A stretch of 60,847 nucleotides of DNA from a bacterium (GTDB taxonomy: Bacteria; Krumholzibacteriota; Krumholzibacteriia; JACNKJ01): NCBI GenBank assembly GCA_016873475.1, contig VGXI01000002.1, positions 1-60,847 on the forward strand. The letters run 5' to 3'. Positions within the stretch are counted from its first letter, which is position 1. The number at the start of each line of letters is the position of its first letter. A program made the position numbers and the translations under genes. The notes below the pieces were generated by a model, which was given only the letters and a program-made list of their open reading frames with translations, did no database searches and was not told the DNA's origin. Shown piece after piece: positions 1 to 60,847 of the stretch.

Positions 1-661
1 GGCTCGGGTCGGCGAGAGGCCGCAGGAGCTGCTTCTTGGCCAGCGCGTAGCTGCTCGCCCGGTCGCCGCCGATGCAGACCCCCAGGATGGCCGGGCCGCA
101 GCCCTGCCCCTGGGCGTTCACGACCGCGTCGAGGATCACCCGCCTGACGCCCTCCAGGTCGCGGCCGGCCTTCAGCCCGCCGTGCGGCAGGCTGTACTGG
201 GCGCTCTGGTTCTCGCTGCCGCCGCCCTTGAGCAGCAGGTCGAAGCGGAGCGCGTCCGGCTCCTCCCACTGCTCGAAGCTGAAGGAGGGAAAGGCCTCGC
301 CCGTGTTGTCGTTGCTGTTGGCGCCTGTCACGGAGTCCACCGCGTTGGGACGCAGCAGGCTCTCCTTGGTGGCCCGGCGGATGGCGGCCAGGGCCGCCTC
401 CCGGATCGGGCGCACCGGGTAGTCCCAGGGGTGCTTGACGTAGAAGACCGGCGTGCCGGTGTCCTGGCAGATCGGACTCACGCAGCGCTCGGACAGCTCG
501 ACGTTCTCGAGGATGGTCGCCAGGCTGGTCGCCGCGGCCGAGCCGGCCGCCTCGCGGCCCTGGCCGGCGCCGAGGGCCGCGGTCACGTCCGCCGGCAGCT
601 TGGTGCTCGCCCGGCGGATCAGCTCGAAGAGGTGGCTCTCCAGGTCGGGGATCGTCTTCAT
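1..661 (-). CDS. Class I (Fe-S type) fumarate/tartrate hydratase, alpha subunit; 5' part only, as the gene runs off the window
   Basis: Not in the ORF track because it has no stop in the window. The reverse-strand ATG at 661-659 is preceded by GAGG. My translation is MKTIPDLESHLFELIRRASTKLPADV...SPICQDTGTPVFYVKHPW...LLLKGGGSENQSAQY...GPAILGVCIGGDR, with the CQDTG motif typical of the family. Confidence 0.8.
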   Translation of the reverse strand, partial: MKTIPDLESHLFELIRRASTKLPADVTAALGAGQGREAAGSAAATSLATILENVELSERCVSPICQDTGTPVFYVKHPWDYPVRPIREAALAAIRRATKESLLRPNAVDSVTGANSNDNTGEAFPSFSFEQWEEPDALRFDLLLKGGGSENQSAQYSLPHGGLKAGRDLEGVRRVILDAVVNAQGQGCGPAILGVCIGGDRASSYALAKKQLLRPLADPS

Positions 662-848
662 GCCGGCCTCGCTTCCCGGGCCCGGGCGGCGGACCCAGAC
701 CGCCAATATAGGCCAGCGGCCGCCGGCCTTCAATCGCGGCGAAGCCGCCGCCGGCGTGGCGCGCGGCGGCCCTTGCATCCCCGCCGGCCCTGAGGCACAC
801 TGCCCGGACTGCCGCACCCCGAACTCACCGCCCCGACAAGGAGTCTCC

Positions 849-2285
849 ATGGCCGCCTCCGCGGTGGAGCGCGTCCTCGCCCGCGTCAAGGGCGAGGGGA
901 TCGAGGTCGTCGACCTCAAGTTCGTCAACCTCTTCGGCGGCTGGCACCACATCAGCGTGCCGCTCAGCCAGGTGGATGCCTCCCTCTTCTCGGAGGGCAT
1001 CGCCTTCGACGGCTCCAGCGTGCCCGGCTTCAAGTCGCTCGAGGCCGGCGACATGCTGCTCCTCGCCGATCCGGCGACGGCCGCGCGCGATCCCTTCTGG
1101 GACCGGCCCGCGCTGTCGATGATCGCCCAGCCCGTCGAGGCCGACACGAAGGCGCCCTTCGCGCGCGACCCGCGGGCCATCCTCGCCAAGGCCGACGCCC
1201 TGCTCGCCGCGAGCGGCATCGCCACGGGCAGCCTCTGGGCGCCCGAGTTCGAGTTCTACATCTTCGACGCGGTGACCTACCTGAACGACATCAACACGGC
1301 GATGTACCGCATCGACAGCGCCGAGGCGGACTGGAACAGCGCCGTCGGTCCCGACAGCAACCTCGGCTACAAGATTCCCCGCCAGGGCGGCTACCACGCC
1401 AGCCCGCCGCTGGACCAGCTCTTCAACCTGCGCGCCGAGATGGTCGCCGAGCTGGAGGCGGCCGGCATCCCCGTCCGCTATCACCACCACGAGGTGGGCG
1501 GCCCGGGCCAGAGCGAGATCGAGGTGCTCGAGCAGCCGCTCCGCGCCGCGGCCGACAACGCCCTGCGGGTGAAGTACATCATCAAGATGACGGCGGTGCG
1601 TCACAAGAAGACCGTCACCTTCATGCCCAAGCCCCTCTACAACGAGGCGGGCAGCGGCATGCACTTCCACCAGCGCCTGATGAAGGGGCCCAGGAACCTC
1701 TTCTGGGATCCCAAGGGCTACGCCGGGCTGAGCAAGCTCGCGCTCCAGTACATCGCCGGCCAGCTCGTCCACGCGCCGGCCCTGCTCGCCTTCACCAACC
1801 CGAGCACGAACAGCTACAAGCGCCTGGTGCCCGGCTTCGAGGCGCCGGTAAAGACGATCTTCGGGCTGGCCAATCGCAGCGCCGCCATCCGCATCCCGAA
1901 GTACGCGGACACGGCGGCCACCAAGCGCTTCGAGTTCCGCCCGCCGGATGCGACCTGCAACGTCTACCTGGCGATGGCCGCGCAGCTGCTCGCCGGGCTG
2001 GACGGCATCCGCCGCCGGCTCGACCCGAGCCAGCTCGGCTTCGGGCCCTACGACGTGAACGTCTTCGCCCTGCCCGAGGCCGAGAAGGCCAGGCTCGGCA
2101 GCCTGCCGACCAGCCTGCGCGAGGCGATGCTCGCCCTGGAGGCCGACCACGAGTTCCTGCTGGCGGGGGACGTCTTCAGCCGCGAGCTGATCGCGGCCTG
2201 GATCCACGCCAAGATCGAGGACGAGTACAACGCGGTGCGCAACCGGCCGCACCCCTACGAGATCTCGCTCTACTTCGACGCCTGA
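849..2285 (+). CDS. glnA: Glutamine synthetase type I
   Basis: ATG 849 with an AAGGAG RBS lies inside ORF 453..2285. Motifs: IAFDGSSVPGF, HHHEVGGPGQSEIE, KPLYNEAGSGMHFHQ, NSYKRLVPGFEAP, RIPKY. Confidence 0.95.
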   Translation: MAASAVERVLARVKGEGIEVVDLKFVNLFGGWHHISVPLSQVDASLFSEGIAFDGSSVPGFKSLEAGDMLLLADPATAARDPFWDRPALSMIAQPVEADTKAPFARDPRAILAKADALLAASGIATGSLWAPEFEFYIFDAVTYLNDINTAMYRIDSAEADWNSAVGPDSNLGYKIPRQGGYHASPPLDQLFNLRAEMVAELEAAGIPVRYHHHEVGGPGQSEIEVLEQPLRAAADNALRVKYIIKMTAVRHKKTVTFMPKPLYNEAGSGMHFHQRLMKGPRNLFWDPKGYAGLSKLALQYIAGQLVHAPALLAFTNPSTNSYKRLVPGFEAPVKTIFGLANRSAAIRIPKYADTAATKRFEFRPPDATCNVYLAMAAQLLAGLDGIRRRLDPSQLGFGPYDVNVFALPEAEKARLGSLPTSLREAMLALEADHEFLLAGDVFSRELIAAWIHAKIEDEYNAVRNRPHPYEISLYFDA

Positions 2286-2294
2286 GAGGCGGCC

Positions 2295-3506
2295 ATGTTC
2301 GTCAACGACCCGATCCATGGCTTCATCGAGCTGAACGAGCTCCAGGGGGGGCTGCTCGAGCTGCCGGAGCTGCAGCGCCTGCAGTGGATCCGCCAGCTCG
2401 GGCTGAGCTTCCTCAGCTACCCGGGCGGCGTCCACACCCGGGCTTGCCACGTGATCGGGGTGAGCCACGTCGCCGGGAAGATGGCCGAGGCGCTGCAGCT
2501 GCTGCCCGAGCAGCGCTGGCTGGCCGAGGCGGCCGGGATGCTGCACGACGTCGGGCACACGCCTTTCAGCCACGCCCTGGAGAGCCTGCTGCCCGAGGAC
2601 CACATGGAGCTGACGGGCAGCCTCATCACCGGCAGGGCGCGCTTCAGCTTCCCGCGGGCGGGCTGGATCCCCGAGATCCTGCGCCGCTACGGCCTGGATC
2701 CCGAGGAGGTGGCCGACCTGGTGACGGGCCGCCACCCGGACGCCATCCTCCAGCACGTCATCCACGGGCCGATCGACGCCGATCAGCTCGACTATCTCCT
2801 GCGCGACAGCTACTTCACGGGCATCGCCCACGGCAACATCGACCTCCACCGCATCCTGCACACGCTCAAGGCCGACCGGGTCCTGGGCGGGCTCTACCTC
2901 ATGGAGAAGGGCCTGGACGCCATCGAGGAGATGCTCGTCGCCCGCGACCACATGTACTCGGCGGTCTACGCCCACCGGACGGGCCGCATCGCCGAGACGA
3001 TGCTGCTCAGGGCGATGGAGCTGGCCGTGAGCAGCATCGAGGGCTGGTACGAGATGACCGACGGCGAGCTGATGGCCCGCCTGCGCCTGGCCGGCGGCGT
3101 CAGCGCCGAGCTGGTGGACAAGATCCAGTACCGGGACCTCTACAAGACGGCCTTCAGCATCGCGAGCCGGGGCGAGGGACAGCTCCGCGCCGCCCTCGCC
3201 GAGACCTCCCGCGGCCTGGGCCGCCAGGAGATCGAGGCCCTGCTCACCGAGCGCTGCGGCTTCGGGCCCGGCGGGCTGCTCGTCGACATGCCGGTCGACA
3301 TGCTCGCCTTCACCGAGCCGCGCCTGAAGCGGGTGGAGCTGCCCATCCTGCGCAAGAGCGGCGAGCGGACGGACCTCTACGAGCTGTCCGCCCTGGCCCG
3401 GGCGCTGGCGGAGAAGGAGTCCTCGCACACGGTCTTCGCGGTCTACACCGCGCCCGAGGACCGCGCCCGCGCCCGCGCGGTGACGGAAACCTGGCTGGGG
3501 CTGTGA
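2295..3506 (+). CDS. HD-domain phosphohydrolase (dNTP triphosphohydrolase/SAMHD1-like)
   Basis: ORF 2295..3506. Motifs: HTRACHVIGVSH, MLHDVGHTPFSHALE, DADQLDYLLRDSYFTG. Confidence 0.85.
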   Translation: MFVNDPIHGFIELNELQGGLLELPELQRLQWIRQLGLSFLSYPGGVHTRACHVIGVSHVAGKMAEALQLLPEQRWLAEAAGMLHDVGHTPFSHALESLLPEDHMELTGSLITGRARFSFPRAGWIPEILRRYGLDPEEVADLVTGRHPDAILQHVIHGPIDADQLDYLLRDSYFTGIAHGNIDLHRILHTLKADRVLGGLYLMEKGLDAIEEMLVARDHMYSAVYAHRTGRIAETMLLRAMELAVSSIEGWYEMTDGELMARLRLAGGVSAELVDKIQYRDLYKTAFSIASRGEGQLRAALAETSRGLGRQEIEALLTERCGFGPGGLLVDMPVDMLAFTEPRLKRVELPILRKSGERTDLYELSALARALAEKESSHTVFAVYTAPEDRARARAVTETWLGL

Positions 3507-3516
3507 AGGAGATCCA

Positions 3517-3894
3517 ATGAGCGAGCACAGGCAGCGTGGCTTTCTCGCCACCCTCTTCGACTTCAGCTTCGAGGACTTCCTCACGCCCGGCGTGCTGAAG
3601 CTCCTCTACACGATCGGCCTGCTGGCCGCCCTCTTCGGCTCCCTGCGCTTCATCGGGGGCGGCTTCGGGCGCGGCGTCTGGACCGGCATCGGCGCCCTGC
3701 TGCTCGCGCCGCTGCTCTTCCTGGTCTACAGCCTGCTGGCCCGGGTCGTGGTGGAGCTGGTGATGGTCTTCTTCCGCATCGCCGAGCACATGGAGCTGCT
3801 CGTCGAGGCCGAGGGCCGCAGCCCGCGCCGCCGGCGCGGGCGCAAGGAGAAGGCCGAGGCGGCCGAGGGCGCCGGCGCCCCGCCCGAGAGCTGA
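3517..3894 (+). CDS. DUF4282-like small membrane protein
   Basis: ORF 3517..3894 with an AAGGAG RBS. N-terminal FLATLFDFSFEDFLTPGVLKLLY plus two hydrophobic helices. Family name is from memory. Confidence 0.75.
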   Translation: MSEHRQRGFLATLFDFSFEDFLTPGVLKLLYTIGLLAALFGSLRFIGGGFGRGVWTGIGALLLAPLLFLVYSLLARVVVELVMVFFRIAEHMELLVEAEGRSPRRRRGRKEKAEAAEGAGAPPES

Positions 3895-3924
3895 GCCGCG
3901 CCGGTCGGCCCCGGGCGACCCCCG

Positions 3925-3957
3925 TTAAAAAGAGCAGGGAGGGCACCTGTCCCTCCC
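3925..3957 (-). terminator. Intrinsic terminator for the minus-strand micro-ORF
   Basis: Stem gggaggg 3937-3943 pairs with ccctccc 3951-3957 around a 7-nt loop. The plus-strand A-run 3927-3931 gives ...TGCTCTTTTTAAC after the hairpin on the minus strand. Confidence 0.5.
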
Positions 3958-3995
3958 CCGATCAAGTCACATGACCGACAAGCGGCCAGTAGAAG

Positions 3996-4058
3996 TTACT
4001 TCTTCTTGGTCGTGGACTTGGTGGCCTTCTTGGCAGCGGCCTTCTTCTTGCCAGCCAT
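3996..4058 (-). CDS. Candidate 20-aa Lys/Ala-rich micro-protein MAGKKKAAAKKATKSTTKKK
   Basis: This is the tail of track ORF 3996..4607. ATG 4058-4056 has GGAGAG 6 nt upstream. No in-frame ATG/GTG/TTG lies further upstream after the aspartokinase terminator. It has its own terminator, and the locus has lower G+C. Confidence 0.35.
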   Translation of the reverse strand: MAGKKKAAAKKATKSTTKKK

Positions 4059-4124
4059 TGCGATCTCTCCGCGTAGTAGGGAAGGGAACTGGGCCGGGAC
4101 TGTCCCGGCTTGCTCTTGGCGCGG

Positions 4125-4154
4125 ACTATCGCGCCGGTGCCGCCAGGCATGCAA
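4125..4154 (-). promoter_or_regulatory. Possible sigma70-type promoter for the micro-ORF
   Basis: Minus strand reads TTGCAT (4154-4149), 18 nt, GATAGT (4130-4125). Each hexamer matches consensus at 4/6. Confidence 0.25.
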
Positions 4155-4175
4155 GCAAGAATCGCATGGGCGGCG

Positions 4176-4202
4176 AAAAAAAACGCAGCGACCCCAGCGC
4201 TC
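4176..4202 (-). terminator. Probable terminator of the hom-asd-aspartokinase operon
   Basis: The plus-strand A8 run 4176-4183 is a T8 run on the minus strand, directly after a short 4-5 bp stem (4085-4090 pairing 4198-4202 region) that overlaps the stop codon. The stem is weak and the T-run is strong. Confidence 0.4.
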
Positions 4203-5328
4203 ACGCGCCGCGGAGCAGGCGCGCGTGGAGCGCTGCGAGCGCGGCAGCGAGCGCGGGCTCGGGGACCAGCCAGCGGCAGCGATCGGCCGGCGCGGGGATC
4301 GCCTCTGCGTCCGCGGGCGGCGGCGCCGCGGCGCCCGGGCCACTGAAGACGAGCGAGAGCGTCGCCCAGCCGCGCTCGGGCGGCGCGAACGTGCCCGCTG
4401 CCGCGAGCCGCGCCAGCCGCGCGGGCAGCGCGGGATCGTCGGGCGCGAGGTAGCGCCCCGCGCCCGCTGAGAGCAGCTCGGGATCCAGAGCCGCGAGATC
4501 CGCGCCCGCCGCGCGCAAGAGCACCAGCCGCTCGCGCTGGGCCAGCGCCAGCGGGCGCAGGGGTCCCGTCGCCGGCCGGTGGTGGATGAGCGTGCCCTCG
4601 CCCTCATCGAAGGTGCTGAGCACGCGCAGGGGCGTCGCCCCCGGCAGCGCGGCCCGCACCGCCCGCGGGTGGACGACCTTGCTCCCCTCCTCGGCCATCG
4701 CGAGCATGGCGGCGGCGGGCAGCTCCGCCAGGTAGCGCGCGGCCGGCACGCGGCGGGGATCGGCGTCGGCGACGCCGGGCACGTCCGTGTAGATCTCCAC
4801 CTCGGCGGCGCCGAGCGCGGCGCCGAGGGCGACGCCGCTCGTGTCGCTGCCGCCGCGGCCCAGCGTGCGGATCTCCCCCGCGGCGTCCGCGCCCTGGAAG
4901 CCGGCCACGACGGCGATCCGCCCCGCCGCCAGGCAGGCCGCGATGCGGGCGGGCTCGACGCGCAGGATCTCGGCCTCGCCCGCTCGCCCGTCCGTGAGGA
5001 CGCCGGCCTGCGGCCCGGTGAAGGCCTGGGCCGGCAGGCCGGCGAGCGTCAGCTCGTGGGCGAAGAGGGCAGCGGCGATCTGTTCGCCGGCGGCCATCGC
5101 CAGGTCCAGTTCGCGCGGGGCGACCGGCTCGCCGGCTCCGGTGAGCAGACCGATCAGCGTGTCCGTCGCGTAGGGCTCGCCCTTGCGGCCCAGCGCGCTG
5201 ACGACGATGGCCAGGCGCCGGCCCGCCGCGGCGCGGGCCGCCACCCGGCGGATGGCGGCCGCGCGGGCGGCGGCGTCGCGGACGCTGGTGCCGCCGAACT
5301 TGAGGACCAGGGTCGCCGGCTCGGCCAT
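4201..5328 (-). CDS. lysC: Aspartate kinase
   Basis: ORF 4201..5328. N-terminus LVLKFGGTSVRD, then VVSALG, GRGGSDTSGVALGAALGA. Confidence 0.9.
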   Translation of the reverse strand: MAEPATLVLKFGGTSVRDAAARAAAIRRVAARAAAGRRLAIVVSALGRKGEPYATDTLIGLLTGAGEPVAPRELDLAMAAGEQIAAALFAHELTLAGLPAQAFTGPQAGVLTDGRAGEAEILRVEPARIAACLAAGRIAVVAGFQGADAAGEIRTLGRGGSDTSGVALGAALGAAEVEIYTDVPGVADADPRRVPAARYLAELPAAAMLAMAEEGSKVVHPRAVRAALPGATPLRVLSTFDEGEGTLIHHRPATGPLRPLALAQRERLVLLRAAGADLAALDPELLSAGAGRYLAPDDPALPARLARLAAAGTFAPPERGWATLSLVFSGPGAAAPPPADAEAIPAPADRCRWLVPEPALAAALAALHARLLRGA

Positions 5329-5338
5329 GGGCGCTCGC

Positions 5339-6361
5339 CTAGGGGGTGCGGACCAGGCCGCGGCCGATCAGCTCGCGGGCGATCTGGACCGTGTTCAGGG
5401 CGGCGCCCTTGCGCAGGTTGTCCGCGACGCACCAGAAGTTCAGGGCGTTCGGGCAGCTGAAGTCCCGCCGCAGGCGACCGACGTAGACCGGGTCCTGGCC
5501 GCTGGCCCGGATCGCCAGCGGGTAGAGCGTGCGCGCCGGCTCGTCCTCGACGACGAGGCCGGGCGAGCGGGCGAGCAGGGTGCGCAGCTCGTCCAGGTCG
5601 TAGGGCCGCTCGAACTCCACGTTGACGCTCTCGCTGTGCCCGTTGACCACCGGGATGCGCACGGTCGTCGCGGTCACTTTGATGGCGGGATCGAGGATCT
5701 TCGCCGTCTCGTTGACCATCTTCATCTCCTCCTTCGTGTAGCCGTTGTCGAGGAAGGAGTCGATGTGGGGCAGGGCGTTGAAGGCGATCTGGTGGGGGTA
5801 GACCTGCACGGCCAGGGGCCGGCCGGCGGCGTAGGATTTCACCTGGCCCTGGAGCTCCTCGACCGCCGCCTGCCCGGTGCCGCTGACCGCCTGGTAGGTG
5901 CTCACCACCACGCGGCGGGCCTTGTAGGCCTTGTGCAGGGGGGCCAGCGCCACCAGCATCTGGATCGTCGAGCAGTTCGGGTTGGCGATGATGCCCTGGT
6001 GGCCGGCCAGGGCCTGGGGGTTCACCTCCGGGATCACCAGCGGGTGCTCGGGGTCCATGCGGAAGGCGGTGCTGTTGTCGATGCAGACCGCGCCCCGCTT
6101 CACGGCCTCGGGCGCCAGCGCCTTGGCCGCCGCCTCGCCGGCGCTGAAGATGGCGATGTCGACGCCGCGGAAGGCCTCCGGCTCGGCGGCCACCACCGTG
6201 TGGGCCTTGCCGCGCCAGGTGACGCTCTTGCCGGCGTTCTCGGGCAGGTCCATGGGGACGAGGCCGGCGATCGGCAGGTCGGTGGCCGCCTCCAGGATGC
6301 TGCGCATCTCCGTGCCCACGTTGCCCAGCGCCCCGACGACGGCGAAGGTGTACTGCTTCAT
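5339..6361 (-). CDS. asd: Aspartate-semialdehyde dehydrogenase
   Basis: MKQYTFAVVGALGNVGTEM... starts at 6361 inside ORF 5339..6658. Active-site region IIANPNCSTIQM, plus STYQAVSGTG. The ATGA overlap with the hom stop supports this start. Confidence 0.95.
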   Translation of the reverse strand: MKQYTFAVVGALGNVGTEMRSILEAATDLPIAGLVPMDLPENAGKSVTWRGKAHTVVAAEPEAFRGVDIAIFSAGEAAAKALAPEAVKRGAVCIDNSTAFRMDPEHPLVIPEVNPQALAGHQGIIANPNCSTIQMLVALAPLHKAYKARRVVVSTYQAVSGTGQAAVEELQGQVKSYAAGRPLAVQVYPHQIAFNALPHIDSFLDNGYTKEEMKMVNETAKILDPAIKVTATTVRIPVVNGHSESVNVEFERPYDLDELRTLLARSPGLVVEDEPARTLYPLAIRASGQDPVYVGRLRRDFSCPNALNFWCVADNLRKGAALNTVQIARELIGRGLVRTP

Positions 6362-7395
6362 GCGCGGCTCCTTGCGATGGCGATGAGGTCGCTGAGGATG
6401 GCGAAGCCCGTCTGGACGCGGCCGGCGCCCGGGCCGACGACGGTGACCTTGCCCAGCAGGTCCGTCTCGAAGCTGACGGCGTTGGTGGGGCCCATGACGC
6501 CGGCCAGGGGATCGGCGAGCGGCAGGGCGACCGGTTCGACGCGGGCGTCCAGCCCGCCGCCCGGCAGGCGGCGCACGCTGCCGATCAGCTTCCAGCGCTT
6601 GCCGGCCGCGCGGGCCTTGGCGACGTCCGCCGCCTTGATGCCCGTGATGCCCTTGCACCTGACGTCGGCGGGGGAGAGCTTGCCGCCCATCAGCAGGTTG
6701 GCGAGGATCGCCACCTTGCCCGCGGCGTCGTGGCCCTCGACGTCGCCGGTCGGGTCGGCTTCGGCGTAGCCGAGCGCCTGGGCCTTGTCGAGGGCGGCGG
6801 CGTAGTCGGCGCCGGCCTCCATCTCGCTGAGGATGTAGTTGGTCGTTCCGTTGAGAATGCCCTGGATGGCCGTGAAGTCGTTGCCGGCCAGGTTCTCGAG
6901 GGCGAGGCTGAGCACGGGGGTGCCGCTCATCACCGTGCCCTCGATGCGCAGCTGCACGCCGTGCTTGGCGGCCAGGCGCGCCAGGCGAGGCTGGGCGAGG
7001 GCGGCCGGCCCCTTGTTGCTGGTCACGACGTGCTTGCCGAGCTTCAGGGCCGTCTCGCAGTGGCGGATGGCCGGCTGGCCGGTGGCGAGGTCGGTCCAGG
7101 CCATCTCCACGACGACCTCCGCGCCGCTCTCCCGAATCGTCTTCAGGGCGTCCCAGCGGCGGGCGAGGCCGGGGCCGCGATAGGCATCCAGGCTGCCCTT
7201 CTCGCGGACTGCCCTCAGCAGGCGGCCCAGATCCAGGCCCTGCGGGTCGCAGACGGCGCCCAGGCGGGCGTCGCTCACGGCCACGACACTGGCCGCGTAA
7301 CCGTGCCGGCGCGCCAGCGCCGCCTTCTTGGTGTGGAGGATCTCGGCCAGTCCCTGGCCCACGTTCCCGAATCCGATCAGGGCGATCTTCTGCAT
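6358..7395 (-). CDS. hom: Homoserine dehydrogenase
   Basis: ORF 6358..7395. MQKIALIGFGNVGQG Rossmann N-terminus, NGTTNYILSEME, LGYAEADPTGDVEGHDAAGK. Confidence 0.93.
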   Translation of the reverse strand: MQKIALIGFGNVGQGLAEILHTKKAALARRHGYAASVVAVSDARLGAVCDPQGLDLGRLLRAVREKGSLDAYRGPGLARRWDALKTIRESGAEVVVEMAWTDLATGQPAIRHCETALKLGKHVVTSNKGPAALAQPRLARLAAKHGVQLRIEGTVMSGTPVLSLALENLAGNDFTAIQGILNGTTNYILSEMEAGADYAAALDKAQALGYAEADPTGDVEGHDAAGKVAILANLLMGGKLSPADVRCKGITGIKAADVAKARAAGKRWKLIGSVRRLPGGGLDARVEPVALPLADPLAGVMGPTNAVSFETDLLGKVTVVGPGAGRVQTGFAILSDLIAIARSRA

Positions 7396-7429
7396 CCCAG
7401 ACTCCTCACAGGGCGGGCCGCGCGCGCGG

Positions 7430-7909
7430 CTAGGGGCTCTCCGGCAGGGGCAGCCGGGTGTCTCGCTTCAGCGTCGAGAGCACGAAAGCGCTCTTGAGCT
7501 TGCTCACGCCCTCGACGCGGGTGAGCGTGTGCAAGAGGAAATCCTCGTAGTCGCCGATCTCGGGCACCACGATGCGCAGGAGGAAGTCCTCCTCCCCGGT
7601 CAGGTGGTGGCACTCGAGCACCTGCGGCATGGCCAGGATGGCCGTCCTGAACTCCTCGATGCGCTCGCGACGGTGCAGGCTGAGCGCGACGGCTACGTAG
7701 ACCTCCGTCCGCAGGCCGACGCGCGCACCGTCGATCATGGCCGCGTAGCCGCGGATCACACCCTTCGCCTCGAGCTTGCGGATGCGCTCGTGGACGCTGG
7801 GCGGCGACAGGCCCACGCGCTCGGCGATGCGGGCATTGGGCAGGCGGCCCTCGGCCTGGAGGATCTCGAGGATCCGGCGGTCGGTGGCGTCGAGACGGAC
7901 ACTCTGCAT
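7430..7909 (-). CDS. Lrp/AsnC-family transcriptional regulator
   Basis: MQSVRLDATDRRILEILQAEGRLPNARIAERVGLSPPSVHERIRKLE... starts at ATG 7909 inside ORF 7430..7981. Confidence 0.9.
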   Translation of the reverse strand: MQSVRLDATDRRILEILQAEGRLPNARIAERVGLSPPSVHERIRKLEAKGVIRGYAAMIDGARVGLRTEVYVAVALSLHRRERIEEFRTAILAMPQVLECHHLTGEEDFLLRIVVPEIGDYEDFLLHTLTRVEGVSKLKSAFVLSTLKRDTRLPLPESP

Positions 7910-7916
7910 GGCGGGC

Positions 7917-7945
7917 AGGATAGAGAAAAGTGGCGCCCATCGCAA
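7917..7945 (-). promoter_or_regulatory. Candidate promoter giving a near-leaderless lrp mRNA
   Basis: Minus strand reads TTGCGA (7945-7940), 17 nt, TATCCT (7922-7917). Only 7 nt (gcccgcc) separate the -10 from the ATG, and there is no SD. Confidence 0.35.
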
Positions 7946-8167
7946 CGATGCTGAGGTCCAGCCGCGCCCCTCCCTAAGCATGTGAGACCCGCATGCGCTG
8001 TTCCCGAATTGCTCAGGGATCGGCTGCCCATCGCCCTGCGCTGCAACCTGGGCGTGGCCGGCCCACCGGCGCGCCGCGAACCGGGCGGCGCGCCGGGGAA
8101 GCGGCGCCGGCAGCTCCGTCGCGAGGAGCGCCTGGCGCTGCGATCGCAGACTGGTACATATCTCTCA

Positions 8168-8196
8168 TTGACAATATAGCGTAGGAGGCATATATT
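8168..8196 (+). promoter_or_regulatory. Near-consensus sigma70 promoter of the ArsR/glycan operon
   Basis: TTGACA 8168-8173, exactly 17 nt, TATATT 8191-8196, sitting in a local AT-rich island. Confidence 0.6.
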
Positions 8197-8197
8197 G
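8172..8197. promoter_or_regulatory. Inverted repeat CAATATA-N12-TATATTG overlapping the promoter (candidate ArsR-type operator)
   Basis: A perfect 7-bp inverted repeat read directly from the sequence. It spans the -35 to -10 region. Confidence 0.35.
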
Positions 8198-8290
8198 GAC
8201 TCGGGAACGTCTCCCGCATGCACGCAGGAGATGGTGAGAGAAAGCCGGGGAGAGGCGCATCCTCTCCCCGGCGTCGAACGGCGAGCGACC

Positions 8291-8617
8291 ATGGCGACAC
8301 CTCGCTCCGAGCCCGTGCTCCAGGAGCTGGCGGCCTACTTCCGCCTGCTCGCCGAACCCGCGCGCCTGTCCATCCTGGATCTCCTGGCCGGCGGCGAGCT
8401 GAGCGTGCTCGAGATCGTCGCGGAGACGGGACTCGGCCAGTCCCACACCTCGCGCCAGCTCGGGCGCATGGCGAGCGAGGGACTGCTCACGCGGCGCAAG
8501 GAGGGCACGCGCGTCTACTACGCCCTCGCTGACCCTCGGCTGCCCGATCTCCTGAGCGCCGCCGAGCGCGCCCTGAAGGCGCACCTGCGCGGGCGGCTCG
8601 GCGGTCTCGGCGGATGA
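8291..8617 (+). CDS. ArsR/SmtB-family transcriptional regulator
   Basis: MATPRSEPVLQELAAYFRLLAEPARLSILDLLAGGELSVLEIVAETGLGQSHTSRQL... starts at ATG 8291 inside ORF 8195..8617. Confidence 0.88.
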   Translation: MATPRSEPVLQELAAYFRLLAEPARLSILDLLAGGELSVLEIVAETGLGQSHTSRQLGRMASEGLLTRRKEGTRVYYALADPRLPDLLSAAERALKAHLRGRLGGLGG

Positions 8618-8687
8618 GCGCCCCGCGCGAGGGCGGTGCCGCGCAGCGCGAGTCCCGCGCTTGCGGCGCTGGGGAGGGGAGCCGATA

Positions 8688-10007
8688 ATGCCGCGCATGC
8701 CAAGCCCCGCCCTCCTGGAGCGCCTGCGCGGTCGCCTGGGCGGCCGCTCCCTGCTGGGCGGCGCGCTGCAGCTGCTGGCCGGCCACCTGCTGCGGATGCT
8801 CATCCAGTCGGCCTACTTCATCCTCACGACACGCGGGCTGGGCGTGGAGGACTACGGGCGCTACACGGGCCAGCAGGCCCTGCTGCTCGGCCTCGTGCCC
8901 TTCACGAACCTGGGCTACCCGATCCTCGCCCTGCGCGAGGTGGCGCGCGACAGCCGCGGCCGCGCCGCGATCTGGAGCGACGGCCTGCGGGTCACGCTCG
9001 TCGTCGGGGGCGCCCTCTCGCTCGCGCTGGCGGCCTTCGGTCCCGCGCTCCTGCGCGTGGACTTCCCGCGCCTGCCGCTGCTCATGCTCGCCGTGGCCGA
9101 GCTCATCTTCTACGCGCTGATCAACCTGCTCAGCGGCATCATGCAGGGCGCCCAGCGCCTCGACCGCATGGCCCAGATCGAGGTGGCCCTGGCCCTCGCG
9201 CGGCTGGCCGCGGTTGCTGCCGTGGCGCTCGCGGGCGAGCTGCACCTGGCGAGCTTCGCCGCCGCACATCTGGCGGGCAGCGGGCTCTGCCTGCTCGCCG
9301 CCCTTGCGGTCCTGGGCCGCGGCTGGGCCTGGCCGCTGGCGCCCGCGAGCTGGCCGGAGATCCGCCGCCGCCTGCGCGACGGCCTCTACGTCGCGGGCGC
9401 CGCGGCGGGCCGCAACTTCCACGTCGGCCTCGACAAGATGCTGCTCCCCTCGCTCGCGGGCCTGGCTGCGGCCGGGCAGTACGCGGCGGGCTTTCGCGTC
9501 TTCGCCTTCGCCCTGCTGCCCGTGCAGGCGCTGATGTCCGCGCTCTACCCGCGCTTCTTCCAGCAGCGGCAGGGCTCCTTCGCCGGCAGCCTGGCGCTCT
9601 GGCGCCGGAGCGCGCCGCTAGTGCTGGCCTACGCGCTGCCGGTGAGCGCCATCGTCTGGGCGGCGGCGCCGCTCTTGGGCCCCATCCTGGGCAGCGAGTA
9701 CCCGGAGGCGCCACAGGTCCTGCGGGCGCTGATCTGGGTGCTCGTCCTCCAGGGGCTCTACCTGCCGCTGGGCGACGCGCTCTCGGGCGCCGACTTCTTC
9801 GGCTTCCGCAGCGCCTGCATCTTCGCGGCGGCGGCGGCGAACCTGGGGCTCAATCTGCTGCTCATCCCGCGGCAGGGCTGGCAGGGGGCGGTGATTGCCG
9901 TCTACCTCTCGCACGCGCTGCTGCTCCTGCTCTACGCCTGGGGCGCGCGGCGCGCTCTCCTGCGGGAGCGCAGGCAGGTCCAGGCGCAGGAGCGCCGGCA
10001 TGGCTGA
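8688..10007 (+). CDS. Polysaccharide flippase (Wzx/MOP superfamily)
   Basis: ORF 8661..10007. ATG 8688 follows GGGGAGGGGAG. Polytopic membrane protein with the typical oligosaccharide-flippase N-terminus. The start is uncertain by 9 codons. Confidence 0.8.
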   Translation: MPRMPSPALLERLRGRLGGRSLLGGALQLLAGHLLRMLIQSAYFILTTRGLGVEDYGRYTGQQALLLGLVPFTNLGYPILALREVARDSRGRAAIWSDGLRVTLVVGGALSLALAAFGPALLRVDFPRLPLLMLAVAELIFYALINLLSGIMQGAQRLDRMAQIEVALALARLAAVAAVALAGELHLASFAAAHLAGSGLCLLAALAVLGRGWAWPLAPASWPEIRRRLRDGLYVAGAAAGRNFHVGLDKMLLPSLAGLAAAGQYAAGFRVFAFALLPVQALMSALYPRFFQQRQGSFAGSLALWRRSAPLVLAYALPVSAIVWAAAPLLGPILGSEYPEAPQVLRALIWVLVLQGLYLPLGDALSGADFFGFRSACIFAAAAANLGLNLLLIPRQGWQGAVIAVYLSHALLLLLYAWGARRALLRERRQVQAQERRHG

Positions 10008-11214
10008 GTTGCGTGGCGCCGACATCGTCTGCGTCGGCTCGGCGCTCTGGGCGAGCCCGGCGCCGCTGAACGTCCACCACGTGATGCGGCGCCTGGCCAG
10101 CCGCAACCGCGTGCTCTACGTGGAGTCGCCGGGGCTGCGGCCGCCGGCTGCGCGCAGCGGCGGCGACTGGCGCAAGGTGGGCTGGCGCCTGCGCGGCTGG
10201 CTGCGCGGGCTGTCGGCGAGCCCGGAGGGCGTCTGGCTGCTCTCGCCGCCGCTGCTGCCCTGGCATGGCCAGGCCTGGGCGCGGGCGCTCAATCGCCGGC
10301 TATTGGTGGGGGCGGTGCGCCGGGCGATGCGCCGCCTGGACCTGCGCGAGCCGCTGCTGTGGGTCTTCCTGCCCACCGGCGAAGTCCTCGCAGGGGCGCT
10401 AGCCGAGCGCCTGCTCGTCTACCATTGCGTGGACGCCTACGCCGAGAACCCCGGCGTGGACCGGGAGGCGATCCTCGCGCTGGAGGCCCGATTGCTCGCC
10501 CGCTGCGACCTGGTCTTCACGACCTCGCCGGCGCTCCACGCCGAGAAGCGGCCGGTCCGCGGCCGCGCGCACTTCGTGCCGAACGTGGCCGATGCCGAGC
10601 ACTTCGCCGCCGGCGGGCCGGAGCCGCCCGCGCTGGCCGCGATCGGGCGGCCGCGCCTCGGCTACGTGGGCAACCTCGCGGGCTACAAGCTGGACATCCC
10701 GCTGCTCGCGGCGGTGGCCGCGGCGCGTCCCGACTGGCAGTTCTGCCTGGTCGGTCCGCGGGGCGCGGGCGATCCCGGCAGCGATCTCTCGGCGCTCGAG
10801 GGCCTCGCCAACCTGCACTGGCTCGGCCTCCAGCCCTACGCGGCCCTGCCGGCCTTCGTGGGCGCCTGCGACGTCTGCCTGATTCCCTTCCGCCTCAGCG
10901 CCTCCACGCGGGCCTCCTTCCCGCTCAAGTTCTACGAGTACATGGCCGCCGGCAAAGCCATCGTGGCGACGCCCCTGCCCGCCCTCGCCGACTACGCCGA
11001 GCGGCCCGCCCTCTGCCGCTTCGCGGCCGAACCGGCGGCCTTCGTCGCGGCGGTGGAGGCTGCGCTCGCCGAGGGCGCCGCACCGGCGCTGATCGCCGCG
11101 CGCCGCGCCGAGGCGGCGGCGCACAACTGGCCCGTGCGCCTGGCCGAGATCGAGAGCGCGGTGCTGGACGCCCTGGCGGCGAAGGCCGCCGGCCACGCGG
11201 GAGCGGCGCGCTGA
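10000..11214 (+). CDS. Glycosyltransferase (GT1/GT4-like)
   Basis: MAELRGADIVCVGSALW... starts at ATG 10000 inside ORF 9895..11214 and overlaps the flippase stop. C-terminal FPLKFYEYMAAGKAIVAT motif. Confidence 0.8.
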   Translation: MAELRGADIVCVGSALWASPAPLNVHHVMRRLASRNRVLYVESPGLRPPAARSGGDWRKVGWRLRGWLRGLSASPEGVWLLSPPLLPWHGQAWARALNRRLLVGAVRRAMRRLDLREPLLWVFLPTGEVLAGALAERLLVYHCVDAYAENPGVDREAILALEARLLARCDLVFTTSPALHAEKRPVRGRAHFVPNVADAEHFAAGGPEPPALAAIGRPRLGYVGNLAGYKLDIPLLAAVAAARPDWQFCLVGPRGAGDPGSDLSALEGLANLHWLGLQPYAALPAFVGACDVCLIPFRLSASTRASFPLKFYEYMAAGKAIVATPLPALADYAERPALCRFAAEPAAFVAAVEAALAEGAAPALIAARRAEAAAHNWPVRLAEIESAVLDALAAKAAGHAGAAR

Positions 11215-12389
11215 TGGCCGGTCTGCGCATCGCCCTCTTCTCCCGTTCGACGCCGGCGCACTTCGCCGCCGGCGGCATGGAGCGCCACACCGACCAGCTC
11301 GCGCGCGGCCTGGCGCGGCGCGGCCACGCGGTCACCCTCTTCACGACCGCGCTGCCGCCCGGTGGCGCGCCGGATGTCGAGGAGGCCGGCCTCGAGTTGC
11401 GCTACCTGGCCGGGACGCGGCCTGGCGTCTACGGTGGCGGCTACTGGCCGCGTGCACGCGCGGCCTTCGCCGACGCGCGGCGCCGGCGACCCTTCGATGC
11501 GATCCTCTCGCAGAGCGCGGGCGCCTGGGGTGTCCTCGATCTGCCGGCAAGCGCTCGCCCAGCTTGCCTGGCCGTGCTGCATGGGAATCCCCGCGCCGAG
11601 ATGGCGACTGCCTGGCGCAGCGCCCCCTGGCACCCGAAGACTTGGGCGCGGACGGCCATCCTCCTGGAGCAGCACTTCCAAACCCGCCGCCGGCTGCCGC
11701 AGTGCGCCGGACTGGTGGCCGTCTCGTCGGAGCTCGGCGAGCGCCTAAGGCGGGAGTTCCCCGGGCAAGTCCGGGGATTGCGCGTCATTCCCAACGGCAT
11801 CGCCATCGACGCCTATCGCCAGGCCTCGCCAGCGGAAGGTCAGCGGGTGCTCTACACGGGTCGAGTGATTGCCGCCAAGGGCGTCTTCGTGCTGGTCGAC
11901 GCCTTTGCCGCGATCGCCGGCGCCTACCCGGACGCCCGACTGCGGATCATCGGCGACGGCCAGCTCACGGCGCTCCGGCGGCGCGTTGCGCGGTGGGGAT
12001 TGACGGCGCGGGTCGAGATCGTCGGCGCCGTGCCTCATGCGCAAATCGCGGGCGAGCTGGCAGCCGGCGCGCTCTTCGTGCTGCCGACGCAGTGCACGGA
12101 AGGCCTGCCCCTGGGCATGCTCGAGGCAATGGCGAGCGGCTTGCCCGTGGTGGCAATTGCGCGCGGGGGCATCGCCGAAGTCCTTCGCGGGGACAACGGC
12201 GGCGTTCTCCTTGCGCCGGCGGCGGCCGATGCGCGCAGCTTGGCGCGCGCGCTCGGCGACCTGTTCGCAGCCCCCGCGGAGCGCGAGCGCTTGGGGCGGG
12301 CGGCGCGGCAGCGCATCGAGACGGCCTACAGCGAAACGGCGATGTTGGCCGCCTACGAATCCTGGCTCTGCGAACTAGCGGGCGCCTAG
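11214..12389 (+). CDS. Glycosyltransferase family 4
   Basis: MAGLRIALFSRSTPAHFAAGGMERHTDQLARGLARRGH... from ATG 11214 (TGATG overlap). EGLPLGMLEAMASGLPVVA motif. Confidence 0.88.
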   Translation: MAGLRIALFSRSTPAHFAAGGMERHTDQLARGLARRGHAVTLFTTALPPGGAPDVEEAGLELRYLAGTRPGVYGGGYWPRARAAFADARRRRPFDAILSQSAGAWGVLDLPASARPACLAVLHGNPRAEMATAWRSAPWHPKTWARTAILLEQHFQTRRRLPQCAGLVAVSSELGERLRREFPGQVRGLRVIPNGIAIDAYRQASPAEGQRVLYTGRVIAAKGVFVLVDAFAAIAGAYPDARLRIIGDGQLTALRRRVARWGLTARVEIVGAVPHAQIAGELAAGALFVLPTQCTEGLPLGMLEAMASGLPVVAIARGGIAEVLRGDNGGVLLAPAAADARSLARALGDLFAAPAERERLGRAARQRIETAYSETAMLAAYESWLCELAGA

Positions 12390-12512
12390 CCCAGCCCCGG
12401 AATCCGGCATTGTCTCCGGGCGAGGCTGCGGCAATACTGGGCGGCGCGGGCTCTCGCGCCGGTGACGCCGGCGCGCGCATCCCGACTCTCAGGCCCCTGC
12501 GGGAGAACGCCG

Positions 12513-13178
12513 ATGTCCGACACGCGCGAGGCCGGCTACTACGGCTATGCTCGCCCCGATGTGCTGGCGCTGATTCCTCCCGGCTGCCGCCGGCTGCTCG
12601 ATTTGGGCTGCGGACGCGGCGAACTCGGCCGCCGACTCCAGGGCCGTGACGGCGCCTTGCGAATCACCGGCATCGAGTGGGAACCGGCGGCTGCCCGGGT
12701 CGCTGCCGGGCACTACGATCGGGTGTTGGTGGGCAGCCTGGAGGGCGAGCTGCCACGCCTGGTCGAGGCGGGCGAGCGATTCGATCTCATCGTGATGGCC
12801 GACATCCTCGAGCACACTGCAGCGCCGGGGACGATCCTCGCCCAGGCGGCGACCTTGCTGATCGAGGGCGGGCACGCCGTCGTGAGCGTGCCCAACGTGT
12901 CCCACTACTCGGTCGGCCTCGGGCTGCTCCGCGACCGGTGGGACTATGCCGAGCGCGGCATCCTCGATCGCGGCCACCTGCGCTTCTTCACGCAGCGCAG
13001 TTTCCGGGAGCTTGCCAGGTCCGCCGGTCTCAGCGTCCTGCGCGAACGGCGCAACTACCGGCTCTGGGAGCGCCGCGGTCTGCGCCATGACCGATGGGTG
13101 GCGATCCCGATCAGCCTCGGTCTCCTGCGGCATCTCTTCGTCTTCCAAAACCTCTTCCTGCTGCGCAAGGGGGACTAG
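12513..13178 (+). CDS. Class I SAM-dependent methyltransferase
   Basis: MSDTREAGYY... from ATG 12513 after GGGAGA. RLLDLGCGRGELG SAM motif, DLIVMADILEH. Confidence 0.85.
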   Translation: MSDTREAGYYGYARPDVLALIPPGCRRLLDLGCGRGELGRRLQGRDGALRITGIEWEPAAARVAAGHYDRVLVGSLEGELPRLVEAGERFDLIVMADILEHTAAPGTILAQAATLLIEGGHAVVSVPNVSHYSVGLGLLRDRWDYAERGILDRGHLRFFTQRSFRELARSAGLSVLRERRNYRLWERRGLRHDRWVAIPISLGLLRHLFVFQNLFLLRKGD

Positions 13179-14353
13179 TGCCCCCGCGTCGGATCGACTT
13201 CCTCGCCTGGCGCGATGCAAGCAATGCCAGTGCTCGCTGTCGGGGGGAAGCCTACGCGGCGCCTCTGGCAGCCCTTGGCTGGCAACTCCGCTTCCGCGCC
13301 CCGGCGTCGAGCGGGTTGGCGCGCTGGCTCAACCCGCGCGGTGGTCCTCTGCGCGTTCCGGCGAAGCTGGCCTATCTTCTCGTCGCACTCGTGAGGCGCT
13401 TCGTGCAGATCGCCGGCGCGCGCGGTGCGGATGCGGTCGTCGTGCAGCGCGAACTCCTGAGCCTTGGTCCGCCCGTCCTGGAGCGCCTGCTGGGTCGCTG
13501 CCACCCCTGCCTGATCTACGATGTGGATGATGCACTGGATCTGACGCCTCCCCATCTGCGTCCGCTGGCCGGGGGTCTGCGCGACGCGGGCAAGTTGCAG
13601 TGCATTGCCGGCTGGAGCCGAGCTGTCGTCGCGAGCACCGACATCCTCGCCGCGCGCCTCGGACCGCTGCCGGTTCCGGTGCGCGTGATCCCCACTCCCG
13701 TGGACCTGGGTCGCTTCCCCGCTCCGACGCCGCAGCCGGCCGCACCCCTGCGCCTGGGCTGGTTCGGAACCGGCGGCAACCTGCACTATCTCGCCGCGAT
13801 CGCCCCCGCGCTGCGACGCGTCCAGGCGGAGACGGACTGCGAGTTGCTGGTCGTCTCCGAGTGGGACTTCGCGAGCCCGGGTCTTCGGGTGGAAAACCGG
13901 CGCTGGAGTCTCGAGACGGAGGTGGCCTTGCTCTTGAGTTGCCACCTGGGATTGATGCCGCTCGCCGACACGCCCTATGCCCGGGCGAAGGCGGGCTACA
14001 AGATCCTCCTGCACTGGGCGGCCGCGCGGGCAGTCGTCGCCTCGCCCGTCGGATTCAACGCGCAGCTCGTCAGCGACGGCGAGGACGGACTGCTGGCGGG
14101 GTCCGAGGACGAGTGGGTACGCGCGCTGCTTCTCCTTGCGGCTGACCCTGAGCTCCGGGAGCGTCTGGGTCGCGCCGGCCGCGTCAAGGTGGAGCGCGAG
14201 TTCAGCCTGACGGTGGCAGCGGCGCACTGGGCAGCGCTACTCGATGAGCTGGTGGGCGCGCTGCCCGGCCGCGGCGCTGAGGCCGGTGCGGTTCTTGCGA
14301 ATCGCCCGGCGCCGCCGAGGGCGCCACGGCGCCGGAGAGGCGGGCCGGCGTGA
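13178..14353 (+). CDS. Glycosyltransferase (GT1-like)
   Basis: GTG 13178 shares its G with the preceding TAG and is in frame with ORF 13094..14353. C-terminal GYKILLHWAAARAVVASPVG...DGEDGLLA pattern. Confidence 0.75.
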   Translation: MPPRRIDFLAWRDASNASARCRGEAYAAPLAALGWQLRFRAPASSGLARWLNPRGGPLRVPAKLAYLLVALVRRFVQIAGARGADAVVVQRELLSLGPPVLERLLGRCHPCLIYDVDDALDLTPPHLRPLAGGLRDAGKLQCIAGWSRAVVASTDILAARLGPLPVPVRVIPTPVDLGRFPAPTPQPAAPLRLGWFGTGGNLHYLAAIAPALRRVQAETDCELLVVSEWDFASPGLRVENRRWSLETEVALLLSCHLGLMPLADTPYARAKAGYKILLHWAAARAVVASPVGFNAQLVSDGEDGLLAGSEDEWVRALLLLAADPELRERLGRAGRVKVEREFSLTVAAAHWAALLDELVGALPGRGAEAGAVLANRPAPPRAPRRRRGGPA

Positions 14354-17300
14354 GCTTCGTTCTTCTCTACGAGTACGGCGATGCCGGCGGCCGCAGGATG
14401 GGCGGCCGCTGGCGCCACGCGCGCACGGCCTTCACGCTCGACCTGCTCGCGATCCCCTCGGTGCCGCAGGGCTTCTTCTGGGTCAAGACGCCCCCGCGCA
14501 GCGAGCGGGGCGAGGCGCACGCCTGCGAGCACCTGCTGCTCGGCAAGGGGAGCAAGGGCCGGGCGGTCGCCGCCCTCGAGGAGATGACCCTCAGCGCGAG
14601 CAGCGCCTGGACGGGTCAGCTCAGCACCGCCTACCACTTCCACACCCTGGCCGGCGCGGAGGGTTTCCGCCGCAGTCTCGGCGCGCGCCTGGACGCCCTG
14701 CTGCATCCCGACTTCAGCGACGTCGAGCTGCGCCGCGAGGTGGCCGAGCTGGCCGTGGTCGAGGAGCGGGGGACGGGCCGCCTCGCGCTCGAGGAGCAGG
14801 GCACCCTGCTCGCCGAGCTGACGAGCAGCAGCGAGAGCCCGAGCACGCCGCTCTGGACGGGCATCGCCGAGCTGCTCTACGGCCCCGGCCACCCGCAGGC
14901 GCTGAACGCCGGCGGGCGCCCCGAGGCGCTCTGGTCGCTGACGCCCGCCGCGTTGCGCGCCTTCCACGCCGAGTGCTACCGGCCCGCCGGCATGGGCCTC
15001 GTCGCCAGCCTGCCGCCCACGATCGCGCCCGAGCGCGCCCTCGACTGGCTGGGGGAGATTCTCGCGCGCGTCTGGCCCGGCCCGGACGCCACGGAGACGC
15101 CCGGCATCCAGGGCCATCGACTGCCGCCGGCCGCGCCGCAGACGGCGCCGGGCACGCTCGCGCTGCGGCCCTACGCGAGCATGAGCGCGGCGAGCCCGGG
15201 CCAGGCGGTCTTCGCCTGGCCCGCGCGCCTGGACCTCGACCCAAGCGAGATCTTGAGTGCCGAGCTCTTCCTCGACACCCTGGCCGGCGGGCCCGGCAGC
15301 CCGCTGTACGCCGACCTCGTCGCCTCGCAGAGCCGCCGGCTGAACACGGGCGCGAGCGCCGTCTACGGCTATCACAGCGACGAACCCGGCCATCCCTTGA
15401 TGATCGGCCTGGCGGGCCTGAACCCGGAGGGCCTGACCGAGGAGCGGCTGGCGGCGATCCGCGCGCTCATCGTCGAGCGCATCGCCGCCGTGCAGGCCTG
15501 GAGAGACGGCGACCCCGCGCTGCTCGCCTTCGACCGCGACGCGGCCAGCCGCCTCGCCGCCCGCGCGAAGGAGCTGCGCCAGGCCCTCGACCAGCCGCCG
15601 CAGTTCGGCTTCCGCCGCGGGCAGGCCGACTACTGGGAGGGCCTGATCGGCCTCGTCGAGCGCCTGCCGGGCGAGCGGCGCTCGCTGGTGCTCGCCGAGC
15701 CGCGGGCGGCGCTCGCGGCGGAGCTCGCCACCGGCGCGAACGGCTGGCGCGCGGCCATCGAGCGCTGGGGCCTGCTCGCCGAGCTGCCGCGCGGGCTGGC
15801 CGTGCGACCGGAGCCCGCGCTGCTCCAGGCAGCGGCGAAGGCGAAGCAGGCCCGGCTGGCGGCTGCCACCGCGGCGCTCGCCGCGGAGGCGGCGGGCGAG
15901 CTCCAGCGCGCCCTCGCCCGGCGTCGCGACGCGGCCGCGCGCGAGAGCGCGGCGCTCGCCGCCGCGGCCGCCGCTGACCCGATCCCCGAGTTCCTCCGCG
16001 AGCCGCCCCTTGGCCTGGACGAGGAGCTCGTCTACGAGGAGCGCAGCCTGCAGGGGGGGGTGCCGCTCGTCGTCTCGCGTTTCGAGTCGCTCGGCACGGC
16101 GACGCTCGGCCTCGCCTTCCGGCTCGACGTCCTGCCCGAGTCGCGCCTGCACCTGCTGCCCCTGCTCCCGGACCTCTTGACGCAGGCGGGACTCACGCTC
16201 GCGGGCGAGCGCCTGGACACGGCGGCGATGCAGGAGCGGCTGCGCCACGAGCTCAGCGCCTTCAACGCCAGCTTCGAGCACAGTCCCGAAACGGGGCGCT
16301 GCGAGCTGGTCCTGCGCGCCAGCGCGGCCGGGGAGGTAGAGCGGGGGCGGCTGCTCGTCTGGCTGGACGCCGCCCTTCGCCAACCGCGGCTGGACCGCGA
16401 GAACCTGCCCCGCCTGCGCGATCTGGCGGCCCAGGAATTCAGCCGCCTGCGCACGCGCATGCAGGCGGCCGAGGAGACCTGGGTGCAGGAGCCGGCGCTG
16501 GCCTGGCGCCTGCAGAGCGACCCCCTGCAGCTCAGCGTCGGCTGCTTCCTGACGGCGCTCCACCACGGCTTCCGCCTGCTCTGGTTGCTCGCCGATCCCG
16601 GCGACGAGCGCGACGCCGCCGCGCTCGCGGACTTCGTCGACGCGCTCGCCGGCCTGCCGGGCGAGCGGGCCGGGGTGGCCGAGGCCTGTCGGCGCGCGCC
16701 CGCCCTGGCGCCCGCGGCCTCGCCCGCCGCCTACGATCTGGCCGCGGAGATCCAGGCCGGTCTCGGCGCGCTGCTGCCGGACCTGCCGGCAGCCTGCCTC
16801 GCGGAGGACTGGACCCAGCTCTGCGCCGGACTGCGCGCCGACCTGCTCGCGTCGCCGGAGGCAGCGCTCGCGGCCCTGGCGGAGTCGCTCGCCGCGCTGC
16901 TCAGCGCCGACAACTGCCGCGCCTTCCTCGTCGCGAACGAGGCCGACGGCGAGGCCCTGCTGCCTGCGCTCGAGTCCTGGGTCGGGCGCCTCGCGCCGGG
17001 GCCGAGCCGGCGCACGCGCTATGGCGCCCGGCCGCGCCTGCGCGAGCGCTTGCGCGAGCGGAGGCCGGACGGGGAGGCGCCCCGCTTCGTCGGGCTCCTG
17101 GATCCCAGCGCGCGCACGGGCACCCTGCTCTTCAGCGCCCGCCTCGCTGCGCCCTGGAGCAGCGATCGCGAGAGCGCGCTGGACGCCCTGACTGCCCAGC
17201 TCTACGCGGGGGGCGGCGGCCACAGCCTCTTCATGCGCACCTGGTCGGCGGGCCTCGCCTACAGCAACGGCGTGCGCTTCCGGGCGCGCAGCGGCCTCCT

Positions 17301-17790
17301 GAGCTACTACGCCGAGCGCTGTCCCGACGTGGCCGAGACCCTGCGCTTCGCGGCGGCGGTGCTGCGGGAGGGCGCCTTGGACGCGGCGCGAGTGCGCTAC
17401 GCGCTCGCCGTGGCCTTCAATCAATCCCGGGCGGCGGGGGCCTACGAGCAGCGCGGCGAGGCGATGGCGGCCGATCTCGCCGACGGCGTTGCGCCCGAGC
17501 GCGTGCGGGCCTACCGGCGCGCGCTGCTCGCGCTGCGGGACGCGCCGGACCTGGCGGCGGCGCTGGCCGCGCGGCTGCCGGCGGTCTACGGGAGCGCGCT
17601 GCCCGGGCTCGGCCGGCCGCTGGCCGATGGCCGCGAGGGCGTCTTCTTCCTGATCGGACCGGAGGCGCAGTTCGCCGCGCTCGAGGCGCTGCTCGCCGCG
17701 GAGGCGGCGCCCGGGGCGCCGCCGGGCGTCGAGCGCCTATACCCGCGGGAGTTCTGGCTCGTCAGTAGCCGGCCGGCAGACGGTAGCTGA
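14350..17790 (+). CDS. Large M16 (insulinase/PreP-like) metallopeptidase-family protein
   Basis: ORF 14350..17790 (1146 aa). GTG 14350 overlaps the preceding TGA (GTGA). Inverted zinc motif HxxEH present as HACEHLLLGKGSKG. Confidence 0.75.
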   Translation: MSFVLLYEYGDAGGRRMGGRWRHARTAFTLDLLAIPSVPQGFFWVKTPPRSERGEAHACEHLLLGKGSKGRAVAALEEMTLSASSAWTGQLSTAYHFHTLAGAEGFRRSLGARLDALLHPDFSDVELRREVAELAVVEERGTGRLALEEQGTLLAELTSSSESPSTPLWTGIAELLYGPGHPQALNAGGRPEALWSLTPAALRAFHAECYRPAGMGLVASLPPTIAPERALDWLGEILARVWPGPDATETPGIQGHRLPPAAPQTAPGTLALRPYASMSAASPGQAVFAWPARLDLDPSEILSAELFLDTLAGGPGSPLYADLVASQSRRLNTGASAVYGYHSDEPGHPLMIGLAGLNPEGLTEERLAAIRALIVERIAAVQAWRDGDPALLAFDRDAASRLAARAKELRQALDQPPQFGFRRGQADYWEGLIGLVERLPGERRSLVLAEPRAALAAELATGANGWRAAIERWGLLAELPRGLAVRPEPALLQAAAKAKQARLAAATAALAAEAAGELQRALARRRDAAARESAALAAAAAADPIPEFLREPPLGLDEELVYEERSLQGGVPLVVSRFESLGTATLGLAFRLDVLPESRLHLLPLLPDLLTQAGLTLAGERLDTAAMQERLRHELSAFNASFEHSPETGRCELVLRASAAGEVERGRLLVWLDAALRQPRLDRENLPRLRDLAAQEFSRLRTRMQAAEETWVQEPALAWRLQSDPLQLSVGCFLTALHHGFRLLWLLADPGDERDAAALADFVDALAGLPGERAGVAEACRRAPALAPAASPAAYDLAAEIQAGLGALLPDLPAACLAEDWTQLCAGLRADLLASPEAALAALAESLAALLSADNCRAFLVANEADGEALLPALESWVGRLAPGPSRRTRYGARPRLRERLRERRPDGEAPRFVGLLDPSARTGTLLFSARLAAPWSSDRESALDALTAQLYAGGGGHSLFMRTWSAGLAYSNGVRFRARSGLLSYYAERCPDVAETLRFAAAVLREGALDAARVRYALAVAFNQSRAAGAYEQRGEAMAADLADGVAPERVRAYRRALLALRDAPDLAAALAARLPAVYGSALPGLGRPLADGREGVFFLIGPEAQFAALEALLAAEAAPGAPPGVERLYPREFWLVSSRPADGS

Positions 17791-19072
17791 TCACGGAGAA
17801 GGGCGCGGCCTCACCTCTCGCCTCGTCCTCATCCTCGCTCCGCGCGCCCATGCGGATCTGCATGCTCATGTTGCCCGAGCTGGCGCTGAAGGAGCTGCTC
17901 ACCATCTGCGCCTCCTTGAGGACGAAGAGCCGGTCGCCGGTGACGATGATCTCGTCGCGCTCGGGATCGTAGTCGGCGGCGAGCCAGAGCCGCTGCTGGA
18001 AGCGGCCTTCGGCGTCGAAGCGGTCGAAGGGACCGACGCGGCCGGCGCGCCGCTCGCGGCTGCCGGCGGCCGTGCTGACCCAGAGGCTGCCGTCCGGCCG
18101 CGTGAGGAAGCTCTGGATCTGGCGCAGGTAGGGGCTGATCGTGGGGCGCGGTACGCTTTCGGGAATGCCGGCCTGGCGCTCCTCGATCTCGGCGATCTCT
18201 TCGCGGCTGCGCTTGATGCGCTCGCCGTCGCGGCGGATCAGGCGGCTCAGCGTGCCGTCCGCCGCGTAGACGCGGATCAGGTACTGGTCGTAGAAGGGCG
18301 CCGTGTAGACGCGGCCGGCGGCGTCCACGTCCCACTGGGCCATGAAGTCCTCGTCCTCGCTCTCGCCGCTGCCGAAGCGCAAGACGATGCCGCCGCCCTC
18401 GTGGAACTCGGAGAGCTGGCTGTAGGTCGCAAGCAGCTTGCCCGCCGGATCGACGGCGATCAGGCGCTTGCGCGTCTCCGAGCGCTCGGGCCCGGCGATG
18501 GGCGTCATCAGGGAGAGCACGCAGTGGCCGGCCGCGGCGCGGGCGCCGTCGATCATCGAGAAGGCGGCGCCCTCGACCCCCGGGACGTGCAGATCCGAGA
18601 AGCCCTCGCCGCCCGTGCCGAGCACGGCGATGCGCGAGGGCATCATCTGCGCGACACCCAGTCTGTTCTCCGGCAGCAGGAAGAGGTGCAGGCCGTTGAC
18701 GAACTCGCCCGGACCCTCGCCGTTGCGGCCCAGGCTCCTCAGGTACTCGCCCGTCGGTGAGAAGACGCGGATCTCGTGGAGCTGGGAATCGAGCAGGTAG
18801 CTCACTCCCGCATCGTCGACGACGATCTCGGTGACGCGGCCGAAGACCTCGCTGTCGTCGGCGTCTTCCTCGGCGCCGAGATGCCACAGGAGCATCGGCT
18901 CGAGCGTGATCTCACCGGCCGCGGGCGCGGCGGGGTTCCTCACCAGCTCCACCCCGGCTTCGCTGCCGACGCTGCCTTGCCAGGCGGCGCCGGCGCGGAT
19001 CGTGAGGGAGCCGAGCAGCAGGGTGCCGAGACCGAGGCGCAGGGAGAGCGAGAGGCAATTGCGCAGGGGCAT
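17762..19072 (-). CDS. Secreted 6-bladed beta-propeller (NHL/TolB-like) protein
   Basis: MPLRNCLSLSLRLGLGTLLLGSLT... signal peptide from ATG 19072 inside ORF 17762..19906. Repeated propeller-like segments. The 3' end overlaps the M16 gene by 29 nt. Confidence 0.7.
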   Translation of the reverse strand: MPLRNCLSLSLRLGLGTLLLGSLTIRAGAAWQGSVGSEAGVELVRNPAAPAAGEITLEPMLLWHLGAEEDADDSEVFGRVTEIVVDDAGVSYLLDSQLHEIRVFSPTGEYLRSLGRNGEGPGEFVNGLHLFLLPENRLGVAQMMPSRIAVLGTGGEGFSDLHVPGVEGAAFSMIDGARAAAGHCVLSLMTPIAGPERSETRKRLIAVDPAGKLLATYSQLSEFHEGGGIVLRFGSGESEDEDFMAQWDVDAAGRVYTAPFYDQYLIRVYAADGTLSRLIRRDGERIKRSREEIAEIEERQAGIPESVPRPTISPYLRQIQSFLTRPDGSLWVSTAAGSRERRAGRVGPFDRFDAEGRFQQRLWLAADYDPERDEIIVTGDRLFVLKEAQMVSSSFSASSGNMSMQIRMGARSEDEDEARGEAAPFSVISYRLPAGY

Positions 19073-19128
19073 CGCCGTCCTCCAGGCAGGGTTTTGGGGG
19101 GAAGCGCCGGAGTGCGAGCCAACGCGAA

Positions 19129-19171
19129 GCGCGGTGGGGAGTTCCCGGCGAGCCGGGGCTCCCCACCGCGC
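19129..19171 (-). terminator. Strong hairpin after the OmpA gene (possible terminator)
   Basis: Perfect 13-bp stem: gcgcggtggggag 19129-19141 pairs with ctccccaccgcgc 19159-19171. There is no clear T-run. Confidence 0.45.
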
Positions 19172-19179
19172 CCGATCCA

Positions 19180-19860
19180 TCAACCGCCGGCCTGGGCCTC
19201 GGCGGCCTCCTTCAGCTTCTCGTTGGCCATGATCGCCACTTCGACGCGGCGATTGGCCTGCTTGCCCGCGGCGGTCGTGTTGTCCGCGACGGGGCGGGTC
19301 TCGCCGTAGCCGGTCGTCGTCATGCGGGCGCTGACCACCTGGTTCATGGCGAGGAAGCGCGCCACGGAGCCGGCCCGCTGCTCCGAGAGCGTCTGGTTGT
19401 AGGCTTCGCTGCCGTCGGAGTCGGTGTGGCCGTCGACCATGATGTTCGTGTCCTCGTACTTGTTGAGGATCGTCGCCATCTTGGTCAGGTTGGCCTGGGC
19501 CTCGGCGCTCAAGTCGGACTTGTTGACGGCGAAGAGGATGCCCGAGTCGAAGGTGATCATGATGCCCTCGCCGACGCGCTCGATGCGCGCGCCCTGGAGG
19601 TCCTGCTCCAGTTCGGCCGCCTGCTTGTCCATGTAGTTGCCGATGACGGCGCCCGTGGCCCCGCCGACGGCGGCGCCGATGATGGCCCCGGCCGCCGTGT
19701 TCTTGTTGTGCTTGCCGATGAGACCGCCGATGACGGCCCCCGCCGTGCCGCCGATGGCGGCGCCCTTCTCCTGGCGGCTCATGCTCGCGCAGCCCGTGGG
19801 GCCGACGAGCAGGGGCAGTAGGCTGACGATCACCAGGGACGAAACGATGCGCTGCTTCAT
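19180..19860 (-). CDS. OmpA-family lipoprotein with N-terminal glycine-zipper region
   Basis: MKQRIVSSLVIVSLLPLLVGPTGC lipobox from ATG 19860. Gly-zipper GGTAGAVIGGLIG...GAAVGGATGAVIG. OmpA C-terminal motifs GHTDSDGSEAYNQTLSEQRA and NRRVEV. Confidence 0.92.
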   Translation of the reverse strand: MKQRIVSSLVIVSLLPLLVGPTGCASMSRQEKGAAIGGTAGAVIGGLIGKHNKNTAAGAIIGAAVGGATGAVIGNYMDKQAAELEQDLQGARIERVGEGIMITFDSGILFAVNKSDLSAEAQANLTKMATILNKYEDTNIMVDGHTDSDGSEAYNQTLSEQRAGSVARFLAMNQVVSARMTTTGYGETRPVADNTTAAGKQANRRVEVAIMANEKLKEAAEAQAGG

Positions 19861-19862
19861 GT

Positions 19863-20269
19863 TCACCTCGCGGTTGGAGTCCGGCGGAGCCCAGGCCCCG
19901 CCGCATTCATCGAGATCCTCGGCCGCCAGCCGCGGCCACGCCAGCTTCGCAAGTAGGAGGCCCCGTTGACGTCCACGATGGCGCCGGTCGCGAAGGCCGG
20001 CGCCTCGGTGGCCAGCCAGAGCACGGTGGCGGCGATTTCTTCCGCGCTGGCCACCCGGTTCAAGGGGCTCTGGGCGCGGACGGCGGCGCCGCCCGCCCCG
20101 TGAAGGTACTCCGCCGCCATGTCCGTGTCCACCCAGCCGGGGGCCACGGTGAAGACGAGGACGCCGGCCGGGGCCAGGGCCAGGTCCGCGCGCAGCAGCG
20201 GGTGCGGCCCGCCCGGCAGGCGCGCGAGGCACCGGTCACGAGCGCGCGTCGCTCCGGGGGGATCGGCAT
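19863..20269 (-). pseudogene. Decayed short-chain dehydrogenase/reductase (internal deletion plus frameshift)
   Basis: Frame A from ATG 20269 reads MPIPPERRALVTGASR, the Rossmann TGxxxG start. About 15 codons later the only SDR-like continuation is in another frame: LALAPAGVLVFTVAPGWVDTDM...SPLNRVASAEEIAATVLWLATEAPAFATGAIVDVNG. The catalytic Ser/Tyr/Lys segment is absent. Confidence 0.55.
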
Positions 20270-20326
20270 GCCTTCCGCCTCCTCGTCGTGCCCGGAAGGG
20301 ATAGCGCGTCGGGCGCCGGCGGGACA

Positions 20327-20359
20327 GCAAAAAAGGAACCGGCCGCGTGGGGCGGCCGG
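20327..20359 (-). terminator. Intrinsic terminator of the PDZ gene
   Basis: Stem ccggccgc 20339-20346 pairs with gcggccgg 20352-20359 around a 5-nt loop. The minus strand continues TTCCTTTTTTG (plus-strand A6 20329-20334). Confidence 0.6.
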
Positions 20360-20387
20360 CTCGGGGGGTTGGCAGGTTGAGGAGGCT

Positions 20388-20888
20388 CTAGGGCGTCGCT
20401 TCCGCCACGTTGGCCAGCTGGGCGTGCTCCATCATGTGGCGGCCGATCCACTGGGCCATGACGTCGGCGGGCATCGGCGCCAGCGTGAGCTTGATCTCCT
20501 TGTTCATGTCCCCGCGCTTGATCGTGTAGCTCACTTCCTGGCCGGGCTTCCACTCCTGGCGCGCGGCCTTGAGCTTCTCGCCGTTGGCCTCGGTGAACTC
20601 GATGCCGTACATGGCGAAGAGGAGGTCGCCGGGCTGGAGGCCGGCGGCTTCGGCCGGGCTGCCGGGAATGACCTTGGTGAGGCGGTACTTGCCCAGGGCC
20701 TCGTCCGTCTCCATCTCGATGCCGACCCAGCCGCTGGTCTTGAGCATCTCGGTCATCTTGTTCAGGCACTCCTGGGTGGCAGCAGTGCACTTCTTCTCGG
20801 ACTCACCGGCCCAGGATGGAATCGCGCTCGAGACGGCGAGGAGGAAGAGCACGAGCACGGTCGCCAGGGAAAGGGTGACTCGCGGCAT
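20388..20888 (-). CDS. Secreted PDZ-domain protein
   Basis: MPRVTLSLATVLVLFLLAVSSAIPSWA signal peptide from ATG 20888 (GGAGAT RBS). PDZ core GWVGIEME...VIPGSPAEAAGLQPGDLL. Confidence 0.85.
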   Translation of the reverse strand: MPRVTLSLATVLVLFLLAVSSAIPSWAGESEKKCTAATQECLNKMTEMLKTSGWVGIEMETDEALGKYRLTKVIPGSPAEAAGLQPGDLLFAMYGIEFTEANGEKLKAARQEWKPGQEVSYTIKRGDMNKEIKLTLAPMPADVMAQWIGRHMMEHAQLANVAEATP

Positions 20889-20978
20889 GGCATCTCCTTC
20901 GATTCGGGTGGGGGAGCCGTCCCTGCGTGGAAGGTCTCCGTTGGCTTGGCTCACGGGAGAAGTCTAAGGCAGCGCCAG

Positions 20979-21035
20979 GTAAAAGGGGTGAGGCCGAGGG
21001 TAAAATGCTGTCAAAGCTGTATCCGGGCTGTAAAA
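20979..21035 (+). repeat. Three direct GTAAAA repeats upstream of the two-component operon
   Basis: GTAAAA at 20979, 21000 and 21030, spaced 21 and 30 nt. TAGAAT -10-like hexamer at 21083-21088, with no good -35. Confidence 0.3.
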
Positions 21036-21108
21036 TGGGGCCGCATTCGCCGACCCTCGCTGCGCGCCAGCCGCTGGCGCGGTAGAATCCCGGCGAAGGG
21101 GAGACGCG

Positions 21109-22779
21109 ATGGCCGATCGACTCCGCATCCTCCGCGGCCCGCTGCACTGGCTCGGTCTCGCCGCCGTCGTCGCCTCGCTCGCCCTCCTGCTCGGCCTGCA
21201 GTACCGCTGGCTGCAGCGGCTGGGCGAGGCGGGCGCCCTCCTGCGCGAGGCCGCCCTGCGCGGCTTCCTCGAGGCGGTCTGCACGGAGTTCGAGTACTAC
21301 TACCGCACCCGCGCCGAGCGCTTGCTCAACGTGCCGGCGGAGCTCTTCACCGAGGGGCGTCTGCAGAAGCTGGCCAAGACCTGGGAAGGGCAGGAGCTGG
21401 CCGGCACGCGCACGCTCTTCCTCGTCGATTTCACACGTGCCGAGTTCGGCAACTTCCTCGTCTACCGCGCGGACACCGGGGGGCTCGAGACGCCACCGGC
21501 CTCCGACGAGAGCCTGGCGATCATCATCGCCTGTGCGCCGTGGCAGGCGCGGGGCGGCCGGCGCACGCTCGCGGGACCCGGCCCCCTGCGCGTCGACGAG
21601 GGCGATCCCGCGCACCGTATCCTGCTCAATCCGATCACCGACGAGACGGGCAGCCTGGTCGGCATCTCCGGCTTCGTCGTCGACGAGCCCTACCTGCGCG
21701 AGTCCCTGCTGCCCGCGCTGGTCAAGAAGGCGATCCGCGACCACTTTCCGCCGGAGCGGCAGGCGGACATCGGCGTGCTCGTCACCGACGGTGACGGCCG
21801 GCCGGTGCTCGGCGAGGCGGCCTTCGCCGGCGCGGTCACGGCAACCCGCTCCCTCCCCTTCCTCTTCACGGACTGGACGCTCCACCTCGCCAGCACGGGC
21901 AAGGGCGAGGCGGACTGGGCGCGCGGCAACTTCGCGATCAACCTCGCGCTCTCGGCGCTGCTCGCGCTCGTGCTGACCGCCGGCCTGCTCTTCTCGCTGC
22001 GCGCTGCCCAGCGCGCAACGCGCCTGTCGGCGATGAAGTCCGACTTCGTCTCCAACGTGAGCCACGAGCTGCGCACGCCGCTCGCCTCCATCCGCGTCTA
22101 CGCGGAGCTGCTGCGCACGGGGCGGGCGAAGGAGCCGGAGCAAGTGCGTCGCTACGGCGAGACGATCGAGGCCGAGGCCACGCGGCTATCGCGGCTGATC
22201 GAGAATCTGCTCGACCTGTCGCGCATCGAGAGCGGGCGGCGCAGCTACCGCTCGGTCCCGCTCGACCTGGCGGCCGTCGCGGAGGAGACGATCGCCGCCT
22301 TCCGCCAGCGGCCGGGCGGGGCGGATTGCGCGGTCAGCTATCGCGGCCCGACGACGCCGCTGCCCGCCCTCAGCGGCGACGCCGAGGCGCTCGGCCGGGC
22401 GCTCGGCAACCTGCTCGAGAACGCCTGCAAGTACTCGCCGGAGCGGCGCGGGATCACGGTCGCGCTCGAGCAGGTAGGGGGCGAGGTCCGGCTCGCGGTG
22501 ATCGACCAGGGCATCGGCATCCCCCGCGAGGAGCAGGCGCGCATCTTCGAGCGCTTCCACCGCGTGGGCAAGGGGCTGGTGCACGATGTCAAGGGCAGCG
22601 GGCTCGGCGCCGCGATCGTGCAGCATATCGCGAGGGCGCACGGCGGGCGGGTGAGTCTGGACAGCGAGCCTGGCCGGGGCAGCACCTTCACGCTGCACCT
22701 GCCCTTTGGTTCGGCGGGCGGCCTGGCGGCTGCGCCCGCCAAGGAGGAACATGCCGAGGATCCTGATCGTCGAGGATGA
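21109..22779 (+). CDS. Sensor histidine kinase (two TM helices flanking a ~260-aa extracytoplasmic domain)
   Basis: ORF 21109..22779. H-box MKSDFVSNVSHELRTPLASI, N-box LGNLLENACKYSP, G-boxes DQGIGI and GSGLGAAIV. Confidence 0.92.
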   Translation: MADRLRILRGPLHWLGLAAVVASLALLLGLQYRWLQRLGEAGALLREAALRGFLEAVCTEFEYYYRTRAERLLNVPAELFTEGRLQKLAKTWEGQELAGTRTLFLVDFTRAEFGNFLVYRADTGGLETPPASDESLAIIIACAPWQARGGRRTLAGPGPLRVDEGDPAHRILLNPITDETGSLVGISGFVVDEPYLRESLLPALVKKAIRDHFPPERQADIGVLVTDGDGRPVLGEAAFAGAVTATRSLPFLFTDWTLHLASTGKGEADWARGNFAINLALSALLALVLTAGLLFSLRAAQRATRLSAMKSDFVSNVSHELRTPLASIRVYAELLRTGRAKEPEQVRRYGETIEAEATRLSRLIENLLDLSRIESGRRSYRSVPLDLAAVAEETIAAFRQRPGGADCAVSYRGPTTPLPALSGDAEALGRALGNLLENACKYSPERRGITVALEQVGGEVRLAVIDQGIGIPREEQARIFERFHRVGKGLVHDVKGSGLGAAIVQHIARAHGGRVSLDSEPGRGSTFTLHLPFGSAGGLAAAPAKEEHAEDPDRRG

Positions 22780-23440
22780 GCCGGCGATGGCGGCTGCGCT
22801 CATGGACGGCTTCGCCTACGAGGGTTACAAGGTGGAGCACGCGGCCGACGGCGAAGCGGCGCTGGAGGCCGTTGCCGAGCGCCCACCCGACCTGATGATC
22901 CTGGACATCATGCTGCCCAAGAGAAGCGGGCTGGATGTCTGCAAGGAGCTGCGCGTCGACGGCAACGCGCTGCCGATCATCCTGCTGACGGCCAAGAGCC
23001 AGGAGCTGGACAAGGTGCTCGGCCTCAAGCTGGGCGCCGACGACTACGTGACCAAGCCCTTCAGCTTCGCCGAGCTGCTCGCGCGCGTGGAGGCCGTGCT
23101 GCGGCGGGCGGCGGGGCAGGCGCCGCTGGAGCCCGCGCTGGGGCGGCGCCGCTTCGGCGACATCGAGGTGGACTTCACGGAGGGTCTGCTGCGGCGGGCC
23201 AGCAAGTCGCTCGAGATCTCGCGCCGCGAGCTGCGCCTGCTCGAGTACTTCCTGCGCCACAGCGGGCAGGTGGTGAGCCGCGAGCAAATCCTCGACGCCG
23301 TCTGGGACTACGACACGGCGCCCCTCACGCGCACGGTGGACATGCACGTCTCCAAGCTGCGCGCCAAGATCGAGGCGGACCCGGCGAACCCGCGCTGGAT
23401 CGTCACCGTGCACCGCGTGGGCTACAAGTTCACCGGCTGA
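22751..23440 (+). CDS. OmpR-family response regulator
   Basis: MPRILIVEDEPAMAAALMDGF... from ATG 22751 (AAGGAGG RBS) inside ORF 22706..23440. Winged-helix end VHRVGYKF. Overlaps the kinase gene by 29 nt. Confidence 0.93.
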   Translation: MPRILIVEDEPAMAAALMDGFAYEGYKVEHAADGEAALEAVAERPPDLMILDIMLPKRSGLDVCKELRVDGNALPIILLTAKSQELDKVLGLKLGADDYVTKPFSFAELLARVEAVLRRAAGQAPLEPALGRRRFGDIEVDFTEGLLRRASKSLEISRRELRLLEYFLRHSGQVVSREQILDAVWDYDTAPLTRTVDMHVSKLRAKIEADPANPRWIVTVHRVGYKFTG

Positions 23441-23448
23441 GGAGCGCC

Positions 23449-24330
23449 GTGGCCGACCGGATCCACCTGGCTGACAATCTGGCGGTGCTGCGCACGCTGC
23501 CGGACGCCTGCGTGGATCTCGTCTACATCGACCCGCCCTTCAACACGGGCCGCGCGCAGCGGCGGACGCAGCTGCGCACCGTGCGCGCTGCCGGCGGCGA
23601 TCGCACCGGCTTCCACGGCGAGCGCTACGCGACGGTCGCCCTCGGCACGCGGCGCTTCAGCGACCGCTTCGACGACTACCTCGCCTTCCTCGAGCCGCGG
23701 CTCGTGGAAGCGCGCCGCGTGCTCGCGCCCGCGGGCAGCCTCTACTGCCACCTCGACTACCGCGAGGTGCACTACGTCAAGGTGCTGCTGGACGCCATCT
23801 TCGGGCGCGCGTGCTTCACCAACGAGGTCATCTGGGCTTACGACTACGGCGCGCGCACGAAGCGGCGCTGGCCGCCCAAGCACGACAACATCCTCGTCTA
23901 CGCCCGGGACCCCGGGCGCACCCACTTCGACGCCGAGGCCCCCGCGCGCATCCCCTACATGGCGCCCGGGCTGGTCGGGCCCGCGAAGGCGGCGCGGGGC
24001 AAGCTGCCCACCGACACCTGGTGGCACACGATCGTGCCCACGAGCGGCAAGGAGAAGACCGGCTATCCGACGCAGAAGCCGCTGGGCATCCTGCGGCGGA
24101 TCCTGCAGGCTTCCTCGCCGCCCGGCGGCCTCGTGCTGGACTTCTTCGCCGGCAGCGGCACGACGGGCGCCGCGGCGCGCGAGCTGGGGCGGCGCTTCAT
24201 CCTCGTCGACGACAACCCGGAGGCGATCGCGGTGATGGCGCGGCGCTTCGCGGGGCTCGCCGGCATCGAGTGGGTGGGCTGCGATCCGGCGGCCCTGCGC
24301 GCGGCGGGGGCGGACGGCGCCTCACTCTAG
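23449..24330 (+). CDS. Orphan beta-class DNA methyltransferase (N6-adenine or N4-cytosine)
   Basis: ORF 23449..24330 with a GTG start 8 nt after the regulator stop and GGAG upstream. Motif IV VYIDPPFNTG is N-terminal and motif I LDFFAGSGTTGAAA is C-terminal. No nuclease-like neighbour. Confidence 0.88.
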   Translation: MADRIHLADNLAVLRTLPDACVDLVYIDPPFNTGRAQRRTQLRTVRAAGGDRTGFHGERYATVALGTRRFSDRFDDYLAFLEPRLVEARRVLAPAGSLYCHLDYREVHYVKVLLDAIFGRACFTNEVIWAYDYGARTKRRWPPKHDNILVYARDPGRTHFDAEAPARIPYMAPGLVGPAKAARGKLPTDTWWHTIVPTSGKEKTGYPTQKPLGILRRILQASSPPGGLVLDFFAGSGTTGAAARELGRRFILVDDNPEAIAVMARRFAGLAGIEWVGCDPAALRAAGADGASL

Positions 24331-24382
24331 TTGCCAGCCGCGCGGAGAAGGTCCACACTGGCAGTCGTCGAAGGAGGTCCCC

Positions 24383-24604
24383 ATGGCCCCGCTCACTTGG
24401 ACGGATGCCCTCACGGTCGGCGTGAAGGAGAGCGACGAGCAGCACCGGGCGCTCGTCGCCCAGGTGAATGCGCTCAAGCAGCGCTTCGACACGGGCGGCC
24501 TGGGGCTGGATGCCGAGGTCGCCGAGTCGCTGGGCGTCTGGCTGACGGAGCACATCGTCGAGGGCCTCAGCAACTGCGAACCCGCCGCCACGGATGCGGA
24601 CTGA
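24383..24604 (+). CDS. Miniature hemerythrin-like protein (73 aa)
   Basis: ORF 24383..24604 with a strong AAGGAGG RBS. The N-terminus LTWTDALTVGVKESDEQHRALVAQVNAL matches the bacteriohemerythrin start, but the protein is about half the normal length. Confidence 0.6.
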   Translation: MAPLTWTDALTVGVKESDEQHRALVAQVNALKQRFDTGGLGLDAEVAESLGVWLTEHIVEGLSNCEPAATDAD

Positions 24605-24618
24605 CCCAGAGAGGCCGT

Positions 24619-25122
24619 ATGCTCGTCCTGCGCTGCACGCAGAAACTGCTCACGGAGCTGAAGCTGCCCAAGGACGAACTTGGTGATCCGGCGGATGGCT
24701 TCCTGGGCAGTTGGTTCGCCCATCTCTTTCGGCTGGAGCGCCGCAAGTGCGTGCTCTTCACAAACAGCCAGACGCTCTACTGCGTGCTGCTCTTCGGGCT
24801 GCTGAAGTACGACTTCGAGCGCCTGCCCCTGCGCTTCGTCGACGCCTTGACGGCGAACCTTGAACAGGAGGGCATACCCGCCGAAGCCGTGGCGCGGCTG
24901 CGCTGGGCCTGCCACCCGGTCACCTGGGGTCCCACGAACAACCGCAGCGTGCTGGGCTCGGCGAATGAGTACATCCAACTGCTCAAGCACCGAAGCCAGT
25001 TCGCGCCATTGGAGAGCCCGCAGAACGCGGCCGAGCTGAGCGCGCGGCTGAATCGGACGCCAATGAGCGCTCTCCCCGATGTATTCCCAATCGATGCCAT
25101 CAGTGCGGCGCTGCACGCCTGA
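24619..25122 (+). CDS. Hypothetical protein (167 aa)
   Basis: MLVLRCTQKLLTELKLPKDELGD... from ATG 24619 inside ORF 24331..25122. Tight spacing in the operon. Possibly a DUF6933-type protein (memory only, unverified). Confidence 0.7.
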   Translation: MLVLRCTQKLLTELKLPKDELGDPADGFLGSWFAHLFRLERRKCVLFTNSQTLYCVLLFGLLKYDFERLPLRFVDALTANLEQEGIPAEAVARLRWACHPVTWGPTNNRSVLGSANEYIQLLKHRSQFAPLESPQNAAELSARLNRTPMSALPDVFPIDAISAALHA

Positions 25123-25147
25123 GCGCCTTGGACGAAGGGAGGTTCTG

Positions 25148-25399
25148 ATGGCACTGCCCGCTGACTGCGATCAAGAGAAGCTTGCCGAAGTAGCGATGGG
25201 GATGCTCTGGCTGACCCTGCATGGGCCGGCCGAATTCCCGCGCGCCTGGAAAGGGATGGACTGGGACTTGGCCAACCTCCTGTTTCAGAAGGGTTGGATC
25301 GATGATCCGAAGAGCAAGGCCAAGTCGGTGGCGCTGACGGAAGAGGGTGCACGTCTCGCGGAGGTCTACTTCAGGAAGCACTTCGGAGCCGAGGCTTGA
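25148..25399 (+). CDS. Hypothetical small protein (83 aa)
   Basis: MALPADCDQEKLAEVAMGMLWLTLHG... from ATG 25148 with a GGGAGG RBS. Possibly DUF6429-like (memory only, unverified). Confidence 0.7.
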   Translation: MALPADCDQEKLAEVAMGMLWLTLHGPAEFPRAWKGMDWDLANLLFQKGWIDDPKSKAKSVALTEEGARLAEVYFRKHFGAEA

Positions 25400-25992
25400 T
25401 GCTCCGCGCTTGGCTGGTCGGGCTGTTGCTGATCGCGGCACCGAGTGCCGCCGAAGGGGCCGGCCGGCAGCTCGCGGCAGCGGCGCGCGAGCAGGTGGGC
25501 GTCACCCTGCACTACGATCCGAGCTACCGGCGCCTGGACTACCCCGGCGGCGATCCGCCTGCCGAGCGTGGCGTCTGCACGGACGTGCTCGTGCGAGCCT
25601 ACCGCCGGCTCGGCGTGGACCTGCAAGTGCTCGTGCACGAGGACATGCGCGCGGCCTGGGATGCCTACCCCAAGCTCTGGGGACTCGCGCGGCCGGACGC
25701 GAACATCGACCACCGGCGCGTGCCGAACCTGGCGACCTTCTTCGCGCGCCACGGCGAGCGGCTCGCCGTGAGCCGCGTGGCGGCCGACTATGCCGCCGGC
25801 GACCTGGTAACCTGGCGGCTGCCCTCGGGCGTGCCGCACATCGGGATCGTCTCCGATCGCGCGGCGCCGGATGGGACGCCGCTGGTGATCCACAACATCG
25901 GCGCCGGGGCGAAGGAGGAGGACCTGCTCTTTCGCTACCCGATCACGGCGCACTATCGCTATCTGCCGGAGGCGCCGGCGGTCGGCGACTAG
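25399..25992 (+). CDS. Secreted DUF1287-family protein
   Basis: ATG 25399 shares its A with the preceding TGA. Signal peptide MLRAWLVGLLLIAAPSAAEG. VTLHYDPSYRRLDYPGGDPPAERGVCTDVLVRAYR...PHIGIVSD pattern of DUF1287. Confidence 0.85.
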   Translation: MLRAWLVGLLLIAAPSAAEGAGRQLAAAAREQVGVTLHYDPSYRRLDYPGGDPPAERGVCTDVLVRAYRRLGVDLQVLVHEDMRAAWDAYPKLWGLARPDANIDHRRVPNLATFFARHGERLAVSRVAADYAAGDLVTWRLPSGVPHIGIVSDRAAPDGTPLVIHNIGAGAKEEDLLFRYPITAHYRYLPEAPAVGD

Positions 25993-26015
25993 CACCTCTG
26001 CCGCGGAGGGGGAGG

Positions 26016-26675
26016 ATGAGGATGCGCGGAAGCCACAGCAGCGAAGATCCTTTGGCGCAGGTGCGCTGGATACCGGCGGGCGAGAACCCGCTGGGGATCG
26101 AGCTGCTGGACTGTCGGCCCTTCGCCAAGACCATGCGATCCTTCTCGCAGGATCCGGACATCGCCACGCGCTTCCTCGACCAGCGCCAGGCGCTTGGCGA
26201 GGAGCATCGCGACGCTTCGCTTGCACCGGAAACGACCGCCGATTGCGCGCTGGCCTATGTCCATCGCGGCCCGACGCGTGACGGACCCCTGTTCAAGGCC
26301 GAAGCGATGGAGGATAAGTGGGACGTCTACCTCTACGATGGGCAGCTCTACTTTGCGCGCAGTTGGACGGGTGATCTCTGTCTGCGCGCGCGCATGCGCT
26401 TCAGCGAAGGGAAGGCCGAGCTGCTGGCCGTAACCGCCCGTGAGGACGCGGTGGGGGGAGACGGTCGCTACGCGGTCGCAATGGTCGACTTCCTGATCTG
26501 CAGCTATCTCTATCGCCGGGTGTCGCCGCATCCCCTGCCGACGCACCTCGGGCGCGACAAGGCCCAGCTCGCCCTCTTCTCCTTTTCGCAGCACGGTCGT
26601 TGGGGTCTTTACGGCAGCTTCGCCGATACGACGGCGCTGCCGCTCATCGATCCGGCGGCGCGGCTCGAGCCCTGA
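26016..26675 (+). CDS. Hypothetical protein (219 aa), no family recognised
   Basis: ATG 26016 after GGAGGGGGAGG, inside ORF 25347..26675. Last gene of the co-directional array. Confidence 0.7.
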   Translation: MRMRGSHSSEDPLAQVRWIPAGENPLGIELLDCRPFAKTMRSFSQDPDIATRFLDQRQALGEEHRDASLAPETTADCALAYVHRGPTRDGPLFKAEAMEDKWDVYLYDGQLYFARSWTGDLCLRARMRFSEGKAELLAVTAREDAVGGDGRYAVAMVDFLICSYLYRRVSPHPLPTHLGRDKAQLALFSFSQHGRWGLYGSFADTTALPLIDPAARLEP

Positions 26676-26881
26676 GGCGCCTGGAGCCGGCGGGTGACGC
26701 CGGTGCTGCAGGCGGCAGTTCCCCTGAGATCCTGGAGCTCCCGTTGCCAGAACAGCGGGTTGCCCTCGCGGCAGGAGCCTGAGTCTCCGGATCACCCCAC
26801 GCGATCGGCAAGGCCCATCGGGGTAGCTTCGAAGCCTGTGCGCAGCGGCGCGGCGGACCGGGCATGCTCTTCGCACCGCAC

Positions 26882-26910
26882 TTGTCGCGGCGCTCCCCCG
26901 GCGCTACAAT
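26882..26910 (+). promoter_or_regulatory. Candidate promoter of hicAB
   Basis: TTGTCG 26882-26887, 17 nt, TACAAT 26905-26910, 45 nt upstream of the hicA ATG. Confidence 0.5.
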
Positions 26911-26955
26911 CCCTAGCACTGCCTCCCGCGATCCATACCTAGGCTGGATCCTGGG

Positions 26956-27144
26956 ATGTTGGTTCGTGAGGTCCTGCGCCTCCTGGAGCGGGAGGGATGG
27001 CAGCTCGTACGTCAGCGGGGAAGTCACCGCCAGTTCCGTCATCCGCGCAAGCGCGGGCTGGTCACGGTGGCAGGCAAGCCAAGTGCGGACGTGGCACTAG
27101 GCACGCTGAACAGCATCCTCAAGCAGGCGGGGTTGAAGCCATGA
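26956..27144 (+). CDS. hicA: HicA toxin (mRNA interferase)
   Basis: ORF 26956..27144: MLVREVLRLLEREGWQLVRQRGSHRQFRHP...TVAGKPSADVALGTLNSILKQAGL. Confidence 0.9.
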   Translation: MLVREVLRLLEREGWQLVRQRGSHRQFRHPRKRGLVTVAGKPSADVALGTLNSILKQAGLKP

Positions 27145-27353
27145 GATTCCTGATCGTGATCGAGAAGGCCGAGCGCGGATTCTCCGCCTACTCGCCGGAT
27201 CTCCCCGGCTGCGTGGCAGCGGCAGCGACTCGCCGGGGCGTCGAGAAGGCCATGCGCGAAGCGGTCGAGTTCCACATTGAGGGGCTGCGTGAGGAAGGCT
27301 GCCGAGTCCCCACGTCGCGCAGCTACTCGACCTATGTGGAAGTACCGGCTTAG
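27141..27353 (+). CDS. hicB: HicB antitoxin
   Basis: MRFLIVIEKAERGFSAYSPDLPGCVAAAAT...AVEFHIEGLREEG from ATG 27141, with an ATGA overlap with hicA. Confidence 0.9.
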   Translation: MRFLIVIEKAERGFSAYSPDLPGCVAAAATRRGVEKAMREAVEFHIEGLREEGCRVPTSRSYSTYVEVPA

Positions 27354-27386
27354 ATTCTGGCGCCCGCGCTTACTCGGCTGACCGGT

Positions 27387-28196
27387 CTACGAGCCCTCGG
27401 CGTGTCCCGACTCGTCCCTTCTTGCCAGCCGGAGGCGTTCCAATCGGCTTCTAAGATCAGCCAGTCCTTCTTGCTTCACTGCACCGGGATACTGCCGATC
27501 TGAGGCCTCTAGGAAGCGAATCTGCGCTACCAGCCGATGTACATCTCCCGCTTTGAGGGTCGATGCCAACAGCTCCGCCACGCTTCGGTAGTTGTGGAGG
27601 AATGGTATCCCATCCAGTAGTGCGCCTCGTGTGGCGAAGAGCTCAATGTCGTCAGTTAGCGATTCACTTGCGTCTGCACCTCGGGCCTCGCAATAGAGCC
27701 CATAGCAGAGCCTCAGACATGCTAGGAACTGCATGCTGGCCCCTTCTGCCCTGCCCCATCTCCCATAGGCCGCTATCACGTCCAGGGGTGGCGAGGATAG
27801 ATTCAGGACTACCCGAAGCTCGGGCATCGCTGCCGTCAAGGCCGAGGGGAGTTCTTCCACGGTGCTGCAGTCTGGAATGCCCCGCTCGCGGAGGGTGCGG
27901 GCAAACTGCTCGAGCAGCGCATTGACTTGGCTGAGTGCAGAGTAGCGTCCGATCTTCTCGATCTCTACCCTCTGCAGAGCGATCTCCTGTAGTTGGTTCG
28001 CTATCTGCTTTCGCTGGAGCCGGATCTCCTCGGACTGCTGGCGGATGCCAGCAATTAGCCACACCACGGCGATAGCGGATGTAACAGCTGCGATGAACTC
28101 ACCGAGGTTCGCAGCCGACTCCCCGCTTGAAGCCAACGAATAGGCGAGGATCGCGACAACAAGCAGGGCTCCGGAGATCAGCCAAGCGATCTTCAT
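27387..28196 (-). CDS. Membrane-anchored coiled-coil protein, no family recognised
   Basis: [21 protein letters not shown]...[15 protein letters not shown] (two TM helices) followed by heptad-like [32 protein letters not shown] 28196-28194 overlaps the TGA of the upstream Fe-S gene (ATGA). One 60-nt line here hand-counts 34/60 G+C. Confidence 0.7.
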
Positions 28197-30262
28197 TGAG
28201 TCGATCTGCCTTGGACGCCTGAGACCGCGATCAGCAGCTCCGCCACGTCCTTCGTCGCCACACTCTCCCCCGCCCCCTTGGCCTTGACGCCGTCCGAGAG
28301 CATCGTCAAGCAGAAGGGGCAGGCGCTGGCGACGGTGGCCGCGCCGGTGGCGATCGCCTCCGCAGCGCGGTTCTCGTTGATGCGCGTGCCGAGGGTCTCC
28401 TCCATCCACATGCGGCCGCCGCCGGCGCCGCAGCAGAAGCCCTTCTCGCGGCTCCGCGGCATCTCGACCAGCTCGGCGCCGGCCGCCTCGAGCAGGGCGC
28501 GCGGGGCGTCGTAGATGCCGTTGTGCCGGCCCAGGTAGCAGGAGTCGTGGTAGCTGACCTTCTGGCCGGCGAGCGTGGCCGCGGGCCTCAGCCGCCCGGC
28601 CACAACGAGGCGCGCGAGGAACTCGGCGTGATGGGTCACCTCGAAGCTGCCGCCGAAGTCGGGGTACTCGCTCGCCAGCGTGTTGAAGCAGTGCGGGCAA
28701 GCGGTAAGCACCTTCTTCACCCCGAGCGCCTTGAACTGCTCCACGTTCGTGCGCGCCTGCATGTCGCCGAGGTACTCGTTGCCGATGCGCCGGGCGGGAT
28801 CGCCGCAGCACTTCTCCTCGGCGCCGAGGATCGCGAAGTCCACGCCCGCTTCCTTGAGTAGCCGCGCAAAGGCGACGCTGATCTGCTTGTTCCGGTCGTC
28901 GAAGCTGCCCAGGCAGCCCACGTAGAAGAGGTACTCGGCGTCCGGCTTTTCGGCGAGCGTCGGGATGCCCAGCCCCGCGGCCCAGGCGCCACGCTCGGTG
29001 TAGGGGATCTGCCAGGGGTTGCTGTTCGTCTCCAGGTTCTTGAGGGCGAGCTGCACTTCGGGCGCGACGGCGCCCTGCATCATCACCAGGCTGCGGCGGT
29101 AGTCGACGATCTCCTGGATGTGCTCGTTGAACACCGGGCAGGCGGCTTCGCAGGCGCCGCAGGTGGTGCAAGCCCAGATGGCGTCCACCGCGAAGACCTC
29201 GCCGACCAGGGCGGCCTTCGCCTTGGCGGGCGCACTGTCGGGCAGCGGCCCGCCGGCGCTCGCCAGCAGCGCGCCGCCCTTGGCGATCACGTGCTCCTTC
29301 ACGTGGTGCATCATCATGTAGGGCGAGAGCGGCTTGCCCGTGGCGTAGGCCGGGCACTCGTTCTGGCAGCGCCCGCACTCGGTGCAGGCGTAGTGGTCGA
29401 GCATCTGCTTCCAGGTGAGGTCGGCCAGCTCGTCCTTGCCGTACTTGGTGAGCGTCTCGTCGGCGAAGTTGATCGTGCTCAGGCGCGCGCGGGCCTCGCC
29501 GGGCAGGCGGCGGAAGATCATGTTCGGTGCCGCCATCAGGATGTGCAGGTGCTTGCTGTAGGGGATGTAGGCGAGAAGGCCCAGAATCAGCAGGTTGTGC
29601 AGCCACCAGCTCGCCGCGATGATCGCTGCCAGCCCCTCCGCACCGCGCGCGCGGAACAGCCCCACCCACCGCTGGCTCACGAAAGAGAGGCGCATGCCGC
29701 CGCTCCACTCGCGCGCGCCCTCCATCCAGGCCAGGCGCGCCTCGGCTGCGCGGCCGATCCACATGAGGAGCACGAGCGCCGCGATCCAGCTCAGGATCAG
29801 CGTCGCGTCGCGCCGCGTGCCGGGGTCGTCGCTCTCCAGGCGCTTGGGTTTCACGGCCCAGCGGCGAACGAGCGCGACGGCGATCGCCACCAGCACCGCG
29901 AGGCCGAGCAGGTCCAGCAGCAGCCCGAAGACCGCGTAGGCGCCGGGCCCGACGATGGCCTCGTAGGTGAAGCCGCCCGCAAAGGCGCGGATGAAGCTCT
30001 CCAGCGTGCCCAGGCTGAGCAGGATGAAGCCCCAGAAGATGAAGAAGTGGCCTAGCCCGGCCGGCTCGCGCAGCACGCTCCGCTGCCCGAAGAAGTAGAC
30101 GAGGATCGCCCGCCAGCGCTCGTCCATGCGTTCGCTGCGCGCATCGGGCTTGCCGAGCATGAGGATGCGCACCAGCCGCCGGAGGGTCCAGGCGAAGAAC
30201 GCGAGCGTGGCGACGAGGACGAGGGCGAAGAGCAGGTTCGTGGGGAACTGGCCGGGCAGCAT
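28193..30262 (-). CDS. Membrane-bound (Fe-S)-binding oxidoreductase, HdrD/GlpC-like (N-terminal multi-TM domain, 2x[4Fe-4S] motifs, two CCG domains)
   Basis: ORF 28193..30262. [13 protein letters not shown] and [13 protein letters not shown] ferredoxin motifs. CCG motifs EEKCCGDPA and [10 protein letters not shown]. About six N-terminal hydrophobic helices. Confidence 0.9.
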
Positions 30263-30282
30263 GGGCGCTCCTTATCGCGGCG

Positions 30283-31707
30283 CTAGCGATCCTTCGCGAA
30301 CGCGAAGCCGACGCCGAGCGCCTTGGCATTCGCCTCGATCAGGTTCTTGCGCTTGAGCGCGAGCGGCAGCGTCTGCTCCATGGCCGCCAGACTGAGGATG
30401 CCCGACTTCGCCAGGTAGGCGCCGACCATGATCGTGTTCGCCATGCGCGTGTTGCCGAGATCCTCGGCCATCTGCGTGGCCGGCACGGCGAGCGCTTCGA
30501 TGTCGCCGCGCTTGGGCGGCACGTCGATGATCGTCGAGTCGTACATGAGCAGCGCGCCCGGGTGCAGGTCCGCCGCGAACTTCTCCAGGCTGGGCCGATT
30601 GAAGGCCATCAACACGTCCGGGTGTGTCACGGTAGGGCTGCCGATCGGCTCCGCGTTGATGCAGACGAAGCAGTAGGCGGTGCCGCCGCGCATCTCAGGG
30701 CCGTAGCTCGGGATCCAGCTCGTGTGGAAGCCCTGCTCCATGCCGGCGTTGGCGATCATCGCCCCGGCCGAGAGGATGCCCTGACCGCCGAAGCCGGCCA
30801 GCTTGATGCTCGGGTTCGCGTAGCGCGGATCCCGCAGCGCGCTCGGCAGGCGCTTGGGTTCGGCCAGCGCGAGGTCGAGCGCCGCGAGCAGCGCTTCGTC
30901 CTCGACGGCGATCTTCTCGCGGAACCAGGGTTCGCGCTGCTCGCGCAGGTCCTTCGTGATGCCGAGCGGGAAGAAGGGCCCCATGTTCTCCTTCATCCAC
31001 TCGGACTGATGGGCGGGATCGACCTTCCAGCCCGACGGGCAGGCACTGAGGATCTCGACCATCGAGAAGCCGCGCCCCTCCATCTGACAGCGCAGGGCGT
31101 TGCGGATGGCCCGGCGCGTGTTCGAGATCGCCTTGTTGTCCCAGAGTGCCGTGCGCTCGATGTAGGTGGGGCCCTCCAGGTTGGCCAAGAACTCGGCCAT
31201 CTTCATCGGCGGGCCCTCGTTGTGGATGTCGCGACCGTAGGGCGTGGTGGTCGTCTTCATGCCGGGCAGCGAGGTCGGCGCCAACTGGCCGCCCGTCATC
31301 CCGTAGATGGCGTTGTTCACGAAGAACACGGTCAGGTGTTCGCCACGGTTGGCGGCCTGGAGAATCTCGTTGCCGCCGATCGCCGCCAGGTCGCCGTCGC
31401 CCTGGTAGCAGACGACGATCGCGTGCGGGTTGGCGCGCTTGAGCGCGGTGGCCACCGCCGGCGCCCGCCCGTGCGCGACCTGGATGTTGCCCGTGGCGAA
31501 GTAGTAGTAGACGAAGACCGAGCAGCCGACCGGGCTGACCATGATCATCCGGTCCTGGAGCTCCAGATCCTCGATGGCCTCGGCGATCAGCTTGTGGATG
31601 TTGCCGTGGCCGCAGCCGGGGCAGTAGTGCGTCGCGCCCTTGTCGCCCGGCTTGCGCTCGAATTCCGCGTAGAAGCCCTTGGGCCGCTCCAGGATCTTCT
31701 TGGCCAT
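30283..31707 (-). CDS. 2-oxoacid:ferredoxin oxidoreductase, fused beta (TPP-binding) and gamma subunits
   Basis: ORF 30283..31707. HYCPGCGHG, GDGDLAAIGGNE, NNAIYGMTGGQ (beta), then IKLAGFGGQGILSAG...SYGPEMRGG (gamma). Confidence 0.92.
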   Translation of the reverse strand: MAKKILERPKGFYAEFERKPGDKGATHYCPGCGHGNIHKLIAEAIEDLELQDRMIMVSPVGCSVFVYYYFATGNIQVAHGRAPAVATALKRANPHAIVVCYQGDGDLAAIGGNEILQAANRGEHLTVFFVNNAIYGMTGGQLAPTSLPGMKTTTTPYGRDIHNEGPPMKMAEFLANLEGPTYIERTALWDNKAISNTRRAIRNALRCQMEGRGFSMVEILSACPSGWKVDPAHQSEWMKENMGPFFPLGITKDLREQREPWFREKIAVEDEALLAALDLALAEPKRLPSALRDPRYANPSIKLAGFGGQGILSAGAMIANAGMEQGFHTSWIPSYGPEMRGGTAYCFVCINAEPIGSPTVTHPDVLMAFNRPSLEKFAADLHPGALLMYDSTIIDVPPKRGDIEALAVPATQMAEDLGNTRMANTIMVGAYLAKSGILSLAAMEQTLPLALKRKNLIEANAKALGVGFAFAKDR

Positions 31708-31717
31708 CAGGTCCTCC

Positions 31718-32779
31718 TCAGGCGGTGGCGGTGACGGACAGCTGGCCCTTCACCACGGCGTAGATCTCCTCGACCGTCGGCACGTTGCCGCCCATGCGGC
31801 CGTAGAAGTGCACCGGCACCCGCCCCTCGACGGCGAGGCGGATGTCCTCGACCATCTGACCGTTGGACAGTTCGCAGACCAGGAAGCCCTTCACCCGGCC
31901 TGCCAGCTCCGCGACGCGGACGCTCGGATAGGGGCAGAGTGTGATCGGCCGCAGGAGGCCGAGGCGATGGCCGTCGGCGCGCCCGCGCTCGACCACCGAG
32001 CGCAGGATGCGGCTGACGATCCCGTAGCCGACGAGCACGAAGTCGGCGTCGCCCGTGTGGTACTCCTCGACCATCACCTCGCGCTCGGCGATCAGCGCGT
32101 ACTTCGCCTGCAAGTGCCGGTTGTGGCTCTCCAGCTCGTCCGGATCCAGGAAGATCGAGTTGATCAGGTTCGCGTCGCTGATCTTCTCGCCCCGGAGCGC
32201 CCAGGGCTTCGCGGGCAGGCCCTTCACCGGCGGCGGAAACTCGACGGGCTCCATCATCTGGCCGATGTAGCCGTCGGCGAGGATCAGCGCCGGGTTGCGG
32301 TAGCGATCCGCGAGTTCGAAGGCCCTGATCGTCAGGTCGCACATCTCCTGAGCGCTGTTGGGGGCGAGTACGATCAGCTTGTAGTTGCCGTGTCCGCCGC
32401 CCTTGACCGCCTGGAAGTAATCGCTCTGCTCGGGGGCGATGTTGCCCAGCCCCGGACCGCCGCGCATGATGTCGACGACGACGCAGGGCAGTTCGCTGCC
32501 GGCCAGGTAGCTCAGGCCCTCCTGCTTGAGGCTCATGCCGGGGCCCGAGGAGGCGGTCATCGTGCGCTCGCCGGCCGCGGCGGCGCCGTAGACCATCTGG
32601 ATGGAGCCGATCTCGCTCTCGGCCTGCAGGAAGGTGCGCCCGACGCGCGGGAAGTACTTGGCCGCCGCGTGGGCGATCTCGCTGGCCGGCGTGATCGGGT
32701 AACCGTAGAAGGACTCGCAGCCGGCGAGGAGCGCGGCCTTGACGATGGCATCGTTGCCCTTGATGAACTCCTTGGCCAC
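31718..32779 (-). CDS. 2-oxoacid:ferredoxin oxidoreductase alpha subunit
   Basis: ORF 31718..32779. [45 protein letters not shown]. Confidence 0.93.
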
Positions 32780-32792
32780 GGCGGACCTCCCC

Positions 32793-33035
32793 TCAGTCCG
32801 AGTACTCGGCGCCCTTCTTGTAGACCGTGATCGCGGCGGGCTCCGGGCAGGCGTAGAAGCACATGCCGCAGCCCGTGCAGCCCTCGCCGAGGTAGTGGGC
32901 CGGGTGGTAGCCGCGGCTGTTGAAGCTGGAGCGCAGGGCGAGGCAGCTCTGGGGACAGGCGATCACGCAGAGGCTGCAGCCCTTGCAGTGTTCGGGCGAG
33001 ACGACAGTGATGGCCTGGTCGAGGATGCGGATCAT
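32793..33035 (-). CDS. 2-oxoacid:ferredoxin oxidoreductase delta subunit (2x[4Fe-4S] ferredoxin)
   Basis: [28 protein letters not shown]...[12 protein letters not shown] from ATG 33035 inside ORF 32793..33197. Confidence 0.85.
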
Positions 33036-33138
33036 GCTCGGACGCCCGCCTTTCTTCGCTGCCGGCGAAGCCGCCGTCGCGCGGGCCCGGCGCCGCGGCC
33101 ATACCGGAAATGCAGGCCCTGACGGCCGATTCGGCCAC

Positions 33139-33167
33139 AAAGTAGTGAGGGCCTCAGGGGATGTCAA
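33139..33167 (-). promoter_or_regulatory. Candidate promoter of the OFOR operon
   Basis: Minus strand reads TTGACA (33167-33162), 17 nt, TACTTT (33144-33139), about 100 nt upstream of the delta-subunit ATG. Confidence 0.5.
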
Positions 33168-33191
33168 CCCGGCGAGGGCGGGGCGGCAAAC

Positions 33192-33226
33192 GCGCAAGGC
33201 GGCGACCTGCGATCGCCGCCTTGCGC
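33192..33226 (-). terminator. Strong hairpin after the ParA-like gene (possible terminator)
   Basis: Perfect 14-bp stem: gcgcaaggcggcga 33192-33205 pairs with tcgccgccttgcgc 33213-33226, with a 7-nt loop. Only a short GTTTG follows on the minus strand. Confidence 0.5.
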
Positions 33227-33256
33227 CGAGACCAGACGGCCCGCCCGGGGTCAGAC

Positions 33257-34345
33257 CTAGTGGTAGTAGTCGTCCTCGCTGCCGCCGTCGTAGTCGTCGA
33301 GGCTGGGACGGTGGTTGCCGCTGCCGTCGTCGTCCTCGCCGGCGAGGACATCTTCGAGGGAAACGAAGCGCTCATCGTCCTCGCGCTCGAACCCCTCCTC
33401 GGGTGCGGCCTCGAGCGCCCAGTCGGCCTCGGCGGGATCGGGATCGCCGACCAGGGCCGCGGCGCCCTCCAGGGCGCGCGCCTTCACCGGCACCGGCGGC
33501 GTCAGCGAGAACTCCGCGCTGCCCAGGCCGAGCGCCTGCAGCTCGTCGACGACGGCCGCTTTCAGGCTGCCCTGGCCGGCGGCGAAGGCGCCGAGCAGCT
33601 CGTCGGCCAACTCGCCGAAGGCCGTCGCCGCCAAGCCGCTGCGGTTGAACTGGTTCACGGGTCGCCCGCGCTTGGCCACCTCGGCCAGGCGCACGCTGCG
33701 GGGGATGACCGTCGTGAACACCTGACCCGCGTACTCCTCGCGCACGCGAGCGACGACATCGGCGGCCAGACGCGTGCGCGGGTCGACGAGATTGAGCACG
33801 ATGCCGAGTAGGCCGGGGATGCGCCGGCCCTGGCGGCGCATCTCATCGAGCCCGTCGAAGAGACGCGGCAGGGCGCGATAGGCCAGCTCCTCGGCCTGCA
33901 GCGGCACGAGGAAGTCGTCGGCAGCCTGGAGCGCGGCGCTCGTGAGCGCACCGAGGTTCGGCGGGCAATCGAGCAGCACGCAATCGTAGCTGCGCTTGAG
34001 TCGCTCGACCTGCGCCGCGAGGCGCTCGGGAAAGCGCTGCGCGCCATCCTGCAGCTCGCGCTCTTCCTCGCGCGACCAGACGTTGCTCGTGATGAAGTCC
34101 AGGTTCGCCGTTCCGCTTGGCTGGATCGCGGCGCCGGGATCGCCCTCGAGATCGAAGAAGTCGAGCAGACCGTTGTCGATGTCGAAGCGGCTCTTGCCGA
34201 AGCAGCTGACGATCCCGCACTGTGGGTCGATGCCCACGAGCAGGCAGCGCTTCCCCTTCTCGGCGAGGGTCGCCGCCAGGTTGACCGCGATGGTCGTCTT
34301 GCCGACCCCGCCCTTGGGGCAAACAACGGCGACACTCCGTCCCAT
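33257..34345 (-). CDS. ParA/MinD-family ATPase with ~110-aa acidic C-terminal extension
   Basis: ORF 33257..34345. Deviant Walker [20 protein letters not shown]. The tail ends ...[47 protein letters not shown]. No ParB-like neighbour. Confidence 0.9.
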
Positions 34346-34500
34346 GTGACCTCCTCTGGTGCGAACGCTCCGGGTCTCGTCGAGCGGCAGGAGCTGCTGA
34401 ACAGGTTCAGTGTGCGTGCGGACCCGCGCACTCTAAGCGCGGGGGTCGGGCCTGGCAAGTGGATTTGCAGGGACCGGAAACTCGGGCCGGTGCCGCGGGC

Positions 34501-34734
34501 CTAGCCCCAGAGGGCCTTCACGTTGCTCCAGCTCGTCGGAGCGACGTCCGTGGCGCGAGTGGCCAGCGCGGCGCTGTCCGGCGTCGGCTCGGCATTGCCG
34601 GCCGGCGCTTCGCGATTAACTTCAGGGGCCGGGGGCGGGCTCTCGGGGGGCGGCGCGGCGGTCTCCTCGGCAAGGGCGAACCCCGCGAGGCTCAGCAGGA
34701 GCAAACCGATCAGGACGCGCGAACCGGTGTGCAT
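34501..34734 (-). CDS. Small Pro-rich secreted protein (77 aa)
   Basis: ORF 34501..34734 with an AGGAAGGA RBS. Signal peptide MHTGSRVLIGLLLLSLAGFALA. No family recognised. Confidence 0.5.
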   Translation of the reverse strand: MHTGSRVLIGLLLLSLAGFALAEETAAPPPESPPPAPEVNREAPAGNAEPTPDSAALATRATDVAPTSWSNVKALWG

Positions 34735-34828
34735 GGGGATCCTTCCTGCTTGTGATCGGATGCGGTTGCGGGCACAATTCTAGTCCAGCCTGGGAGCCGC
34801 TTCAAGGCCCCCGGTCCGAAAGGTCGCC

Positions 34829-37018
34829 GTGGCGGAACTCCGGTTTCGGATCAAGGGCATGAGTTGCGCCTCCTGCGTCGGCAAGGTGGAGAAGGCGCTG
34901 GCCGGCATTCCGGGCGTGGAACAGGTGAGCGTCAACCTGGCGACGGCCGAGGCCCGGGTCCAGGGACGGGGCCACCTGCCCGCCCTGGGGCTGCTCGAGG
35001 CCGTCCACCGGATCGGCTTCGAGGCCGACCCCCTGCTGGACGACGAGTTCCTCCACGAGCCGCCCTCGGCGATCGAGGACCCGGCCGCCCTGCGCCGCGA
35101 CCTCTGGCTGGCGCTGCCGCTCGCCGCCCTGCTCATGGTCCTCGGCATGTTCGGGCCCATGGACCTGCGCTGGGGACTCGTTCAGGGGATCCTGGCCACG
35201 GTGGTGCTGGCCTGGCCCGGCCGCCGCTTCTTTCGCCGCGCCTGGCAGCTCGCCCGCCACCGGCAGAGCGCCATGGAGACCCTGATCGCTCTCGGCACCG
35301 GCGCCGCCTGGCTGAGCTCCTGGACCAGCCTGCTGCTCGGCGCGCAGCAGGGCGGGCACGCCAGCCACCTCTACTTCGAGAGCGCGGGGGTGATCATCGC
35401 CCTCGTCCTGCTCGGCCGGAGCCTGGAGGGCGGCGCCCGCGACCGCGCCGCCGACTCCCTGCGCGAGCTGGCGCGCCTGCTGCCCGAGCGCGCGCTCCGG
35501 GTCAACGACGAGGGCGGCGAGGAGGAGGTTCCCACGGGCGCCGTGCGCCCAGGCGACCGCCTGCGCGTGCAGGCCGGCAGCAAGGTGCCGGTCGACGGCA
35601 GCGTCATCCTCGGCGAGGGAGCACTCGACGAGTCCATGCTCACGGGGGAGAGTCGCCAGGTGCGCCGTCAGATCGGCGAGGCGGTGACCGCGGGCACGCT
35701 GCTCGTCGACGGCTCCTTCGAGATGCGCGTCGGCGCGGTGGGGGAGCAGACCGTCCTCGCCGGCATCCTCCGCCTGGTGCGCGACGCCCAGGCCTCGAAG
35801 GCGCCCGTGCAGCGGCTGGCCGACCGGGTCGCCGGCATCTTCGTGCCGATCGTGCTCGGCCTCGCCCTGCTCACCGTGCTGCTGCACTTCGCGATCGCGC
35901 CCGAGCTGGGGGCCGTGCAGATCCTGATGCGGGGCGTCGCGGTGCTGATCATCGCCTGTCCCTGCGCGCTCGGGCTCGCCACACCGACGGCCATCCTCGT
36001 CGGCAGCGGCCTCGCCGCTCGGCACGGCATCCTCTTTCGCGAGGCCGCCAGCCTGGAGCGCTTGCAGGCCGTGCGCATCCTGGCGATGGACAAGACGGGC
36101 ACGATCACCCGCGGCCGGCCGCAGGTGGCGCGCTTCCTGCCCGTGGGCACCGAGCCGCGGGAGCAGCTGCTGCGCTTCGTCGCCGCGGCCGAGAGCGCCG
36201 TCAGCCATCCCATCGCCCAGGCCCTGCGCGACTACTGCCGGGAGCGCAGCGAGGGGACCGCCTTCGCCCTGGCCGTGGTCTCGCGCCCGGGCGGCGGCCT
36301 GCGCGCGGAGATCTCGGGCAAGCAGCTCGTGGTCGGCGCGCCCTGGTTTCTCGAGAGCGAAGGCATCGATCTCTCCGAGTCCGGCGAGCTGCTCGGCGAG
36401 CTGGAGGAGAGCGGTCTGACGCCGGTGCTGGCAGCGCTCGAGGGCCGCCTCGAGGCCGCGTTCGGCCTCGAGGACGCCCTGCGGCCGGAGGTGCCGGCCC
36501 TCGTCGCGCAGCTCAAGGCGCTGGGCATCGAGCCGCTGCTGCTGTCCGGGGATCGCCCCGAGGCGGTGCGGCGCGCGGCCGCCCAGGCGGGCATCGAGCG
36601 CTTCGCCGCCGGCCTGCGCCCCGATCAGAAGGCGCGGCGCCTGCGGGAGGCCTCGCCGGAGGGCATCGGCGTCGCCATGCTCGGCGACGGCGTCAACGAC
36701 GCACCGGCGCTCGCCGCCGCCGAGGTCGGCATCGCCCTGGCGAGCGGCAGCGATCTCGCCATGGCCAGCGCGCCGGTGACACTGGTGCACGGTCACCTCG
36801 GCCGCGTGCTCGACGCCTTCCGCCTCTCCGCGCGCACCCTGCGCACCATCCGCGAGAACCTCTTCTGGGCCTTCGTCTACAACGTGCTCGCGATTCCCCT
36901 GGCCGCATTCGGCGTCCTGAACCCGATGATCGCCGCCGCCGCGATGGCGGCGAGCAGCCTCTTCGTCGTTTCCAACAGCCTGCGGCTGCGCGCCTTCAGC
37001 TTCGGCAAGGGGCGCTGA
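34829..37018 (+). CDS. copA: Copper-translocating P1B-type ATPase
   Basis: ORF 34829..37018 (GTG start). HMA domain GMSCASCVGKVE, CPC motif IIACPCALGLATP, DKTGTIT, GDGVNDAPAL. Confidence 0.95.
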   Translation: MAELRFRIKGMSCASCVGKVEKALAGIPGVEQVSVNLATAEARVQGRGHLPALGLLEAVHRIGFEADPLLDDEFLHEPPSAIEDPAALRRDLWLALPLAALLMVLGMFGPMDLRWGLVQGILATVVLAWPGRRFFRRAWQLARHRQSAMETLIALGTGAAWLSSWTSLLLGAQQGGHASHLYFESAGVIIALVLLGRSLEGGARDRAADSLRELARLLPERALRVNDEGGEEEVPTGAVRPGDRLRVQAGSKVPVDGSVILGEGALDESMLTGESRQVRRQIGEAVTAGTLLVDGSFEMRVGAVGEQTVLAGILRLVRDAQASKAPVQRLADRVAGIFVPIVLGLALLTVLLHFAIAPELGAVQILMRGVAVLIIACPCALGLATPTAILVGSGLAARHGILFREAASLERLQAVRILAMDKTGTITRGRPQVARFLPVGTEPREQLLRFVAAAESAVSHPIAQALRDYCRERSEGTAFALAVVSRPGGGLRAEISGKQLVVGAPWFLESEGIDLSESGELLGELEESGLTPVLAALEGRLEAAFGLEDALRPEVPALVAQLKALGIEPLLLSGDRPEAVRRAAAQAGIERFAAGLRPDQKARRLREASPEGIGVAMLGDGVNDAPALAAAEVGIALASGSDLAMASAPVTLVHGHLGRVLDAFRLSARTLRTIRENLFWAFVYNVLAIPLAAFGVLNPMIAAAAMAASSLFVVSNSLRLRAFSFGKGR

Positions 37019-37095
37019 TGCGGCTGCGTTGACAGGGGCGCCGACCTGTGTTTCCCTGCAGCGGAGCCCGAACCCCGACCGCCTGGAGAAGAACC

Positions 37096-37329
37096 ATGGC
37101 CGAGCCGACTGTCAGCATCGAGTTCTGCGTCGTTTGAGACTACGAGCCCCGCGCCGCCAGGCTGGCGGCCGAGATCCAGACGCGCTTCGGGGTTACGCCT
37201 GCACTCCTCCGTTCGGCGGGCGGCGTCTTCGAGGTCGTGGTGAACGGGAAGACCGTGTTCTCCAAGAGAGCGCTCGGGCGCTTTCCTGAGGACGAGGAGA
37301 TCTTCGCGGCGATCGCCGCCGAGCGCTAG
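37096..37329 (+). CDS. SelW/Rdx-family selenoprotein with in-frame UGA (Sec14): MAEPTVSIEFCVVUDYEPRAARLAAEIQTRFGVTPALLRSAGGVFEVVVNGKTVFSKRALGRFPEDEEIFAAIAAER
   Basis: Absent from the ORF track. ATG 37096 with GGAGAA 5 nt upstream. TGA 37135-37137 is the second redox residue of a CxxU motif. The frame stays open to TAG 37327-37329, and Rdx-family hallmarks (IEFC..., GGVFEV, GRFPE) lie on both sides of the TGA. Confidence 0.8.
37153..37169 (+). promoter_or_regulatory. Candidate bacterial SECIS hairpin
   Basis: gccgcca 37153-37159 pairs with tggcggc 37163-37169 around a G-rich apical GGC. The hairpin starts 15 nt after the UGA. A full bSECIS model was not run. Confidence 0.5.
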
Positions 37330-37332
37330 CCG

Positions 37333-38529
37333 ATGGTCAACAACAAGGCCTTCTATCGCAAGCTGGACGGGCTGCTCGGCAGCATCGTCGTCGAACGCAG
37401 TCCGCACCACGACCTCGCGCGCGCGGTCGACCAGATCGTCCAGGCCTTCCGGGAGGACCTCGGCACGATCAGCGGCCGGCTCTACGTGCTCCACGACGGC
37501 AGCTACTACCTGCGCCACAGCACGGCGCCGCTGGGCGAGGACCTCAAGGGCTTTGCAATCCCGGCGAGCTACCCGCCGATCCAGGCCATCCTCAGCGAAC
37601 GAATCGTCGCCGTCCACGAGGACTTCCCGGGCTACGATCCCGCACTGGAGCGCCGCCTTGGCGTCAGCAACTTCGCGGCCTTCGCGCTCGACTCCGGCCG
37701 CTATCTCGTCTCCTTCGGACTCGACAGCCAGGCCGAGGAAGAGGCCCTGCTCTTCGCGCTCGGCGCCATCCAGCACAGCCTCAGCCTGCGCCTGAAGCAG
37801 GCGGCGATGGTGGCGGAGATCAACGAGGCGGAGGCGATCCAGCTCAGCCTCTTGCCCAGCCATCCGCCGCGCTTCGAAGGTTTCGACATCAGCGCCCGCA
37901 CGCACGCCGCCGAGGCGACCGAGGTGGGCGGCGACATCCACGACTTCATGGATCTGGCGCCCGATGCGCTGGGCATCGCCGTCGGCGACGCCAGCGGCCA
38001 CGGCCTGCCCGCGGCCCTGCAGGCGCGGGATGTCGTGACCGGCCTGCGCATGGGCGTCGAGAAGGAGATGAAGATCACGGCGGTGATCCGCCGGCTCAAC
38101 CAGGTCATCCACGCGAGCCGCCTGGCGACGCGCTTCGTGAGCCTGTTCTATGCGGAGCTGGAGCGCAACGGGACCCTGCTCTACGTGAACGCCGGCCACT
38201 GCGAGCCGATGGTCATCGGCCCCGGGCAGGCCGTGGAGCGGCTGACCATCGGCGGCCCCATCCTCGGCCCGCGGGGGGACGCGATCTACCAGCGCGGCTT
38301 CAGCAACCTGACGCCAGGCCGCCAGCTCCTCCTGTTCACGGACGGGCTCATCGAGCGCCGGCGCGGCGAGGAGGAGTGGGGCGAGACCCGCCTCCTCGAG
38401 GTGTTTCGGGCCTGCTTCCACCTGTCATCGGCCGAGACGGTCGAGCGCATCGTCAGCGAGGCCCGCGCCTTCGGCGGGGCCGCGCCCTGGGAAGACGACC
38501 TCACCGTTCTGGTCATCAAGCCCGTCTGA
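37333..38529 (+). CDS. GAF-domain SpoIIE/PP2C-family protein phosphatase (RsbU-like)
   Basis: ORF 37333..38529, with its ATG 3 nt after the selenoprotein TAG. QLSLLP, GGDIHDF, GIAVGDASGHGLPAAL, LLLFTDGLIE. Confidence 0.9.
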   Translation: MVNNKAFYRKLDGLLGSIVVERSPHHDLARAVDQIVQAFREDLGTISGRLYVLHDGSYYLRHSTAPLGEDLKGFAIPASYPPIQAILSERIVAVHEDFPGYDPALERRLGVSNFAAFALDSGRYLVSFGLDSQAEEEALLFALGAIQHSLSLRLKQAAMVAEINEAEAIQLSLLPSHPPRFEGFDISARTHAAEATEVGGDIHDFMDLAPDALGIAVGDASGHGLPAALQARDVVTGLRMGVEKEMKITAVIRRLNQVIHASRLATRFVSLFYAELERNGTLLYVNAGHCEPMVIGPGQAVERLTIGGPILGPRGDAIYQRGFSNLTPGRQLLLFTDGLIERRRGEEEWGETRLLEVFRACFHLSSAETVERIVSEARAFGGAAPWEDDLTVLVIKPV

Positions 38530-38558
38530 AAGGGCGTCCACCGGACCCGCGATGCCTA

Positions 38559-38587
38559 TTGACAGCAGGCAGCGCAGCCGCTAAGTT
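38559..38587 (+). promoter_or_regulatory. Candidate promoter of the Rrf2 gene
   Basis: TTGACA 38559-38564, 17 nt, TAAGTT 38582-38587. Confidence 0.5.
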
Positions 38588-38647
38588 GAGCACTTCAAGG
38601 CAAATTTTTCCTTTTCTCGTAGACCCTGTCCAGCCGGAGGAAGATCC

Positions 38648-39094
38648 GTGCTCTACTCGAAGGCCGCCGAGTACGCAATTCGCGCCATGGTCTATCTGTC
38701 CGAGCAGCCCCCGGGCGAGCTCATCCAGCTCAAGGATGTCGCCGAGAAGGAGAACATCCCCTTCCATTTCCTGGCCAAGACGATGCAGATCCTCTCGCGC
38801 AAGGGCCTTGTGCGCTCCCACCGCGGCCCGCGGGGGGGCTTCTGCCTCTCGCGCAAGCCGGAGGAGATCACGCTCTACGACATCGTCGACCCCATCGACC
38901 ACATCGCCAACTACGACGAGATCTGCATTCTGGGCATCGACGTTTGCAGTGACGAGGCGGCCTGCCCTCTGCACGATGACTGGACGAAGATCCGCGCCCA
39001 GATCCGTCTGACCCTCGAGGGCAAGAGCCTGGCACAGATGGTCGGGAAGCTCGAGGAGAAGCGCCGGATCGTCGCCGAGAAGGGGTTGCAGTAG
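38648..39094 (+). CDS. Rrf2-family transcriptional regulator with three-Cys putative Fe-S ligand motif
   Basis: ORF 38648..39094 (GTG, GGAGGA RBS). MLYSKAAEYAIRAMVYL..., Cys pattern CILGIDVCSDEAACPLH. Confidence 0.92.
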   Translation: MLYSKAAEYAIRAMVYLSEQPPGELIQLKDVAEKENIPFHFLAKTMQILSRKGLVRSHRGPRGGFCLSRKPEEITLYDIVDPIDHIANYDEICILGIDVCSDEAACPLHDDWTKIRAQIRLTLEGKSLAQMVGKLEEKRRIVAEKGLQ

Positions 39095-39107
39095 CCCCCT
39101 TTTTTTG
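39081..39107 (+). terminator. Small intrinsic terminator of the Rrf2 gene
   Basis: agggg 39081-39085 pairs with cccct 39095-39100 region around a 9-nt loop, followed by T7 (39101-39107). It overlaps the stop codon. Confidence 0.5.
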
Positions 39108-39116
39108 TGTAGATTC

Positions 39117-39145
39117 TGGACAACAAGGCCCGGTTGTGACATACT
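39117..39145 (+). promoter_or_regulatory. Candidate promoter of the structured RNA
   Basis: TGGACA 39117-39122, 17 nt, CATACT 39140-39145, with TG two nt upstream of the -10 (extended -10-like). Confidence 0.4.
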
Positions 39146-39151
39146 GGCGCC

Positions 39152-39303
39152 CGAGATCGCCGGGCGGGACGAACGCATGGACTGAGAGGACTTCGAGGAT
39201 TGCCGGGCTGGTTGGCTGTTCGCCGTGGTGAGCAGTGAGGGGTAAGCAGGTAGTCCGGTCTTCGAAGTGGTGAGGGGGTTCAGGTTTCGTTCCGCCCGCT
39301 CGT
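39152..39303 (+). ncRNA. Candidate rod-like structured sRNA (6S-RNA-like architecture; identity unproven)
   Basis: No credible ORF in the region. The ends pair: 39161-39173 with 39286-39298 (13 bp) and 39152-39155 with 39299-39302. Interior helices are 39190-96/39262-68, 39202-07/39254-59 and 39215-21/39230-36, separated by purine-rich internal loops. The region is flanked by a promoter and a terminator hairpin. Confidence 0.35.
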
Positions 39304-39888
39304 CTAGGCCGGCTCCTCATCGAGGGGCCGGCCTTCCCTTTGCGCGCCCTCGACGCGGCGCAACTGGCCGACGAGATGCCCCAACTCGGGCAGGAGCAGG
39401 CGCTCGAGCCCGAGACGCACGGCCGCCGGCGCGCCGGGCAGCGCGACGAGCAGGCGTCCCTCGCGCAGGCCGGCGCAGGCGCGGCTGAGCATCGCCGCGG
39501 ATCCGATCTCCTCCCAGCTCAGGCGCCGGAAGAATTCGCCGAAGCCCGGCAGCTCCCGCTCCCAGAGTCCGGCGAGCACCTCGGGTGTGCGGTCGCGCGG
39601 GCTGACGCCCGTGCCGCCGGTCAGGATGACGGCGCTGCAGTCCACCGTGGCGAGGGCGCCGAGCACGGCGCCCTCGATGCGCTCCGGGTCGTCGGGAACG
39701 AGATGGCGCGCGACGAGGTGGTGGCCCGCCGCGAGGAGCAGGCGTTCGGCGAGCGCACCCGAGTGATCGCTGGCGCCACTGCGGCTGTCGCTCACCGTGA
39801 TCAGCGCCACGCCCAGGGCCCGCGGACCCTCGCGGCGGTGCTGCTGGCGCCCGGAGGCCGCGTCCGGCGGCCTCTGGCTGCTGCTCAT
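39304..39888 (-). CDS. moaB: Molybdenum cofactor biosynthesis protein, MoaB/Mog family
   Basis: MSSSQRPP... from ATG 39888 (GGAGGG RBS) inside ORF 39304..40059. ITVSDSRS, ILTGGTGVSPRDRTPE, ALPGAP. Confidence 0.85.
   Translation of the reverse strand: MSSSQRPPDAASGRQQHRREGPRALGVALITVSDSRSGASDHSGALAERLLLAAGHHLVARHLVPDDPERIEGAVLGALATVDCSAVILTGGTGVSPRDRTPEVLAGLWERELPGFGEFFRRLSWEEIGSAAMLSRACAGLREGRLLVALPGAPAAVRLGLERLLLPELGHLVGQLRRVEGAQREGRPLDEEPA
39307..39341 (+). terminator. Hairpin plus T-rich tract ending the candidate sRNA
   Basis: ggccggc-t-cctc 39307-39318 pairs with gagg-g-gccggcc 39322-39333 (12 pairs including one G-U, 3-nt loop), followed by TTCCCTTT. It lies inside the 3' end of the convergent moaB CDS. 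Confidence 0.45.
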
Positions 39889-39950
39889 GGCACCCTCCCC
39901 GGCCGCACTTGCGGCTCGCCGCCCGCGAGGATACCCTGGACCGCGCCCGA

Positions 39951-41057
39951 ATGCCAGCCGAGGTGCCCGTGTCCTTCCCCCGCCGCGACCGCGCCCTGCG
40001 CCGCCTCCTCCTGGCCTGGTTCGACCGGGGGCGCCGGCCGCTGCCCTGGCGGGATGCACCCACGCCCTACCGCGTCTGGATCTCGGAGATCATGCTGCAG
40101 CAGACGCAGGTCGCGACCGCCATTCCCTACTTCGAGCGCTTCGTCGCCCGTTTTCCGGATCTCGCGAGCCTTGCTGCGGCCGAGGAGGAGGAGCTGCTCG
40201 CGCACTGGAGCGGCCTGGGCTACTACTCGCGGGCGCGCAACCTGCTGGCGGCGGCGCGTCAGCTGCAGGCCACAGGCGGCGCGCTGCCGGCGGACCCGGC
40301 TGCGCTCGTCGCGCTGCCGGGCGTGGGCCGCTACACGGCCGGCGCCGTCGCCAGCATTGCCTTCGGGCAGCGAGTGTCCGCGCTGGACGGCAACGGCATC
40401 CGTCTGCTCACGCGCCTCGAGGCCTGGGCCGGCGATCCCCGCCGCGCTCCCCTCGCGGGAAGACTCTGGGCCCGTCTCGACGCGCTCGTGGACTGCGCGC
40501 GCCCCGGTGACCTCAACCAGGCGGTCATGGAGCTCGCCGCCCGCGTCTGCCGCCCGCGCGCGCCGCGCTGCGGGGACTGCCCGCTCGCAGCGCTCTGCTG
40601 CGCCCGGGCCGCGGGCCGGCCCGAGGCTTATCCCCAGAGGGCGCGGCCGGCGCCGGCACAGGCGCTGCGCGTGGAGGTCGGGCTCTTCCGGCACCCGGCG
40701 GAGGACAGCCGTCTGCTGCTCGCCCGCGGCGCGCGGCCCTTTCTCGGCACGCTCTGGAACCTGCCCTATCGTGTCGCGGGTGGCGCCGTGATCGCCGCCG
40801 AGCGCTGGCGCGCGCTCGGCCTGCGGATCCGCGAGAAGCGCCGCCTGGGCGAAGCGCGTCACGGTATCACGCGCTACGCGCTCCAGCAGACCGTGCTCTC
40901 GGGGATCGCCGAACTCGCCGCCGGCGAGCGAAGGGTCGAGTACCGCTGGGCGGCGCCTGCGGAGTTGGACCGCCTGGGGCTACCCGCCTTCAGTCGCAAG
41001 ATCCTGCGACGCTTCGGCCCCCGCGGCGAGGAGGGGGAACTTCTCCGATCCGAATGA
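39951..41057 (+). CDS. mutY: A/G-specific adenine DNA glycosylase
   Basis: ORF 39909..41057, ATG 39951 preferred. PWRDAPTPYRVWISEIMLQQTQV, GLGYYSRARNL, GVGRYTAGAVASIAF, Fe-S loop CRPRAPRCGDCPLAALC. Confidence 0.9.
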   Translation: MPAEVPVSFPRRDRALRRLLLAWFDRGRRPLPWRDAPTPYRVWISEIMLQQTQVATAIPYFERFVARFPDLASLAAAEEEELLAHWSGLGYYSRARNLLAAARQLQATGGALPADPAALVALPGVGRYTAGAVASIAFGQRVSALDGNGIRLLTRLEAWAGDPRRAPLAGRLWARLDALVDCARPGDLNQAVMELAARVCRPRAPRCGDCPLAALCCARAAGRPEAYPQRARPAPAQALRVEVGLFRHPAEDSRLLLARGARPFLGTLWNLPYRVAGGAVIAAERWRALGLRIREKRRLGEARHGITRYALQQTVLSGIAELAAGERRVEYRWAAPAELDRLGLPAFSRKILRRFGPRGEEGELLRSE

Positions 41058-41145
41058 GTTTGGCTCCCACCCCCCCTGCCGCTAGGATCCAGAGCGCGTG
41101 CCGCCCGCTGGCGGCGCCCCCAACCCGCGAACGCGAGGAGCGGCG

Positions 41146-41379
41146 ATGCGGCCCTTCCTTTCCCCGCGCCCAGCGGCGCTGCTGGTGCTGCTGATCACGC
41201 TCGCGCTGGCCGGCTGCAGCCTGGGCACCGAGGCCTGGGAGCGCGATCTGCACGCGGATCCCGAGATGGCGCTCGACCACGACGCCATCGACCAGGCGCT
41301 CGACGAGCACATCTACTTCAGCAAGGAGGCCTCCAGCGGCGGCCAGGGCTTCGGAGGTGGCGGCTGTGGCTGCAACTAG
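41146..41379 (+). CDS. DUF4266-family lipoprotein
   Basis: MRPFLSPRPAALLVLLITLALAGCS lipobox from ATG 41146. Characteristic end HIYFSKEASSGGQGFGGGGCGCN. Confidence 0.85.
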   Translation: MRPFLSPRPAALLVLLITLALAGCSLGTEAWERDLHADPEMALDHDAIDQALDEHIYFSKEASSGGQGFGGGGCGCN

Positions 41380-42655
41380 GCCGATCAGCGGCGCGCTCGC
41401 TGCGGCCTGCGCGCTCGCCGGCGTCAGTGCTCCCTCGCGCGCCGTGGAAGTCGAGACCGCCGTCATGGTCTACAGCGAGGCCGATCGCGTGGCCGCGCTC
41501 GAGCCGGTCATCCGGATGACGCACGCGCTCTCACCGACCCGCACGCTCGGCCTCAAGCTCGTGCTCGACACGCTGACGGGCGCCTCGCCCAACGGCGCCG
41601 TGCCGAGCACGCAGGCGCAGACCTTCACGCGGCCCTCGGGCAACAGCAGCTACACGGCGCCGCCGAACACCACGCCGCTCGACGACGCCTTCAGCGACCG
41701 GCGCGGCGAGCTCGATCTCAGTCTCGAGCAGCGCTACGGGCTCCTCACGCGCGCGAGTTACGGCGTGCACGGCTCGGTCGAGCAGGACTACCTCTCCGGC
41801 GGCGCCAGTCTCGTCATCAAGCGCGAGTACGATCGGCGCAATCGCCTGCTCACGCTCGGCCTCTCGGTCGGCTTCGACAGCGTGCGGCCGCAGGGGGGGG
41901 CGCCCGCTGCCCTCACCGAGATGGCGGCGCCCGGCGAGGGCGAGGACGATGATCTGCGCGAGGACGACGAGGGCGAGGGCGGCGGCAGCGAGCTGAAGAC
42001 GACCGCCGACCTCCTGCTCGGGCTCACGCAGATCGTCGACCGGAGCACGGTGCTGCAGCTCAACTACTCGGCGTGCCGGGCGAGCGGCTACCTGAGCGAT
42101 CCCTACAAGTTCGTCAGCGTGGTCCAGTCCGGGCTGGGCACGGCGCCGGGCGAACCCCTGCGGCAGCTCTACGAGGGCCGACCCGACACGCGGCTCAAGC
42201 AGAGCCTCTACGGGCGGGTGAAGCGGCACCTGGGCCGGGACATCCTCGATCTCTCGTACCGCTACCTCTGGGACGATTGGGGCATCCGTTCCCAGACCGC
42301 CGAGCTGCACTACCACCTGCGCGCCTGGGAAGCGCTGGGCATCGAGCCGCAGTTGCGGTGGTACACGCAGACGGCGGCCGATTTCTATCGGCACAGCCTG
42401 GTCGACGGCGAGGTGCTGCCGGCCGACGCCTCCGCCGACCCGCGCCTGGCCGCCCTCACGGCCTGGACCTACGGTCTCAAGCTGCGGCACCGGCTCGCGA
42501 GCGGCCACGAGCTCAGCCTGCGCGGTGAACTCTACCGGCAGGGTGGCGAGGACCATCCCGCCGACGCCATCGGCCAGCTCCGCCGGCAGGACCTCTTCCC
42601 CGACCTCGAGGCCTTCATGATCCAGCTGGCCTACCGCTTCGACTTCACGCCCTGA
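41357..42655 (+). CDS. DUF3570-family (predicted outer-membrane) protein carrying a DTLTGAS motif
   Basis: ORF 41357..42655 (GTG start, overlaps the DUF4266 gene by 23 nt). Family assigned from overall pattern and the conserved DUF4266/ApbE neighbourhood (memory). Motif at codons 71-77 = nt 41567-41587. Confidence 0.8.
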   Translation: MAAVAATRPISGALAAACALAGVSAPSRAVEVETAVMVYSEADRVAALEPVIRMTHALSPTRTLGLKLVLDTLTGASPNGAVPSTQAQTFTRPSGNSSYTAPPNTTPLDDAFSDRRGELDLSLEQRYGLLTRASYGVHGSVEQDYLSGGASLVIKREYDRRNRLLTLGLSVGFDSVRPQGGAPAALTEMAAPGEGEDDDLREDDEGEGGGSELKTTADLLLGLTQIVDRSTVLQLNYSACRASGYLSDPYKFVSVVQSGLGTAPGEPLRQLYEGRPDTRLKQSLYGRVKRHLGRDILDLSYRYLWDDWGIRSQTAELHYHLRAWEALGIEPQLRWYTQTAADFYRHSLVDGEVLPADASADPRLAALTAWTYGLKLRHRLASGHELSLRGELYRQGGEDHPADAIGQLRRQDLFPDLEAFMIQLAYRFDFTP

Positions 42656-42663
42656 GGTCGGCC

Positions 42664-43608
42664 ATGAGGGAGCACAGGGAGTCGTCGTCTCCCAGCCCCG
42701 CGCCGGGGGAGGCGCCGGCGGCCGCGGCGCTCACTGGCGAGCGCGGCGATGGCGTCTGGATCCTGCGTTTCGCGGCGATGGCCGGCCCCTGCGAGATCCA
42801 GCTCGCGCTGGCCGACGGGGAGGAGGCGACGGCCCTCGGGCGCGCGGCAGCGGCGGAAGCCTGGCGCATCGAAGCCAAGTACAGCCGCTACCGGGCGGAC
42901 AGCGCCGTCTCGCGGATCAACGCGGCAGGCGGCGCGCCGATCGCCGTGGATGCGGAAACCGCCGGGCTGCTCGACCTTGCCGCCCGCTGCCACGAGTTGA
43001 GCGGGGGGCTCTTCGATGTCACGGCCGGCGTGCTGCGCCGGGTCTGGCGCTTCGATGGCGAGGGTCGACTGCCCCCGCGGGCCCAGGTGAAAGCGCTGCT
43101 GCCCCTCGTGGGCTGGGAGAAGCTGCGCTGGGAGCCACCCACGCTCACGCTGCCGGCCGGGATGGAGATCGATCTCGGCGGTCTCGGCAAGGAGTACGCG
43201 GTCGATCGCTGCCTGGCCCTGATCGGAGCCTGCACGGCGGCGCCCTGCCTCGTCAACTTCGGGGGCGACCTGCGCGTGAGCGGACCGCGGGCCGGCGAGC
43301 GGCCCTGGCGCGTCGCGCTCGAGGACCCCGCGCGGCCCGAGACGCCGCTCCTGCGTCTGGATCTGCGCCGCGGTGCGCTCGCGACCAGCGGCGATAGCCG
43401 TCGGTTCCTGCTCCACCGCGGCCGCCGCTACGCGCACGTGCTCAACCCGCATACCGGTTGGCCGGTGAGCGGCGCGCCGCGCTCGGTGAGCGTCGCCGCG
43501 CCGAGTTGCCTCGAGGCCGGCCTCCACGCGACGCTCGCCCTGCTGCATGGCCGACGCGCCGCGGCCTATCTCGCGGCTCAGGGCCATCGCCACTGGATCG
43601 TGGCCTAG
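42664..43608 (+). CDS. apbE: FAD:protein FMN transferase
   Basis: ORF 42664..43608. YSRYRADSAVSRIN, GGLFDVTAG, IDLGGLGKEYAVDR. Confidence 0.9.
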   Translation: MREHRESSSPSPAPGEAPAAAALTGERGDGVWILRFAAMAGPCEIQLALADGEEATALGRAAAAEAWRIEAKYSRYRADSAVSRINAAGGAPIAVDAETAGLLDLAARCHELSGGLFDVTAGVLRRVWRFDGEGRLPPRAQVKALLPLVGWEKLRWEPPTLTLPAGMEIDLGGLGKEYAVDRCLALIGACTAAPCLVNFGGDLRVSGPRAGERPWRVALEDPARPETPLLRLDLRRGALATSGDSRRFLLHRGRRYAHVLNPHTGWPVSGAPRSVSVAAPSCLEAGLHATLALLHGRRAAAYLAAQGHRHWIVA

Positions 43609-43795
43609 GCCGCGCCGGCCGGGCGAGGAGAGCCACGGTACCCCCTCGGCGAGGCGCGGGCGGCGCCCAGGCCGAAGGCGACGGCGGCGACCCACCGCGC
43701 CTCGCCTGTGGCAGCCTCGACAGCGAGCAGCTGGTCCTGCTAAGCTTGGAACGCCAGCTGAGCCTCGGCTGCCGCCGCTCGCGAAAGGATGCCCG

Positions 43796-45442
43796 ATGAG
43801 ACCGCGACTTGCCGCCTGCCTCGGCCTGTTCACCGTGCTGGTCCCCACTGCGCTGCCCGCGGGCGAACTGCACCCGGGCCTGCGCGAACGCCTGGCCCAG
43901 GCGCCGGCCGGCGCGACCCTGCCCGTGATCCTGCACCTGGAGGCACAGCTCGACCTGCGGCCCTACACGGGGCGCGACGCGGCCGGCCAGCTCATTCGCG
44001 ATCTGCAGGCGCTGGCCGCCCAGAGCCAGGCGCCCCTGCTCGCCGCCCTCGCCGATCGCGGCCTGGCGGTCGGGGCGAGACCCTTCTGGATCGACAACTG
44101 TATCGCCCTGCGGGCCACGCCGGCACAAATCGAGGCTCTGCGTGCGCTTCCCGGCCTGGCACGGCTCGACTACGACGAGCCGGTAGTGGGCGAGTTCGCC
44201 CTGCCCGCTGAGGGCGGGCGCACGCCGGTCTGGAGCCAGGTGATCATCCGGGCGCCGGAGGTCTGGAGCGCCCACGGCCTGGACGGCAGCGGCATCGTGC
44301 TGGGCTCCATGGACACGGGCGTGGACATTGGCCATCCGGCCCTGGCCGGCAAGTGGCGCGGCGGCGACAACTCCTGGCTCGATCTCGTGAACGGCCAGCC
44401 GTCCCCCTACGACGACCACGGCCACGGCACCCACACGATCGGCACGATGGTCGGCGGCGACGGCCTCGGCCCCTTCACCACCGACATCGGCACGGCGCCC
44501 GGCGCGCAGTTCATCGCGGTCAAGGTGCTGGACGAGGACAACAGCTTCGGCAGCACGAGCATCGTGATCGCGGGCGCGCAGTGGATCCTCGATCCCGACG
44601 GCGATCCGGACAGCGATGACTTCCCCCAGATCGTGAACAACAGCTGGTACTTCTTCAGCCAGACTTACGACGGCTACCACGCGACGGTGGCCGTCTGGCG
44701 GGCCGCCGGCATCCTGCCCGTCTTCTGCCTGGGCAACAGCGGGCCCAATGCGGCCACCACGCATCCGCCCGGCAACTACGACAACACCCTCGGCGTGGGC
44801 GCCACGACGAGCAGCGATCTCATCTGGACCTTCAGCTCGCGGGGACCCGCCCCGGCGGGCTGGGCCTTTCCGGCTGACGGCCGCAAGCCGGACCTCTCGG
44901 CGCCCGGCGCCTCCGTGCTGTCCTCGCTGCCCGGCGGCGGCTACACCGCCTGGAGCGGCACGTCGATGGCGGCGCCCCACGTGAGCGCAACGGCGGCGCT
45001 GATGCTGCAGGGGAACGCCGACCTGGGTCCTGCCCAGCTCATCGGCGCCTTGAATGGCAGCGCCGCCGATCTCGGCGCCGCCGGCTACGACCACAGCTTC
45101 GGCTACGGCCGCCTGGACGCCTATGCCGCGGTGACGGCGGCCATCTCGCCCTCGGCGGCGGATCCGGTCTCCACCGCCGCGCCGGCCTTGAGCGCCCATC
45201 CCAATCCCTTCGGCGAGCGTGTGCGTCTCGACTTCGCCTTGCCGCAGGGGCAGGCGGCGCGGGTGGGCATCTACGATCTCCAAGGCCGCCTCCAGCGGAG
45301 CCTCGTGGCCGAGGCCGCGGCCGGCAACCTCCTCTGGGACGGGCGCGACAGCGCGGGCCGTGCGCTGCCCGCGGGCCTTTACCTTGCGCGGCTCGACGGC
45401 GGCAAGACAGGCGCTGTCTGTCGCCTGCTTCGCCTGCGCTGA
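43796..45442 (+). CDS. Secreted subtilisin-family (S8) serine protease with FlgD-Ig/T9SS-like C-terminal domain
   Basis: MRPRLAACLGLFTVLVP signal peptide from ATG 43796 inside ORF 43547..45442. Catalytic triad contexts GSMDTGVD, HGHGTHTIGT, SGTSMAAPHVSA. C-terminus PNPFGERVRLDF...IYDLQGR...WDGRD...LPAGLYLARL. Confidence 0.92.
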   Translation: MRPRLAACLGLFTVLVPTALPAGELHPGLRERLAQAPAGATLPVILHLEAQLDLRPYTGRDAAGQLIRDLQALAAQSQAPLLAALADRGLAVGARPFWIDNCIALRATPAQIEALRALPGLARLDYDEPVVGEFALPAEGGRTPVWSQVIIRAPEVWSAHGLDGSGIVLGSMDTGVDIGHPALAGKWRGGDNSWLDLVNGQPSPYDDHGHGTHTIGTMVGGDGLGPFTTDIGTAPGAQFIAVKVLDEDNSFGSTSIVIAGAQWILDPDGDPDSDDFPQIVNNSWYFFSQTYDGYHATVAVWRAAGILPVFCLGNSGPNAATTHPPGNYDNTLGVGATTSSDLIWTFSSRGPAPAGWAFPADGRKPDLSAPGASVLSSLPGGGYTAWSGTSMAAPHVSATAALMLQGNADLGPAQLIGALNGSAADLGAAGYDHSFGYGRLDAYAAVTAAISPSAADPVSTAAPALSAHPNPFGERVRLDFALPQGQAARVGIYDLQGRLQRSLVAEAAAGNLLWDGRDSAGRALPAGLYLARLDGGKTGAVCRLLRLR

Positions 45443-45469
45443 GACCGGCGCGCACGGGACGCCGGGCGC

Positions 45470-45498
45470 TTGCGTCAAGGCGCGGCTTGCATTATAAC
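45470..45498 (+). promoter_or_regulatory. Candidate promoter of leuS
   Basis: TTGCGT 45470-45475, 17 nt, TATAAC 45493-45498. Confidence 0.5.
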
Positions 45499-45556
45499 GC
45501 CGCCTATTCCGGGCCCCGGCGGCCCGGCCCGCCGACCGCACCGGCAAGGACGACCG

Positions 45557-47980
<2,424 letters not shown>

Positions 47981-48088
47981 GCATTCGCCGGCGGCGGGGA
48001 CACGATCGAGGAGTGGCTGGCCGACAAGGCCGCCTCGCGCGCGCGCCGCGAGCGGTGCGGAAGCTGGTCCTCAGCCGCTAGGCGGGGA

Positions 48089-48697
48089 CTACTTCAGGCG
48101 CTCGCGGAACTTCGCGCGGAACTTCTCCAGCTTGGGCGCGATGACCAGCCGGCAGTAGCCCTGCTCGCCGTTCTCCGCGAAGTACTCCTGGTGATAGTCC
48201 TCGGCGGGATAGAACACGGTCAGCGGCTCGATCTGCGTCACCGCGGGCTGGCCCCACTCGCCCGACTCGTTCAGGGCCGCCAGTGCCGCCTCGGCCTGCC
48301 GTCGTTGTTCCTCGCTCATCGTGAGGATGATCGAGCGGTACTGCGTGCCGACGTCCTCGCCCTGCCGGTCCTTCGTCGTCGGATCGTGGATGGCGAAGAA
48401 GATCTCGAGCAAGTCCGCGTAGCTGATGACGGCCGGGTCGAAGGTGACCTGCACAACCTCGGCGTGGCCGGTCGTCCCCGTGCAGACGAGCTTGTAGTTC
48501 GGAGTAGCCACGCTACCGCCGGCGTAACCGGAGACGGCCGCCTGGACGCCTTGCACCTGCTCGAAAACGGCTTCCAGGCACCAGAAGCAGCCGCCGCCGA
48601 GGACGGCGGTCTCGGTCTTAGCGTTCATTGTATCGGCTCCTGTGCGGGGCGCCAGCGCCGTGAGGACGGCGAGGGCGAGAGTGAGGGGGCGGATCAT
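48089..48697 (-). CDS. msrA: Peptide-methionine (S)-S-oxide reductase
   Basis: ORF 48089..48697. GGGCFWCLEAVF active site, YHQEYF. An alternative internal start at ATG 48628 (AGGAG RBS) would remove the signal-peptide-like N-terminus. Confidence 0.92.
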   Translation of the reverse strand: MIRPLTLALAVLTALAPRTGADTMNAKTETAVLGGGCFWCLEAVFEQVQGVQAAVSGYAGGSVATPNYKLVCTGTTGHAEVVQVTFDPAVISYADLLEIFFAIHDPTTKDRQGEDVGTQYRSIILTMSEEQRRQAEAALAALNESGEWGQPAVTQIEPLTVFYPAEDYHQEYFAENGEQGYCRLVIAPKLEKFRAKFRERLK

Positions 48698-48797
48698 AGC
48701 TCAGCTCCGGGGTTGGGGCCGGGCCGTCCTGGGGACCGGTCCAGTACTGATAAACAGCGGGGCGCGCCGCGTCAAGGGGCATCACGCCCAGGCCCGG

Positions 48798-49358
48798 CTA
48801 GCCGCGAAAGGCCGGCCTGAACTCCTCGGCGAGCACCGCATAGAGATAGTGATCGCGCGGCGCGCCGTGGTGCAGCATGAAGCTGCGCAGGCGGCCCTCG
48901 CGGCGCATGCCGAGCTTCTCCGCCACGCGGCGACTGGCGCGATTGACCACATCGCAGGTGAGGTAGAGGCGCCGCAGACCCAGCGGCCCGAAGCCGTACT
49001 CCGCGAGCAGTCCGGCGGCGTGCGTGGCGAGCCCGTCGCCGGCGCGATCGCTGCGGATCCAGTAGCCCAGTTCGCCGCTCTGGTTGCCGGGTCGCAGCAT
49101 GAGGCCGACGCCGCCGATCAGCTCCTCGCTCTCCAGATCGAAGACGTTCAGGTGCAGGCCGCGGCCGCGGCGCGCCTCCTCGCGCGAGAACTCGAGGAAC
49201 TCCCGCGCGGCGGCGACATCGTAGCTCGGCTGCGCCCAGGGCAGGTAGGGGGCGAGCGCGTCGAGGCTGAGGCGCACGGCGCGCGCGAGCTGCGGCGCCT
49301 CGCTCATGCGCGCGCGACGCAAGCAGAGCAGCTCGTCACGCAGTTGAACGTCCTTCAT
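48798..49358 (-). CDS. GNAT-family N-acetyltransferase (RimJ/RimL-like)
   Basis: ORF 48798..49358. ELGYWIRSDRAGDGLATHAA, NRASRRVAEKLGMRREG. Confidence 0.88.
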   Translation of the reverse strand: MKDVQLRDELLCLRRARMSEAPQLARAVRLSLDALAPYLPWAQPSYDVAAAREFLEFSREEARRGRGLHLNVFDLESEELIGGVGLMLRPGNQSGELGYWIRSDRAGDGLATHAAGLLAEYGFGPLGLRRLYLTCDVVNRASRRVAEKLGMRREGRLRSFMLHHGAPRDHYLYAVLAEEFRPAFRG

Positions 49359-50548
49359 CCCACTTCCCCCTCACCCGCAGTCGGGAGCGGCGCCAGAGCC
49401 AGGCCGCAGAGCGCCCAGGTGAGCAGCGCGATCTCGGCGTCGCCGAAGTTCCACTCGAAGAGCCCGCCCAGCATGAAGCCTAGCCAGCAGGCCAGCGCGG
49501 CCAGGGTCCAGCCTGCGGCGCCCGGTGGTGCGCGCTCGGCGAGCCGGGCGAGCGTCCACCAGCGCTTCGCAAGCGCAACGGCGAGCGCGCCCAGGAAGCC
49601 CAGCGCGAGGACGAGCCCCGGCCAACCCCAGAGCACGGCGAACATCACCGGGTTGCTGTGCAGGTGCCCCTTGACCTCGACCGACTCGCCGGCGTGCCGG
49701 GCGCGGTAGATCGCCTGCAGGTCGAGATCGCCGACGCCGGTCAACGGGTACTCCGCGAGCAGGTCCCAGCCCGTGCGCCACATGATGACGCGCTGGACGT
49801 TGTTCGTATGCCGCGGATCGAATGAGGACAGCAGCCGCTCACGGAAGCCGGCGGGCGCGAAGAATCCCGCGGTGAGCAGTAGGCCCAGGAAGAACGGCGC
49901 GAAGCGGGGCCGCACGAGGACGAGGGCGAGCAGCGCGCCCGCCGCGAAGCCGAGCCAGGCGCTGCGCGTCTGCGTGAAGACGAGTGCGACCAGCGTGAGC
50001 GCGAAGGCCGGCCAGAGCCAGCGCCGCCGGCGCGGGCCGCCCGGCAGGAGCAGGAAGACGAAGAGCAGCAGCGCGGCAAGCATCATCAGGCCGCCGGCGG
50101 TCATGTAGCCCTGCGTGAGCTGGGCGCGCCCGGCCAGGCCGCGCGGCCCTTGCAGGTAGGCGATGATGCCGTAGGCTGCCACGCCCGCCGCACCCGCGCC
50201 GAGCGCCGCGAGCAGTCGCCCGCGGAGTACCGCGCGCGTGCCGGCCTCGGCGTAGAGCCAGAGCGCGGGCAGGAGCAGGAAGCGCTTGGCGTGGCGCAGG
50301 CTCTCGCCCGGGACCTGCGAGAAGGCGATGTCCAGGAGCGCCCAGCCGACGAAGGCGAGCGTGATCAGCGTTAGCCCGCGGCCCAGCTTGGCGGGCGCCC
50401 GCCCGCCTGCCCACTCCGCCAGACGCAGCAGCAGGGCGACGGCGAAGGCGAACTGCGAGATCGCGATCGAGAAGGGCATCGCGAAGGCGGCGAGCACGAG
50501 CGCCCACTCGCGCGCGGGACGCAAAGGCTCCCGCCAGCCGCCTTGCAT
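49355..50548 (-). CDS. O-antigen ligase-like (Wzy_C) polytopic membrane protein
   Basis: ORF 49355..50548. About ten hydrophobic helices. FTQTRSAWLGFAAGALL motif. ATGA overlap with the GNAT gene. Confidence 0.8.
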   Translation of the reverse strand: MQGGWREPLRPAREWALVLAAFAMPFSIAISQFAFAVALLLRLAEWAGGRAPAKLGRGLTLITLAFVGWALLDIAFSQVPGESLRHAKRFLLLPALWLYAEAGTRAVLRGRLLAALGAGAAGVAAYGIIAYLQGPRGLAGRAQLTQGYMTAGGLMMLAALLLFVFLLLPGGPRRRRWLWPAFALTLVALVFTQTRSAWLGFAAGALLALVLVRPRFAPFFLGLLLTAGFFAPAGFRERLLSSFDPRHTNNVQRVIMWRTGWDLLAEYPLTGVGDLDLQAIYRARHAGESVEVKGHLHSNPVMFAVLWGWPGLVLALGFLGALAVALAKRWWTLARLAERAPPGAAGWTLAALACWLGFMLGGLFEWNFGDAEIALLTWALCGLALAPLPTAGEGEVG

Positions 50549-51936
50549 CAGCCGCGGCTCCGCTCGCCCGTTTCCTGCGCGAGGCCGACGTGCCGCTCCA
50601 CGAGCGCGCGGCTGCCGGCGGCGCCGAGCTGCCCGATCAGGAAGCCGAACTGCTCGCGCAGGGCCGCGCGCAGCGTGGCGCGCAGCGGCGCCGGCAGACC
50701 CCAGAGCTGCGCCTTGAAGGGGCCCCAGCTCTTCTTGCGCAGCTTGTAGACGAACTGCTCGTCGCTGTCGCCCGCGGCGCGCTCGTTGCCGTGCGCGCGG
50801 AGCAGATGGGCGTCGATCTCGGCGAGCAGCGCGGGCGGAAACTCGGGGTGCGCGTAGATCAGGTTCTGGAAGCCGGTCGCCAGATGGATCTCGCTGCAGC
50901 AGCTCGCTGGGAAGCGGTGGAAGAGGCTCTCGGGCAGGGTGCTCGCGCCGTGCTGCACCGCGCCGCTCAGGCCGTAGCCGCGACGCGCACGGCCGCCGAT
51001 CGCCGCGAGGACGCCGAAGTCGAGCTTGACGGCCGCGATGCTGCCGTCGGCGAGCGGCACGCCGCCGTGACTCGTGCCTGTCTGCACGCTGATCTTGCTG
51101 AGGCCGAGCGCGCCGGGCGCGAGGCGCGCCAGCTCGCGCTGGTAGCCGGCCATGTAGGCTTCGAACGCCTCGACGGTGGAGTTGGCCGTGCCCACCTCGC
51201 CGATCTCGCCGCCCACGGAAACGCTGACGCCCGCCGGCTCCTCGCCGCGGATGAGGGTCGTCAGGCGCGCGGCGAGCTGGTAGTTGAGGCGCTGCTGGGC
51301 GTCGAGGTCGGGCTGGGCGAGGTCGACCAGGGTCGAGGTATCGACGTCGATGTTGTAGAAGCCGGCCGCGATCTCGGCGCGGATCAGGCTCTCCAGGCCG
51401 GCCAGCTCGGCCGCGGGGTCGGCGGTGTACTGTTTCGGCCGCACCTGCACGTGGTCGCCCTGGATGAAGACGGGCCCGCGGTAGCCGGTGGCCACGGCCG
51501 CGGCCAGGATCACCGCCGCGAACTCCGCCGGCGGCTGCGGCGTGTAGCCGATCTCCGTGCGCGCGATCTCGAAGATGAAGGCGCCGCAGTCGGCCGCGAG
51601 CGCGGCCTCGAAGAGCGCGCCCGCGACCTCGAAGCTGAGGCCGCGCACGTTGACGGCCGGCACGGTGAGCCGGTCCACGTCGCCGCGGCCCATCGCGGCG
51701 TAGAGGCCCTGGATCGAGGCCGGCCAGGCGCCGAGCGCGGCGGCCAGCGCGCGCAGGTCGCCGATGGCGGCCGCCTTCACGCGCGGATCCGGGTTCAGCG
51801 CGGCGTTCGTGGCAAGGCGCGCGGCGACCTGTTCGCGGCAGTAGGGCTCGCTGAGCACGACGAGCCGGTCCCGCTCATCGCAGGCGTAGCCTCGCGCGAG
51901 ATCCGCGCGCAGGGCGCCGATGCTGTCGTAGAGCAT
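50548..51936 (-). CDS. Class II ketose-bisphosphate aldolase-family protein (long form, 462 aa)
   Basis: ORF 50548..51936. PVFIQGDHVQV, VQTGTSHGG, GAVQHGASTLP. The stop overlaps the ligase start (TGATG). Confidence 0.8.
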   Translation of the reverse strand: MLYDSIGALRADLARGYACDERDRLVVLSEPYCREQVAARLATNAALNPDPRVKAAAIGDLRALAAALGAWPASIQGLYAAMGRGDVDRLTVPAVNVRGLSFEVAGALFEAALAADCGAFIFEIARTEIGYTPQPPAEFAAVILAAAVATGYRGPVFIQGDHVQVRPKQYTADPAAELAGLESLIRAEIAAGFYNIDVDTSTLVDLAQPDLDAQQRLNYQLAARLTTLIRGEEPAGVSVSVGGEIGEVGTANSTVEAFEAYMAGYQRELARLAPGALGLSKISVQTGTSHGGVPLADGSIAAVKLDFGVLAAIGGRARRGYGLSGAVQHGASTLPESLFHRFPASCCSEIHLATGFQNLIYAHPEFPPALLAEIDAHLLRAHGNERAAGDSDEQFVYKLRKKSWGPFKAQLWGLPAPLRATLRAALREQFGFLIGQLGAAGSRALVERHVGLAQETGERSRG

Positions 51937-51997
51937 GCGTCTCCTTGAACTGCGCGCGACACCCAGCCGGAGCGCCGCGCGCGTTCTGCAGTACCGC

Positions 51998-53185
51998 CTA
52001 GAGGCGCTCGACGAGAAGCGCCGCCGCCTCGCCGCCGCCGATGCAAAGACTCGCCAGCCCGCGCTTAGCCTGGCGGTCCCTCATGGCGTGGAGGAGCGTC
52101 ACCAGCACACGGGCGCCGCTTGCGCCGATGGGGTGCCCCAGCGCCACCGCGCCACCGCGCACGTTCACCTTGGCCGGATCGAGGCCGAGGAGCTGGTTGT
52201 TGGCCAGCGAGACGACCGCGAAGGCCTCGTTGATCTCGTAGAGGTCGATGTCGCTCGCCTTCAGGCCGGCCTTGGCCAGGGCCTTCTCGATGGCCTTGGC
52301 CGGCGCCGTCGTGAACCACTCGGGCGCCTGGGCGGCGCTGGCCTGGGCGACGATGCGCGCGAGCGGCTTCACGCCGAGCTTCGTCGCCACGTTCGCGGCC
52401 ATCACGACCACCGCGGCGGCGCCGTCGTTGATGCTGCTCGCGTTGGCGGCCGTCACGCTGCCGTCCTTGATGAAGGCCGGGCGCAGGGAGGGGATCTTCG
52501 CGAAGTCGACGCGGCCGGGCTCCTCGTCGGTGTCGACGAGGACGGGGTCGCCCTTCTTCTGGGGGATCGGCACCGGCGCGATCTCGGCCTTGAACTCGCC
52601 GGCCGCGATGGCGGCCTGCGCGCGCCGGTAGCTCTCGACGGCGAAGGCGTCCTGCGCCGCGCGGTCGATCTTGCACTCGCTGGCGCAGAGCTCGGCGGCA
52701 TTGCCCATGTGGTAGTCGTGGTAGGGGTCCCAGAGGCCGTCCATCACCATGCCGTCCTTGAGCGTCCAGTCGCCCATTTTCGTGCCCACGCGGTTGCTTT
52801 GAACGTAGTGCGGCGCCAGGCTCATGTTCTCCATGCCGCCGGCGACGACGATGTCGGCGTCGCCGACGGCGATCGCCTGCGCGGCGAGCATCACGCTCTT
52901 GAGCCCCGAGCCGCAGACCTTGTTGACGGTGATGCACTCCACCTGCTGCGGCAGGCCGGCGTAGAGGGCCGCTTGGCGGGCCGGCGCCTGGCCGACGCCC
53001 GCGGGCAGCACGCAGCCCATGATGCACTCGTCCACCTGGTCGCCCGAGAGCCCGGCCCGCTCGAGCGCCGCCTTGATGGCGATGGCGCCGAGCTTGGGGG
53101 CGGGCACGGTGGACAGCGCGCCCAGGAAGGAGCCGATCGGTGTGCGGGCGGCCGAAACGATGACGACGTCGCGGAGCTCTGCCAT
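51998..53185 (-). CDS. Acetyl-CoA C-acetyltransferase (thiolase II)
   Basis: ORF 51998..53185. VIVSAARTPIGSFLG, VNKVCGSGLKSV, NVRGGAVALGHPIGASG, LCIGGGEA. Confidence 0.95.
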   Translation of the reverse strand: MAELRDVVIVSAARTPIGSFLGALSTVPAPKLGAIAIKAALERAGLSGDQVDECIMGCVLPAGVGQAPARQAALYAGLPQQVECITVNKVCGSGLKSVMLAAQAIAVGDADIVVAGGMENMSLAPHYVQSNRVGTKMGDWTLKDGMVMDGLWDPYHDYHMGNAAELCASECKIDRAAQDAFAVESYRRAQAAIAAGEFKAEIAPVPIPQKKGDPVLVDTDEEPGRVDFAKIPSLRPAFIKDGSVTAANASSINDGAAAVVVMAANVATKLGVKPLARIVAQASAAQAPEWFTTAPAKAIEKALAKAGLKASDIDLYEINEAFAVVSLANNQLLGLDPAKVNVRGGAVALGHPIGASGARVLVTLLHAMRDRQAKRGLASLCIGGGEAAALLVERL

Positions 53186-53344
53186 GGTCTTCTACCTCGT
53201 GCAAAGGTGGCCGGGGGAGCGAGGGGATTTCATCGTAGTCCAAGGCCGTGGCGCGTGCAAGGGCGCTGCTGGGCTTGTCAGGCGCGCGCAGAGCGGCTAG
53301 GGTGGCGGCCTTCGAGACGGCCGGAATGCCGCGTGGGGGAGTTG

Positions 53345-54724
53345 ATGGCAGGCAGCAGCGGGCAGGTGCGGGAGGCGAGCATCATCGTGCCGGGCGCGCG
53401 CGCGGGCTCCACTGTCGAGGCCTGGCGCCTGGCCTACCCCACCGTGATCGGCATGCTCTCGGCCACCTTGATGTGGACGGTGGACACCCTGCTGCTCGGC
53501 CGGGTCGGCAAGGTGGAGCTGGCGGCGGCGGGGCTGGGCGGCGTGCTGGTGTGGACCCTCTACACCTTCTTCGTCGGTCTCGTGCAGGGCGTGGCGACCT
53601 TCGTCGCCCAGGCGAAGGGCGCCGGTCGCCACGGCGAGTGCGCGCTCTTCGCCTGGCAAGGCCTCTATCTCGCCCTGCCGGGTGCGCTGGTGCTGGCCGT
53701 CTTCTACTGGCAGGCGGGGAACCTGCTCGCACTGGCCGGTCCCGATCCCGCCGTTGCGGGCGAGGCGCTGCGCTACATGCGCGCCCGCATGACCGGCGCC
53801 TACTTCCTGCTCGCCACCTTCGTCTTCCACAGCTTCTTTCGCGGCATCGGCAGCGTGCGCACCTCGATGGCGATCTCGCTGGTGTCGAACCTGGTCAACC
53901 TGGTGCTCGACCTGCTGCTCATCTTCGGGCCCGGGCCTTGGCCGCGCTGGACCACCTTTGGCGCCGGACTGGCCACGAGCATCGCCGATCTCTCGGCGGC
54001 CCTGCTCGGCTGCGCGCTCTTTCTCAGGCCGCGCGTGGCGATACTCTACCATCCCTGGCGGGCGCGGGCCCTGCGGCTGGACGCCCTGCGCCGCCTCCTG
54101 CGCGTCGGCGCGCCGATCGGCGTGCAGACCTTCCTCGACATGGGCAGCTTCACCGTCTTCATGGCGCTGATGGGCCGGCTCGGCACGGACGAACTGGCCG
54201 CCAGCCAGATCGCGGTGCAGCTGCTCAGCTTCTCCTTCATGCCGGCCAACGGCATCGCCAAGGCCGCGACGACGATGGTGGGTCAGTACCTCGGGGCCGG
54301 CCGCGCCGCGCTTGCCGCGCGCTGCGGCTGGGTGAGCCTGCGCATGAACCTGGTCTACTCGCTGGCGGTGGCGCTGATCTTCTTCGGCGCGCGCGCGCAC
54401 CTGTTCAGCCTCTTCAACGGCGATCCGGGCGTGGTGGCGGCGGGCCTCGGCATCGTGCCGCTGCTCGCGCTCTTCCAGATCGGCGACGCGGTGCAGATGA
54501 CGATGAGCGGCGCCCTCCAGGGCGCCGGCGACACGCGAGCGCCGATGCTGATCACGGGGATCGGCTCCTACGCGATCTTCCTGCCGCTCGCGCTCGTCTT
54601 CGCCTATCGGCTGCAGTGGGGGATCTTCGGCGCCTGGCTCGGCGGGGTGATCGCCTTTGCCTGCATCGCCACGCTGCTGACGCTCCGCTTCCGCCACGGC
54701 GCCTGGCAGCGCACGCGGATCTAG
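53345..54724 (+). CDS. MATE-family efflux transporter
   Basis: MAGSSGQVREAS... from ATG 53345 inside ORF 51935..54724. 12-TM pattern. AYPTVIGMLSATLMWTVDTLLLGR. Confidence 0.92.
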   Translation: MAGSSGQVREASIIVPGARAGSTVEAWRLAYPTVIGMLSATLMWTVDTLLLGRVGKVELAAAGLGGVLVWTLYTFFVGLVQGVATFVAQAKGAGRHGECALFAWQGLYLALPGALVLAVFYWQAGNLLALAGPDPAVAGEALRYMRARMTGAYFLLATFVFHSFFRGIGSVRTSMAISLVSNLVNLVLDLLLIFGPGPWPRWTTFGAGLATSIADLSAALLGCALFLRPRVAILYHPWRARALRLDALRRLLRVGAPIGVQTFLDMGSFTVFMALMGRLGTDELAASQIAVQLLSFSFMPANGIAKAATTMVGQYLGAGRAALAARCGWVSLRMNLVYSLAVALIFFGARAHLFSLFNGDPGVVAAGLGIVPLLALFQIGDAVQMTMSGALQGAGDTRAPMLITGIGSYAIFLPLALVFAYRLQWGIFGAWLGGVIAFACIATLLTLRFRHGAWQRTRI

Positions 54725-54749
54725 ACGCGGGGGCCGCGCCGGCAATGAG

Positions 54750-54815
54750 GGGCGCTCTGATGCCTTCCCCTCGCTCACGCTTCGCAGTTCGCACGGGAAA
54801 GGCATCAGAGCGCCC
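54750..54815. repeat. Hairpin element copy 1 (17-bp perfect stem, 32-nt loop)
   Basis: gggcgctctgatgcctt 54750-54766 pairs with aaggcatcagagcgccc 54799-54815, 25 nt after the MATE stop. The loop is homologous to copy 2 in reverse orientation. Confidence 0.6.
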
Positions 54816-54879
54816 ACCACGATCGACACCGCCCCCGCGCCGAGCAGCGTGGGACGCCGGGTGCCGTGGCCAAAGCAAT

Positions 54880-54905
54880 GCCCCTGCGCCGCGGGGCGCA
54901 GGGGC
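54880..54905. repeat. Perfect 11-bp hairpin with tetraloop
   Basis: gcccctgcgcc 54880-54890, loop gcgg, ggcgcaggggc 54895-54905. Confidence 0.5.
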
Positions 54906-54991
54906 TTGTGCTGTGCGAGCCGCAGGAGCGCTGCGACCTTCGGCCTGCGATGCCGAGCCGCGCGGCTCCTGTGGGCCACGCGAGCATCAAG

Positions 54992-55055
54992 GCGGCTGCG
55001 TGACCTCTCTGCGAGCGACTTCGAAGCGGAGCGAGCGGGAAGGTCACGCAGCCGC
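54992..55055. repeat. Hairpin element copy 2 (15-bp perfect stem, 34-nt loop), inverted relative to copy 1
   Basis: gcggctgcgtgacct 54992-55006 pairs with aggtcacgcagccgc 55041-55055, 17 nt after the C25 gene stop on the minus strand. Confidence 0.6.
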
Positions 55056-55072
55056 TTCGTTGGTCGCTTGTT

Positions 55073-58000
55073 TCACTTGAGCAAGGTCAGCTTCTTCGTC
55101 TCGCTGGCTCTGCCCACCTTCAGGCGCGCGAAGTAGATGCCGCTGGGCAGCTCGCTGCCCGCCTCGTCGCGGCCGTCCCACTTGTGCAGGTAAGTGCCGG
55201 GCGCCAGGCTGCCCGCGGTGAGGCTCCGCAGCCGGCGGCCGCGCAGGTCGTAGATCTCCAGACGCACGTCCTGTGCGCTGGCGCCGCCCACCGTGAAGCG
55301 GATGTTCGTGCTCGGGTTGAAGGGGTTCGGCCAGTTGTCGTCGAGGCGGAAAACGCGGCCCGCCGGCAGCGGGTCCTCATCATCCACCCCGACCACCCAG
55401 TCGATCGTGCTCGGGTTGCCCGTCCGGTGGAAGTCGTGCATGTAGGTGTACCAGGGCATCATCGCGGGATCGTAGGCCGTCGGGAATTCCCAGATGTAGA
55501 CGTTGCGGTCCCATCCGACGAAGACCATGTCGAGCAGGCCGTCCTCATCCACGTCGAGCAGGCTGGCCGCGGAGCGGGCATACTCGCTGGTCACGAGCGG
55601 GAAGCCGTCCACCGGCGTGCCGTCGTGGTGCCAGGCGTCGATCTTGCCGTTCTCGTGCGGCAGGACGACCTCGAAGTCGCCATCGCCGTCCAGGTCACCG
55701 ACGGTGGCGCCGGCCTGGCTGTGGTCGATGATGAGCTGTGGCCAACCTGGCAGCCAGGCGCCGCTGTCGTTGAGCCAGCCGAGGGTGGTCTCGTGGTCGG
55801 AGGTCACACCGACGGCGAAGATCTCAGGCACGCCATCGCCGGTAATGTCAGCGAGTGCCGGGCTGGGACACTTGATGGCGGTATTGTGGTTGATGAAGTG
55901 CCTGGGCCAGCCTGTCAAACGGCTGCCAGTATGGTTGTAGACGTAGAGCGAGTCGTTCTCGGCGGCGACGACGATCTCGATGAAGCCGTCGTCGTCGATG
56001 TCGCCAAGCGCAGGGCTGCTGAAGATGGCCGACATGCCGGTCTTCGGGAAGCCCGGCAGGTTCGCGCCGCTCCCCTGGTAGCCGCGGAGCTGGCCACCGG
56101 AGGTCGGCAGGAAGATCTCGCTGTCGCCGTCGCCGTCGATGTCCGCGAGGCCGGTCGTCGAGCGCGTCCAGTTGCCGATGCCGGACTTCGGGAAGCCGGC
56201 GACGACGCTGCCATCGCCGTTCCAGGCGTTCAGGTAGCCCCCGACGTCGGTGACGAGGATCTCCAGGCGGCGGTCGCCGTCGATATCCGCCAGCGCGGGT
56301 GCGGCCCAGATGCCGTAGCCGTTCGGGTTGGCGATCTGCTTGGGCCAACCGGGCACGAGTTGCGCCTGGATGCCGCCCGGGCCGTCGGAGAATTCCCAGA
56401 CGATGATCTGGCCCGTGTCCCAGCTGCCGGCGACCAGCTCGATGCCGGGGCTGTCCGTGAGATCGGCCGCCGCGAGCGGGCAGTTCCGGAAATTCGAGCC
56501 CAGGCTGCTGATCACACCGTGGGTGAGCGGGTTGTTGTCGCCGTCGCTCAGCTCGGTCCCGTCGAGCTTGAAGCCGTAGACCTTGTCCGCGGCGACGAAG
56601 ATCTCGTTCACACCGTCGCCGTTGAAGTCGCCGACGATCGGCGTGCTCGCCGTCTCCATGGCAACCGTCTGCGGCCAGCCTTCACGCAGGGGAAGCTGCG
56701 TCGTTACCTTGCTGGAGTCCGAGAGCGCGCCGGTCAGGCCCGCGGCCGAAAGCGGCTGGATCCGGTACCAGTAGCTCATGAAGGGCGGCAGGCCGGCGTC
56801 CTCGTAGGTCGCGTTCTCGACCCATTCTGTCGAGATGAGCTGATAGGGCCCCGCGGCCTGCTCGGCGCGGAAGACCCGATAGCCGGCCACGCCCGTCACG
56901 AGGCCCGGCTCCCAGTTCAGCCGAAGGCGCGTGGGATCCGCGCCGAAAGCGTAATTCGGCGGCCAGGGGTCGCCCTGCGGGCGCTCGAGCAGCAGGGTGA
57001 GGCTGTCCAGGTGCCCGTAGGCGTCGCTGAGTACGACGAGCAGCGCGGGCGGGTTGCTGCCGGTGCGCGTCACGTTGAAAACGGCCGGGCCCAGGTTGCT
57101 CGACAGCGCGGGCAGGGTGCCGAGCGCGAGCGCGCCGGTGTTGATGGTCAGGCTGCTACCGGCCGTGGCGAAGGCCTCGGCCTGCACGGCGATCGCATCG
57201 CCGCGGCCCCAGTTGCTGAGGGAGAGCGCGAAGTCGGCGCTCTCGCCGTCCTCGATCTCGCCGTCGCCGTCGCCGCCGGCGGCATCGTCGAGCGTGCTGG
57301 CATGCAAGCCGAGCGCCGCTGCCGCGGCCTCGAGGAAGAAGTCCTCGTTGAAAGCGCCCTGGCCGGTGCTGAGAGCGAGAGCGAAGGGCAGGATCTCGTC
57401 GTCGACTGCCGTATCGAGCACCCGGATGAGATAGGGGTTCGTCCCCGAGGCGCTCGCGCCCTGCGCGATGTTCCCGTAGCTGTCCGTGCCGTCGAGGATC
57501 GTCAGGTGGGGAGAGCTGGTGGTCAAGGTTCCGGCCACTGCAGTCGCCGAGGCCGTGCCGCCGTTGGTGAGCGTGAGCGTGAGCTGCACCGTCTCGCCGC
57601 GCTCGGGCAGGCCGTTGCCGTTGCCGACCACGCTGCCACCGCTCGTGTCGTTGACGGTCACCGCGGCGATGTAGGGGCGCGGCGCCGCCACCGGCGCCGT
57701 GACGCTGAACATCCCCGTGTAGGGGCGGCAGTCGCGGGCCTCGGCATTGACGTGGTAGGTGCCCACCGTCTCTGCCTTGAGATTGAAGCTCACCTGGCCG
57801 CTGCCGTTGGTGGTGGCCCACTGATAGTCCTCGTCGCCCTTGCGCAGGGTGACCTTGGCGCCGGCGAGCGGGATGCCGAAGCCCTTGGTGACCGTGAAGC
57901 TGAGCGGTCCGCTGCCGAGGGCGAAGTTCACGGGCAGGTTGGTCTGCAGGGTGCCCGCGGCTGCGTAGTGCAGCCAGTTGCTCGGGTCGGCCAGCAGCGT

Positions 58001-59788
58001 GAAGGTGGAGTGCGCCCAGCGGTGGCCGCTGTCGATGAGAGTCTCGCCGTTGTAGTAAGCGAGGCTCGCCGTGTAGAGATCGCCCAGGCGCAGCGAGGGG
58101 TTGTAGCGGACCAAGCCGAAGAAGATGTCCATGTACAGGGCGCTGATGTTGGCAAAGGTCTCGCGGGTCGAGCCGATCACCGCCCAGGCGCCGCCGTTCG
58201 GGTTCTTGACGAAGGCCTCGGCGATCGAGTTGTAGTCGAAGGCGGCCGCCGTGCAGTTGATCATGTAGAGCAGGAAGGTGCGGTTGCCGTTGTCGAGCTG
58301 GACGGCCATCGTGTTGTCGATGCTGCCGTTGCCCACGCGCATCGTCTGGCGCTCGCCGTGGCCGTTGTGCAGGACGATGCCGAAGCCGTTGGACATCGAA
58401 TCCAGGGCCGCCTGGACGGTCAGCGCCAGCGAGCCCGGGTAGACCGTGTAGTTCTCGTAGAGGCGCACGACCTGGTGCTGAGGCCCGGTGTACTTGACGT
58501 AGATCGACTCGCAGTACGCGGCGCCGTCGATGATGATGGTCTGGCCCGGCACCCAGTCGGTGGGAAAGAGCACTTCGCCCAGCATCAGGATGCGGTGCTG
58601 GTAGGGCGTCATGCCCGCGCCGTGGTAGGTGCCCTGCTTGCTGAGCAGCGTGCTGCACTCGCTGCGATTGCGCGCCGGCAAGCGGCCGGCGGTGATCTCG
58701 GCCAGCCAATCGGTGACATCGCCCGGATCGCTGACCAGGGTGTCCGCGGCTTCGGCCCAGCGCGCATCATGGTCGGCATTCCAGTCGCCATCCAGGCAGG
58801 CGTAGTACATGTCGGTGGGCGCCTCGGTCCCGCTACCGCCGAAGATCTCCGTGTAGGCGTAGCGCGGCGGGATGATGTTCGCATCACCAACCAGGAGCAG
58901 GTACTCCAGCGACCACTTCGCATAGGCGTCCTGGACGAAGCGGCGGATCATCTCGGCCGGATCGCTGCCCATCGGATAGTGCTCGGCGATCCATTCGAGG
59001 CTGCGCACCACGGTCGGCACGCCCTGGTTCGTGCGAGCCTGGGCGTAGGTCTCGCAGAGGTCGGCGAAGGAATCCGGCGTGACGATGACCATCGCGACCG
59101 TGGCGCCTTCGACGCCCGGCACCTCTGTCGGGAAGCCGCCGCCGCCGGCGGCGCGATCGCCGGGGCTCTCGGGCAATGCCTCGGGATTCAGCAGCAGATC
59201 GCCGAGGCGTGTCTCGAGACGATCGCGCAGCGGGAAGTCGGGGCGCTCCGGGCGCAGCAGGGACGCCGACTCGCCGCTCGCAGCGCTGATCAGGCGCAGG
59301 CGAGCATCCTTGAGGGCGACGAGCGCGCCGGCCGCGCTGCGGAAGGGAGTGAGGGTGATCGATTGCACGAGGCGTCCGTGCAGGCGCTGCGGCGCGCCCA
59401 GCTCGACGCGGTAGTCCGCGCTCCAGAGCGGGCCGCCACCGGTGGCGGGAGCGACGGTGCCTTCGCTGCCGATCAGCGGCAGTCGCAGGGCTTCGCGGGC
59501 GAGCGGGCCGACGCTCTCCTCGCGCGCGACGATCAGCTCGGCGGCGGCGAGGCGTTCGCCCTCGTCGAGCAGCCAGTACCAGGTGAGGGTCGGCGAGAGG
59601 CTGCGATCGGCGGCTGGGTCGGCGCAGACTTCGGCCAGCCAGCGGCCGGTCGGGCGCTCGGCATCCCAGGCGCTGTCCAGAGGCAGCGCACGTTCCACGA
59701 CGGCGGCTTGTGACGCCGGCGCCGTGAGCATGAGGGAGAGGAGAGTGAGGGAAAGCAGCAGGCAGCGGGTCAGCGGGCTGCGAGTCAT
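55073..59788 (-). CDS. Giant secreted protein: C25 (gingipain-like) cysteine peptidase domain, Ig-like region, FG-GAP/VCBS repeats and FlgD-Ig/T9SS-like C-terminal domain
   Basis: ORF 55073..59788 (1571 aa). Signal peptide MTRSPLTRCLLLSLTLLSLMLTAPASQA. C25 pattern VIVTPDSF..., YLLLVGDANIIPP, DMYYACLDGDWN, GRLPARN, catalytic His/Cys contexts VLHNGHG and MINCTAAAFD. Seven or more repeats of GDxDGDG type. C-terminus NWPNPFNPSTNIRF...IYDLRGR...WDGRD...LPSGIYFARL. Confidence 0.9.
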   Translation of the reverse strand: MTRSPLTRCLLLSLTLLSLMLTAPASQAAVVERALPLDSAWDAERPTGRWLAEVCADPAADRSLSPTLTWYWLLDEGERLAAAELIVAREESVGPLAREALRLPLIGSEGTVAPATGGGPLWSADYRVELGAPQRLHGRLVQSITLTPFRSAAGALVALKDARLRLISAASGESASLLRPERPDFPLRDRLETRLGDLLLNPEALPESPGDRAAGGGGFPTEVPGVEGATVAMVIVTPDSFADLCETYAQARTNQGVPTVVRSLEWIAEHYPMGSDPAEMIRRFVQDAYAKWSLEYLLLVGDANIIPPRYAYTEIFGGSGTEAPTDMYYACLDGDWNADHDARWAEAADTLVSDPGDVTDWLAEITAGRLPARNRSECSTLLSKQGTYHGAGMTPYQHRILMLGEVLFPTDWVPGQTIIIDGAAYCESIYVKYTGPQHQVVRLYENYTVYPGSLALTVQAALDSMSNGFGIVLHNGHGERQTMRVGNGSIDNTMAVQLDNGNRTFLLYMINCTAAAFDYNSIAEAFVKNPNGGAWAVIGSTRETFANISALYMDIFFGLVRYNPSLRLGDLYTASLAYYNGETLIDSGHRWAHSTFTLLADPSNWLHYAAAGTLQTNLPVNFALGSGPLSFTVTKGFGIPLAGAKVTLRKGDEDYQWATTNGSGQVSFNLKAETVGTYHVNAEARDCRPYTGMFSVTAPVAAPRPYIAAVTVNDTSGGSVVGNGNGLPERGETVQLTLTLTNGGTASATAVAGTLTTSSPHLTILDGTDSYGNIAQGASASGTNPYLIRVLDTAVDDEILPFALALSTGQGAFNEDFFLEAAAAALGLHASTLDDAAGGDGDGEIEDGESADFALSLSNWGRGDAIAVQAEAFATAGSSLTINTGALALGTLPALSSNLGPAVFNVTRTGSNPPALLVVLSDAYGHLDSLTLLLERPQGDPWPPNYAFGADPTRLRLNWEPGLVTGVAGYRVFRAEQAAGPYQLISTEWVENATYEDAGLPPFMSYWYRIQPLSAAGLTGALSDSSKVTTQLPLREGWPQTVAMETASTPIVGDFNGDGVNEIFVAADKVYGFKLDGTELSDGDNNPLTHGVISSLGSNFRNCPLAAADLTDSPGIELVAGSWDTGQIIVWEFSDGPGGIQAQLVPGWPKQIANPNGYGIWAAPALADIDGDRRLEILVTDVGGYLNAWNGDGSVVAGFPKSGIGNWTRSTTGLADIDGDGDSEIFLPTSGGQLRGYQGSGANLPGFPKTGMSAIFSSPALGDIDDDGFIEIVVAAENDSLYVYNHTGSRLTGWPRHFINHNTAIKCPSPALADITGDGVPEIFAVGVTSDHETTLGWLNDSGAWLPGWPQLIIDHSQAGATVGDLDGDGDFEVVLPHENGKIDAWHHDGTPVDGFPLVTSEYARSAASLLDVDEDGLLDMVFVGWDRNVYIWEFPTAYDPAMMPWYTYMHDFHRTGNPSTIDWVVGVDDEDPLPAGRVFRLDDNWPNPFNPSTNIRFTVGGASAQDVRLEIYDLRGRRLRSLTAGSLAPGTYLHKWDGRDEAGSELPSGIYFARLKVGRASETKKLTLLK

Positions 59789-60037
59789 TCGGTACGTCCT
59801 TGGGCGAAGCTCGTCGCGGGTTGAACCGTTTCGGCCTCGGGCGGCGACGCCCGGCCGCGTTCGACGCGAGGCTCCAGGGGGGCGCTGGCGCCTGCAGGGG
59901 TAGCGATCATTTTACCACAGGCGGTGGCGCTTCTGCTTGCCGGAAATTCTCGCCTTGAGCGTCCGCGGTAGGGACGGGAACGACGGGGAATCTGCCACCG
60001 TCAGGCGGCAGTATCGGAGCAATGGCTCCGGTATCTT

Positions 60038-60847
60038 CTACCTAAGCAGAAGCAGCTTACGGGATTCGCTGCGCTCGCCCAGCCGCGCACGGGCGAAGTA
60101 GACCCCGCTGGGCAGGCGCTCGCCGCCCGTGCCGCGGCCGTCCCAGTCCAGGCTCAGGCGCTCGCCGCCGCCGAGCCGCCCCTCGAAGAGCAGTGCCACG
60201 CGGCGGCCCTGCACGTCGTGAATGCTGAGCACCACCGGCAGCGTCTCGCTGCCGGCGGGCAGGCTGAGGGTGAAGCGCGTGCTCGGGTTGAAGGGATTGG
60301 GGAAGTTCTGCGCGAGTACGGGCGCCGCGGGCGCCGCGTCGGCGGGCAAGCCGGTGAGGTCCTCGTCGTAGCGCGTCTCCTCGTAGCTGAACAGCGCCTC
60401 GGCGAGGGCCGCGTTCGTGGCGCGGAACTGCACGAAGCGGTAGTTGTGCGGATGGGCGACGGCCGTGCCCACCGCCCCTGGCTGCCAGGGCTCCCACTCG
60501 ACCAACTTGAGGCCATCGAACCAGGCGCGGCCCTCGCCGCTGGCCGGCGGCGAGAGCGCGCAGCGGACCTCGAACCAGTCGCCCTCGGCGGGCGTGGCGA
60601 TGTCGGCCCACTGCAGGGTCCAGTCGCTGGTGCCGCCGAGCGCGGGGCCGAGGTCCTCGCTGGCGAGTGCGGTGCCCGCGTTCCGGTCGACATAGTAGCG
60701 CGCCTGCACGGAAGCGCCGCCTGCGTTCTCGGTCTTCAGCCAGCCGAGCAGGCTGTGCGCCTTGCCCGGGTCGCAGGGCAGGTGGCGCTCCTGGTCGCTG
60801 CTGGCCGCTGCTTGTCCGGCGTTGCGGCGCATCGCGAGGGAGCGCTG
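60038..60847 (-). CDS. Secreted protein with FlgD-Ig/T9SS-like C-terminal domain (3' part; the gene probably continues beyond the window)
   Basis: ORF 60038..60832, and the frame stays open to the window edge. C-terminus NFPNPFNPSTRFTL...IHDVQGRR...WDGRG...LPSGVYFARARLGERSESRKLLLLR. Confidence 0.8.
   Translation of the reverse strand, partial: QRSLAMRRNAGQAAASSDQERHLPCDPGKAHSLLGWLKTENAGGASVQARYYVDRNAGTALASEDLGPALGGTSDWTLQWADIATPAEGDWFEVRCALSPPASGEGRAWFDGLKLVEWEPWQPGAVGTAVAHPHNYRFVQFRATNAALAEALFSYEETRYDEDLTGLPADAAPAAPVLAQNFPNPFNPSTRFTLSLPAGSETLPVVLSIHDVQGRRVALLFEGRLGGGERLSLDWDGRGTGGERLPSGVYFARARLGERSESRKLLLLR

Follow-up and report, generated by a model that had tools for sequence, protein, structure and literature searches.

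A probable SelW-like selenoprotein gene with an in-frame UGA and an adjoining SECIS-type hairpin in an uncultured, high-GC bacterial lineage

Introduction

Among bacterial selenocysteine insertion elements the paradigm is the SECIS of Escherichia coli fdhF, a hairpin that lies in the coding sequence immediately 3' of the UGA and is read by SelB; its small apical loop carries a conserved G. The bacterial SelW-like selenoproteins (Pfam PF10262, formerly PF05169; NCBIfam TIGR02174; Zhang, Gladyshev; PMC1088965, PMC1794560, PMC2398784) are proteins of about 75 residues in which a CxxU motif ends the N-terminal strand and GGxFEV and GRFPE motifs complete the set of hallmarks. Their selenocysteine (Sec) is encoded by UGA, a small SECIS hairpin lies directly downstream inside the open reading frame (ORF), few or no Cys forms occur among close relatives, and their function is presumed to be redox. 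That bacteria have CxxU proteins of this kind with SECIS elements, and have them in abundance, is established (PMC1088965, PMC2398784, PMC1794560). In published marine metagenome surveys the SelW-like family ranks first in abundance among prokaryotic selenoprotein families, in GOS with 427 Sec against 56 Cys forms (PMC2398784), and few or no Cys homologues are found in Sec-decoding organisms (PMC1794560).

Two further groups belong to the same Rdx family. The Cys-type bacterial Rdx proteins of solved structure (Atu0228 2FA8, 2OJL, SAV_2001 3DEX, 2OKA, 2OBK, 2P0G) share the domain, and their alignment over residues 3-70 brings the redox motifs into register, but they are about 105 residues long, carry CxxC (e.g. 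CTQC), and have neither a UGA nor any need of a SECIS. Eukaryotic selenoprotein W, SelT, SelH and MIEN1 (C17orf37, 2LJK) share the Rdx fold family and the CxxU/CxxC motif; they differ in relying on a 3'-UTR SECIS with a kink-turn and SBP2, in contrast to the in-ORF hairpin described below.

Here we analyse a locus in a stretch of 60,847 nucleotides (hereafter the window) that very probably encodes a genuine SelW-like selenoprotein and carries a functional SECIS for it. Knowledge of the family, of the CxxU motif and of the in-ORF SECIS dates from 2004-2005, and the gene adds a member to the family without raising a new question. It shows no essential difference from the described bacterial members; what sets this copy apart is its origin in an uncultured 71%-GC lineage and an ATPase/phosphatase context that is kept in its own lineage only.

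Results

A reading frame that continues through one TGA

The frame opens at ATG 37096, runs through 13 sense codons (MAEPTVSIEFCVV) to TGA at 37135-37137, and continues through 63 sense codons to TAG at 37327-37329 (Table 1). With the TGA read as Sec, the translation is MAEPTVSIEFCVVUDYEPRAARLAAEIQTRFGVTPALLRSAGGVFEVVVNGKTVFSKRALGRFPEDEEIFAAIAAER. An earlier reading of this DNA, made from the sequence alone (the sequence-only reading), had given the same start, upstream GGAGAA, codon counts, TGA, TAG and translation, all of which match the sequence exactly; the 7-bp hairpin that it placed 15 nt past the UGA is present, and it was correct that the ORF list shows a single entry at the locus on the + strand, an out-of-frame ORF of 86 aa (37029..37289). 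GC at third codon positions (GC3) is 0.87 in the SelW frame (0.85 before the TGA, 0.89 after it), a value typical for genes of the 71%-GC window, as against 0.48 in the out-of-frame ORF.

Table 1. Features of the SelW-like locus, with coordinates in the window unless a database locus is named
Feature	Position	Strand	Details
Heavy-metal (HMA-domain) P-type ATPase gene	34829..37018	+	Pfam E1-E2_ATPase, Hydrolase, HMA; ends 77 nt upstream of the SelW-like gene
Shine-Dalgarno-like GGAGAA	37085..37090	+	5 nt upstream of ATG 37096; read directly
SelW-like (Rdx family) gene, very probably a selenoprotein gene	37096..37329	+	77 aa, predicted Sec at residue 14
CxxU redox motif TGC GTC GTT TGA (Cys11-Val-Val-Sec14)	37126..37137	+	Cys and TGA columns invariant in 37 distinct related sequences
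UGA, predicted selenocysteine codon	37135..37137	+	TGA kept at the same codon across related loci
Recoding unit in full (UGA, 15-nt spacer, hairpin)	37135..37172	+	Match of covariance model R1, 51.1 bits, E 3.2e-9
Putative bacterial SECIS-type hairpin GCCGCCA-GGC-UGGCGGC	37153..37169	+	Stem 37153-37159 with 37163-37169, loop GGC 37160-37162
SpoIIE/PP2C-type phosphatase gene	37333..38529	+	Pfam PF07228, 133.5 bits; starts 3 nt past the SelW-like stop
Mis-annotated public copies	L018 825-917; L049-L054 (e.g. L050 10001-10168); L048 91-324		

The Rdx family match spans the TGA

Profile searches, run with Sec (U) replaced by C, place the product in the Rdx family. Pfam Rdx (PF10262) matches residues 5-73 over profile positions 1-72 of 74 with 67.6 bits against a cut-off of 22.6 (E-value 1e-18), and NCBIfam TIGR02174 (CXXU_selWTH) matches with 57.3 bits (cut-off 34.2). 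The match runs across the TGA, and since the 63 residues after it score 46.9 bits by themselves, about 21 bits of the family signal come from the 13 codons that precede it. The family assignment of the sequence-only reading, which had pointed to the Rdx profile as a check, is borne out by both models scoring above cut-off with the CxxU motif in register. The equivalog model NF041051 (SelTWH_Campy) reaches 86.3 bits, slightly short of its curated cut-off of 88, and the product is therefore filed under the broader subfamily.

The solved Rdx structures 2FA8, 2OJL, 3DEX, 2OKA, 2OBK and 2P0G match at E 4e-7 to 1e-3, and their CxxC, as in 2FA8 and 2OJL, aligns with CVVU (Cys11-Val-Val-Sec14). Overall similarity to these Cys-type proteins is weak (about 33 bits). 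The human MIEN1 structure 2LJK matches as well (E 6e-7). Resemblance to the solved Rdx structures (E 4e-7) supports a predicted thioredoxin-like fold for the product.

TGA is kept at the CxxU codon in 47 related loci

A genome scan with one genome per species returned 17 related loci, from Krumholzibacteriia, Planctomycetota, Rokuibacteriota, Methylomirabilia, Thermodesulfobacteriota and Desulfobulbaceae, Desulfuromusa, Fidelibacterota, Gemmatimonadota, Anaerolineales and Zixiibacteriota; a metagenome scan with the single protein as query added 23 more full-length loci. Every one of these (40/40, from about ten phyla) has TGA at the CxxU codon, as do six fully syntenic orthologous contigs and a homologue from a 34%-GC organism (L048), for a total of 47 related loci in which the site is covered, copies of the window being left out. 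Because the peptide patterns that recovered these loci lie downstream of that codon, the all-TGA result is not a search artefact. In contigs from four independent samples the gene is the same, base for base, as in the window.

The sequence-only reading had proposed comparing orthologous loci for alternation of Cys and Sec at this codon; no such alternation appears among close relatives, in which the codon is TGA in all but one CGC variant. The rarity of Cys forms in this all-TGA picture agrees with the published description of the family (PMC1794560). The sole relative without TGA (L047 583-819; JGI Ga0436464_0665737) has CGC (Arg) at the Sec position, giving CVIR; its protein is 56% identical and its hairpin has decayed to 4/7 pairs. 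This copy may be decaying or repurposed, or the CGC may reflect a sequencing error in a contig of 940 nt.

Both sides of the TGA evolve as coding sequence

Purifying selection acts downstream of the TGA: between the window and a syntenic orthologue, the 63 codons give dS 0.68, dN 0.20 and dN/dS 0.29, and the differences by codon position number 24 at the third, 10 at the first and 12 at the second. Across 37 sequences, third positions show about twice the variability of first and second ones within the blocks GGVFEV and RFPEDEEIF, and likewise in the 7 codons before the TGA; since the pattern holds on both sides, we take the two halves to be translated as one protein. Here too the comparison agrees with the sequence-only reading, which had treated the region past the TGA as coding.

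These results bear directly on whether the locus is a pseudogene, in which the second active-site Cys codon (TGC or TGT) has mutated to TGA and left only a 13-residue stub. Such a change takes a single base, gene callers do take this TGA as a stop, and the window shows no Sec machinery; yet TGA occupies the codon in all 47 related loci from about ten phyla, the part beyond it keeps a dN/dS of 0.29 and a GC3 of 0.89, a covarying hairpin (described below) is maintained beside it, and four independent samples yielded identical contigs. The comparative data effectively refute a pseudogene, which we regard as extremely improbable.

The hairpin covaries and keeps its distance from the UGA

The hairpin sits within the coding sequence and starts exactly 15 nt past the UGA, an offset shared by all 36 other distinct sequences, which align with the window without gaps (37 distinct sequences in total; helix at columns 28-34 with 38-44). 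As a single-sequence feature it is unexceptional. The + strand of the window holds 116 perfect 7-bp hairpins (1 per 525 nt), 18 of 563 TGA triplets have one 10-25 nt downstream, and the local fold energy does not stand out from that of shuffles (z-score -0.21). The hairpin alone was rejected as evidence on account of this z-score and of how common such hairpins are in 71%-GC DNA, and because it does no better than chance by itself, the case was built on homology and comparison, which are both strong and take the features in combination far beyond chance.

Among the 37 sequences, 88.4% of helix cells are paired, a share that falls to 26-51% once the 3' partner is slid by 1-3 columns. Compensatory changes occur in three of the seven pairs (C:G to U:A, G:C to U:A, and C:G to U:A or A:U), two-sided changes fall in 23 cells against 7.9 +/- 1.7 in shuffles, and the covariation score is 0.275 against 0.126 +/- 0.014 for shuffles and at most 0.10 in slid controls. 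The pair at columns 30/42, which switches from C:G to U:A, joins two third-codon positions; two sequences show the switch as a fully synonymous change (GCC/GCG to GCU/GCA) and in three it goes with Ala to Glu, and, given these third positions and the two fully synonymous cases, it is not readily attributed to protein constraint. RNAalifold recovers the same helix unaided. The loop reads GGC, GUC or GUU, its first G (column 35) being invariant in 37/37 sequences, and a small apical loop with a conserved G is a criterion for bacterial SECIS elements (PMC1088965).

No Rfam family matches the hairpin at gathering scores, nor at E up to 10 over 37080-37340, and sX12 and che1 were set aside as chance matches; this says only that no curated model covers such a short in-ORF hairpin.

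A covariance model (R1) was built from the 36 other sequences, with the window excluded, and spans the UGA, the spacer and the hairpin. It has a single significant match in the 60,847 bases of both strands (Table 1), the next best being the palindromic stem of the hairpin itself, read on the opposite strand, with 13.8 bits. The syntenic orthologue scores 52.7 bits and the 34%-GC homologue (L048) 37.3 bits; TGA forms score 37-53 bits and the CGC (Arg) variant (L047) no more than 11.8, a control that consists of one case. The sequence-only reading had taken the hairpin for a SECIS element and suggested a covariance-model search of the UGA region; the covariation and the one match at the site uphold its interpretation. 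The hairpin would act as a bacterial SECIS element, a role that the comparison supports and in which it would be bound by SelB.

The same data decide whether the locus could be a product of chance, a spurious ORF in high-GC DNA with an accidental stop and hairpin and nothing expressed. Long spurious ORFs are plentiful in such DNA, and the hairpin count and z-score given above would suit this explanation. It is refuted by the Pfam match (E-value 1e-18), by the independently built model with its single 51-bit match and by the dN/dS against an orthologue whose synteny and sequence are conserved, which leaves chance with practically no probability.

UGA is an ordinary stop elsewhere in the window

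Among the confident ORFs of the window, 20/36 end in TGA, including the ATPase gene directly upstream of the SelW-like gene, and the other 16 end in TAG. Because TGA is the commonest ordinary stop, there is no genome-wide reassignment of UGA. Neither the window nor 17 related loci yielded a tRNA-Sec, tblastn with E. coli SelA, SelB and SelD gave no match in the window or in 428 kb of related loci, and Pfam annotation of about 47 window ORFs showed no sel genes. As neither the window nor the related loci hold selA, selB, selD or tRNA-Sec, the Sec-decoding trait of the genome has the standing of an inference; the gene marks the uncultured Latescibacteria-related lineage as a probable selenium user. 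Two scans with GC3 filters found no further TGA-interrupted coding region in the window; such scans are insensitive to short N-terminal parts, since they also missed the SelW-like gene itself.

It is conceivable that the UGA is read through without Sec, for instance through near-cognate insertion of Trp or Cys or through a suppressor tRNA, with a hairpin that merely stimulates the event and a CxxW or CxxC product. The inferred status of the Sec machinery leaves room for this, and one public translation (P0003) has W at the position, though by choice of translation table over a real TGA. Several observations point the other way: the family is an established Sec family with CxxU (PMC1088965, PMC1794560); the hairpin bears the SECIS hallmarks of a small apical loop, an invariant G and a fixed distance from the UGA; TGA as the most used ordinary stop in the window speaks against general suppression; and TGC, the simpler solution if Cys were needed, is used by no close relative. 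We consider read-through without Sec very unlikely.

Public records hold truncated copies

Because the in-frame UGA is treated as a stop, standard gene callers yield stubs. On contigs identical to the window only a stub of 30 aa is called, and the NCBI orthologues carry one of 55 aa named 'SelT/SelW/SelH family protein', as the sequence-only reading had anticipated when it warned that an ordinary gene caller would miss or mis-call the locus. The nearest database protein (P0001; 73% identical, 55 aa) is a truncated call of a true orthologue, and the Trp in the ENA record P0003 was noted above. A search of 5.8 billion proteins returned four matches only, two of them truncated. Owing to these stubs and to mistranslation as Trp, protein databases systematically under-represent the SelW-like family, and the main value of the present finding is the annotation fix.

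Gene order around the locus is kept within one lineage

Orthologues were found in the NCBI MAGs GCA_020633715.1 and GCA_020633725.1 (labelled 'Candidatus Latescibacteria') and in several ENA assemblies. Their gene order matches the window gene for gene: CCG/Fer4, POR, POR, Fer4, ParA-like, P-type ATPase, Rdx, SpoIIE, Rrf2, MoCF, MutY, DUF4266, DUF3570, ApbE, LeuRS. The orthologue DNA reads GAGGAGG…GTG…ATC GAG TTT TGC GTC GTT TGA AAC TAC…, with a GTG start, and its hairpin is GCCGCCA-GUU-UGGCGGC.

The 3-nt junction between the stop TAG and the phosphatase ATG (window 37327-37335) is repeated in the syntenic orthologues and is not kept in more distant loci. The SelW-like gene and the phosphatase gene are probably co-transcribed and perhaps translationally coupled; after the phosphatase gene come an Rrf2 regulator gene and, at 39082-39098, a terminator-like site. 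The phosphatase itself has 398 aa, of which about 200 N-terminal residues have no Pfam match. The P-type ATPase is kept in the orthologues and also lies near the SelW-like gene in two other loci (L005, L012). Elsewhere the neighbours differ, with a Zn-ADH and a HAD hydrolase in three loci (L001, L002, L015) and PilZ in Desulfobulbia loci. A conserved operon partner was rejected for this variation between lineages, and since the P-type ATPase/PP2C arrangement is kept within the lineage only, no conserved functional partner can be claimed.

Discussion

On the evidence assembled here, the locus is very probably a SelW-like selenoprotein gene, and the comparative data disfavour a pseudogene, read-through without Sec and chance alike. 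The product would be a small thioredoxin-fold protein whose CxxU active site (Cys11, Sec14) ends the first beta-strand. By analogy with E. coli fdhF, SelB·GTP·Sec-tRNA(Sec) would be recruited by the hairpin that starts 15 nt past the UGA, and SelB would deliver Sec to the ribosomal A site in competition with release factor 2. Cys11 and Sec14 could then cycle between a selenol/thiol pair and a selenenylsulfide, and because the two residues can form such a bond, the product is most likely a thiol-dependent oxidoreductase. The analogy with fdhF concerns position and apical loop. The sequence of the hairpin is another one, without an evident bulged U, and it has a stem of 6-7 bp and a loop of 3 nt (or 5 nt).

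The lineage-specific neighbourhood, downstream of a heavy-metal P-type ATPase, invites speculation that the SelW-like protein does not act on its own as a redox protein but is the sensing partner of a module with the SpoIIE/PP2C phosphatase, to which the 3-nt gap would couple it in translation, and the Rrf2 regulator, its selenol/thiol state gating phosphatase signalling under metal or oxidative stress. We think this very unlikely; if true, the phosphatase-gating module would be the first physiological role for a bacterial SelW-like protein.

Further features of the neighbourhood were observed in passing. A gene for a ParA-like (AAA_31/CbiA) ATPase lies about 1.5-2.7 kb from the SelW-like gene, with differing genes in between, in the window lineage (33257-34345, - strand), in Krumholzibacteriia-type loci and in Desulfobulbia loci (positions in the related loci: L001 3480-4763; L002 3470-4750; L015 3506-4267; L005 3975-4904, - strand; L010 3626-4567, - strand); with two to three independent lineages only, this proximity may be weak residual synteny or coincidence. 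The region 25992-28193 of the window is ORF-poor, with a GC content of 58-68% against 71%, and contains a HicB-like antitoxin ORF (26997-27353) where the syntenic orthologues have a gene for a VIT1 protein of 230 aa; as VIT1 is absent from the window, the region has the appearance of a small variable island where synteny breaks. A subtilase (Peptidase_S8) gene at 43547-45442 (+ strand), between ApbE and LeuRS, is absent from the syntenic orthologue, and the nucleotide alignment with the orthologue breaks at 43622-45557. Downstream of MutY, the conserved cluster of DUF4266, DUF3570 and ApbE (flavin transferase) occupies 41098-43608 (+ strand) and is also present in the orthologues.

Follow-up and report, generated by a model that had tools for sequence, protein, structure and literature searches.

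Organization of the locus

Analysis of the open reading frames (ORFs) of the window, the whole 60.8-kb stretch of DNA under study, revealed three ORFs on the + strand in the order given in the preliminary description. The first (41146–41379) encodes a 77-aa DUF4266 lipoprotein (PF14086, 8e-21; 75.2 bits, cut-off 27). The second (41357–42655) encodes a DUF3570 protein of 432 aa when read from the GTG at 41357 (PF12094, 6e-115). The third (42664–43608) is apbE, which encodes a 314-aa protein of the FAD:protein FMN transferase family (PF02424, 1e-66; 225.6 bits). The three genes previously assigned were thereby confirmed. Their co-localization is a feature of the system reported by Meheust et al. 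(2021). The DNA sequencing runs indicated a lake-water origin and yielded nothing further; a search for RNA runs returned none.

The 23-nt overlap and 8-nt gap originally described are exact for the start codons used at the time. Nevertheless, the GTG at 41366 is the likelier start of the DUF3570 gene, as it is preceded by GGAGG 9–13 nt upstream and the database copy of the protein, P0001, is 429 aa long. Judging by these features, the protein would be 429 aa and the overlap would shrink to 14 nt. Residue numbers used here count from the GTG at 41357; starting at 41366 lowers each of them by 3. A Shine-Dalgarno-like GAGGAG lies 8–13 nt upstream of the DUF4266 ATG at 41146. A scan of 40900–43950 for promoters and terminators, which is uninformative at 73% GC, returned nothing.

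The DUF4266 protein has a signal peptide and a lipobox, LAGC, in which Cys24 is encoded at 41215–41217 and is followed by Ser at position +2, leaving a mature protein of 54 aa. Among relatives, the +2 residue is Ser, Ala, or Thr in 74 of 76 and is never Asp; the lipoprotein is probably sorted to the outer membrane. As first described, the protein ends in a Cys-rich tail, GGGGCGCN (41353–41376, + strand), containing Cys74 and Cys76, a presumed redox-active CXC pair. However, this tail is not peculiar to the gene of the window: a GGCGCN ending is invariant in the DUF4266 proteins examined (78/78), and the CXC tail had already been noted (PMC8238504).

The predicted flavinylation motif of DUF3570

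Direct reading of the sequence confirmed that DUF3570 carries the motif DTLTGAS at residues 71–77 (41567–41587, + strand), in which Ser77, encoded at 41585–41587, is the predicted FMN acceptor. When the protein was shuffled 20,000 times, [ST]GA[ST] arose by chance in 7.9% of cases and D-x-x-[ST]-G-A-[ST] in 0.6%. At this chance frequency, a single occurrence of [ST]GA[ST] is at most suggestive, and it is the conservation of the site that constitutes the real evidence. In an alignment of 119 sequences, D71 was present in 115, L73 and G75 in all 119, and S77 in 117, with Thr at the acceptor position in the other 2; the exact motif occurred in 101. In a set of 136 sequences, comprising 135 representatives of 50%-identity clusters and the DUF3570 of the window, 115 had the exact motif at the same column, and the acceptor Ser/Thr was nearly always kept. 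The family is widespread, comprising 1830 clusters at 50% identity. All motif positions are intact in the window protein at this one conserved site of the family.

No second exact [S/T]GA[S/T] site was found in the window protein, and no second motif was conserved across 254 relatives. Exactly one motif was present in 100 of the 136 members, second motifs being sporadic and falling at columns 91–94, 79–82, and 260. SGNS (94–97) and SGGAS (147–151) were considered as additional sites and rejected: they contain invariant Ser columns, yet the consensus of the family does not form an ApbE motif at either place. The suggestion that the motif might be conserved only where apbE is adjacent did not hold, as the site was kept in nearly all sequences, including those of eight loci with no apbE within 8 kb.

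The preliminary description had named DUF3570, and not an FMN_bind protein, as the ApbE substrate. Experiments on a homologue support this assignment, as do the intact site and the intact ApbE. Specifically, the DUF3570 protein of Chlorobium luteolum was flavinylated when its cognate ApbE was co-expressed, but no longer once the Ser residues of its [S/T]GA[S/T] sites had been changed to Ala (Meheust et al. 2021, eLife 10:e66878, PMC8238504). The idea was thus published in 2021 and is not new.

DUF3570 as a predicted outer-membrane barrel

The DUF3570 protein matched PF12094 with 384.9 bits (cut-off 25), covering profile positions 6–427 of 427, i.e., the full length of ~420 aa. It begins with a signal peptide at approximately residues 1–29. 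The AF2 model of the protein is all-beta with 16 strands (pLDDT 91.6, pTM 0.86); the structure model that had been proposed as a check for a beta-barrel thus predicted one with confidence. Searching with Foldseek returned AlgE, OprD/Occ, TonB-dependent receptor barrels, OmpG, and FadL at ~1e-9, and the best structural matches were all outer-membrane barrels. In the model, turns of 2–5 aa follow the even strands and long loops follow the odd strands only. Each of the 16 strands is amphipathic, with alternating hydrophobic and polar positions, and S77 falls among the polar ones. The hydrophobic face is variable, and weakly hydrophobic in strands 9–14, and the polar face is conserved. An aromatic residue occupies one of the last three positions in 101 of 119 family sequences. 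Taken from sequence and model together, the signal peptide, the even number of amphipathic strands, the pattern of turns and loops, and the aromatic C-terminus are those of outer-membrane barrels.

Conservation was not evenly distributed in the predicted barrel. The long-loop side was the more conserved in 13 of 16 strands (p = 0.005), and the loops were more conserved than the turns, unlike in ordinary porins. Loop L2 after the motif (aa 79–107; 41591–41677, + strand) is the family's longest highly conserved stretch and was modelled with pLDDT values of 88–97. Its conserved residues are N79, G80, A81, Q88, T89, F90, T91, P93, S94, G95, Y99, and P107.

These features point to DUF3570 being a 16-strand outer-membrane beta-barrel with the predicted flavinylation site where strand 3 ends. 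From the order of the strands and the periodicity of their residues, Ser77 would lie at the long-loop end, facing the lumen. The preliminary description had counted a Ser/Thr buried in a transmembrane strand against flavinylation. In form, this is partly the case, S77 being the last-but-one residue of strand 3; since flavinylation is proven for the homologue, we do not take the location as a refutation.

ApbE of the cluster

The relatives of the ApbE of the window among solved structures were the FAD:protein FMN transferases 1vrm (1.7e-33) and 6nxi (3.7e-27), corresponding to TM1553 and the Vibrio cholerae ApbE. The active-site motifs, A-T-S-G-D and Y-A-H258-V-L-N-P-H-T-G, align with those of the solved enzymes. 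The latter conforms to the pattern Y-x-H-[VI]-[LI]-[ND]-P-x-T-G, with the conserved His258 encoded at 43435–43437, and the enzyme is intact. Its score against the NCBIfam equivalog for the E. coli ApbE, NF007774, was 86.7 bits, well below the cut-off of 498, which identifies it as a member of the family and not as an orthologue of the E. coli enzyme.

No signal peptide or lipobox was found in the ApbE of the window, the maximum 10-aa Kyte-Doolittle mean being 0.74. On the same scale, the signal peptides of DUF3570, DUF4266, MsrA, and the thioredoxin-like protein scored 2.3–3.3. A hydrophobic N-terminal stretch was likewise absent from all 67 cluster ApbEs (those of 66 loci and that of the window) and from the 119 nearest database homologues. 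Nor was a lipobox or twin-arginine motif detected in these 186 subfamily relatives, in which the fold's first strand begins after only ~21 polar residues. The subfamily shares the motif A-M-A-G-P-C-E, found at aa 38–44 (42775–42795) of the window protein, and three arbitrarily chosen members all adjoin DUF3570 (3/3). Judging from their sequences, the cluster ApbEs would form a dedicated subfamily without a signal peptide, which suggests that flavinylation precedes export and takes place in the cytoplasm. Other ApbEs are cytosolic, and a tag of 7 residues is all that ApbE requires (PMC12052999). No second ApbE was found in the window.

For the barrel, the loop-side conservation, and the signal-peptide-less ApbE subfamily that we infer here, no prior description was found in the literature consulted.

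Gene neighbourhood in relatives

Gene order was surveyed in 80 genomes from at least eight phylum-level groups. DUF4266 was present in 77 of the 80 loci, ApbE lay directly downstream of DUF3570 in 66 of 74 testable loci, and a thioredoxin-like gene was upstream in ~69 of 80. DsbD was found within 8 kb in just 7 of the 80 related loci. In some loci, the neighbours included genes for FeoB, VIT1, and Cupredoxin_1; the association with VIT1 was noted previously (PMC8238504). One 717-aa protein, P0279, resembles a DUF3570-ApbE fusion. This single case is probably a read-through and was not counted as evidence.

A profile built from 70 cluster thioredoxin-like proteins had no match anywhere in the window when all six frames were translated, and a search for DsbD/CcdA gave no DsbD match within its 60.8 kb. 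A syntenic relative, L081, is also without a thioredoxin-like protein and DsbD in the 21 kb covered (10 kb to either side of the gene). In this relative, a gene for a 206-aa Cys-rich protein with no Pfam match lies between apbE and the S8 peptidase gene; it is absent from the window. The window encodes a signal-peptide-bearing MsrA at 48089–48697 on the minus strand, 4.5 kb downstream of the cluster.

Comparison with known systems

The cluster of ApbE, DUF3570, DUF4266, and a thioredoxin-like protein, with or without DsbD, was described previously (C. luteolum ABB24424.1, ABB24423.1; PMC8238504). The locus of the window resembles it in the three Pfam families and their order, the [S/T]GA[S/T] motif, the CXC tail of DUF4266, and the signal peptide of DUF3570. 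It differs in having neither a thioredoxin-like (Redoxin/Thioredoxin_8) gene nor DsbD, in carrying one motif in DUF3570 where two were mutated in the C. luteolum protein, and in its host, an uncultured lake-water bacterium for which Krumholzibacteriia and Latescibacterota are the closest relatives with a name.

With FMN_bind substrates (NqrC, RnfG, PplA, NosR, PceC) and with NqrB/RnfD, DUF3570 shares the D-x-x-[ST]-G-A-[ST] motif, to whose last residue FMN is attached by a phosphoester linkage. In contrast to the small alpha/beta domain or inner-membrane helices of those proteins, it is predicted to be a 16-strand barrel of the outer membrane, and its acceptor is Ser where theirs is usually Thr. 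DUF2271, a substrate from the same study as the C. luteolum protein, was likewise found via the neighbourhoods of orphan apbE genes and has a single [S/T]GA[S/T] site; it is, however, a small soluble domain with no relation to DUF3570 in sequence or fold. The cytosolic ApbE of Klebsiella pneumoniae also lacks a signal peptide, but its substrate is a cytoplasmic protein, a soluble fumarate reductase (PMC12052999), whereas the substrate here bears a signal peptide and is predicted to be an outer-membrane barrel.

Proposed mechanism and alternatives

We are fairly confident that the locus belongs to the known ApbE/DUF3570/DUF4266 flavinylation system and most likely works as follows. ApbE would transfer FMN from FAD to Ser77 of DUF3570 via a phosphoester bond, as shown for the homologue. 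The DUF3570 barrel would sit in the outer membrane, with Ser77 at the long-loop end of strand 3, facing the lumen beside the residues conserved in the family. The Gly-rich Cys-Gly-Cys tail of DUF4266 probably acts as dithiol/disulfide partner to the flavin. Most relatives also have a TlpA-like thioredoxin, sometimes together with DsbD, through which the cytoplasmic thiol pool would feed the module; neither is encoded nearby here. Flavinylation would most likely take place on the unfolded cytoplasmic precursor, prior to Sec export and BAM insertion. No precedent for the Sec export of a flavin-bearing chain was found in the literature consulted. As to the purpose of the module, the guess with the best support is that it serves to reduce or take up iron, a link suggested by the FeoB, VIT1, and Cupredoxin_1 genes that neighbour some loci.

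The site of flavinylation is where the alternatives carry the most weight. It is possible, if on balance unlikely, that FMN is attached in the periplasm before the barrel closes, either by the cluster ApbE exported by an unrecognized route or by another, exported ApbE. Characterized ApbEs with exported substrates are periplasmic lipoproteins (PMC12052999), the system was treated as extracytosolic in PMC8238504, and in the eight loci without apbE near DUF3570 another ApbE must serve. Set against this are the lack of a hydrophobic N-terminus, lipobox, or twin-arginine motif throughout the 186 subfamily relatives and the absence of a second ApbE from the window. Moreover, the homologue was flavinylated in E. 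coli from a construct whose cloning strategy was stated to be similar to that of the signal-peptide-truncated DUF2271, and the protein was insoluble, being found mostly in the pellet of lysed cells (PMC8238504). The nature of DUF3570 itself leaves far less room. A soluble beta-barrel of the periplasm, carrying its flavin on an exposed loop, seems very improbable: PMC8238504 gives no description of DUF3570 as a membrane protein, and the outward face of strands 9–14 is weakly hydrophobic, but the 16 long antiparallel strands with strict alternation of faces, the canonical outer-membrane turns and loops, the aromatic C-terminus, the exclusively outer-membrane best matches, and the insolubility of the homologue in E. 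coli all argue for a membrane protein. It is more improbable still, and in our judgement hardly credible, that DUF3570 is an ordinary porin-like channel in which the motif is structural and unmodified, with ApbE serving some other substrate. Chance alone produces [ST]GA[ST] at the frequency noted above, and the fold search does return porins and transporters. Nevertheless, all the positions that ApbE recognizes (D, [ST], G, A, [ST]) are kept throughout the family, a dedicated ApbE subfamily adjoins DUF3570, conservation is higher in loops than in turns, and flavinylation of the homologue was shown experimentally (PMC8238504).

The purpose of the module might also lie in supplying reducing power for envelope repair, for example to a periplasmic methionine sulfoxide reductase, instead of in iron handling. 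The periplasmic Msr enzymes of other bacteria draw on TlpA-like thioredoxins and DsbD, a signal-peptide-bearing MsrA is encoded downstream of the cluster in the window, and Msr genes occur within 7 kb of the cluster in five other loci. However, no more than 6 of 81 loci show the link, neither the distance nor the strand of the Msr gene is constant, and it is separated from the cluster by housekeeping genes (LeuRS, S8 peptidase). We therefore consider this use improbable.

Implications

Returning to the preferred reading, in which FMN is installed in the cytoplasm on unfolded DUF3570 and the protein is then exported, the flavin would come to lie within the barrel or at its far end, where the thin Gly-rich tail of DUF4266 could touch it from the periplasmic side; flavin and thiols together would then carry electrons across the outer membrane. 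We offer this full sequence tentatively and regard it as doubtful. In MtrAB, a porin-cytochrome complex, and in LptDE, a plug-and-barrel, an outer-membrane barrel is similarly encoded beside a small partner that may enter it, and MtrAB may offer a precedent for moving electrons across this membrane. The resemblance is one of analogy: there is no homology, and a single covalent flavin and a dithiol would be used here, not haems.

The window adds one example of a known system, here reduced to three genes and lacking the thioredoxin partner. If the flavin/thiol path is real, it would be a non-haem counterpart of the porin-cytochrome conduits. Should the substrate indeed be an outer-membrane barrel and ApbE remain in the cytoplasm, a concrete, testable question arises as to how a covalent cofactor reaches the outer membrane and what role a flavin plays there.

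The gene cluster and its motif

The preliminary description reported three packed genes, and all three lie on the + strand with Pfam assignments: DUF4266 (41146-41379, 77 aa from ATG; PF14086, 8e-21), DUF3570 (41357-42655, 432 aa; PF12094, 6e-115, match over the full length) and ApbE (42664-43608, 314 aa; PF02424, 1e-66). The last scored 86.7 bits against the NCBIfam E. coli ApbE model (cut-off, 498) and is thus only a distant relative of that enzyme. The reported 23-nt DUF4266/DUF3570 overlap and 8-nt gap before apbE are exact for the starts used there. The overlap is probably 14 nt, from a DUF3570 start at GTG 41366, because GGAGG lies 9-13 nt upstream of this codon, with GGAG immediately abutting GTG 41357, and because the database copy is 429 aa. 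A longer DUF4266 ORF, from GTG 41098, is also possible. Residues of DUF3570 are numbered from GTG 41357.

The flavinylation-type motif, DTLTGAS, occupies residues 71-77 of DUF3570 (nt 41567-41587, +) and is the only one in the protein. In shuffles of this protein, the short motif arose in 7.9% and D-x-x-[ST]-G-A-[ST] in 0.6%. Given these frequencies, the case for a flavinylation site rests on conservation.

Conservation of the site and published flavinylation

The DUF3570 family is large: of 8000 candidates examined, 1803 database proteins scored E<=1e-5, and clustering at 50% identity gave 1830 groups (E<=1e-3). Across 119 sequences that share 43-88% identity with the protein of the window, Leu73, Gly75 and Gly80 are invariant; position 71 is Asp in 115, 74 is Thr in 107 and Ser in 12, 76 is Ala in 101, Pro in 12 and Ser in 6, 77 is Ser in 117 and Thr in 2, and 79 is Asn in 111. 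When 135 more diverse representatives were added to the window's protein, the exact motif started at the same column in 115 of 136, and nearly all the others retained [ST]-G-[SGP]-[ST] there. Second motifs were sporadic (columns 91-94, 79-82 and 260), with exactly one motif in 100 of the 136. The proposal that the site is conserved only beside apbE did not hold: eight loci retain it with no apbE nearby.

Méheust et al. (2021, eLife 10:e66878, PMC8238504) described orphan apbE genes adjoining DUF3570, with [S/T]GA[S/T] motifs conserved in 228 ApbE-associated DUF3570 proteins. Co-expression of Chlorobium luteolum DUF3570 with its cognate ApbE in E. coli yielded flavinylated DUF3570, though mostly in the pellet of lysed cells, and flavinylation was lost only when both motif serines were replaced by alanine (PMC8238504). 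The motif observed in the window is confirmed, and the reading of DUF3570 as the ApbE substrate is supported, although it had already been published. The literature searched yielded no further paper studying DUF3570.

Predicted structure of DUF3570

The AlphaFold2 model (119-sequence alignment; pLDDT 91.6, pTM 0.86) was a beta-barrel of 16 long strands, preceded by a short N-terminal helix that corresponds to the signal peptide. Foldseek searches of the PDB returned only outer-membrane barrels (E ~1e-9, TM ~0.4), namely AlgE, OprD/Occ, TonB-dependent receptor barrels, OmpG and FadL. These matches indicate a generic outer-membrane barrel of no specific family. Connections after even strands were all 2-5 residues, and long loops (19-35 residues) occurred only after strands 3, 7, 9, 13 and 15, the canonical outer-membrane pattern. 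In all strands, a hydrophobic, variable face alternated with a polar, more conserved one, and an aromatic residue lay within the final three positions in 101 of the 119 sequences. The sole internal low-confidence part (pLDDT 55-65) was an acidic low-complexity insert in loop L4, APGEGEDDDLREDDEGEGGGS (residues 190-210; 41924-41986).

The motif forms the end of strand 3 (residues 62-78). Ser77, the predicted FMN acceptor, would share a polar, lumen-facing register with K67, D71, L73 and G75; its depth and exposure are inferred from strand order and residue periodicity. The loop-side half was the better conserved in 13 of the 16 strands (p=0.005), and loops L2, L3, L5, L6 and L7 had 2.9-3.8 bits of conservation versus 1.4-2.9 bits for the turns. 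This sets DUF3570 apart from ordinary porins and suggests that the flavin site is made by a structured, conserved cap or plug. PMC8238504 makes no mention of a barrel. In a 2024 paper, the same group devotes one sentence to outer-membrane localisation of flavinylated domains, with DUF3570 unnamed; the fold is therefore probably known to specialists, though not discussed in the literature searched.

The DUF4266 lipoprotein

The Cys-rich lipoprotein end noted previously is GGGGCGCN, and C-terminal GGCGCN was found in 78 of 78 DUF4266 proteins examined (mature length, 53-55 aa). In E. coli, the residue after the lipobox Cys sorts lipoproteins, according to the Lol rule. This residue was Ser, Ala or Thr in 74 of 76 DUF4266 proteins and Asp in none, which points to sorting to the outer membrane. 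As the DUF3570 family alignment contains no conserved cysteine, the CGC of DUF4266 would be the module's only thiol redox centre and FMN its only other. The conserved C-terminal CXC has been proposed to undergo redox cycling (PMC8238504).

A predicted ApbE subfamily and the place of flavinylation

The window's ApbE aligned with solved FMN transferases, with A-T-S-G-D and Y-A-H258-V-L-N-P-H-T-G conserved. It has no signal peptide; the first strand of the fold (A-M-A-G-P-C-E) comes after 37 polar residues rich in Ala and Pro. Similarly, no signal peptide was found in 66 cluster ApbEs of the loci or in the 119 nearest database homologues (276-347 aa; only one exceeds 320). In these proteins the fold opens with an invariant M-[AG]-[SG]-P-C-E, which includes a conserved Cys, after a median of 21 residues. 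Maximum 10-aa hydropathy ahead of this motif was <2.0 in every protein scored, i.e., wherever the motif could be located with >=10 residues ahead; on the same scale, the signal peptides of DUF3570, DUF4266, MsrA and redoxin gave 2.3-3.3. Three arbitrarily chosen members from other phyla were all encoded directly downstream of DUF3570. Judged by sequence, the ApbE adjoining DUF3570 is a dedicated subfamily without a signal peptide (window 42664-42795; L001-L084, the loci around relatives' DUF3570 genes), of which the literature searched makes no mention.

Cytosolic ApbEs exist, and a linear tag of 7 residues is all that ApbE requires (PMC12052999). On the simplest reading, the cluster ApbE would modify the unfolded DUF3570 precursor in the cytoplasm, prior to export. 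Alternatively, flavinylation may occur in the periplasm, carried out by a different ApbE or by this one after reaching the periplasm in some unrecognised way. An apparent one-ORF fusion of DUF3570 and signal-peptide-less ApbE (P0279, 717 aa, from the set of representative proteins) may be a read-through artefact or real; if real, it would bear on the place of flavinylation.

Gene neighbourhood and the three-gene form

The usual cluster comprises ApbE, DUF3570, a thioredoxin-like protein and DUF4266, often with DsbD (PMC8238504). We surveyed 80 loci from species-representative genomes, including Gammaproteobacteria, Zixibacteria, Eisenbacteria, Krumholzibacteriia, Latescibacteria, Gemmatimonadota, Ignavibacteria, Elusimicrobiota and a Bdellovibrio-like group. 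The order Trx-like, DUF4266, DUF3570, ApbE was highly conserved. DUF4266 was found in 77 loci and ApbE directly 3' of DUF3570 in 66; of the other 14, six were contig ends, giving 66 of 74 testable loci. Directly upstream, ~69 of 80 carried a TlpA-like redoxin with matches to Redoxin, AhpC-TSA and Thioredoxin_8, and DsbD/CcdA lay within 8 kb in seven. An OmpR-type response regulator and 2CSK_N/HAMP histidine kinase flanked the cluster in ~25 (e.g. L064, L048, L074), suggesting signal-dependent regulation in Gammaproteobacteria; neither occurs in the window.

The window's 60.8 kb contains no Trx-like gene, DsbD or second ApbE. Its closest long relative, L081 (DUF3570 81% identical), shares SpoIIE, Rrf2, MoCF, MutY, DUF4266, DUF3570, ApbE, S8 peptidase and LeuRS, with MsrA further downstream, and likewise lacks the redoxin in the 21 kb examined (10 kb to either side of the gene). 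Thus, the three-gene form is a lineage trait. Upstream in the window, synteny with L081 identifies the SpoIIE-type phosphatase (37333-38529), Rrf2-family regulator (38648-39094) and MoCF_biosynth protein (39304-40059, -), whose gene overlaps a long MutY ORF; the true MutY start is probably later than 39909. Downstream, a 187-nt spacer separates apbE from a subtilase (43796-45442, +; Peptidase_S8, 4e-49). The subtilase has a signal peptide, and its C-terminal FlgD_ig-like domain is of a type that FCB-group bacteria use as a secretion tail. This ORF is listed from 43547, and the L081 homologue points to Met84 (43796) as the start. In L081 the interval holds an extra 206-aa secreted Cys-rich gene (12239-12859, -) with no Pfam match. 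The window sequence is present in lake-water metagenomes; among named groups, Krumholzibacteriia and Latescibacterota are its nearest relatives.

Functional implications

The published guess at function is a hybrid thiol/flavin relay, DsbD-fed and iron-linked, with VIT1 iron transporters linked in 25 clusters (PMC8238504). To the iron link our survey adds, in different phyla, FeoB (L082 1-1760), VIT1 (L083 2164-2850) and, in the Colwellia group, a Cupredoxin_1 protein beside a multi-pass membrane protein (L070 10906-11352). In the window, a peptide methionine sulfoxide reductase, MsrA (48089-48697, -; PF01625, 4e-64), is encoded 4.5 kb downstream of the cluster and is predicted to be periplasmic from its clear signal peptide, MIRPLTLALAVLTALAPRTGA. 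Five other loci (L020, L022, L027, L028 and L032) have Msr genes no more than 7 kb from DUF3570, a weak link to the cluster.

The window's cluster is a trimmed form of a known system, with a single predicted flavinylation site. Only two hypotheses might be new: the outer-membrane-barrel anatomy of DUF3570 and its dedicated, signal-peptide-less ApbE.
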